32,000 nt of DNA from Candidatus Saccharimonadota bacterium (GTDB taxonomy: Bacteria; Patescibacteriota; Saccharimonadia; Saccharimonadales; Saccharimonadaceae), in contig CP011211.1 in NCBI GenBank assembly GCA_001029695.1, positions 510,001 to 542,000 on the forward strand, in the 5' to 3' direction. The notes under the pieces were generated by a model that saw nothing but the letters and a program-made list of their open reading frames with translations, was not told where the DNA came from and did no database searches. The position numbers were made by a program, and so were the translations under genes. Numbering within the stretch: the first letter of the stretch is position 1; each line of letters begins with the position of its first letter. Shown one piece after another: positions 1 to 32,000 of this stretch.

Positions 1-330
1 TCGGGCAACACCGAGAGACTCTAGAGACTTTTCAAGATTCTTGACTAAGCTGCCGATGCCCTGTGCCCATTTGTTATCTTTTAGCTCTTCAGGAGTATAG
101 GTAACCGCGCGCTCAATATTATCGATCACAGGAAGCAGCTTCAACACAGCGCCTGCTTGTCCGGCAGTACGTGCTGCGGTTTTCTCTGCTTCTACACGCT
201 TACGGTAGTTTTCAAAATCAGCTCGTGTGCGCTGCAAGTCTTGCGTCAATTCACCAAGTTGCTGCTCAAGTTCACTAAACTCATTATTCTCTTCGTTCAC
301 CGTATTGTCCTGTTCTGACTTCTTTACCAT
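1..330 (-). CDS. grpE: Nucleotide exchange factor GrpE, N-terminal 110 codons (the rest lies beyond the window start)
   Basis: My translation of the minus strand from ATG 330-328 gives MVKKSEQDNTVNEENNEFSELEQQLGELTQDLQRTRADFENYRKRVEAEK...LKLLPVIDNIERAV. ADFxNYRKR and LPVxDxxERA are GrpE hallmarks. AGGAG lies 5 nt upstream. The gene sits directly downstream of hrcA, as in hrcA-grpE-dnaK operons. It is missing from the ORF track because it runs off the edge. Confidence 0.85.
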   Translation of the reverse strand, partial: MVKKSEQDNTVNEENNEFSELEQQLGELTQDLQRTRADFENYRKRVEAEKTAARTAGQAGAVLKLLPVIDNIERAVTYTPEELKDNKWAQGIGSLVKNLEKSLESLGVAR

Positions 331-377
331 CGTTACTCCTCTATCCTTCCCTTAAATTCAACAAATTTCGTTTAGAT

Positions 378-1109
378 CTACAACACTTCTTCGAGCATTG
401 CTCCTGCATGACGCACAAGGCGCATTACCTTGCCGTAGCTCTGTCTTGTCGGCCCAAGCACTCCTATGTAGCTGCGGTCGCTGTACGGAGAGCGAAATCG
501 ACTAATGATCAGCGTCGCTCCGCTTGTTTTACCAATAGGGTTTTCCGCACCGATAAAGACATTAAGCGGTTCATTTGGTGCAGCTTCTCGAAGCCACGGC
601 TCAAGGTTATCTAAAAGGCGTGCAACAGCCTGTGTATGATTGCCCTGCATAAACTCCGGTTGACTGAAGAGATTACCCATACCACTCATATATAGCTGGT
701 CTCCAATCGTCGCAAGCCCCAAGTTGTGAGTAAGGTCAACGAGGCTGTCAACAGCACTACGAATAGCATGATCGGCACGATCTCCGTGTGTGTTTACCCT
801 TGCATCAAGTGCACGCGTTCCGCGATCAAGCTGCATTGGCTGCGCTTCATTTGCATGAGCGTCATTTAGTGTGTTGACATAAAAACGATAGCCTTGGTCT
901 GTCGGGATACGACCTGCGCTCGTATGCGGCTGCATAATAAAGCCGAGCTCCTCAAGCTTTACCATTTCACTGCGGATCGTTGCGCTAGAAACACCAAATA
1001 GCTTTGCAAGTGTAATGCTGCCTACAGGCGCAGCAATTTCTGCATACTGCTCAATAATAGCTGCTAGAATTTGAATTTGGCGTTCTGTCATAGCTTCAGT
1101 ATAGCGCAT
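378..1109 (-). CDS. hrcA: Heat-inducible transcription repressor HrcA (short form, 243 aa)
   Basis: The N-terminal winged-helix reads LTERQIQILAAIIEQY...VGSITLAKLFGVSSATIRSEMVKLEELGF...HTSAGRIPTDQGYRFYV and the C-terminal reads IGVLGPTRQSYGKV. I trimmed the start from the track's 1163 to ATG 1109 because the CIRCE operator occupies 1111-1137. ATG 1091 (MTERQ) is an alternative start. Confidence 0.85.
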   Translation of the reverse strand: MRYTEAMTERQIQILAAIIEQYAEIAAPVGSITLAKLFGVSSATIRSEMVKLEELGFIMQPHTSAGRIPTDQGYRFYVNTLNDAHANEAQPMQLDRGTRALDARVNTHGDRADHAIRSAVDSLVDLTHNLGLATIGDQLYMSGMGNLFSQPEFMQGNHTQAVARLLDNLEPWLREAAPNEPLNVFIGAENPIGKTSGATLIISRFRSPYSDRSYIGVLGPTRQSYGKVMRLVRHAGAMLEEVL

Positions 1110-1110
1110 T

Positions 1111-1137
1111 TTGGCACTCTTTTCAATTGAGTGCCAA
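1111..1137. promoter_or_regulatory. CIRCE-type HrcA operator (TTGGCACTC-N9-GAGTGCCAA)
   Basis: Perfect 9-bp inverted repeat with a 9-nt spacer. It is one symmetric substitution from the canonical TTAGCACTC-N9-GAGTGCTAA and lies directly upstream of hrcA. A candidate minus-strand promoter TTGCGT (1163-1158), 17 nt, TAATTG (1140-1135) overlaps its right arm. Confidence 0.8.
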
Positions 1138-1194
1138 TTAGTGACTATCTCTACGTTACGCAAGTGTAGAAAAATTAGATGTTATACTGTTAGT

Positions 1195-1398
1195 ATGAGC
1201 TTTTTAAGTGATCTAGGCGGACTTTATAGTGAATTTGAAAACACTATCGATACCCTTAAACAAGAGGTTGGTTCGACTTTAGCTGAAGCCGCTACTCAAT
1301 CTAGCGAAATATCCACTGAAGCAACAGACACCGTCAGTCAAGCTGTTGAATCGACAAATGAAACTACTCAAGAGATTAAAGACTCACTCTCGAAATAA
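1195..1398 (+). CDS. Hypothetical small acidic Ser/Thr/Glu-rich protein (67 aa)
   Basis: The track ORF 1111-1398 was trimmed to ATG 1195 because the upstream part overlaps CIRCE and the hrcA start. TGtTATACT (extended -10, 1180-1188) sits 6 nt before this ATG and there is no SD, which suggests a leaderless transcript. No family recognised. Confidence 0.4.
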   Translation: MSFLSDLGGLYSEFENTIDTLKQEVGSTLAEAATQSSEISTEATDTVSQAVESTNETTQEIKDSLSK

Positions 1399-1514
1399 CA
1401 CTATAGATATACTCGATTATTTTACGGATCCGATCGTCTATCTGGAAGGCTGGCGCGCAAGATCATTGCTATCAGTAATAGTACCGCAACAATAAGAAAG
1501 TAATACTTCATGAG

Positions 1515-1730
1515 CTAACTGTTCTTAGTACCACCGTACACTGACCCGCCATAGCCATACTGCGACGTATTCGTCTGTTGCACTGCAGCCTTTTTAGGAG
1601 ACGGGGCAAGTGCCTTTAAAAACGCACTAAGTCCAGTAACCGCCACAACACCAATACCGACATGTTTTAGAAAGTCTTTTCGATCCATCTTTTTTGTAAG
1701 CAGTGTATTGAGCTCTTCTTTAATTGCCAT
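1515..1730 (-). CDS. Small protein with a twin-arginine-like signal peptide (RK variant), 71 aa
   Basis: The sequence reads MAIKEELNTLLTKKMDRKDFLKHVGIGVVAVTGLSAFLKALA/PSPKK... DRKDFLK matches S/T-R-R-x-F-L-K except for R to K. It is followed by an h-region and an A-L-A cleavage-like site. AAGGA lies 5 nt upstream of ATG 1730. The gene lies 70 bp downstream of tatC on the same strand. Confidence 0.55.
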   Translation of the reverse strand: MAIKEELNTLLTKKMDRKDFLKHVGIGVVAVTGLSAFLKALAPSPKKAAVQQTNTSQYGYGGSVYGGTKNS

Positions 1731-1800
1731 CTTGATCCTTTGTATATTTATACGCTTATGCTCTTATTGAACACCAGGCCGCGATACTTGTCAAACTTAG

Positions 1801-2898
1801 CTAACTTACTAAAAAACCGTCAATAGAGCGGACTGGCGGAGTTGAACGACGAAGACCAGCCGCCGAGACGCTTACCGCAGGTCGTTCAGCTACTACAGGT
1901 TGAGATCGCTGCGGCAGTCGAACCGTTGAGGGAGCGGAGCGTACGCGTGTCGCAGAAAAGCCGTCAACCGCTCTATGAGCTTGCACTTTTTTACTTGTTT
2001 GAGGTTTAGCTACTACAGAAGAAGTGGTGCTGAGAACGGACGCAGGTATAGGAATGGGCACTTCTTGAAGCTCGGCTTGAGCTGGAGTTACCGGGCTCTG
2101 ATTTCTATTTTGACGACGTTCACCGCGCCGCCTCACATACACAGCGAGCGCACCGAGCTGATAGATAGCAATGATCGGGCCAGCAACGATCATTTGATTT
2201 ATAACATCGGGTGTTGGCGTAATCAGTGCAGCTGCAATAACCGCTCCAACGATCACAAATCGCTGCGACGATAAAAGCGCACCAGGAGGAAACGGTCGTA
2301 CATGATCAAAGATAAATAACAGTAGTGGCAACTGAAATAATGCAGCCAACCCCAGCAGATAGGCCACCACGAATCCCAGATACGACTCAGCGGTCAGACT
2401 CGGAGTGACGGCATCACCCGCAAATGTCGTTAAGAACGAAATCGCTGCGGGAATTGCCACCATATAACCAAAGATGGCGCCTGCCGCAGCAAGCGTAGTT
2501 GAAAGCAGCACAAGGCTAATAATAAACTTTTTTGAGGTCTGTCCAAGTACAGGCTGCAAGAAACGATAGATATGATAAACAATCACCGGAATCGTGACGA
2601 GCGCACCAAAATAAAGACATACTGTAAAAATAAAGCTAAAACCGCCTCCTGGAGTAAGGTAGATTAACTTTTCACCGTGAAGAGGGGCGACGATAAAGTC
2701 CACAAGTATATCTTTATACTGAAACCCGATCGCCGAAGTGATAATGAGCGCAGAAACTATCCAGAAAAGACGCGCTCTCAGCTCATAGATATGCTCAATA
2801 AACGTCAGCTGCTCTACTGACGAAGACTGTATACTAGGATTGTTTTGGTTTTTTTGCTGCGTCTGACTTCGTGTCTTTTTTAACTGCAGTCTTGTCAT
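1801..2898 (-). CDS. tatC: Twin-arginine translocase subunit TatC with a roughly 110-aa C-terminal extension
   Basis: The conserved N-terminal helix reads LTFIEHIYELRARLFW, followed by six hydrophobic segments typical of TatC. AAGGGGA lies 6 nt upstream of ATG 2898. No other ATG/GTG/TTG occurs in frame before the conserved core. Confidence 0.9.
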   Translation of the reverse strand: MTRLQLKKTRSQTQQKNQNNPSIQSSSVEQLTFIEHIYELRARLFWIVSALIITSAIGFQYKDILVDFIVAPLHGEKLIYLTPGGGFSFIFTVCLYFGALVTIPVIVYHIYRFLQPVLGQTSKKFIISLVLLSTTLAAAGAIFGYMVAIPAAISFLTTFAGDAVTPSLTAESYLGFVVAYLLGLAALFQLPLLLFIFDHVRPFPPGALLSSQRFVIVGAVIAAALITPTPDVINQMIVAGPIIAIYQLGALAVYVRRRGERRQNRNQSPVTPAQAELQEVPIPIPASVLSTTSSVVAKPQTSKKVQAHRAVDGFSATRVRSAPSTVRLPQRSQPVVAERPAVSVSAAGLRRSTPPVRSIDGFLVS

Positions 2899-3031
2899 CG
2901 CTCATCCCCTTACGAAGTTCCTTCATCGAATCACCGACACTTCGAGCTAGCTCTGGAAGCTTCCTGCCTCCAAAAAGGAGTAGTATGACTAAGAAAATAA
3001 TGATTAATTCTGGTGTACCTAGTCCGAACAT
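2834..3031 (-). CDS. tatA: Twin-arginine translocase subunit TatA/E (65 aa)
   Basis: MFGLGTPELIIIFLVILLLFGGRKLPELARSVGDSMKELRKG is a classic TatA TM helix, FGG hinge and amphipathic helix. The track ORF was trimmed from 3106 to ATG 3031. Confidence 0.9.
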   Translation of the reverse strand: MFGLGTPELIIIFLVILLLFGGRKLPELARSVGDSMKELRKGMSDDKTAVKKDTKSDAAKKPKQS

Positions 3032-3121
3032 AGTTGCCTCACTTATATAACGTAAATCTCCTCCAATACTATACTGATTATGATAAGATAGCAAGTAGAT
3101 AACCATAAGGAAGACATATTA

Positions 3122-3415
3122 ATGAGCCCACTAACTACTTTTGCCCAGACGGCAACATACAACTGCGAAGGTGCAACCGACAGTACTTACGGTGCGGGTA
3201 ATTACAACGAGTGTCTTACTTCTTCCACGGGTGGAAGTGACCCCTCAGAAGGCGACACAACGACCCAACCGGGTGTTGGCGCTCCAAATACTGGTGACTT
3301 CATGGGATTCATAACGACAGGTGGTTTTGGCATAATATTACCGCTCCTGCTTGCAGTTGTCATCGTCGGCGCTGCATCAATCGCAGTTATTCGCAAAAGA
3401 AAGACTCAAAAGTAG
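3122..3415 (+). CDS. Small Gly/Thr/Ser-rich protein with a C-terminal sorting-signal-like anchor (APNTG, TM, RKRKTQK)
   Basis: The C-terminus reads GAPNTGDFMGFITTGGFGIILPLLLAVVIVGAASIAVIRKRKTQK. Its layout matches LPXTG-type signals: motif, hydrophobic helix, basic tail. No N-terminal signal peptide is present, and an in-frame stop at 3089-3091 prevents upstream extension. Confidence 0.45.
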   Translation: MSPLTTFAQTATYNCEGATDSTYGAGNYNECLTSSTGGSDPSEGDTTTQPGVGAPNTGDFMGFITTGGFGIILPLLLAVVIVGAASIAVIRKRKTQK

Positions 3416-3429
3416 CAGGACACCCTACC

Positions 3430-4146
3430 TTAATTCTGTTGTGCAGATCGAATCTCGTCTAAAAGATCCCGCGCAAGCAAGCGCGCCTCATCATCATGAC
3501 GGTTAAAGCTGTCTGATCGATGCGCAATCTCTTCAGCTACTCGCACAGCACGATCAAGCTCATCATTAATAATAAAGTGATAATATGGAACTGACAATGC
3601 ATGCTCAAGCTCTTTCATCGCCGTTTGGCTACGCTTAGTAAACTCAGCTTCAAACTCATGATTTGACTCGTATCGCTTTCTAAAACGTTCACGCCACACA
3701 TCATACCCTGGAGGTAAAATAAACAGTGCGGTGACGTCCTGCGAAAGTGCTTTATATTCCTCGACACCCTGGACGTCAAGGTCTGTGATAGCAATCTTAT
3801 TTTCAGCGTGAATCTCCCTAAGCGCCGCTACGGATGTTCCATAGACTGTCCCGTGCACAAACTTAGCCTCAATAAACTCATTTGATGCAACCATCGTCTC
3901 AGCTTGCTCAAGTGATACAAAATGATAGTCGAGCCCGTCCTGTTCAGCAGTAGCATTATTAACTCGTGGACTACGTGTCGTGTGCGACACAATATCCCGA
4001 AAATCATCACTCTGAAGAAGGTGCTTTTTGATAGTGTCTTTACCAGCACTAGAAATTCCTACTAGCAGTACAATTCGTGTAGCCTTTATGAGCGTCTGCG
4101 CTTCAAGAGGCGTTTTATAATGAGAGATCATTTGTTGAAGATTCAT
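3430..4146 (-). CDS. gmk: Guanylate kinase
   Basis: The P-loop is GISSAGKDT. SHTTRSPR...DGLDYHFVS...FIEAKFVHGTVYGTS parallels the Gmk motifs HTTRxPRxGE, YxFV and YGT. Confidence 0.8.
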   Translation of the reverse strand: MNLQQMISHYKTPLEAQTLIKATRIVLLVGISSAGKDTIKKHLLQSDDFRDIVSHTTRSPRVNNATAEQDGLDYHFVSLEQAETMVASNEFIEAKFVHGTVYGTSVAALREIHAENKIAITDLDVQGVEEYKALSQDVTALFILPPGYDVWRERFRKRYESNHEFEAEFTKRSQTAMKELEHALSVPYYHFIINDELDRAVRVAEEIAHRSDSFNRHDDEARLLARDLLDEIRSAQQN

Positions 4147-4199
4147 TGTAGTAAGTATACCAGAATCCAGCCTGATCGCACGCTCATCACATCAGAATA

Positions 4200-5978
4200 T
4201 TAGTCCCGCTTAAGCATAACAGTGAACGCTTCTGAAGGTATGTCAACTTTTCCGAAACGCTTCATACGTTTCTTGCCTTTTGCCTGCTTGGCAAGTACTT
4301 TTTTCTTACGAGATACATCACCGCCATACAGTCCAGTTGTAACATCTTTACGATATGCAGAAAGATCTGCGCGTGCGATAAATTTACCACCAATCGCTGC
4401 TTGAAGTGCAACTTGAAAATTCTGACGTGGAATCACTTCTTTTAGCTTGTCGACAACCTCACGGCCAAGTCGCTGCGACTCTGTACGATGTGCCATCACA
4501 CTCAGTGCATCCACCATCTCGCCTGCTACATAAAAATCAACTCGTACCAAGTCTTCAGGCTGATACGTATCCAGCTCATAATTAAAGCTTCCATACCCGC
4601 TCGTAACAGACTTCAGCTGATCGTAGAAGTCAGTGAGCAGATTCGCAAGTGGCGCCTCAAAGCTAATGAGCGCACGCTCATCGATATAACTTAAGTTCTT
4701 TTGCTGACCACGTTTATTAACAATAAGCTGAATCACTGCTCCGATATATTCTTTCGGTACAATGATTTCGCCCTGAATCCAAGGCTCTCGAATCTCAGTA
4801 ATCTTGGTGACGTCAGGAAGATCACTTGCACTCTTAATATCAAGCCGTGATCCATCCTTTAAATCAACCTGGTAGTCAGTTGAAGGGTTCGTCACGACAA
4901 GATCAAGATTGTATTCTCGCTCAAGCCGCTCGCGAATAATATCCATGTGAAGCAGGCCGAGAAAACCAATACGAACACCAAAGCCAAGTACTGGTGAGTT
5001 CTCTGGTTCAAACTGTAGCGCAGAGTCACTCAGTGATAGCTTCTCCACGGCATCTTTTAGTTCATTGTAATCCTCGTTACTCACAGGGAAGAATCCAGCA
5101 TATACAAACGGCTTTACATCTTGATAACCAGGTAGCATATCTTCAGCTCGTGTACGCTTGGTTGTCACCGTATCCCCAACGCGAGCATCTCTCGTAGTCT
5201 TAAGGTTGGTGACGATATACCCAATTTCGCCAGTCGTCAGGTCGCCACTTGGGCTCATTGCCGGAGTGAGCGATCCCACTTCAAGAGCAATTCCATTTGC
5301 CCTCGTAGCGAGCATCTCAATAATATCTGATTTTTTAATAACCCCATCTACAACACGGATATACAAAATAACTCCGCGATAATCATCATAGTAGCTATCA
5401 AAAATAAGCGCTCGGGTTGGCTTCTCAGCATCACCTTGAGGCGGCGCTACTCGCTCAACCACCGCGTCCAACACCTCAGGAACACCTTCACCGGTCTTAG
5501 CACTAATCTTTAATATGTCATCTTCCGTACAGCCAAGTAGATTGATGATTTCTGCCGAAACTCGAGGTACATCGGCGGCGGGAAGATCAATTTTATTTAG
5601 TACCGGAATAATCGTAAGGTCGGCTGCAAGCGCCAAGTACACGTTGGCAAGTGTCTGCGCCTGAATACCCTGGCTGGCATCAACGACAAGAATCGCCCCT
5701 TCGCAAGCCTCAAGACTTCTCGACACTTCGTAACTAAAATCAACATGGCCTGGTGTATCAATCAGGTTTAAATCGATACCTTTATGCTGCATTCGGACTG
5801 GCGTCAACTTAATCGTGATACCTTTTTCTCGCTCAAGATCCATACTATCAAGAAGCTGCGATTTCATATCACGCTTCTGCACGGTACTCGTAAGCTCCAT
5901 CATCCTATCGGCAAGCGTACTCTTCCCATGGTCGATGTGTGCAATAATACAAAAATTTCTAATTTGAGACTGGTTCAT
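4200..5978 (-). CDS. lepA: Translation elongation factor 4 (LepA)
   Basis: IRNFCIIAHIDHGKSTLADR, DLNLIDTPGHVDF and NKIDLP are GTPase motifs. The LepA-specific C-terminus reads GGDVSRKKKVLAKQAKGKKRMK. Start trimmed to ATG 5978 (MNQSQIRNF). Confidence 0.95.
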   Translation of the reverse strand: MNQSQIRNFCIIAHIDHGKSTLADRMMELTSTVQKRDMKSQLLDSMDLEREKGITIKLTPVRMQHKGIDLNLIDTPGHVDFSYEVSRSLEACEGAILVVDASQGIQAQTLANVYLALAADLTIIPVLNKIDLPAADVPRVSAEIINLLGCTEDDILKISAKTGEGVPEVLDAVVERVAPPQGDAEKPTRALIFDSYYDDYRGVILYIRVVDGVIKKSDIIEMLATRANGIALEVGSLTPAMSPSGDLTTGEIGYIVTNLKTTRDARVGDTVTTKRTRAEDMLPGYQDVKPFVYAGFFPVSNEDYNELKDAVEKLSLSDSALQFEPENSPVLGFGVRIGFLGLLHMDIIRERLEREYNLDLVVTNPSTDYQVDLKDGSRLDIKSASDLPDVTKITEIREPWIQGEIIVPKEYIGAVIQLIVNKRGQQKNLSYIDERALISFEAPLANLLTDFYDQLKSVTSGYGSFNYELDTYQPEDLVRVDFYVAGEMVDALSVMAHRTESQRLGREVVDKLKEVIPRQNFQVALQAAIGGKFIARADLSAYRKDVTTGLYGGDVSRKKKVLAKQAKGKKRMKRFGKVDIPSEAFTVMLKRD

Positions 5979-6041
5979 ATTCGTACTTAAAATTATACCA
6001 GAAAACAGAGGTGACGGCAATCGTCGACATGTGCGATACTG

Positions 6042-7664
6042 CTATTTTGTTCGACCAAACAGTAAACTTCGTAGTCGCCGTAGTACGGGATCAGCCTCCG
6101 TCAGCTTGAGATAGCGGCTGACAAGTAGGTACACTCCAGCGCTGATCAGTGAGATCGCAACAAACTTCGGGAAAGTCGCTAGGAAACTCTGATCGTCATT
6201 TTGTAATTGGAAAAATTGAAGCGTGCCATAAGTGACGACGCTCATGATGACAGTAGCTATAGTCATGCGTCCAAATGCCCGCAGCAATGCCCCGTCAAAT
6301 AGCCCTGGAATGCGACGGTTCATTACCGTAAATAGAATGAGCACTTCGACAACAGCTACAATTGATTGCGCAAAACCAAGTCCGTACGCGCCCATATTTA
6401 GCTCCATCGTAAACCAAATAGCAAGTCCTATATTAAGACTGATCGCAACAATCGATATGTAGAGTGGCGTCTTCGTGTCCTGCTGTGCGTAGAAACTTCG
6501 TGCGGCGATATAATAGATCGAACGAAACAAAATCGCAACAACAAGCGACCCTAGAAGCCCAGCCATAAGCGCATCACCGCCATTTTTAATAAAGTTAACG
6601 AGATACCCGCGCGTAAAGAATGTAATCGCCGCAACTGGCATCGCAAGCCATATAATAACGCGGAGAATGGATTGTAGCTCTGATTTGAATAGGTCTGGTC
6701 GTCCCTGGCTAAGGCGTTCTGTCATTTTCGGAAATGCGGCCGTACTAATCGCCACACCAATAAGGTTGATTGGTGCCATATGAAGAGTGGTCGCATTATT
6801 GTAGGCCGCAAGCGTACCCGCACCTAGTCGCGATGCAAGGTTTGTTTCCACGATACCAACCAAATAATCCATACCTTGATCGAGTGAGCGCGCAGGCAAC
6901 AGAGTCAGAACTTTTCTAAAGCCTTTGTTTTTCCAGAAGATCTTAAACTGATAATCAAACCCTAGCCCTAATAGCCCAATACTACTGACGATTAACTGCA
7001 AGATTGATCCCAGCACTACACCGAGAGCAACACCCATGATTCCACCCTCAAAAACCTGCCACCCAAATATAGTAATACCGTTCGTAAAGACAGTCAGCCC
7101 AATAATAATACCGATATTGTAGAGAATTGGAGCAAGCGCAAAAAAGGTAAATCGGCCAACCGCCTGCTGAATGCTCGCAATTACTGTAGCGATTGCAAAA
7201 AGAAACGGATTAATTGCGATGACACGCATCATGCTCGTTGCAAGTGCGATACCTGACTCATCGAGACCTGGAGCGATAATATAGCGGATCAATGGCTCTG
7301 CAAAAATGATCATCAATATACTGGCAACAAGCGTGATAAGCGCCATGAAGTTGATCATGCTTGTTGAGAGCTCCCAGGCCGACTTTTTATTGCCAGTCCC
7401 TAGGCGTTGATTAAATACAGGTATAAATGTCACACTCAGCGCACCAGACACTAAAATGAAGAACATAAAGTCGGGCACTGTAAAAGCAGCGATGTACGCA
7501 TCGTATCCTGTTGGATAGGTGTCATAGTACGCAGCATTCAGAAGACGCATTCGGAAAAATCCAAACAGCAACGAGGCCAAAGTCGAACCAGCCAGCAGTG
7601 TTGCTGCTAGCTGGATAGTGACTCGCTTATTCGCGCGAGCAACGGCGGTTCTCATTCGGCCCAT
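6042..7664 (-). CDS. murJ: Lipid II flippase MurJ/MviN family
   Basis: A 540-aa protein with roughly 14 TM segments and MurJ-like organisation. It has the N-terminal basic segment and a GFFRMRLLNAAY region corresponding to the MurJ LGFxRxxxxA motif. It sits in a cell-envelope housekeeping context. Confidence 0.8.
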   Translation of the reverse strand: MGRMRTAVARANKRVTIQLAATLLAGSTLASLLFGFFRMRLLNAAYYDTYPTGYDAYIAAFTVPDFMFFILVSGALSVTFIPVFNQRLGTGNKKSAWELSTSMINFMALITLVASILMIIFAEPLIRYIIAPGLDESGIALATSMMRVIAINPFLFAIATVIASIQQAVGRFTFFALAPILYNIGIIIGLTVFTNGITIFGWQVFEGGIMGVALGVVLGSILQLIVSSIGLLGLGFDYQFKIFWKNKGFRKVLTLLPARSLDQGMDYLVGIVETNLASRLGAGTLAAYNNATTLHMAPINLIGVAISTAAFPKMTERLSQGRPDLFKSELQSILRVIIWLAMPVAAITFFTRGYLVNFIKNGGDALMAGLLGSLVVAILFRSIYYIAARSFYAQQDTKTPLYISIVAISLNIGLAIWFTMELNMGAYGLGFAQSIVAVVEVLILFTVMNRRIPGLFDGALLRAFGRMTIATVIMSVVTYGTLQFFQLQNDDQSFLATFPKFVAISLISAGVYLLVSRYLKLTEADPVLRRLRSLLFGRTK

Positions 7665-7683
7665 AGAAACTTTCTCGCTTTGT

Positions 7684-9573
7684 CTAGGCGGCTTTTTTTA
7701 GCGGCGTATAAAGCTGAGCTTCCTTTGGTAATGTTGCATCTTTTAGGAGTTCGACAACACGAGGTTCATCGATCGTCTCTTCTTCGAGTAATGCTTCCGC
7801 AAGCGCATCGAGACTCTTTCTGTTCTGGTTGATCACCACTTCAGCGCGACGTGCAGCCTCTTTGATGAGACTCTCAACTTCTTTATCGATCTCTTTAGCG
7901 GTGTCGTCACTGTATGGTCGTTCATGCGTCATCTTATCAAAGACCATGCCGCCATTATCATCGTGGAACACTTGATCGCGTAGTTTCGTACCCATTCCCT
8001 GCTCGATGATCATGTCACGTGCAATCTCTGTTGCTTTTCGTAGATCAGAGCCAGCTCCGGTCGTAATACCATCAGCACCGTAGAGTATCTTCTCCGCAAC
8101 ACGGCCGCCCATAGCGCGAGCCAAGATATCTTTAAACTCATAGACGTTTGTGTAGCTTTTATCTTCCGGAGGCAAGAACCATGTCACGCCACCCGTACCG
8201 CCACGAGGGATAATCGTCACTTTATGAACTGGGTCGCTATCAGGTAGGACGTGTCCAACGATCGCATGTCCCGCTTCGTGATACGCAGTGAGCTGCTTTT
8301 CGCGATCGCTCATTACCTTCGTCTTTCGCTCTGGTCCAATCGCTACTTTTTCAAATGCTTCAGTAAGATCGTCATTAGTAATCTTTTTTCGGTTGGCACG
8401 AGCTGCAATGATAGCGGCTTCGTTTGCGATATTTGCAAGATCCGCGCCAGATGAACCAGCAGTCTTTGCGGCAAGCTTATCAAGATTTACCGTACTATCG
8501 GTTGGCTTTTTCTTGAAGTGAACCTTCAAAATTGCTTCACGATCTTTTCGCTCTGGCAACATAATATTAGTTCGTCGGTCAAAACGGCCTGGTCGAAGAA
8601 GTGCAGGATCAAGTACGTCAGATCGGTTTGTTGCTGCAAGAACAATAACATTCGTACCTGTCTCAAAACCGTCCATCTCAACCAAGATCTGGTTAAGTGT
8701 CTGTTCTCGCTCGTCGTGTCCGCCGCCCATGCCCGAGCCACGTTTACGACCAACGGCATCAATCTCATCAATAAAGATAATTGCAGGAGCGTTCTTCTTT
8801 GCTTTTGCAAATAGGTCACGTACACGGCTTGCTCCGACACCTACAAACATCTCAACGAATTCAGAACCTGAGATTGAGAAGAAGGGAACATTCGCTTCAC
8901 CAGCTACCGCACGCGCAAGCATCGTCTTACCCGTACCTGGACTACCGACAAGTAGCACACCTTTTGGTATCTTTGCCCCGAGCTCTTCATACTTCTTTGG
9001 ATGCTTCAAGAAATCAACAACTTCTTCAAGATCTTGCTTTGCACTTTCATTGCCGGCTATGTCCGCAAAGACAACTTTTTCCTTATCCGTGCCGTAGAGC
9101 TTAGCCTTTGACTTACCAAATCCCATGGCTTGGTTGTTCTGACCTTGCGCTTGCCGCATCATAAACAAGAAGAACCCAGCAATCAAGAGTACCGGAATAA
9201 TAATTATCGCCAAATTCCAAAGCGTCTCACTCGTCTGCGACGGAGGTGTATCTGAAACAACCTTTCGACCGCGCTCATTAAGAATGTCATCACGAAGCAG
9301 TGCAGCTACACCACCAGTGAAATATGACTTCTCAGTCGCTTTATCACTGCCTTCTGGAGTAATTTCAAGATCATTTCCTTGACCTTGAATTTTTGTAATC
9401 TTACCAGCGTTAGCTCGCTCAATAACAGTAGAGATATCAACTTTCTCTAGCTGCTTTTGTGGAGAAAGAAGTGCAAATGCCGTAATAACGCCAAGCACGA
9501 TAATCGCCCAGAAAAGACCTAATCTCATTAGGTTGCTGTTTTTACCCTTCGGTGATTTGTTTTTTGTTGCCAT
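7684..9573 (-). CDS. ftsH: ATP-dependent zinc metalloprotease FtsH
   Basis: Walker A is GSPGTGKT, Walker B is IIFIDEIDA, the SRH reads [20 protein letters not shown], and the zinc site is HEAGHA. Start taken at ATG 9573 (MATKNK), with 9597 as an alternative. Confidence 0.95.
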
Positions 9574-9630
9574 ACTGACGATTTTGCTTCCTTTCAATCA
9601 AGATACAATAGAATAATCCCACTCCTATTA

Positions 9631-10485
9631 TCATACCACTTTTGAAGGATGCTCTACAATAAAAGATTGCTTCGTAAATCGAATTCTCACACCAAATGCA
9701 GCATCTACTCGACTTGCTGGACGAGCAACTTTGATCTCGTGGAGTAGTTTTTTTCGCTGAGGCAGCGTCAAAGAGACACCAGCAGACCGCATAACCACCG
9801 CTCGAAGTAGTTCAAGCGCTGCCCGCTCCGTACTATGAATAAAGAAATATCGTGAATACTCATCGTTTCCACCGAGATGATCGGCTACCGTCTGGTCGAT
9901 AGCGCCACGAAGCCGTACCTGCTCCTCCCAATACTGCAGAAGAAGTGCATGCGTCTCGTCGTCAAGGCGAGACAAGATCCGACGTATGCGATTACGGAGA
10001 TACTTGTCACTCTGATTCGTGCTATCTTCGCGCCAACTAAGATTATACATTTGCGCATACTCAATCAGCTCTTGTTTACGTAGCCCCACAAGTGGACGTT
10101 CAATCGATTCGTCGCCAAATACCGCAAGCCCACGCCATCCCGTACCGCGCAGTATATTAATAGCAATAGTCTCTATTACATCATCAGCATGGTGTGCGGT
10201 AACGAGCGTCCCTTTCTCTTTATTTGTGATATCTTTCAAAAAAGCATACCGTCGTCGCCTCGCCTCATCTTCGCTGGCGTTTATGCCAAGCTCCTCCCGC
10301 TTCACCTCAAAAGGCACTCCATACTGCGAAGCAAGATGTTTAACGAACATCGCGTCCTCAGCAGAGTCATCTCGAATTCCATGATCAAAATGAGCAACGA
10401 CAACAGAATCGCCTTGCTGTATCAGCTTATGCAACAAGACGACCGAATCAACTCCACCACTTACGGCGATGATGTATTTTGTCAC
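9631..10485 (-). CDS. tilS: tRNA(Ile)-lysidine synthase TilS
   Basis: The PP-loop is VSGGVDSVVLLH, followed by VAHFDHGIRDDS and TAHHADDVIET. The start codon is GTG (10485-10483). Confidence 0.85.
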   Translation of the reverse strand: MTKYIIAVSGGVDSVVLLHKLIQQGDSVVVAHFDHGIRDDSAEDAMFVKHLASQYGVPFEVKREELGINASEDEARRRRYAFLKDITNKEKGTLVTAHHADDVIETIAINILRGTGWRGLAVFGDESIERPLVGLRKQELIEYAQMYNLSWREDSTNQSDKYLRNRIRRILSRLDDETHALLLQYWEEQVRLRGAIDQTVADHLGGNDEYSRYFFIHSTERAALELLRAVVMRSAGVSLTLPQRKKLLHEIKVARPASRVDAAFGVRIRFTKQSFIVEHPSKVV

Positions 10486-10658
10486 TCACCAAACCTTTGC
10501 TGAGCCTTCACTCCTAGCCATATACCCGCAAGTCCACCAATAAGCCCGCCGATAATCCCCCAGCCACTTAACAAATCATCGTCACCAAGCAGCGTAGGTA
10601 TATAACTACCGATCGCCCCAAATACCGCCGCAAACAAGATAATAATCTTTTTATTCAT
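10482..10658 (-). CDS. Small membrane protein with glycine-zipper helices (58 aa), not in the ORF track
   Basis: My translation is MNKKIIILFAAVFGAIGSYIPTLLGDDDLLSGWGIIGGLIGGLAGIWLGVKAQQRFGE. Its TGA stop (10484-10482) overlaps the tilS GTG start, giving GTGA. It has two hydrophobic segments with GxxxG repeats. Confidence 0.5.
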   Translation of the reverse strand: MNKKIIILFAAVFGAIGSYIPTLLGDDDLLSGWGIIGGLIGGLAGIWLGVKAQQRFGE

Positions 10659-10714
10659 ATACCTATAGTATACGCTCTTGTCTCCATTCGCACGCTACGG
10701 CATACTTATGTAAT

Positions 10715-11692
10715 ATGTTTATAAAATACCCTTTTCTAAAGTACGTTGCAGCAACTTTACTCGGTCTCTTTGTCTTATGTATTTTGATTATTCTGTGGAT
10801 TTTCTTTTGGCCTCTTACGGATAAGCGACTACAGACGGGCGCAGAAGCATCCGCAACTTACTCTCAAGCGATCGAAAAAATCGCAAAGATCAATAAACTT
10901 GAGACAGAGAAAAAAGTTGAGAAAACCTGCGAGTCTCAATTACTAACACATGGTCAAAAAACAGCAAAAACCGTAGTGATGTTTCATGGCGTAACAGCCT
11001 GCCCCAGTCAGTTTAGAGAACTTGCCGAACAATTCTTTGCCAGTGGCTATAACGTATACATCCCCCGAGCGCCCTACCACGGTACGAGCAATCCAAAAGA
11101 TCACGGCCAAGTAACAGCACAGGAGCTCGTCACCTACGCAAATGAATCCATCACCGCCGCAACCGGACTCGGTGAGGAAGTAGGCACTATAGGACTCTCG
11201 GGGGGTGCCGTTGTCGCTACCTGGACAGCCGAGTACCGGCCAGAAGTGCAACGACTACTGACACTTTCACCGTTTTACGAAACAGCTGCTTCTCAAGCAC
11301 CAAAGTGGCAACTTCCAATGCTCAAAAAACTTCATGGCTTCCACATACTTCCCGAAGCGTTTAGCGGCGAAAACAATACCGGTTTTTCACTTCGTGCACT
11401 CGCAAACTACCTTATCGTCGTTGAAAACCTCAAAAAGGACCCCTCAAACCTTCATCTAAAAAGTACCGGTACAGTTGTCAGTGCTAGTGATGATGTCATC
11501 GACCTTGATCTTGCGCTTACCGTCCCTAGTAAGATCGCAAAGAGCAATAATCTCACACTGCTTTCTCGCACACTTCCAAAAGAATGGAATGTCGGCCACG
11601 CTATTGTAGCACCAGATGAAAAAGGCGTTGCCGAACGAAAAGCAGAACTCTTCTCGCTCTATCAGGCTTTTTACGAGGGGCGCCAACCCTAA
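10715..11692 (+). CDS. Membrane-anchored alpha/beta-fold hydrolase
   Basis: It has an N-terminal TM helix. VVMFHGVTACPSQF is an HG oxyanion region and GLSGGA is a GxSxG nucleophile elbow. Confidence 0.7.
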   Translation: MFIKYPFLKYVAATLLGLFVLCILIILWIFFWPLTDKRLQTGAEASATYSQAIEKIAKINKLETEKKVEKTCESQLLTHGQKTAKTVVMFHGVTACPSQFRELAEQFFASGYNVYIPRAPYHGTSNPKDHGQVTAQELVTYANESITAATGLGEEVGTIGLSGGAVVATWTAEYRPEVQRLLTLSPFYETAASQAPKWQLPMLKKLHGFHILPEAFSGENNTGFSLRALANYLIVVENLKKDPSNLHLKSTGTVVSASDDVIDLDLALTVPSKIAKSNNLTLLSRTLPKEWNVGHAIVAPDEKGVAERKAELFSLYQAFYEGRQP

Positions 11693-12927
11693 AGATATCT
11701 TGTACTTCCAAACGGAATCTTTTGTTTCAGGAAGTTATTCGTGCCCAACGTATCGGCACTATGGATCACTCGTTCGCCATAGCGATTATTTATCTCGTCC
11801 ATCATAGTTGTCAGGCGAATCTCTTCGGCAATCTGATCACCAAATAAACTAAGCTGTGGATCGTTGTCATCACATAGCTCATAGCAGGTGACGCCTATCT
11901 CCTTGATCTTATCTGGCGCATTCAGAAAGAGCTGCCTCGCTACCGAGTAAATCGCTTTATCACTTGAAAAAGGTAATTCCGCCATACGACGAGCGTGCCA
12001 ATACCCTCGATCATAACTTTTCGCATACACCATCACACCCCTCGCTGCTTTTTTCTGACTGCGGATCTTCCGCCCAACAGCCTCACTCAAATGATGTAAT
12101 CGTTTCACGATCTGCTCGCGACTCAGTGAATTACTCTCAAGTACATACTGACGACCCGCTGTTTTCAGCGGATGTGGCACATCATCGACTTCCCAACCTC
12201 GAAGTCGCTGATGCCATTGTTCACCACAAATACTTTTAAACACCATCCGATGGAGCGTCTCGGGACTTGCATCGAGAAATTCCAGCGGAGTATAAATACC
12301 CACGGCACTGAGGCGTTCTTCGTTTCGATCTGCGATACCGGTTAAACCTTTTAGTTTCAATGTCGCGAGAGTTGCACGGAGATTAGTCGCATCGATCACG
12401 TCGAGACCATCGGGTTTATGAAGACCTGCAGCTGTTTTTGCTAAAAAACGGTTTGGTGCGATCCCCACATTACAGCGCATCGCGCGACCAATCTCATCAC
12501 GTAGCCGTTGTTTGATCTCGTAGCCAATACCCACAAGCGATTGTCGACGCACCGCTTCTGTCGTCTGATGAAAATCAATCACCCCTTCATCGATACTCTT
12601 CATCGTGACGTGAGCCGAGTAGCTGTTCATGATCTCAAGCATCTTATGATACACAAACCGATATTTCGCTGGATCGCTCTCAAGCATAACGATATCTGGA
12701 CAAAGCACCTGTGCCTCCTTAAACTTCATGCCAACCGTCACTCCACGCGCCTTTGCCTCATAACTTGCCGTGACAATTGCCGTATGTTCAGTTCGTCGAT
12801 TGACGATCGCCACTGGCCGACCACGCAACATAGGACGAGATTGTTGCTCAACCGTCGCAAAACAACTATTGAGGTCTATGTGCATGACAAGCGGCACTTC
12901 TGGATTATATTCATCATGCAGTTGCAT
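11689..12927 (-). CDS. dinB: Y-family DNA polymerase (DinB/UmuC type)
   Basis: VMHIDLNSCFATVEQ corresponds to DxDxFFAxVE. The catalytic motif is SIDEGVIDF, and it has the PVAIVN...AIVTASYEAKARGV region. The subfamily (Pol IV versus UmuC-like) cannot be settled by eye. Its stop overlaps the stop of the convergent hydrolase gene. Confidence 0.85.
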   Translation of the reverse strand: MQLHDEYNPEVPLVMHIDLNSCFATVEQQSRPMLRGRPVAIVNRRTEHTAIVTASYEAKARGVTVGMKFKEAQVLCPDIVMLESDPAKYRFVYHKMLEIMNSYSAHVTMKSIDEGVIDFHQTTEAVRRQSLVGIGYEIKQRLRDEIGRAMRCNVGIAPNRFLAKTAAGLHKPDGLDVIDATNLRATLATLKLKGLTGIADRNEERLSAVGIYTPLEFLDASPETLHRMVFKSICGEQWHQRLRGWEVDDVPHPLKTAGRQYVLESNSLSREQIVKRLHHLSEAVGRKIRSQKKAARGVMVYAKSYDRGYWHARRMAELPFSSDKAIYSVARQLFLNAPDKIKEIGVTCYELCDDNDPQLSLFGDQIAEEIRLTTMMDEINNRYGERVIHSADTLGTNNFLKQKIPFGSTRYL

Positions 12928-13186
12928 AGTGATCCGCCTCCCTGGTGAGGTGCCATGTTAACCGTTCACTATCAAACTCTAATCGATAGTCAGCTCCACC
13001 ATCAGTCACGTCAAACACATGCACTGTCCGCTTACCGGCACTTGTTGGGTGCCGAAGACCGATCTCACTTATCTCAATCTCGCGCCCACTCAAGCGGCGA
13101 AATCGCACTGGCCTACACGGATTCAGTCCTTCGCCAAATGTTGCAATTACCTCTATCCGTTCGTTCAAAAAAAGTTCATCATTCAT
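12914..13186 (-). CDS. Hypothetical 90-aa protein translationally coupled to the Y-family polymerase
   Basis: GAGGA lies about 10 nt upstream of ATG 13186. Its 3' end overlaps the polymerase ATG by 14 nt. No family recognised. Confidence 0.55.
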   Translation of the reverse strand: MNDELFLNERIEVIATFGEGLNPCRPVRFRRLSGREIEISEIGLRHPTSAGKRTVHVFDVTDGGADYRLEFDSERLTWHLTREADHYATA

Positions 13187-13387
13187 ACAATTAAAATCCT
13201 CAAAAAAGTTAGTTTGAGAAACGATTATCTAATTGTTCGCCCGCCATTTCCTCTGCTCGTTTCAGGCTCGGAATGTCGAAGACGATGAATGATTCCACCG
13301 GAGGGACGCTTTGCGATAGGTCGCTAGTGTGTGTCGCGGGGAGATATCCTTATTATACACCTGAGAGTCTGTTTTTATAGACAAATA

Positions 13388-13416
13388 TTGCATTATACTT
13401 GTTTATATGCTATAAT
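13388..13416 (+). promoter_or_regulatory. Sigma-70-type promoter TTGCAT-17-TGcTATAAT
   Basis: The -35 is TTGCAT at 13388-13393, followed by a 17-nt spacer and TATAAT at 13411-13416 preceded by TG (extended -10). Confidence 0.5.
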
Positions 13417-13433
13417 AAATATATGTACCACTC

Positions 13434-13856
13434 ATGGAGATCATGGGCGATGCACGCCCAGGCCGATTGAGCTATTCAGCTTCTCGACTGGATGACAAAC
13501 GAAAGAGAGTTACCATGCCAGTTCACGATAACTACGAAGCGATATCGGCGCCAGAAGGCAACAGGCAAGCGATCAGAAGATTCGACCTACTGAACCTCTC
13601 CGCTGGTGAAACACTGGAGATCACAACCAGGTCATCGACCTACTGGGTCACCGCGACCAATCACCTCAGACCATTCATAAGCTCCAGCGTAGAGATCAGA
13701 GGAGCGTCTGTAGCGACTAACTCGGTTCGAGCAAGAGACTTCGATAGAAGTCCAGACAATACCTTGATCGGACGCTACGTCGAAATCGGCGAGCGGTTTG
13801 TCATTGGCCGGAAGGGTGAACTAACCCCGCCAGTCGAATCAATTTCAATCAAGTAA
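13434..13856 (+). CDS. Hypothetical protein (140 aa, start uncertain)
   Basis: An ORF with visibly higher GC and AGA/AGG codon use than its neighbours. Alternative starts are 13443 and 13515. No family recognised. Confidence 0.45.
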   Translation: MEIMGDARPGRLSYSASRLDDKRKRVTMPVHDNYEAISAPEGNRQAIRRFDLLNLSAGETLEITTRSSTYWVTATNHLRPFISSSVEIRGASVATNSVRARDFDRSPDNTLIGRYVEIGERFVIGRKGELTPPVESISIK

Positions 13857-13871
13857 CTCTCGTCGTGACCC

Positions 13872-13917
13872 ATCCCGAAGGTTTTCTCGGCTCCACAGCC
13901 TGAGACTACCTTCGGGA
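13872..13917 (+). terminator. Long hairpin (11-bp perfect stem, 24-nt loop) downstream of the orphan gene
   Basis: ATCCCGAAGGT (13872-13882) pairs with ACCTTCGGGAT (13907-13917), followed by tttcgcatttcc. Confidence 0.35.
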
Positions 13918-14043
13918 TTTTCGCATTTCCAGCTATATGATCTCGCTTCATCACGACTCGAATACGTATCGATTCAAGTCATCATGGAAGAACTCCTATC
14001 GCATCCTCTTAGTATGACACGCGCGTATTCGAGCGCAATACAC

Positions 14044-14634
14044 CTATAGGCGAGCTATAGTGCGGGTCACTACTGGACTATACACCGAAAGCGCAAGTAC
14101 AATTGGAACAAAATGACCCACCGCCCATAGCCGAACCTGTCGACAGCCGTGAAGTAATGTGTCGCCTACCGGGACGACCGGGTCATAGGTCGGATGGACT
14201 GATATAAAGGCTCGCCGCATATCTGGCGACAGGCGTGAAATTGCAGCATCAGCGCCCTGCATCGCTTCACTAAACGCAGGGTGCTTTTTATATAACCTTG
14301 GAGATACCGTACTGGCATCGCTATTTTTACCGCAGATAGTCAATACACCGTGCAGCAGGTGAGGGGAGTCGGCCATGCCGCGCATGACCATACTACCACC
14401 TGCACTTTCACCGACAAGAACTACTCGCTTACCCGTCTCATGGACGCGCACCATCACCTGCACAATCCGAGAGTACTTCTCTTCATACGACTCGTCGCCT
14501 TCCCACTTCATCGGCACCAATACCGTCTCAATGCCCTGCAATCGCCACAATCGGAGTCCTAAAGTGCGTAACTTATCGTACCTGTCACCAAGTCCAGGAA
14601 TATAAATCACGCATATCGTACTTCGCTTTGCCAT
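14044..14634 (-). CDS. Alpha/beta-fold serine hydrolase (about 196 aa)
   Basis: VVLVGESAGGSMV is a GxSxG motif and IYIPGLGD is an N-terminal strand. ATG 14634 lies 2 nt after the dipZ TAG stop (GTG 14637 is an alternative), implying co-transcription. Confidence 0.65.
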   Translation of the reverse strand: MAKRSTICVIYIPGLGDRYDKLRTLGLRLWRLQGIETVLVPMKWEGDESYEEKYSRIVQVMVRVHETGKRVVLVGESAGGSMVMRGMADSPHLLHGVLTICGKNSDASTVSPRLYKKHPAFSEAMQGADAAISRLSPDMRRAFISVHPTYDPVVPVGDTLLHGCRQVRLWAVGHFVPIVLALSVYSPVVTRTIARL

Positions 14635-14636
14635 CA

Positions 14637-16328
14637 CTATTTTCCACCAAATGTAAATGCGTTGAGCTGGACACCTTTAGGAACCGACAATTCGACCGTC
14701 TGCCCCTTTGTAAATGCATCATACGAAATAATATGATATAGTCTTGCGCCAGCTACCGACACGGCCGAATCTTTTACGTCTGCGCCGGCGCTCTCAGTCA
14801 CGGGACTATTGTTGAGCGCAACCGCAATTCGACCTGAGGTATCATTACCTGTCACGATATACATGTCCTTTGCCGCTATATTCATACGAAGCGTCGCCCC
14901 TTCGCCAGCTACTATACCTTCGCTTGTTACGTTCCATTCACCTGATAGCGTCCAATCGTTGCCCGAGAGTGTATTCGCTGCAGTGAATGTTGCCTGCCCC
15001 TGCTTCAGTCCTGGCGCACCTTTATAATTACTTGCACGCTTCGTGCCAAGATAGGTTTCTGGACTCTGCCCCTCTATTATGGGAGCGTCGTTCGTCACTC
15101 CATCCGTAAACGCATCTGGAACTGTAGCCCCAGCATCTTTAAGAAGTGTACGAATAGCTTGCTCAGTCTCTTTGTATTCACCTTCACCAAAATGCGCACG
15201 ACGAACATTACCATCCTTGTCGATCAAATAACTTGCTGGCCAGTACTGGTTTTTGTACGCTGCCCATGTCCTAAAATCGTTATCTAGAGCAATTGGATAG
15301 GTGAGGCCTGCTTTTTTGGTGGCATTTTTTACGTTGGTAGCATTTTTCTCAAATGCAAATTCCGGCGCATGAATACCAATTATCTCGAGTCCACTGCCTT
15401 TGTATGCCTGATACCAATCTTTTAGATACGGCTGCGTGCGAATACAGTTGATGCAACTATACGTCCAAAAGTCCACCAACACCACCTTACCTTTCAGGCT
15501 TTTGAGCGTTTTAGGTTCGCTATTTATCCACTCGCCAAGTCCGGTAAACTCGGGTGCTTTGTATGCCTTGACGTTTAGCACACCGCTCGCAGCCTTTCGA
15601 TCGCTCGCCGGAATAAGCTTGGATGAAAGCGCATCAAAATCAAATGGCGTCTTTTCCGCAACAAATGTCTGAAATTGCTTGTCCATCCCCGTGATTACGA
15701 GAAGCCCAACAACAATAAACAACACCGCCACAATCCGCTGGAATACACCCCGAGGATTACTCGCCCATGACACCTTACGAACAAACTTCTGTCCGATAAA
15801 TCCAACAAGTAGCAGTACGAGACTCAGACCTACGACATATGCCACCATATAGATAATTGCTTCGCCAAAGTTCACAGGCAGTACAGTCGCGAGGATATAC
15901 GCATACACAGGACTACAACTACTAAACACAGGTCCGAGCGCAGCTCCAGTGATAATCGCCCCGATCACCGCACCCTTGCCCGAACTCTTTCCGAGCAGTT
16001 GCTGGGATTTCGCCTGCAAATTAAATGTAATAATGAGTCGCTCATACACCCATGGAAACAGCATCAGTAGCCCGATACCAACGATAATCCCGCCAGATAC
16101 ATACGTAATCACCTCTGGTGATATATCGATAAATAAGGTCGTCGCTTTGAGAAGAAGCGTAAACACCATCAGTGACACTGCAAGACTAGCGATAATAATA
16201 AATGGCCGTCGCTTATCATGGACGTCTCCACTCATTGAGCCACCAACTATTACAGGGAGAAGTGCGAACACACATGGCGCAAATACTGTCAAAATCCCTG
16301 CCAAAAATGCCCCAATGAGTAGTAACAT
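14637..16328 (-). CDS. dipZ: DipZ-like protein: CcdA/DsbD-type thiol-disulfide transporter fused to a thioredoxin-like domain and a C-terminal beta domain
   Basis: The membrane domain carries VFAPCVFALLP and FSSCSPVY (the two CcdA cysteines). The periplasmic redoxin domain has WTYSCINCIRT (CxxC). A C-terminal domain of roughly 150 aa follows, as in actinobacterial DipZ. Confidence 0.8.
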   Translation of the reverse strand: MLLLIGAFLAGILTVFAPCVFALLPVIVGGSMSGDVHDKRRPFIIIASLAVSLMVFTLLLKATTLFIDISPEVITYVSGGIIVGIGLLMLFPWVYERLIITFNLQAKSQQLLGKSSGKGAVIGAIITGAALGPVFSSCSPVYAYILATVLPVNFGEAIIYMVAYVVGLSLVLLLVGFIGQKFVRKVSWASNPRGVFQRIVAVLFIVVGLLVITGMDKQFQTFVAEKTPFDFDALSSKLIPASDRKAASGVLNVKAYKAPEFTGLGEWINSEPKTLKSLKGKVVLVDFWTYSCINCIRTQPYLKDWYQAYKGSGLEIIGIHAPEFAFEKNATNVKNATKKAGLTYPIALDNDFRTWAAYKNQYWPASYLIDKDGNVRRAHFGEGEYKETEQAIRTLLKDAGATVPDAFTDGVTNDAPIIEGQSPETYLGTKRASNYKGAPGLKQGQATFTAANTLSGNDWTLSGEWNVTSEGIVAGEGATLRMNIAAKDMYIVTGNDTSGRIAVALNNSPVTESAGADVKDSAVSVAGARLYHIISYDAFTKGQTVELSVPKGVQLNAFTFGGK

Positions 16329-16364
16329 ATCGTTTGTTTCCTTTCTGATTTATTGTTTTATAGA

Positions 16365-16403
16365 GCAACATCCCTACCTACCTCGTGATAATAGGGATGT
16401 TGC
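16365..16403 (-). terminator. Hairpin (11-bp stem, 17-nt loop) between the fasciclin and dipZ genes
   Basis: GCAACATCCCT (16365-16375) pairs with AGGGATGTTGC (16393-16403). No clear U-tract follows, so it may be an attenuator or processing site rather than a full terminator. Confidence 0.3.
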
Positions 16404-16416
16404 CACGCAAAGACTC

Positions 16417-17046
16417 TTAGCTCTTCGGCATCAACACACTCTGAACTACGTGTGTCACACCATTGCTCGAAATTACATCGGTAGTTTCAATAGCGGATTT
16501 ATTACCCATTGCATCTTGAATGTACACTTTGCCACCATCTAGTACTGGCATGAGCATCTCACCTTGAACTGTGGTGAGTGATTCACCCTTCTGTGCCATG
16601 ACTTTGAGCGCTGCACTCGTATAGGTACCCGGGACAACATGATACGTCAATATATTCTTGAGAGTACCAACATTTTCTTCTTTTTGAAGCGAAGCGACTG
16701 TCTCGGCTGGTAACTTAGAAAAGGCATCGTTGTTTGGTGCAAACACCGTGAATGGACCCTCGCTCTTGAGCGTATCGACTAGTCCAGCCTTTTGAACAAG
16801 GCTTACTGTCGTCGTCACATTTTTTGCATTCAGTGCGTTGTCGACGATGTCTTTATCTTTTACCATAAGCGCACCACCTACCATTGTACCTTCTTTATTC
16901 TCAGCCATCGACTGCGCTGATGAATCATTCTTCGTGTCAGTATCTGTCATATTCATATTGCCAGCAGCGTAGCCGCCCACACCGCCAATAGCAAGGCCGA
17001 GTACAAGGGCAATAGCGACGCCAGTCATTGTATGTTTAGTTTCCAT
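16417..17046 (-). CDS. Fasciclin (FAS1) domain protein with an N-terminal membrane anchor
   Basis: FTVFAPNNDAFSKLP and ILTYHVVPG are FAS1 H1 and YH motifs. The N-terminal hydrophobic segment is GVAIALVLGLAIGGVGG. Confidence 0.85.
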   Translation of the reverse strand: METKHTMTGVAIALVLGLAIGGVGGYAAGNMNMTDTDTKNDSSAQSMAENKEGTMVGGALMVKDKDIVDNALNAKNVTTTVSLVQKAGLVDTLKSEGPFTVFAPNNDAFSKLPAETVASLQKEENVGTLKNILTYHVVPGTYTSAALKVMAQKGESLTTVQGEMLMPVLDGGKVYIQDAMGNKSAIETTDVISSNGVTHVVQSVLMPKS

Positions 17047-17162
17047 AATAAATTCTCCTTGTCGTAGAGCGTACGTATACGGCAGCTACAATTTCATTAA
17101 TGATATAAAGGTGATCGTACGCTAAGCTTATCAATATTACTTTACTTAATTAACTTAACTTG

Positions 17163-17174
17163 TTACTATAGTAA
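17163..17174. promoter_or_regulatory. 12-bp perfect palindrome TTACTATAGTAA in the marR/fasciclin divergent region (candidate MarR operator)
   Basis: It is self-complementary and lies 30 nt upstream of the marR ATG in an AT-rich divergent promoter region. Confidence 0.3.
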
Positions 17175-17204
17175 TATAGAAAGAACAACGTTGTCAACAA
17201 AATC

Positions 17205-17660
17205 ATGAAAAAAGATATTTCTCAGATCACTACCTATCAGTCCGGCGTTATGCAGTCTACTGCACACCGTATTTTAGGTCGCATCAAAACCCAGTACCTC
17301 TCTCAGTATAATCTCACGGCCATGCAGTGGTTCGTCATCGGCTATGTCTATGATGCCGGCGAGCAAGGGGTTCGACTCAATGACCTCATGAAAATACTCG
17401 ACACTACGATGCCTTTTATTACAACAATCGTTACCCTGCTCGAGTCAAAAAACATTCTATTCAAAGTAAGCGATACAAAAGATAGTCGCATAAAAATCGC
17501 TCGACTCAACCCAGATTACATGGCAACCGTTGAAGAAATAGAGGCTGGGCTACGCGAGGAACTCCGCACCCAACTCTACAAAGCTGATCATATTAGTCGT
17601 GAAGAACTCTCCACATATATCGCGGTTCTACAGAAAATAACCCAGTACGGCAAAGAATAA
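17205..17660 (+). CDS. MarR-family transcriptional regulator
   Basis: The winged-HTH pattern reads LTAMQWFVIGYVY...GVRLNDLMKILDTTMPFITTIVTLLESKNILFKVSDTKDSRIKIARL. Confidence 0.8.
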   Translation: MKKDISQITTYQSGVMQSTAHRILGRIKTQYLSQYNLTAMQWFVIGYVYDAGEQGVRLNDLMKILDTTMPFITTIVTLLESKNILFKVSDTKDSRIKIARLNPDYMATVEEIEAGLREELRTQLYKADHISREELSTYIAVLQKITQYGKE

Positions 17661-17663
17661 TAA

Positions 17664-19565
17664 TTAGCTTGCGACGGTCGTTAGTGAACGTACCACTAAA
17701 TAGTCAAACTCGGCGCCAGCGGTCCAAGTACCGATACCAAATGCTTCGCCAGTTTTTCCTGTCGTCCAACTACCGAGTGTCTGCCAGCTATCACATCCCT
17801 CTGGCATCCAATATGCAGTCATCGTCTGACCAACTACTTTCACCGCTAATTTCACCCATTCGTTCGTGAGATTTCGTCCACCACCAATTGTGCGGATAAA
17901 GACTTCGTCAAAATCATCGCGTGCGCGAACGACCCAGTTGTTCTGGCTAAATCGAACAAGCTGAATATGTACCGCAGATCCAAAGTACGGGTCAGGGGAG
18001 TTGCCTTTTACTATAAGTGACGCTTCCTGCCCATCATGAGTTGCATCGGTGATTCTCACACGTGTCTCTAGCCAATAACTCCCAGGGAGGGTCACATTCT
18101 TTCGTGCCGCGCGAGTATCTTGCCCTGCCGATCCCCCGTCAAATGCAAACCGAATCGTTGATCCTGTTGCCTCAGCTTGCGTTCGATCACCTACCTGATT
18201 CCAGTCTGCAGCACTGAGACTGCCCGACGCCCCAGTAAACTGATCGTCAAGTATCGCCGTCGCACCCGTGTCGACAGTTTGAAAATTAATAGCGCCTGGA
18301 GTGTTCGCCCATAGCCCAGCAAACGCAGATAAGCTTACCGTACTTGACGCAAATGCCCCTTGGTTACGCTGTCCAGCATTGACGACAATCTTGATGTGCG
18401 AACTAAAAAATAATGGATCCTCTGTAAAGAATCTATAGTAGGTTGCCGTCAACCCACCATTGATACTATTGCCTGCTCGTCCTGCTGGATAGCCGCCAAT
18501 CGGAACGTTATACCAACCTCCGTTAAATGCATCTTCCGTACCAGATGATTGCCACGAAGGATACAATTCTCCATCAATATAAATCTCTATATTACCCTCG
18601 AGCACCCCTATATCTTCATCAGCTCCAACCACCGAAAGCCAGAGCGATTCCAGCTGCCCGCTTCCCGCCGTGTCGACAACCGTCAGCTGGTCATATGGTG
18701 CTGCAGCTGGCCGCTCGATGCTATGCATCTTATAGCTCAACTGTTGTGATCCAAGAAGTGAGAAGTCGCCAACAACACTGTAATCAGCCGACCCAAATAC
18801 TATCGCGTCATTCGATGAAGTGTTCTCGACTTCCACTCGCAGATACTTTTGAAATGGCATATGGAGATAGCGGTATGCAGATGATTCACCATTGCCACGC
18901 TTTGTCCGACCAATTCTCCTCGTCGAGTACTCGCCAGCTAGAAGTGCATACGCAAAAAAATCATTTATAGATAACTGAACAACCGGCGTAGTCTGGTCAT
19001 CAATGAAAATACGGACTATCCCACCGTTCTCTCCGATACTTTGCGCTCCAGCATCGCCATCTGATGTCGCCATCCATATATGCTTCAAAACACCTGCTTT
19101 TCCCCATAGCTCAGCAAGTACGACTTTCTTTGCACCGCTTGGATTCATTGAGGCAGTGTGCGCCTTGCCAAGTTCGGTTGGATACGAGTATATCCTCTCT
19201 CCTGTAAGACGAAGTGGAAAGCCCGACAAGCTCGTCGCCCCAGCTCCCGCCGGTGGAGCCGACTGCAGGGCAGTGTCAGCCTTATCTAAACTCGCCTGCA
19301 CGCTCGCCGATAAATCCGACTTTGCAATTCCATCTGCTGGCTTTTGATACTTTGCAGCAAGGTCTATCGACAAGTTTTGAATCTTCGCCTGTGGCAGTAT
19401 ATTATCCGCAACATGTATCGCAGTTACTGCATTTGCTGCAATCTGAGACGTCCCGACCACCCCTGGCTTTAGATGCCCCTGCCCGTCATGCTCAACCAAT
19501 AAATACTCATTTAAAATGTCACCCCAGTTACCAGAATCGCCACCAGGTTGCGGTAATCGCGCCAT
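17664..19565 (-). CDS. Chimeric DUF2961/GH172-family glycoside hydrolase with a tail-fibre-like N-terminus and a ConA-like/LamG C-terminal domain
   Basis: The core motifs GVLKHIWMATS, VRIFIDDQTTPVVQLSINDFF and YRYLHMPFQKYLRVEVENTS match the DUF2961 pattern as I recall it. The N-terminus reads MARLPQPGGDSGNWGDILNEYL...IAANAVTAIHVADNIL. The C-terminal 200 aa are beta-rich (WLETRVRI...WVKLAVKV...FDYLVVR). Start chosen at ATG 19565, with 19598 and 19643 also possible. Confidence 0.75.
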   Translation of the reverse strand: MARLPQPGGDSGNWGDILNEYLLVEHDGQGHLKPGVVGTSQIAANAVTAIHVADNILPQAKIQNLSIDLAAKYQKPADGIAKSDLSASVQASLDKADTALQSAPPAGAGATSLSGFPLRLTGERIYSYPTELGKAHTASMNPSGAKKVVLAELWGKAGVLKHIWMATSDGDAGAQSIGENGGIVRIFIDDQTTPVVQLSINDFFAYALLAGEYSTRRIGRTKRGNGESSAYRYLHMPFQKYLRVEVENTSSNDAIVFGSADYSVVGDFSLLGSQQLSYKMHSIERPAAAPYDQLTVVDTAGSGQLESLWLSVVGADEDIGVLEGNIEIYIDGELYPSWQSSGTEDAFNGGWYNVPIGGYPAGRAGNSINGGLTATYYRFFTEDPLFFSSHIKIVVNAGQRNQGAFASSTVSLSAFAGLWANTPGAINFQTVDTGATAILDDQFTGASGSLSAADWNQVGDRTQAEATGSTIRFAFDGGSAGQDTRAARKNVTLPGSYWLETRVRITDATHDGQEASLIVKGNSPDPYFGSAVHIQLVRFSQNNWVVRARDDFDEVFIRTIGGGRNLTNEWVKLAVKVVGQTMTAYWMPEGCDSWQTLGSWTTGKTGEAFGIGTWTAGAEFDYLVVRSLTTVAS

Positions 19566-19683
19566 GTCTTTTTCCCACTTATGTTTATTCTTTACCATTG
19601 TCAGACTTTTACCCACCAGTGTCAAATAAAAATAAAGATACACCTCTTGTATAGCTCCACTTCAACTACTATTATTAAATGAC

Positions 19684-19869
19684 ATGACTAAATCATTCGA
19701 ACCAAAGCCACTCATAAAAACAATCCTTTATCTTCTCGGTGTATCTTTATTTTTTGGCGGCATCGCTTCACTCGTATTTGCAGATCGTTATTTCTCTATT
19801 TCCCTCGCTGCAATCGTACTCGGCATTTGTTTATTTGCCGTCATCCCGCTCACCAAAGCATCAAAATAG
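19684..19869 (+). CDS. Small two-TM membrane protein (61 aa)
   Basis: It has two hydrophobic helices (ILYLLGVSLFFGGIASLVF and ISLAAIVLGICLFAVIPL). No SD is present. No family recognised. Confidence 0.4.
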   Translation: MTKSFEPKPLIKTILYLLGVSLFFGGIASLVFADRYFSISLAAIVLGICLFAVIPLTKASK

Positions 19870-19979
19870 AAATAGGCAGTAGTAGCCTGTCTTTTTTCTT
19901 TACAAATGTAACGTCAGGAGCCAAGAAGGCTGGGATACGCTACCTCGATAGTATATTGCTACATTTAACTAAAAGTGTG

Positions 19980-20029
19980 TTGACATAATATTCCTATAGT
20001 ACTATACTTGAAGAATAGTACTATAGGAA
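19980..20029 (+). promoter_or_regulatory. padR promoter (TTGACA-17-TATACT) with two copies of the palindromic operator ATAGTACTAT
   Basis: The -35 is at 19980-19985 and the -10 at 20003-20008. The 15-bp arms TTCCTATAGTACTAT (19991-20005) and ATAGTACTATAGGAA (20015-20029) are perfect inverted repeats. Each arm contains the self-complementary core ATAGTACTAT. Confidence 0.6.
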
Positions 20030-20037
20030 GGAGTTGC

Positions 20038-20433
20038 ATGAGTAATGGCGCAATTGACGAACTTGTTGCCGATTGGAACGATGTATACAAAAAAGGCCAG
20101 CTAACGCTATGGGTCCTACTTGCGGTGTATGACGGCAAGAAGTATGCTGCTCAAATCAGTAGCTTCATGTCAGAAGCTACAAACGGAGAGTTTGAAGTTA
20201 AAGAACAAAGCCTCTACCGTGCGCTACGTCGCTTTGATGACATGGGATTGGTTCAGATTACACTTGAAGAATCACCCAATAGCGGACCGAAACGAAAATA
20301 CTTTCAGTTAACAGAAGTAGGTGAAACAGTTGTCGGAAAGTTCGTCATGCTAAACATCGCCCCTCTACTCCAACCACATATTATGAAATTATTACAATCA
20401 GCACAATTGAAAGGACAAACCCATGATTCATAA
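20038..20433 (+). CDS. PadR-family transcriptional regulator
   Basis: YAAQISSFMSEATNGEFEVKEQSLYRALRRFDDMGLV...GPKRKYFQLTEVGE is the PadR winged-helix signature. GGAAGGAG lies 4 nt upstream of ATG 20038. The track's TTG start at 20008 was rejected. Confidence 0.85.
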   Translation: MSNGAIDELVADWNDVYKKGQLTLWVLLAVYDGKKYAAQISSFMSEATNGEFEVKEQSLYRALRRFDDMGLVQITLEESPNSGPKRKYFQLTEVGETVVGKFVMLNIAPLLQPHIMKLLQSAQLKGQTHDS

Positions 20434-20995
20434 ACCAAAACACAGCAGCAAAACACGAGTGTACGCGAGCATTATCGGCCTAGTACTCGCAGCAAACATT
20501 TTTCTCAGCGCTCTTGTCGTGTTCGCAAACTACCCGACCGAAGCCCACCGCGCCACGGCTCGTAAACTTGACGTTTTTAGTGCCAGTATGTTTAACGGTG
20601 GCGACTTCACGACAATCATGGACTCGGAAGAATACAAGAAAGCAGCCGAGAGTCCTGAAGCTAGTTATACGAATACCGCAACAATATACACCCTTATATT
20701 TAATATGATTGCTTCTGTTGGACTGGTAGGGGTGGTCTATTATTACCTTCGCAAGCACCGTATAACTCCAAAGCCTGTTGGTATGACGGTTCTATTAGTC
20801 TCGATTGGAGGACTACTCCCACTCATACTTACACAATTTGGTTCAGCACTGTACCTTGGAACACACATGCCTGGCATCGGATCGGTCGCATTTATGCTCT
20901 TTATCGGAATGGTCGTCGCACCGCTCGTGACCTTACTTATCACTCGAATAATTGACTGGTATTATAACCGTAAGTATAGTTTCGTTATAGATTAG
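20423..20995 (+). CDS. PadR-associated integral membrane protein (190 aa, about 4 TM)
   Basis: It overlaps the padR 3' end by 11 nt and has four hydrophobic segments. No family recognised. Confidence 0.6.
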   Translation: MIHKPKHSSKTRVYASIIGLVLAANIFLSALVVFANYPTEAHRATARKLDVFSASMFNGGDFTTIMDSEEYKKAAESPEASYTNTATIYTLIFNMIASVGLVGVVYYYLRKHRITPKPVGMTVLLVSIGGLLPLILTQFGSALYLGTHMPGIGSVAFMLFIGMVVAPLVTLLITRIIDWYYNRKYSFVID

Positions 20996-21021
20996 TAATC
21001 ACCTAACTAAATCCTACCAAG

Positions 21022-21053
21022 AAAAATACTCCACTTTTTGGTGGAGTATTTTT
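21022..21053. terminator. Bidirectional rho-independent terminator
   Basis: AAAAATACTCCAC-tttttg-GTGGAGTATTTTT has a 13-bp stem with A/T tracts on both sides. It lies between the membrane gene (+) and tRNA-Met (-). Confidence 0.7.
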
Positions 21054-21055
21054 CG

Positions 21056-21132
21056 TGGTAGCAGCGACAGGAATTGAACCTGTGACCTCAAGCTTATGAG
21101 TCTTGCGCTCTAACCAACTGAGCTACGCTGCC
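21056..21132 (-). tRNA. tRNA-Met (anticodon CAT), elongator type, CCA encoded
   Basis: The minus-strand sequence is GGCAGCGTAGCTCAGTTGGTTAGAGCGCAAGACTCATAAGCTTGAGGTCACAGGTTCAATTCCTGTCGCTGCTACCA. It folds as a cloverleaf, and its D and T arms closely resemble E. coli elongator tRNA-Met as I recall it. Confidence 0.85.
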
Positions 21133-21189
21133 ATATCTTGATTGATTGTATCAAATTTGGCGCGCGTTTTCCACTGTTTTATGGTGATA

Positions 21190-21342
21190 TTATAACTCAA
21201 TGTCAGTAAGGGCAGTGTGACGACGATCGATAAACGAAGATAGTTCCTCTTGGCTACGTACCCGATTCCAGGTAGAAAGTGTTAGGGCCTTGAGGGCATC
21301 TTCAAATTGAGCGACAGTACTGTCGCCGCTGGGCGTTTCCAT
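21190..21342 (-). CDS. Possible 50-aa hypothetical protein (below the ORF-track cutoff)
   Basis: My translation is METPSGDSTVAQFEDALKALTLSTWNRVRSQEELSSFIDRRHTALTDIEL. An AAGGAAAAA purine tract lies upstream. The evidence is weak. Confidence 0.25.
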   Translation of the reverse strand: METPSGDSTVAQFEDALKALTLSTWNRVRSQEELSSFIDRRHTALTDIEL

Positions 21343-21417
21343 ATTGTTTTTCCTTTTTTGTTTTAGTTGTTTGTACTTATTATATTAGCATAAGTTTGTT
21401 AAAAAAGCAATAGTGTT

Positions 21418-22608
21418 TTATCGAAGTATCTGTACGCCAGCAACAGGAGCGGCGATCGTTGTCTTTAGCTTATAGCAGACCTCACCCGCTGGATGGTTAC
21501 CTACAGATGGATACGAATCGTACTCTTCACCAGAATTATATGAAGAAGCGTATCGATCTGCTGATGCTTTTTTATAGGTCACACACAGCTGATAGCGATA
21601 GTCTGTATCAGAAGCAGTAGCGCGATCTTGCCTAAAGGTGTTTATTGATTTCACCGAACCCTCTGGTTTGTACGTGACAAGGTTGTCCGAGATAAGTGCG
21701 CCGGCATCCGGACTACCCGACACGTCAATTTGTGAAAGATTCGTTGGTAGCGCCTTTTTATCCTGGGTGTATCTCTCGACGGCACTACTAATAACAGATA
21801 GATTCGTCTCGATACGTCGATCGTCCTTCGTTAAGCGCGCCTGCGCAAGTGGCCCAACTACACCCAAAGCGATAAACACCCCGACGACAAGCACCATGAA
21901 AATCGTATACCATCGCCCAATCTTGAAAGAGTGGAACGGGTTAAGCGTACGAAGAAACGTGAGTGCATAAACAACAGCACTCGCTAAGAAGCTATACAGC
22001 CACACAGTGGTCCATGAACCGGTACTACTACTTGTACCGATAAATAATTCAATCGCCAAGAGTATTCCCGAAATCAATGCACCAATACCAAATAGTGCAA
22101 ATATAACTGCATGAATAATCATCACCACCATCGAAGCGCCAGTCTTTTTACGTAGCTCATGTCGACTATAAAACACATCACATACGACCGAGATAGGCAG
22201 CAGTACTAAGCTTGCCGCAATTGCATATGGAACCATGCCACTCGTATCGTTTCCGGTGACGGCATTGCCAAGGACGATAACCATCAGCCAGACCAATCCT
22301 AGGATCGTCCACCCCCAAAATACGTATGTCAGCCACTGCAAAACAATATGCCCCGCAGAGGCTTGCTTGTGTGCCTCGGGTGCTATCACCTTTGGCTCGG
22401 CGATTGTCGCCTCAGGAGACGTGGCAACTGGCTCAGGCGCAGCCTCTCGGACTACCTTGACTGGTGTAACCTCAGTAGCGGTGCGCTTCGGGGCAGCTGC
22501 CGTCTTTGCTCCAGTTCTCTTACTAAATGTCGCAAGCGAATGAATTGCCGCCGCCTCAACTGGGGTACGCACAGGAACACTGTGCTCTGTTTTTACATTT
22601 ACTTTCAT
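21418..22608 (-). CDS. Polytopic membrane protein with a Pro/Ala-rich N-terminus and a pilin-like C-terminal domain
   Basis: About 90 aa of PA-rich cytoplasmic region come first, then about five TM helices. The sequence then reads ARLTKDDRRIETNLSVISSAVERYTQDKKALPTNLSQI...YRYQLCVTYKK...GEVCYKL. This resembles the alpha1-C helix and globular domain of type IV pilins or pseudopilins, including a C-terminal Cys pair. Confidence 0.6.
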   Translation of the reverse strand: MKVNVKTEHSVPVRTPVEAAAIHSLATFSKRTGAKTAAAPKRTATEVTPVKVVREAAPEPVATSPEATIAEPKVIAPEAHKQASAGHIVLQWLTYVFWGWTILGLVWLMVIVLGNAVTGNDTSGMVPYAIAASLVLLPISVVCDVFYSRHELRKKTGASMVVMIIHAVIFALFGIGALISGILLAIELFIGTSSSTGSWTTVWLYSFLASAVVYALTFLRTLNPFHSFKIGRWYTIFMVLVVGVFIALGVVGPLAQARLTKDDRRIETNLSVISSAVERYTQDKKALPTNLSQIDVSGSPDAGALISDNLVTYKPEGSVKSINTFRQDRATASDTDYRYQLCVTYKKASADRYASSYNSGEEYDSYPSVGNHPAGEVCYKLKTTIAAPVAGVQILR

Positions 22609-22732
22609 ACCACTCCTTCTATATGGTATCCATTATACTACGCACCAAAATATACGCCAGAGAACAGTAGTAGCTTTTGACCAATCTATCATGATTGTGC
22701 TATAACTAAACAAAAGGATTATAAACATAAAC

Positions 22733-23455
22733 ATGGAAGTTATCAGCTCATTTGCTATCGTCGTTCTCGCCGCGATTATCCACGCGACGTTTCAACTTAG
22801 TATCAGCGTCCTGACACTGATGAGCGGCCATGCTATCGGTACAAAAACAGCGCACACAAAACTGCTTCGCCTCACCCATGGGTTCCTTCTTGGTGCAACA
22901 GTTATGACTGCACTGCTTATCGCATTTGTCGCCTTTTTTGTCACTGCTTTGTTCGGCACAAAAGCACCACTCCTACTATGGGCAACCTGCTGCGGCATAT
23001 TAGTCGGGCTTGGCTTCTCTGTATGGATGTTCTATTACAGGCAGGGCAAGGGTACGAGCCTGTGGATACCTCGTGGATTTGCAAATTACCTTTCAAACCG
23101 AGCAAAAGCAACCTCTCGAAGTGTTGAGGCATTTTCACTCGGACTGACAAGCGTACTCGCTGAACTACTATTTATCATCGCACCCATCCTCGTCAGCGCA
23201 CTCGTACTGATTCACCTTAGTCCTGAGTTGCAGCTGCTTGGCGTACTGCTCTATACAGCCATCTCGGTACTCCCGCTCGCACTCGTCACCGCTCTTATCG
23301 GCAGTGGTCACAAGCTCAGCCAGATACAAAAATGGCGCGAGTCCAACAAGCGATTTCTTCAATTTGCCGCTGGCAGTGGACTACTCGTCCTTGGCTTCTA
23401 TATCTACGTTGATCAAGTACTTTCCGTTGCCCTCACTTCAGCAGGAGGATACTAG
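22733..23455 (+). CDS. Integral membrane protein (about 6 TM, 240 aa)
   Basis: It has six hydrophobic segments. A TTGACC-18-TGcTATAAC promoter lies upstream. It is the first gene of a three-gene coupled operon. Confidence 0.6.
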   Translation: MEVISSFAIVVLAAIIHATFQLSISVLTLMSGHAIGTKTAHTKLLRLTHGFLLGATVMTALLIAFVAFFVTALFGTKAPLLLWATCCGILVGLGFSVWMFYYRQGKGTSLWIPRGFANYLSNRAKATSRSVEAFSLGLTSVLAELLFIIAPILVSALVLIHLSPELQLLGVLLYTAISVLPLALVTALIGSGHKLSQIQKWRESNKRFLQFAAGSGLLVLGFYIYVDQVLSVALTSAGGY

Positions 23456-23457
23456 TT

Positions 23458-23748
23458 ATGAATGAACCTAAAGCGATTGATATTATCAAACAATCTGGAA
23501 AACGAGCCAGTGAAAACTTCGCTCCAGAGAAGCTACATCATAGCGTTCGTGCTGCGTGCCTCAGTGTTCGTAGCCCTGAAGGCGAAGCAGAAACAATCGC
23601 ACACTCAGTCACAAATGCCGTTGTCATCTGGCTCGATACGAAACCAGAAGTTACAAGCGGCGACGTACGTCGGATTGCCGCACTCCATCTCAAAAAGTTT
23701 CACCCTGAGGCAGCGTATTTCTACGAACATCACGGAGATATTATTTGA
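23458..23748 (+). CDS. Standalone ATP-cone domain protein (96 aa)
   Basis: IIKQSGKRASENFAPEKLHHSVRAAC...AETIAHSVTNAVVIWL...EVTSGDVRRIAALHLKKFHPEAAYFY follows the ATP-cone pattern (vxKrdGrxexFdxeKlxxSi...itsxeiqdxV...L). Its ATG lies 2 nt after the upstream stop. Confidence 0.7.
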   Translation: MNEPKAIDIIKQSGKRASENFAPEKLHHSVRAACLSVRSPEGEAETIAHSVTNAVVIWLDTKPEVTSGDVRRIAALHLKKFHPEAAYFYEHHGDII

Positions 23749-24770
23749 TGAAGCAACACCTTGACCTTACTACTACCGATGATTATATCGCTGCTCACCG
23801 TGAAGAATTTCGCGCAGAAGCAACTGAAGCGCTAAAACGCTTCACTCCAGATGACCGTGAATTAGCAGCTAGCCTCACAACACAATACGCCACAGTCGAT
23901 GACGTTCTAAAAGCTTGGACAGAACAGATTGAGCCGATGTATCGTGATCTTGAAGCAAAACGCTCAGATGTTCGATTCCGAAAAAGCCTGATGACACATG
24001 TTGGATTTCACGAAAATGACGCTACCCGAATGGTAGATCATATTGTTGAAGTACGAAAACAAAGTCTTCTTGACGAAGTCCTCGACAATGTTTATCACAG
24101 CGACATAGAGGAGGCGCCATATCAACGTGAATACGCACTCAATCTCCTTTCTCAACCGATGAACGAGGTTGAAAATTTCAAGCAACGCTATGAACAATTC
24201 TTCGAAGCGCTCGATGGCGCCGAGCAACACAATATCACGCTATGTGACCCGCACGGCTCATGGATTGAACGGCAAAAAACAGCAATGCTCGTCAATAAAG
24301 AACGGCAGCAAACAGCCAAGGAAGAAGATGAGCGCCTCGAGAATATTGATATCAATCTTCAAACACTTACCACTCACGATCCATTACTGCGCGTCATTCT
24401 CGACAAGAAGATCAGCATAGTACACCTTCTTGATCTTGCGTCCAAGTACAACAAACAGCTCGATAGCCTACCAGACGAAAAACAAAAAAGCTCCACGGAT
24501 CGCTTACAGCTTTTTGAGCGCGTCACGGCACCGTTTCGCATGCAAGAAGTAGAGAGAATCGCTTCGTCTCATCATATACACAACTTAAAATCCCTCAGCG
24601 TCGTCCAGTCAGAGATTTCCGACATACTTCTAGAAGTATGTAGCGCTACACCTACTCATCGAAACCGTCTGCTACTCGATGTGCAGCGGCATACGAGACT
24701 TACCCAGGAACGTGACCTCATATTGCTGATCCAACGAAATCGAGAACACTTCTATGAAGGTAATTCATAG
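23748..24770 (+). CDS. Hypothetical helical protein (340 aa)
   Basis: ATG 23748 overlaps the ATP-cone TGA, giving TGATG. The track's TTG at 23745 is less likely. GGAG lies 10 nt upstream. No family recognised. Confidence 0.55.
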   Translation: MKQHLDLTTTDDYIAAHREEFRAEATEALKRFTPDDRELAASLTTQYATVDDVLKAWTEQIEPMYRDLEAKRSDVRFRKSLMTHVGFHENDATRMVDHIVEVRKQSLLDEVLDNVYHSDIEEAPYQREYALNLLSQPMNEVENFKQRYEQFFEALDGAEQHNITLCDPHGSWIERQKTAMLVNKERQQTAKEEDERLENIDINLQTLTTHDPLLRVILDKKISIVHLLDLASKYNKQLDSLPDEKQKSSTDRLQLFERVTAPFRMQEVERIASSHHIHNLKSLSVVQSEISDILLEVCSATPTHRNRLLLDVQRHTRLTQERDLILLIQRNREHFYEGNS

Positions 24771-24904
24771 TGAGCACCTCTACCGCTTTGACCAAACCAC
24801 CCCGCTTATGCTATAAATAGAAGAGAAATCGACCAAACACAAACACACCTTTCATCTTTACTCGAATACATCATTTACAAAAAACTCTCGAGGAGCAAAA
24901 AAAT

Positions 24905-26278
24905 ATGGCAAAAAAATCTACTTACGACTACGACCTCATCGTGATTGGGAGCGGTGCTGGCGGCAGCGCTGCTGCGACTATAGCTGCTCGCGAGGGTAAA
25001 CGAGTCGCTATTGTTGAGGCATCAGTCTTTGGAGGCGAGTCACCAAACTGGGGAGACGTCCCGACTAAGGCGCTTCTCCACGCCGCTCAGCTCTACGAAG
25101 AAGCCAAACATGGAGCTCGCTTTGGCATTCGCTCTTCGATGCTCAGCTATAATTTTCCGAGTCTCACTGCGTGGAAAGAGCTCGTCGTAAAGCGTACTGG
25201 CGCTGGCGGAAACCGTCGCTACTACGAAAACGAAGGTATCGACACCTACCAAAGCGTTGCGCACTTTTTAAGCCCTCATGAGATCAGTATCGGACGACGA
25301 CATCTTTCTGCTGAGTATTTTATCATCGCCACGGGCTCACACCTGGTACCGCCAGCTATCCTCGGTCTTGATACTGTAAAGTACCTCACTCCTCGCAACA
25401 TTCATACTGTCATGCGCCCACCGAAGACGCTGTATGTCATCGGTGGCGGGCAAACCGGCGTCGAGCTTGCTCAACTCATGGCGATTCTCGGAACAAAAGT
25501 ATACATCGCCGACATCGCTAGTCGTCTCCTCCCGGGTGAAGATGCCGAAGCTGGAGAAATGCTGGCTAAGATTCTTCACGAGCAAAAAGGCGTCACCGTC
25601 CTCACTCAAACACGAACCCTCTCTGTAGAGAAGGAAAACATCGCAAAGCGCGTCACCTACACTCGCGGTGGTGTCGAGAAGTCACTACGTGTCGATGAAG
25701 TGCTCGTCGCGACCGGCCGCCAACCTTCAGTCGACCTAGGCCTTGAAAACGCAGGCGTAGAGTACACACCAAAAGGTATCGAAGTAAATGAATACCTACA
25801 GACGACAGCGAAACATATTTTTGCTGCTGGTGATGTCCTTGGCCACCAAAGCTACACTCATACAGCATTACTCGAAAGCCGCATCGCTGCAAACAATATC
25901 TTAAGCAAAAACAAGGCAACACCTGACTACACCGCAACACCACGACTTATCTTTACTTATCCAGGAGTAGCATCGGTTGGGTTTAGTGAAGATGACTGCC
26001 TCAAGCGTGATCTTGCTATCAAAACTGCGATCGCTCCGCTCAATATTATCACCAGGAGCAACGCCTCTGACTTCCGTGATGGTTTCGTAAAGCTCATCAC
26101 CGATAAAAAAGGTGTTCTACTCGGAGCCACTATCGTAGCACCTCATGCAGGGGAGTTGATCCACGAACTCGCCCTCGCACTCAAACACGGCATGACCGCC
26201 AACGACATCGCCATCACCCCCCACGCTTTCTTGAGCTGGAGTGAAGCAATTCGTGTCGCTGCTGCGAAATTAAGCTAA
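24905..26278 (+). CDS. Class I pyridine nucleotide-disulfide oxidoreductase homologue (dihydrolipoyl dehydrogenase-like) lacking the redox-active cysteine pair
   Basis: The FAD motif is DLIVIGSGAGGSAAA and the NAD motif is LYVIGGGQTGVELA. It also has FAAGDV and the C-terminal dimerisation region ITPHAFLSWSE. The site aligned to GGxCLNxGCxPSK reads GGESPNWGDVPTK. GAGGAG SD is present, and a TTGACC...TGcTATAAA promoter lies upstream. Confidence 0.85.
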   Translation: MAKKSTYDYDLIVIGSGAGGSAAATIAAREGKRVAIVEASVFGGESPNWGDVPTKALLHAAQLYEEAKHGARFGIRSSMLSYNFPSLTAWKELVVKRTGAGGNRRYYENEGIDTYQSVAHFLSPHEISIGRRHLSAEYFIIATGSHLVPPAILGLDTVKYLTPRNIHTVMRPPKTLYVIGGGQTGVELAQLMAILGTKVYIADIASRLLPGEDAEAGEMLAKILHEQKGVTVLTQTRTLSVEKENIAKRVTYTRGGVEKSLRVDEVLVATGRQPSVDLGLENAGVEYTPKGIEVNEYLQTTAKHIFAAGDVLGHQSYTHTALLESRIAANNILSKNKATPDYTATPRLIFTYPGVASVGFSEDDCLKRDLAIKTAIAPLNIITRSNASDFRDGFVKLITDKKGVLLGATIVAPHAGELIHELALALKHGMTANDIAITPHAFLSWSEAIRVAAAKLS

Positions 26279-26436
26279 CCCTCCCACTCCCCTACTCTCT
26301 TTTTATATAGTATTTTTGACTTAGTACTTTATTTATGTTAATGTAACTCTACATCATGAACAGTGATTCAATTGATTCATGAAGCACCTCTCTCGCGGAA
26401 ACACATAAGTACGCGAGAATAATTTGAGGAGTATCG

Positions 26437-26853
26437 ATGGACATCGCGCAAGCAATTAGCTGCACCCATACCACCATCCACGTCCTACCTGAGGCCACAC
26501 CAATGATTGACCCAAAAAAGGTGTCGCCCACACACCACCTCAACCCCGTACGGCAACTTGGCGCTAGTCATTCGTTTGTTGCAGAAATATTTGCATACGA
26601 TAGGTCTGCTGCCGCGATTCTGTGCAGCGAGCTCGAAAAACAAACTAAGGGTATTCCCGTTTCGATCTGGAAGGAGCTACGGGACGGTGGTACCTATGAG
26701 ATTCAGATACGCTACAGACTCCCCGCTCAGGCTGACGACTTTACAGACCTTTCCGGAGGCGCTGGTTTCGTTGATAGGATCATAGCATCGCTCTACAGGG
26801 CAGTTCGAGCAGTCAATCATCAGGCAGAAGAAAGGATGAGCGTGCCGCTGTAG
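26437..26853 (+). CDS. Hypothetical protein (138 aa)
   Basis: GAGGAG lies 5 nt upstream. A TTGACT-17-TAATGT promoter candidate sits near 26318-26346. A double hairpin lies downstream. No family recognised. Confidence 0.5.
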   Translation: MDIAQAISCTHTTIHVLPEATPMIDPKKVSPTHHLNPVRQLGASHSFVAEIFAYDRSAAAILCSELEKQTKGIPVSIWKELRDGGTYEIQIRYRLPAQADDFTDLSGGAGFVDRIIASLYRAVRAVNHQAEERMSVPL

Positions 26854-26865
26854 CCCCACCTAATC

Positions 26866-26903
26866 ATGGGCTGGGACTAAGTTGCTATTTGGTCCCAGCC
26901 CAT
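26866..26903. other. 12-bp perfect inverted repeat hairpin
   Basis: ATGGGCTGGGAC (26866-26877) pairs with GTCCCAGCCCAT (26892-26903) around a 14-nt loop. It lies directly after the 26437-26853 stop. Confidence 0.4.
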
Positions 26904-26915
26904 TGTTCACTCCAC

Positions 26916-26942
26916 ACACCCCGCAAGTCGGGGTGTTTTTTA
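26916..26942 (+). terminator. Rho-independent terminator
   Basis: ACACCCCG-caagt-CGGGGTGT is followed by TTTTTT. Confidence 0.75.
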
Positions 26943-26958
26943 TACAAGGTCAACTCTC

Positions 26959-27510
26959 TTAGATACGCTCAGCGAGAGATAAAAGCTTTTTTAACTTCAT
27001 GAGCCGTCGCCAGCTATAGATCTCCGAAGCTACCATCAAACATATAACACTTATCATGAGGATCGTCATGATAATCGTCGGCGATAAAACTATAGACACC
27101 CCAAGAAGTACTGCCGTAAAAACATACCGAGCAATAACCATCCACCACTCACCACCCCTGGCGCGTGCGAGTCTTTCATGCTGTTTGATGATAAATTCAA
27201 GATAACGAACAAACTCCTTTTTCTCTCTCACCGTTTTTGGTACTTGCGTACGCCGAATAAGCGCATCAAAATTCCCTTTACGGCCTTCGCGCGTTTCGCT
27301 GTGTATCTCAGCCTCTCGCCTACAGCTTGGGTAAAAAATAAGCGCCATAAATACAGCTGCCGCCAAGCTGGTCACCAAAGGATCATGCTGAGGACTTTCC
27401 ACAAAAAACCTAAAAGTAAGATTATAAAGAAGTACAAGCACTATTGTCAGTAATGCCGTGTAGAGAATCGGCGAACAAACAATCTTTTCATATAAACTGC
27501 GAATAAACAT
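26959..27510 (-). CDS. Hypothetical membrane protein (183 aa, about 4 TM)
   Basis: Two hydrophobic helix pairs flank a basic cytoplasmic loop (REGRKGNFDALIRRTQVPKTVREKKEF). No family recognised. Confidence 0.5.
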   Translation of the reverse strand: MFIRSLYEKIVCSPILYTALLTIVLVLLYNLTFRFFVESPQHDPLVTSLAAAVFMALIFYPSCRREAEIHSETREGRKGNFDALIRRTQVPKTVREKKEFVRYLEFIIKQHERLARARGGEWWMVIARYVFTAVLLGVSIVLSPTIIMTILMISVICLMVASEIYSWRRLMKLKKLLSLAERI

Positions 27511-27740
27511 CTATATTAGAGTATCATAACGAGGTTTGTGTAAGCCGATATCTATAAAATATTTTATAACCAAGTATACCTAGATTAGAGCCTTATCTGT
27601 GGGAAGACATTGCGCTGGAAAGAATTATATAGGGGTCGTATCAATAGTTAAGTAGATAGCAGAGTGGAATTAGGGTACTGATAAAAAACCAAGAATTAAT
27701 TATGACGATCAGAACCAATCTCATTTGGGTTATCGGGATC

Positions 27741-27773
27741 AAAAAACAGTGACAATGAGACAACTCTCATCAC
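27741..27773 (-). terminator. Rho-independent terminator for the 53-aa ORF
   Basis: The minus strand reads GTGATGAGA-gttg-TCTCATtgTCAC followed by tgTTTTTT. It starts 33 nt after the stop at 27806. Confidence 0.5.
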
Positions 27774-27805
27774 CATATTGCGGCTCACCTCATGGAGACA
27801 TAATC

Positions 27806-27967
27806 TCAATAGATACGCCAGCGTCGCTCTGAAGTGCGCACCACACCTTTTACGCAGTATACGCCATCTTCATTTATAGCTTCAGTAGGCTTGTTAGCAT
27901 ATTCCTCTGTTGATAGATCTAGTTTTTCGCATTGAACTGACTGTGTTTGTTTTGGCTCTGTAATCAT
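27806..27967 (-). CDS. Possible 53-aa protein (below the ORF-track cutoff) with its own promoter and terminator
   Basis: My translation is MITEPKQTQSVQCEKLDLSTEEYANKPTEAINEDGVYCVKGVVRTSERRWRIY. TGaTAATAT (extended -10, minus strand, 27982-27974) sits exactly 6 nt before the ATG, and there is no SD. A terminator lies at 27741-27773. Confidence 0.4.
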   Translation of the reverse strand: MITEPKQTQSVQCEKLDLSTEEYANKPTEAINEDGVYCVKGVVRTSERRWRIY

Positions 27968-28008
27968 TGTTAAATATTATCATAATCAATAAAGTATTAA
28001 GGAATGAA

Positions 28009-28045
28009 AGCACCCTCGTTCGAGGGGCTCCCATTTCCGGGTGCT
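28009..28045 (-). terminator. GC-rich structured terminator region after the GC-rich cassette
   Basis: AGCACCC (28009-28015) pairs with GGGTGCT (28039-28045), enclosing an inner CCCTCG/CGAGGG hairpin. On the minus strand a T-rich tract (ctttcattcc) follows. Confidence 0.4.
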
Positions 28046-28075
28046 CTCCTCTCCTGAGGGTGTTGTTGGAGGTGC

Positions 28076-28216
28076 TCAGCCGATGGTAATATCGGCTCGC
28101 TTGATGTTCCACCCACACGTTGTGCAAGTGTGACCCTCGACCATGTCCCCGAAGATCATGTCTTCACGCGGGTGGCCAAAGATCTCGTGCTTGATCCTCT
28201 TGAGCATACGCTTCAT
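28076..28216 (-). CDS. 46-aa GC-rich ORF (MKRMLKRIKHEIFGHPREDMIFGDMVEGHTCTTCGWNIKRADITIG), either a separate gene or the frameshifted C-terminus of the upstream ORF
   Basis: G/C-ending codon bias continues in this frame. Its ATG lies 5 nt after the upstream TGA with no SD. The track's longer 70-aa version overlaps the upstream ORF. Confidence 0.35.
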   Translation of the reverse strand: MKRMLKRIKHEIFGHPREDMIFGDMVEGHTCTTCGWNIKRADITIG

Positions 28217-28221
28217 AAGGA

Positions 28222-28668
28222 TCAGCCGACCTGGTACCGCTTGCGGAGGTTGTCCTCCTTGAGGACGCCGACCTCGCCGTGCGGCCACTTTGCTAACCAG
28301 TCACCGTCGGAGATCGTGTTCTCAGTCTCGATGGTTCCATCGCTGAGTACGGTCGTGACGCGGGCATCGGGTCCGCGGTACTGGTACGCGTCGATGGGCG
28401 TGTTCTTGAAGTACCCGTTCTCCATCTCGTCGGTGGTTCCGTGGCTTTCGTCGAACTCTTGCTTGGCCGATCCGTAGGCGACGTTGCCGTCGACATAGAT
28501 GGCGTACCAGGGGCCGACGAACTTCTGCAGCTCACCCCACTCGGCTTTGATGATGGTCTCGACTCCATCGGGCACCGGGACCAGCACGGCCTGCTTCACC
28601 ACGCGGAGCGGCAGGTACGACTGGGCCAGGGTCTCGTCGAACGTGACCTGGGTCATCTGAGCAGACAT
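28222..28668 (-). CDS. Hypothetical protein (148 aa) with strongly GC3-biased, foreign-looking codon usage
   Basis: A tandem SD (GAGGAGAAGAGGAG) lies 5 nt before ATG 28668. Nearly every codon ends in G or C. The overlapping ORFs in other frames and on the other strand are typical high-GC shadows. No family recognised. Confidence 0.65.
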   Translation of the reverse strand: MSAQMTQVTFDETLAQSYLPLRVVKQAVLVPVPDGVETIIKAEWGELQKFVGPWYAIYVDGNVAYGSAKQEFDESHGTTDEMENGYFKNTPIDAYQYRGPDARVTTVLSDGTIETENTISDGDWLAKWPHGEVGVLKEDNLRKRYQVG

Positions 28669-28711
28669 GTTAACTCCTCTTCTCCTCTTGTCGAGTGGAG
28701 AATATCTCGGA

Positions 28712-28733
28712 ATTCTAACTTATAAGTTAGAAT
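28712..28733. promoter_or_regulatory. 22-bp perfect palindrome ATTCTAACTTATAAGTTAGAAT (candidate operator)
   Basis: It is fully self-complementary. It sits between the predicted -10 (28749-28744) and the SD of the GC-rich gene, at roughly +5 to +30 of the transcript. It is flanked by a GAATATC direct repeat. Confidence 0.55.
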
Positions 28734-28743
28734 ATCAGTCTAT

Positions 28744-28772
28744 ATATTAGCATAATTAATATATATTGTCAA
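28744..28772 (-). promoter_or_regulatory. Sigma-70-type promoter TTGACA-17-TAATAT for the GC-rich cassette
   Basis: On the minus strand, TTGACA is at 28772-28767, followed by a 17-nt spacer and TAATAT at 28749-28744. Confidence 0.5.
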
Positions 28773-28807
28773 TACACATACAGTTAGCAAAGTAGCCAGT
28801 TGGGACG

Positions 28808-28833
28808 AAAAAAACCTCTGAAATAACAGAGGT
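28808..28833 (-). terminator. Rho-independent terminator after tRNA-fMet
   Basis: The minus strand reads ACCTCTG-ttattt-CAGAGGT followed by TTTTTTT, 12 nt after the tRNA CCA end. Confidence 0.7.
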
Positions 28834-28844
28834 GAAAATTCATA

Positions 28845-28922
28845 TGGTTGCGGGGGTAGGATTCGAACCTACGACCTTGTGGTTATGAGCCACACGAGCT
28901 GACCAGACTGCTCCACCCCGCG
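28845..28922 (-). tRNA. Initiator tRNA-fMet (anticodon CAT), CCA encoded
   Basis: The minus-strand sequence is CGCGGGGTGGAGCAGTCTGGTCAGCTCGTGTGGCTCATAACCACAAGGTCGTAGGTTCGAATCCTACCCCCGCAACCA. It has the C1xA72 mismatch typical of bacterial initiators. It is near-identical to E. coli tRNA-fMet in the acceptor and T arms, as I recall that sequence. Confidence 0.9.
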
Positions 28923-28972
28923 ATACAGATACAATAGTAACAGATATAAACGCAAGTGACAAGACTAGAGTA

Positions 28973-29437
28973 TTAGCTAGAAGTGTTTTTTGATCCACCC
29001 CCACTGCCGCCAAATAGAAAATTAAGCCATTCTTGAAGCTCACCTTGCTCTTCGGTCGCCACCTGCTTTCCAGTAAGCTTCTCATCCTGCTGCTTGTCGT
29101 ACAACTCTGCTGCCGGTGAGTTCGGAGGTAAGATCACTACCTTCTCGCCCTTATCTACAAGTCCAAGTCGAGTACGCACCTCGAGAGCCTTATACTCTTC
29201 GCTCTTATAGTACTTCTGCTCGTACGCTAGATTCTCTGCCTCAAGCTCAACAAGTTGCTGTTGGCGCTTTTTGTCATCTACTTCACGCTGCAGGCTATAG
29301 TTACGTTGCACAACGCCCACTGAGGCCCATGCCCAGCTGATTGCTAGCAGAGCAGCAATCACCACGACAACGTTATTAATCGTCATGTAGCGGTGACGTA
29401 CAAGGTATAAAAATCGTTTTATGCGTATGTTTTGCAT
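28973..29437 (-). CDS. Septum formation initiator family protein (FtsB/DivIC-like)
   Basis: It has a single N-terminal TM (VVVVIAALLAISWAWASVGVV) followed by a coiled coil (LQREVDDKKRQQQLVELEAENLAYEQKY...). It then has EVRTRLGLVDKGEKVVIL, typical of the family. Start trimmed to ATG 29437, with AAGGGA SD and TATAAT upstream. Confidence 0.65.
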   Translation of the reverse strand: MQNIRIKRFLYLVRHRYMTINNVVVVIAALLAISWAWASVGVVQRNYSLQREVDDKKRQQQLVELEAENLAYEQKYYKSEEYKALEVRTRLGLVDKGEKVVILPPNSPAAELYDKQQDEKLTGKQVATEEQGELQEWLNFLFGGSGGGSKNTSS

Positions 29438-29484
29438 CGTGTTCCCTTTATTATACCGCAAGTCATGATAAAATAGTCAGAGCT

Positions 29485-29560
29485 GGGGGCGTAGCTCATC
29501 GGTTAGAGCAGGCGGCTCATAACCACTTGGTAGTTGGTTCGATTCCAACCGCCCCCACCA
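29485..29560 (+). tRNA. tRNA with CAT anticodon, probably tRNA-Ile2 (lysidine-modified, TilS substrate), CCA encoded
   Basis: The sequence is GGGGGCGTAGCTCATCGGTTAGAGCAGGCGGCTCATAACCACTTGGTAGTTGGTTCGATTCCAACCGCCCCCACCA. The stretch AGAGCAGGCGxCTCATAA..CTTGGT and a G27-U43 pair resemble E. coli ileX as I recall it. The tRNA call is firm, but the Ile2-versus-Met identity is tentative. Confidence 0.8.
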
Positions 29561-29569
29561 GATTAAAAT

Positions 29570-29594
29570 GACGAGTTTGATGCTCGTCTTTTTT
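29570..29594 (+). terminator. Rho-independent terminator after the tRNA
   Basis: GACGAG-tttgatg-CTCGTC is followed by TTTTTT. Confidence 0.75.
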
Positions 29595-29697
29595 ATATTT
29601 CTACCTTCACTAGAACTTGCCTTATATTACATAATATGCTATTGTATTACTCAGAGTTCTGAAATCCTACACATCACCCACACCATTAGGAGATCTC

Positions 29698-30081
29698 GTG
29701 TCACGTTCAGCAACTTGCACACCCGCAAACAGCGTCTCTCTGAATCGACATCATCGTGGATTCAAAATGCTCCTGGATGATCATTCAACACTTACCAGTG
29801 AACTGAAGCAGTTTCACGATGGACACATCCAGCTTACGAGTAAAGAGATCGCCAGTAAAAAAGTGCTCGAGGCCACTATCGGAGCGGTTATCCATGCCTC
29901 CGAACACAAGAATAAGCTTGTGGAGCTGAGTCAGAATGATATCTTCGGCACCGTCAACGAGCACTTCGACAAGCTTCCCCGCGGGACATTGCTTTTTCCT
30001 TCTAAATTCGAAAGAGAAAAGCTTATACTCACCGCGTGGCAACATATTGTCGCCACCGTCTCACCCCACTCAACCAGCTAG
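29698..30081 (+). CDS. Hypothetical protein (127 aa)
   Basis: The GTG start at 29698 has AGGAG 5 nt upstream. A terminator lies downstream. No family recognised. Confidence 0.5.
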   Translation: MSRSATCTPANSVSLNRHHRGFKMLLDDHSTLTSELKQFHDGHIQLTSKEIASKKVLEATIGAVIHASEHKNKLVELSQNDIFGTVNEHFDKLPRGTLLFPSKFEREKLILTAWQHIVATVSPHSTS

Positions 30082-30104
30082 CAGTTCTCGCCATCACGGC
30101 TCGA

Positions 30105-30139
30105 AGAACCCCACAGCTGCGTTATGTGGGGTTCTTTTA
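30105..30139 (+). terminator. Rho-independent terminator
   Basis: AGAACCCCACA-gctgcgtta-TGTGGGGTTCT is followed by TTTAATTT. Confidence 0.7.
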
Positions 30140-30145
30140 ATTTAT

Positions 30146-30586
30146 CTACATGTCTATTAGGGGTACATAGCCCTCAGGAAGCGCATTGCGTGCCTTTAGG
30201 TCTTTTTCGCGCTTTTCAATCTGAGCTCGAAGTCGTGCTGCAGCTAGCGACTCGTGGTTTGGATCATTTAGCAAAGCAGTGAGGTCATTGCGAAGTGTGT
30301 TGAGACCCTCAAGAGATCGCGCATCCATGTTTTGATGTAACTGTCTTATTTCATCTTTAGTGACTGGTGACAGATAATCATCAATGCCGCTTAGGTGTGA
30401 TTCTTGTCCAGTCTTGGGGTCGCCACTTTCAAACGGTCTGCGAGTATATCGTATTGCACGATGGCCGATCTGCCTTTGTCCACTCGCATTTCGGCTTGAG
30501 CGCAGCTGATCTAGCATATCGGTATCGTGCGTGTCGATATAGCCAGAATCTACATAGGTGTTTTGCGGAACTTCACGTTCTGTCAT
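30146..30586 (-). CDS. Hypothetical protein (146 aa), probably leaderless
   Basis: The ORF has a coiled-coil-like C-terminus. Its ATG lies 6 nt downstream of an extended -10, and there is no SD. No family recognised. Confidence 0.55.
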   Translation of the reverse strand: MTEREVPQNTYVDSGYIDTHDTDMLDQLRSSRNASGQRQIGHRAIRYTRRPFESGDPKTGQESHLSGIDDYLSPVTKDEIRQLHQNMDARSLEGLNTLRNDLTALLNDPNHESLAAARLRAQIEKREKDLKARNALPEGYVPLIDM

Positions 30587-30592
30587 TTTATC

Positions 30593-30621
30593 ATTATACC
30601 ATAATATATACTATTAATCAA
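30593..30621 (-). promoter_or_regulatory. Promoter TTGATT-17-TGgTATAAT positioned for a leaderless transcript
   Basis: On the minus strand, TTGATT is at 30621-30616, followed by a 17-nt spacer and TATAAT at 30598-30593 preceded by TG. ATG 30586 follows after 6 nt. Confidence 0.5.
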
Positions 30622-30637
30622 TATCGTTATGTCTATC

Positions 30638-30676
30638 AAAAAAGCCCCTAGGGCGATTTGCGCATCCCTTGGGGGC
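30638..30676 (-). terminator. GC-clamped hairpin with a T6 tract on the minus strand (second terminator in tandem, or the 3' end of a small RNA)
   Basis: GCCCCTAGGG (30644-30653) pairs with CCCTTGGGGGC (30666-30676). AAAAAA lies at 30638-30643 on the plus strand, which is TTTTTT after the hairpin on the minus strand. Confidence 0.45.
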
Positions 30677-30764
30677 CGTTTTGGCACCTGTTTGTTTGAT
30701 ACGAGTGTACCATCAAATACGCTTACGCTGCAAGCACTTTTTATCCACAGTTTACCTGACATAC

Positions 30765-30790
30765 AAAAACCGCCCCAGAGATGAGGCGGC
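30765..30790 (-). terminator. Rho-independent terminator after the 68-aa gene
   Basis: The minus strand reads CCGCCTC-atctct-GGGGCGG followed by TTTTT, 24 nt after the stop at 30814. Confidence 0.65.
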
Positions 30791-30813
30791 TACTGTGACT
30801 ATAATCGAAGTGA

Positions 30814-31020
30814 TTATTTTTTCTTTGAGATTGTAAGGAATCCGTTGCGTGGATTTTCCTTAACAACACGGTCTTCTGGAAGATCTGTTGGTTCACCCTT
30901 TTCATTCTTCTCTACCTTTGCGAAGAAGTAGATAGTCTGTGGTTTGCCACCACGGAGTGTTACATCGGTCTTATGCAAGTAGTATGTAATTCCCTTTGAG
31001 TTTGTGTGACTGTAAGCCAT
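30814..31020 (-). CDS. Small conserved-looking hypothetical protein (68 aa)
   Basis: The sequence is MAYSHTNSKGITYYLHKTDVTLRGGKPQTIYFFAKV... GGAGGT lies 10 nt upstream and it has its own terminator. The pattern resembles small hypothetical proteins seen in many bacteria, but I cannot name the family. Confidence 0.6.
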   Translation of the reverse strand: MAYSHTNSKGITYYLHKTDVTLRGGKPQTIYFFAKVEKNEKGEPTDLPEDRVVKENPRNGFLTISKKK

Positions 31021-31089
31021 ATGGTCTTATACCTCCTGTTAGTGCTATACAAGGGTAAGATTACAGCGCCGAACGCTCGGTGTCAACAC

Positions 31090-31743
31090 CTAGAGCTCTC
31101 TGTTGTTCATCTTGAGGATCAACCTTAGTACAACCAACCCAACCATTCGAGCAACAATAACGAATAAAATCAGCAGACAGATCAACACTGAAAAGCCTGC
31201 AAAATCAGGCGACCAGAGCGGCGACGCAAAGCTATGACGATATGCATCTGCCTTTGGTAGGGCTATCTTCGTCACCGGCCCTTCAGCAGGCCCAAAACGG
31301 TCTAGCTCAGAGATAACACACTGTTGATACGCCTGAGAATAGCTACCGAGATTCTGATACCGAGGCCGACAGATGTCCTGCACTTTCTTAAAGACACTGC
31401 TATCTGGACTTGTATCATCAGACTGAGCATCGATGATTTTTTGACTGTCTCGCTTGTACTGACCCTCAAGGTAGATCGTTCCCATGTCTGCGTTCATATG
31501 AGTTGCAACATACCGTTGTAGATCGTACAATCTTGCCTGCGTAACTTCGAGATTGTCTTCCTGATCTGCACTAAGCACCGCCTTGCGACGCTCGTCCATA
31601 CCGATATTATTGAGACGTAAAAATGTTGCCGCGATAAAACCCACAAGTAATAGAAGCACAAAAAGCTGCCACGTTTTGACTCGTTGCAGTTGTCGTATAT
31701 TTCTCTTTACTTGTCGCTTATCTGCCACGTGAAAGTATCCCAC
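31090..31743 (-). CDS. Hypothetical bitopic membrane protein (217 aa, N- and C-terminal TM helices)
   Basis: Hydrophobic segments WQLFVLLLLVGFIAATFL and FAGFSVLICLLILFVIVARMVGLVVL flank a soluble domain with a Cys pair. No family recognised. Confidence 0.55.
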   Translation of the reverse strand: MGYFHVADKRQVKRNIRQLQRVKTWQLFVLLLLVGFIAATFLRLNNIGMDERRKAVLSADQEDNLEVTQARLYDLQRYVATHMNADMGTIYLEGQYKRDSQKIIDAQSDDTSPDSSVFKKVQDICRPRYQNLGSYSQAYQQCVISELDRFGPAEGPVTKIALPKADAYRHSFASPLWSPDFAGFSVLICLLILFVIVARMVGLVVLRLILKMNNREL

Positions 31744-31779
31744 TCATTTACTCTTTTAGTATACCATGAGCATGTTCAA

Positions 31780-31998
31780 CTACTTACGATAGAGCTGGAA
31801 CCGAGGAAAGGCAATGCCAAGCGTATATATAGCTGCGACGCCGAAGAAAACTTGCATACCAAGAACAGTATTGGCTGAAAAAATCCACAAACACAGCGCA
31901 AATACCAAGCAAGCAAGTACACTGCCGACGTTCAGTGCAAGCTCTATTAAGAACATGTAGGCAATCCGCTTACCTGTCATATCTGCAGTATCGAACAT
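31780..31998 (-). CDS. Small membrane protein (72 aa if ATG 31998 is the start; it abuts the window end)
   Basis: It has two hydrophobic helices. The start is 2 nt from the window edge, so upstream signals cannot be assessed. Confidence 0.35.
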   Translation of the reverse strand: MFDTADMTGKRIAYMFLIELALNVGSVLACLVFALCLWIFSANTVLGMQVFFGVAAIYTLGIAFPRFQLYRK

Positions 31999-32000
31999 AC

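What the first reader, a model, noticed from the sequence alone, without database searches (positions are those of the whole stretch)
17664..19565. Chimeric tail-fibre-like / GH172 (DUF2961) / ConA-like protein, a candidate host-glycan-targeting factor
What the sequence shows is a 633-aa protein with no detectable signal peptide. Its first roughly 130 aa (MARLPQPGGDSGNWGDILNEYL..., then IAANAVTAIHVADNILPQAKIQNLSIDLAAKYQKPADGIAKSDLSASVQASLDKADTAL) resemble N-termini of phage tail-fibre or minor-tail proteins. They also resemble related actinobacterial surface proteins. The middle carries DUF2961 motifs (HIWM, RIFIDD...PVVQLSINDFF, HMPFQKYLRVEVEN). The last roughly 200 aa look like a ConA-like/LamG beta-sandwich. 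From established knowledge, DUF2961 is glycoside hydrolase family GH172. Its characterised members act on fructofuranosyl or D-arabinofuranosyl linkages, including arabinan of mycolata cell walls. My inference is that an ultrasmall episymbiont living on Actinobacteria could use such a fusion as a host-envelope binding or degrading device, or that it is a domesticated phage receptor-binding protein. It converges on marR with only 3 bp between the stops.
Basis: partly seen in the sequence, partly recalled or inferred. Interest (0 to 1): 0.7.

Follow-up and report, generated by a model that had tools for sequence, protein, structure and literature searches.

The report
Phage-fibre-headed arabinan-trimming enzyme of Saccharibacteria
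An ultrasmall parasitic bacterium (Saccharibacteria) encodes an enzyme predicted to clip D-arabinose sugars from the cell walls of mycobacteria-like hosts. Its front end is the same attachment piece that phages use on their tail fibres, which hints that these bacteria reuse phage hardware to attack their hosts.

Summary
Window 17664-19565 (- strand) encodes a 633-aa protein with three parts.

(1) Residues 1-113 are a phage tail-fibre-type N-terminus: a 33-aa cap, MARLPQPGGDxGNWGxILNxYL, plus a short stalk.
(2) Residues 114-405 are a GH172/DUF2961 double jelly-roll. Both catalytic glutamates (E323, E344) are invariant in 46 of 46 homologues.
(3) Residues 406-633 are a confident ConA-like beta-sandwich.

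The cap is a real phage module. It starts tailspike-like proteins of Streptomyces phages and of 27 IMG/VR viral contigs, where it lies next to tape-measure genes.

The gene itself is not in a prophage. It sits in a housekeeping block (DinB, TilS-like, FtsH, MurJ, LepA) that is conserved across Saccharibacteria. The same cap heads many Saccharibacteria paralogues that carry other envelope-active enzymes: SGNH esterases, deacetylases and pectate-lyase-like beta-helices.

The host-arabinan idea is not new. A Saccharibacterial GH172 (MycGH172 of Ca. Mycosynbacter amalyticus) is a published trimeric exo-alpha-D-arabinofuranosidase. What appears undescribed is the phage-fibre adaptor and its modular family. 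No export signal was found, and localisation is untested.

Verdict: a real feature and a new variant of a known kind, of moderate to high interest.

The parts
17664..19565 (-). Whole gene: 633 codons plus the stop codon (17664-17666). The start is the ATG at 19565.
   Evidence: Homologues start at MARLP. Public gene calls of 659 and 644 aa use upstream starts that the family does not share.
19467..19565 (-). N-cap, aa 1-33 (MARLPQPGGDSGNWGDILNEYLLVEHDGQGHLK). This is a strictly N-terminal adaptor module of phage tail-fibre/tailspike type.
   Evidence: It is the most conserved region of the family, at 66% mean pairwise identity. It sits at residue 1 of about 80 proteins with other payloads. It also sits at residue 1 of Streptomyces phage GiJojo gp34 and BRock gp186 and of proteins on 27 IMG/VR contigs. 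A 40-aa query finds 3209 representative clusters.
19227..19466 (-). Stalk and linker, aa 34-113. It holds short 'AVTxxxIAD'-type repeats, one fibre repeat unit, and a Gly/Ala/Pro linker.
   Evidence: This is the least conserved region (38% identity) and its length varies from 32 to 285 residues among orthologues. AF2 confidence is low, with short helices. It is similar to Gordonia phage Mariokart gp36, a minor tail protein.
19254..19349 (-). Fibre repeat unit, aa 73-104 (YQKPADGIAKSDLSASVQASLDKADTALQSAP).
   Evidence: It is 72% identical to an internal repeat of Curtobacterium phage Commonplace gp39, a minor tail protein that carries several copies. Multiple copies occur in P0052, P0068, P0072 and P0079. 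P0052 also carries Pfam Phage_fiber_rpt.
18351..19226 (-). GH172 (DUF2961) double jelly-roll catalytic body, aa 114-405.
   Evidence: Pfam PF11175 at E=1.5e-32. Orthologues are pre-annotated GH172_1st + GH172_dom + GH172_2nd. Fold hits to 7v1v, 8ah3, 4kq7 and 8ic8 have E of 1e-15 to 5e-17. pLDDT is mostly above 90.
18597..18599 (-). Codon for E323, the predicted general acid/base (equivalent to E270 of alphaFFase1).
   Evidence: Mapped from the alignment using the residue numbering of PMC8605356. Invariant in 46 of 46 sequences. Coordinates checked.
18534..18536 (-). Codon for E344, the predicted catalytic nucleophile (equivalent to E291 of alphaFFase1). It is followed by D345 (= D292).
   Evidence: E344, D345 and W351 are each invariant in 46 of 46 sequences.
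17667..18350 (-). C-terminal ConA-like (L-type-lectin / GH43-C-domain-like) beta-sandwich, aa 406-633.
   Evidence: AF2 pLDDT 91.5 and pTM 0.88. Foldseek matches GH43 beta-xylosidase C-terminal domains, ERGIC-53, VIP36, legume-lectin-like domains and GH16. There is no Pfam hit. The domain was found only in this GH172 subfamily.
19597..19625 (-). Promoter-like site, TTGACA-17-GACAAT. It lies inside the upstream extension used by the 659-aa and 644-aa gene calls.
   Evidence: This is weak evidence: the number of such sites in the region equals the shuffle expectation.

Best explanation
The gene encodes a homotrimeric, tailspike-like, retaining exo-alpha-D-arabinofuranosidase that a Saccharibacterium directs at D-arabinan-type glycans in the envelope of its actinobacterial host.

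Shown here: the GH172 double jelly-roll carries the full catalytic dyad, E344 as nucleophile and E323 as acid/base.

Inferred from the family: in most characterised GH172 enzymes the working unit is a trimer with active sites at the protomer interfaces. The enzyme removes terminal alpha-D-Araf residues. It would probably work best on chain ends, or on fragments opened up by an endo-arabinanase encoded elsewhere in the genome.

Inferred from the fold: the C-terminal ConA-like sandwich either binds the glycan like a lectin, or completes and gates the active site as the C-domain of GH43 beta-xylosidases does.

Shown here: the N-terminal 33-residue cap and short variable stalk are a phage tail-fibre adaptor.

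Inferred: the cap holds the trimer on a stalk and docks it to a conserved partner structure of the Saccharibacteria cell. This would be one head among a set of interchangeable enzyme heads (esterases, deacetylases, beta-helix lyases). Export would have to be non-classical.
For: Enzyme identity.
- Pfam, PDB and fold matches to GH172.
- E323, E344, D345 and W351 are invariant in 46 of 46 sequences. They map onto residues validated by mutagenesis in alphaFFase1 (PMC8605356).
- Characterised GH172 enzymes, including MycGH172 from the Saccharibacterium M. amalyticus, are exo-alpha-D-arabinofuranosidases on AG and LAM. MycGH172 is a trimer of 67.4-kDa subunits (PMC10115798). This protein is 67.5 kDa.
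- A basal trimer with an interface active site is described.

Phage-fibre N-terminus.
-.
- Module-bearing viral genes lie directly after the tape-measure gene (L049) or three genes after it (L054).
- Proteins sharing the module carry Phage_fiber_rpt, BppL_N, collagen and DUF5907 repeats.

Modular arsenal.
- The same cap heads SGNH esterases, polysaccharide deacetylases, pectate-lyase-like beta-helices and SASA. All of these act on extracellular polymers.
- Tandem arrays occur in L011, L009 and L062.
- The cap is the most conserved region while the stalk varies in length, as expected for a docking piece.

Mycolata link.
- The GH172+ConA body is 48% identical to a protein in a mycobacteriophage-like prophage of Mycolicibacterium.
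- That protein's different N-terminus matches gp44 from the tail-to-lysis region of cluster-J mycobacteriophages.
Against: - No Sec, Tat, lipoprotein or sortase signal is present.
- Al-Jourani et al. predict that MycGH172 is not secreted and favour a cytoplasmic role.
- The GH172 ExoMA1 does not attack intact LAM, only oligosaccharides released by endo-enzymes. No GH183 gene is present in this window.
- No docking partner was identified.
- The N-terminal 120 residues are modelled with low confidence, and only a monomer could be modelled.
- W267 of alphaFFase1, which lines the -1 and +1 subsites, is a glycine here (G320). The specificity may therefore differ.
- The host of this groundwater-type Saccharibacterium is unknown.
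- MycGH172 was not recovered as a member of this exact subfamily.
Confidence: 0.5

Rival explanations
1. The protein is a cytoplasmic scavenging enzyme. Oligo-arabinofuranosides are released outside the cell by a surface endo-arabinanase and then imported. This trimeric GH172 cleaves them to D-arabinose inside the cell. On this view the phage-like N-terminus is only an inherited trimerisation or stalk element with no docking role.
For: There is no export signal. This is the model preferred in the literature for MycGH172 (PMC10115798). The exo-acting GH172 ExoMA1 acts on oligosaccharides rather than on intact polymers.
Against: A phage-fibre adaptor and a lectin-like domain have no obvious use in the cytoplasm. 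The same cap heads deacetylases, SGNH esterases and pectate-lyase-like beta-helices, which are typical extracellular or phage-tail enzymes. The cap is the most conserved part of the protein, which argues for a conserved interaction. A close homologue of the catalytic body is phage-encoded.
Confidence: 0.28
2. The protein is a structural receptor-binding protein of a prophage, or of a phage-derived particle (a tailocin-like element), in the Saccharibacterium. It would be released by lysis.
For: The N-terminal cap and the repeat unit are genuine phage tail-fibre elements. A lysis-released protein would not need a signal peptide.
Against: No phage genes lie within about 15 kb on either side. The gene keeps its place in the DinB, TilS-like, FtsH, MurJ, LepA housekeeping block in three other lineages that are only 53-72% identical. 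The paralogues are dispersed and also lack tail genes nearby. The GH172+ConA body is absent from IMG/VR.
Confidence: 0.06
3. The protein is a GH172 enzyme with a different substrate or target. Candidates include alpha-D-fructofuranosides, other furanosides, D-Araf on non-mycolata glycans such as pilin or O-antigen glycans, or the bacterium's own envelope.
For: GH172 also contains alpha-D-fructofuranosidases / DFA I synthases (PMC8605356). The W267 equivalent is missing (G320), and Y187 is F here. The host is unknown and the source habitat is groundwater or sediment. GH172 enzymes cleave D-Araf from Pseudomonas pilin glycans.
Against: The best sequence matches are the Bacteroidota arabinan-PUL type (8ah3/DgGH172c) and 4kq7, not alphaFFase1. 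The nearest non-Saccharibacteria homologue lies in a Mycolicibacterium prophage. Y187F in alphaFFase1 keeps 90% of its Araf-ase activity but only 31% of its fructoside activity.
Confidence: 0.14

Closest known systems
MycGH172 (GII36_05205) of Candidatus Mycosynbacter amalyticus (Al-Jourani et al. 2023, PMC10115798)
   Same: It is a Saccharibacterial GH172. It is a trimer whose subunit mass (67.4 kDa theoretical) is nearly equal to this protein's 67.5 kDa. It has no predicted signal peptide and is a demonstrated exo-alpha-D-arabinofuranosidase on AG, LAM and pNP-alpha-D-Araf.
   Different: Its sequence could not be retrieved here. It did not appear in two deep protein searches or in the motif-based genome scan, so whether it shares the three-domain architecture is unproven. 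The paper does not mention a phage-fibre N-terminus or a ConA-like C-domain.
DgGH172c (PDB 8ah3) and BACUNI_00161 (PDB 4kq7), single-domain GH172 enzymes of Bacteroidota
   Same: They share the double jelly-roll catalytic body and the Glu/Glu dyad, and they are the best sequence and fold matches.
   Different: They are about 375 aa long, with a C-terminal helix that builds hexamers. They have no N-terminal fibre module and no ConA-like domain. W at position -3 from the acid/base is present in them but is G320 here.
Enzymatic phage tailspikes and tail fibres, for example Streptomyces phage GiJojo gp34 and IMG/VR proteins L044/L049/L053
   Same: They have the same N-terminal cap at residue 1. 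GiJojo gp34 also has the same 'YxKPGxGIPxxDL' unit. The cap is followed by a polysaccharide-active head. In the IMG/VR contigs L049 and L054 the gene lies beside the tape-measure gene.
   Different: Their heads are pectate-lyase-type beta-helices or collagen-like, not GH172. They are encoded in phage genomes, whereas this gene is chromosomal and syntenic among Saccharibacteria.
P0047, a DUF2961 protein in a mycobacteriophage-like prophage of Mycolicibacterium sp. S2-37
   Same: The GH172+ConA-like body is 48% identical over aa 96-630.
   Different: It has a different N-terminus, homologous to gp44 of cluster-J mycobacteriophages. It is phage-borne.
Mycobacteriophage Douge central fibre gp20 (PDB 8zdp/8zdq) and Gordonia phage GMA6 GH183
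   Same: Both are phage tail proteins aimed at arabinan-containing mycobacterial glycans. Douge gp20 is trimeric and binds LAM/AM fragments, and it is a Foldseek hit at E=3.7e-9. The GMA6 protein is a phage-borne endo-D-arabinanase.
   Different: The similarity to gp20 is only at domain level (RMSD above 80 A), and the C-domain alone does not retrieve it. gp20 has no reported catalytic activity. GMA6 uses a different glycoside hydrolase family.

Membership tests
GH172 (DUF2961) glycoside hydrolases | Sequence match to the family profile above the curated threshold | tested here: met
   PF11175 scores 113.5 bits against a cut-off of 27, at E=1.5e-32. Orthologues are pre-annotated GH172_1st/GH172_dom/GH172_2nd.
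GH172 (DUF2961) glycoside hydrolases | Double jelly-roll fold | tested here: met
   The AF2 model has pLDDT above 90 over most of aa 121-405. Foldseek matches 7v1v, 8ah3, 4kq7 and 8ic8 at E of 5e-17 to 6e-15, and also DJR capsid proteins.
GH172 (DUF2961) glycoside hydrolases | Catalytic nucleophile Glu and acid/base Glu (E291/E270 of alphaFFase1) | tested here: met
   These are E344 and E323 by alignment (with numbering). Both are invariant in 46 of 46 family members.
GH172 (DUF2961) glycoside hydrolases | Remaining -1 subsite residues (D292, W298, Y187, W267 of alphaFFase1) | tested here: inconclusive
   D345 and W351 are invariant. Y187 corresponds to F257, which is Y in 34 and F in 12 of 46 sequences. 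W267 corresponds to G320 and is not conserved. Dg71 also lacks this Trp and is active.
GH172 (DUF2961) glycoside hydrolases | Trimer-based oligomer with the active site at the protomer interface | not testable with these tools
   Only monomer prediction was available. Indirect support comes from MycGH172 being a trimer and from the basal trimer seen in most solved GH172 structures.
GH172 (DUF2961) glycoside hydrolases | Retaining alpha-D-furanosidase activity | not testable with these tools
   This needs an enzyme assay.
Phage tail fibre / tailspike (receptor-binding protein) | N-terminal adaptor homologous to those of phage fibres | tested here: met
   BRock gp186 and GiJojo gp34 match at blastp E of 8e-15 and 5e-14. 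The cap sits at the N-terminus of proteins on 27 IMG/VR contigs. In L049 and L054 these genes lie next to tape-measure genes.
Phage tail fibre / tailspike (receptor-binding protein) | Fibre repeats in the shaft | tested here: met
   One 'KPxxGIxKSDL..VQxSLDKADTALQ' unit is shared with Curtobacterium and Gordonia phage minor tail proteins. No Pfam repeat family is hit in this protein itself.
Phage tail fibre / tailspike (receptor-binding protein) | Encoded within a phage or prophage tail gene module | tested here: not met
   The neighbours are housekeeping and regulatory genes. The locus is syntenic in L003, L005 and L066.
Phage tail fibre / tailspike (receptor-binding protein) | Assembly onto a virion or baseplate | not testable with these tools
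   No partner was identified. A limited tblastn of phage neighbour proteins against about 200 kb of Saccharibacteria loci found only the cap itself.
ConA-like lectin/glucanase superfamily | Beta-sandwich (jelly-roll) fold of ConA/L-type-lectin type | tested here: met
   pLDDT is 91.5. Foldseek gives TM 0.55-0.62 to GH43 C-domains, ERGIC-53, VIP36 and GH16.
ConA-like lectin/glucanase superfamily | Sequence membership in a curated family (LamG, Laminin_G_3, GH43_C2 and similar) | tested here: not met
   There is no Pfam or NCBIfam hit over aa 406-633.
ConA-like lectin/glucanase superfamily | Carbohydrate binding | not testable with these tools
   This needs a glycan array or ITC.
Classically secreted or surface-anchored protein | Sec or Tat signal, lipobox, TM anchor or sortase motif | tested here: not met
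   The maximum KD(19) hydrophobicity is 1.16. There is no RRxFL motif, lipobox or LPXTG. These are heuristics only; SignalP was not available.

The most novel reading that the evidence does not exclude
Saccharibacteria have domesticated the plug-in principle of phage tail fibres. A highly conserved 33-residue N-terminal cap mounts a set of interchangeable trimeric envelope-degrading heads on a cell-surface organelle, such as a pilus or the 'lance' seen by cryo-ET, and that organelle is used to recognise and breach the host. The heads include GH172 arabinofuranosidase, SGNH esterases, deacetylases and beta-helix lyases. Export would be by a route that needs no Sec signal. The repertoire of heads would then be a genomic read-out of host range.
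Probability: 0.27. Interest if true: 0.85.

Novelty: new variant of a known kind. Interest (0 to 1): 0.6.

Why it matters
How ultrasmall episymbiotic bacteria recognise and open the envelope of their hosts is an open question. Published work points to type IV pili and to arabinogalactan-degrading enzymes, but it treats the Saccharibacterial GH172 as a cytoplasmic enzyme.

This protein starts with a genuine phage tail-fibre adaptor. The same adaptor heads dozens of other envelope-active enzymes in Saccharibacteria. Together these facts give a concrete, testable alternative: a phage-style modular arsenal.

It also supplies practical handles. The cap sequence is a search key for candidate host-interaction genes. 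[quoted passage not shown]

Tried and rejected
- PHROG and NCBIfam scans of the whole protein gave only weak tail hits or none. The phage link had to be shown by tblastn and by IMG/VR scans instead.
- Prophage origin was rejected on gene context and synteny.
- A search for the GH172+ConA body in IMG/VR found none. INPHARED held only three unannotated faecal 'Bacteriophage sp.' records with distant GH172-like ORFs.
- A search for the ConA-like domain outside this family returned only fragments of the same family.
- Three attempts to recover MycGH172 or M. amalyticus as a family member (single-sequence search, profile search, GTDB genome scan) did not surface it. The 'same architecture' idea therefore rests only on subunit mass.
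- The Douge gp20 fold hit could not be assigned to a specific domain, and the global superposition is poor. I treat it as domain-level resemblance only.
- A search for a docking partner ran phage ORFs from the N-cap contigs against the Saccharibacteria loci held. It found only the cap itself, plus one whole-protein match between L040 and P0053.
- Taxonomy of the nearest N-cap proteins was uninformative because the entries are mostly unnamed metagenomic sequences.
- The promoter-like site upstream is no better than chance.
- The MarR and PadR neighbours are not conserved next to the orthologues, so I do not propose a regulatory link.
Full report
OBSERVATION. The window holds an ORF on the minus strand from 17664 to 19643. 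Public records annotate three starts: 659, 644 and 633 aa. In nearly all of about 95 homologues, query residue 1 aligns with subject residue 1 and the proteins begin MARLPQPGGD. All quoted motifs are present. The stop lies three bases from the stop of a convergent MarR-family gene. Simple heuristics find no TM segment, Tat motif, lipobox or sortase motif.

ANATOMY: THE CATALYTIC BODY. The middle of the protein is an unambiguous GH172. Pfam DUF2961 matches at E=1.5e-32. PDB sequence hits are 4kq7, 8ah3 (DgGH172c), 7v1v (alphaFFase1) and 8ic8 (ExoMA1). The same four structures are the top fold matches to a confident AF2 model. Newer Pfam models split this region in the orthologues into GH172_1st, GH172_dom and GH172_2nd, meaning the double jelly-roll.

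I mapped the HMMER alignment onto the residue numbers validated by mutagenesis in alphaFFase1 (PMC8605356). Acid/base E270 corresponds to E323, nucleophile E291 to E344, D292 to D345 and W298 to W351. All four are invariant in 46 of 46 family members. Y187 corresponds to F257, and the Y187F mutant kept 90% of its arabinofuranosidase activity. W267 corresponds to G320 and is not conserved. There is a precedent for this in the active D. gadei enzyme Dg71, which also lacks that Trp.

ANATOMY: THE C-TERMINAL DOMAIN. Residues 406-633 have no Pfam hit but fold with pLDDT 91.5 into a ConA-like beta-sandwich. The best matches are the C-terminal accessory domain of GH43 beta-xylosidases and the L-type lectins ERGIC-53 and VIP36. 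GH172-ConA/LamG fusions as a class were noted by Krupovic et al. (PMC8812541). Here the domain was found only in this subfamily.

ANATOMY: THE N-TERMINAL REGION. This is the most informative part. It has three elements: a 33-residue cap (MARLPQPGGDSGNWGDILNEYLLVEHDGQGHLK), short 'AVTxxxIAD' repeats, and one 'YQKPADGIAKSDLSASVQASLDKADTALQ' unit.

The cap plus unit match Streptomyces phage BRock gp186 and GiJojo gp34 (tblastn 6e-11 and 9e-11; blastp 8e-15 and 5e-14). In GiJojo gp34 the cap is followed by a 'GAKGDGTTNDSAAIQAAI' pectate-lyase-type beta-helix, the classic tailspike head. The repeat unit recurs several times inside the minor tail protein gp39 of Curtobacterium phage Commonplace (72% identity over 32 residues), and the 'AVT/IADG' repeats recur in Gordonia phage Mariokart gp36.

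A scan of IMG/VR found the cap at the exact N-terminus of proteins on 27 viral contigs with GC from 34% to 70%. Most have beta-helix or collagen-like bodies. In L049 the gene directly follows the tape-measure gene. In L054 it lies three genes after it. The cap is therefore a genuine and widespread phage tail-fibre/tailspike N-terminal module.

A FAMILY OF CAP-BEARING PROTEINS. The first homology search already showed that about 45 proteins share only the first ~100 residues and carry other enzymes. These include polysaccharide deacetylase, SGNH/GDSL esterase, pectate-lyase-like beta-helix, SASA and an FGE-sulfatase-like domain. Some also carry Phage_fiber_rpt, BppL_N or DUF5907 repeats.

A 40-residue cap query against 1.84 billion representative proteins returned 3209 clusters at E<=0.001, with the match starting at residue 1 in almost all of the top 150. 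A Pfam census of 67 of them gave SGNH (10), pectate-lyase-like (7), beta-helix (4), collagen (5), DUF5907 (11), BppL_N (7), LamG (2), Spherulin4, GHL15 and SASA. That is the vocabulary of phage receptor-binding proteins.

Several named members of this set are Saccharibacteria or unclassified-bacterium MAG proteins. In Saccharibacteria loci, cap genes occur singly or in tandem: three in L011, two in L009 and two in L062. None has phage structural genes nearby. Within the GH172 orthologues the cap is the most conserved region (66% mean pairwise identity). The stalk is the least conserved (38%) and varies from 32 to 285 residues. The GH172 body and the C-domain are intermediate, at 61% and 56%.

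GENOMIC CONTEXT. The window is a Saccharibacteria chromosome segment. The protein clusters at 90% identity or more with AKM80439.1 (UW38_C0001G0591, on a contig of about 1.04 Mb) and with several RIFCS and groundwater MAG proteins.

Read in the direction of the gene, the window is GH172, MarR, a fasciclin protein, a DsbD-thioredoxin fusion, a hydrolase, DinB, Hydrolase_4, a PP-loop ATPase, FtsH, MurJ, LepA, Gmk, TatC and HrcA. The same DinB / PP-loop / FtsH / MurJ / LepA block flanks the orthologues in L005 (53% identity) and L066 (55%). The upstream Pyr_redox and 240-aa genes are shared with L003 (72%). The gene is therefore an old, vertically inherited chromosomal resident and not a prophage gene.

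THE MYCOBACTERIAL PROPHAGE HOMOLOGUE. The only non-Patescibacteria member of the full GH172+ConA body is P0047 of Mycolicibacterium sp. S2-37, which is 48% identical over aa 96-630. It lies in a region with a DNA polymerase exonuclease subunit, RNR, Ku, HNH and many small ORFs. That region matches 685 phage records, 675 of them Mycobacterium phages.

Its first ~110 residues are unrelated to the Saccharibacteria cap. Instead they match gp44 of cluster-J mycobacteriophages at E=1e-18. In phage Klein that gene sits between the minor tail genes and lysin A. The same enzymatic body is thus combined with two different phage-type N-termini, the recombination pattern typical of receptor-binding proteins. 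This also ties the body to a mycolata target.

WHAT IS ALREADY KNOWN. GH172 was founded on alphaFFase1 (PMC8605356). D-arabinan-specific members were described in 2023 (PMC10115798, PMC10509167) and again in a 2026 preprint on quaternary structures.

Al-Jourani et al. characterised MycGH172 (GII36_05205) from the Gordonia parasite Ca. Mycosynbacter amalyticus. It is active on pNP-alpha-D-Araf, AG and, more weakly, LAM. It is a trimer with a theoretical mass of 202,115 Da. It is 'predicted to not be secreted'. The authors propose a model of cytoplasmic cleavage of imported oligosaccharides, with local wall remodelling as an alternative. Rose et al. (PMC11880426) found that G. amarae mutants in pks13, pptT and aftB resist the parasite. 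A 2026 preprint notes an unspecified 'tail fibre-like protein' co-localised with a new CPR pilus operon.

I found no description of the cap, of its phage homology, or of the cap-bearing enzyme family. Whether MycGH172 has this exact architecture is unresolved. The subunit mass fits (67.4 versus 67.5 kDa), but the protein was not retrieved by any of my searches.

MECHANISM. Three things are shown here: a GH172 body with an intact catalytic dyad, a ConA-like C-domain, and a phage-fibre N-terminus.

From the family I infer a retaining exo-alpha-D-arabinofuranosidase built on a trimer. The basal GH172 unit is a trimer with interface active sites, and phage fibres are trimers, so the two symmetries fit.

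From the cap's distribution and conservation I infer that it docks the trimer onto a conserved partner, and that the protein acts on the host envelope as one head of a modular arsenal.

Several points weigh against this. There is no export signal. The literature favours a cytoplasmic model. Exo-GH172 enzymes may need an endo-arabinanase to open the polymer, and none is present in this window. I put about 0.8 on the enzyme identity and about 0.5 on the complete host-directed model. The rivals are a cytoplasmic scavenging enzyme (0.28), a different substrate or target (0.14), and a prophage or particle component (0.06).

VERDICT. Its interpretation is partly supported. The enzyme and its likely substrate class are known biology. 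The phage tail-fibre adaptor on a chromosomal Saccharibacteria enzyme, the large family of cap-bearing paralogues, and the sharing of the catalytic body with a mycobacterial prophage appear to be new and are testable. I rate it a new variant of a known kind, with interest 0.6.

Noticed in passing
window 21056-21132 (-), 28845-28922 (-), 29485-29560 (+); 9634-10485 (-): There are three tRNA genes with a CAT anticodon within 9 kb. The same window holds a PP-loop (TilS-like, PF01171) ATPase. One of the three may be a tRNA-Ile2 that is lysidinylated rather than a tRNA-Met.
   Followed up: no
window 14640-16328 (-) and 16420-17046 (-): A DsbD-type membrane domain is fused to AhpC/TSA-redoxin and Thioredoxin_10 domains. 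It is followed by a fasciclin-domain protein with an N-terminal hydrophobic segment. This looks like an extracytoplasmic redox and adhesion pair lying just downstream of the GH172 gene. It is absent from the orthologous loci L005 and L066.
   Followed up: partly
window 19565-19643 (-): Public gene calls for this gene disagree on the start: 659 aa from a GTG, 644 aa from an ATG, and 633 aa. The family alignment supports 633 aa, so the longer calls add a spurious leader of 11 or 26 residues.
   Followed up: yes
L010 8012-9722 (NC_groundwater MAG JACQGD010000020.1): The orthologue is split. The cap ORF stops after 68 codons, and the annotated protein P0015 (560 aa) starts at query residue 80. This is either a pseudogene or an assembly error.
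   Followed up: no
L011 3395, 5685, 7998; L009 4104, 8001; L062 8286, 10001: These loci hold tandem arrays of cap-bearing genes. In L011 two paralogues of about 740 aa lie directly upstream of the GH172 gene. In L062 an SGNH esterase and a deacetylase sit side by side.
   Followed up: partly
L062 7302-8102 and 11856-14534: The L062 pair of cap genes is flanked by a Replic_Relax protein and an 892-aa TrwB/VirD4-like coupling ATPase (DUF87, TrwB_AAD_bind). This may be a mobile element or a link to type IV secretion.
   Followed up: no
L040 8001-9323 (IMGVR_UViG_3300012354_000009): This viral-contig protein has the cap, and its body (aa 170-432) is 32% identical to the body of the Saccharibacterial deacetylase-type paralogue P0053. 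It is a whole-protein link between a virus and a Saccharibacteria gene.
   Followed up: no
L007 10001-11980 (Mycolicibacterium sp. S2-37, NZ_JAFEVR010000004.1): A GH172+ConA protein is encoded inside a mycobacteriophage-like prophage. It lies at the junction of two convergent gene blocks, next to RNR, rather than in a recognisable tail module. Its role there is unknown; it could be a virion enzyme or a lysogeny-expressed factor.
   Followed up: partly
phage records MT835583.1 17078-17728, MT838830.1, MT836379.1: Three unannotated 'Bacteriophage sp.' contigs from human faeces encode distant GH172-like sequences, at 23-31% identity and E of 1e-10 to 5e-7.
   Followed up: no
L001 5791-6738 (Streptomyces phage BRock gp186): The annotated CDS overlaps a tRNA-Lys gene, and the cap motif starts 70 codons into it. 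The deposited start codon is probably too far upstream. GiJojo gp34 likewise starts 15 codons before its MVRLP.
   Followed up: partly
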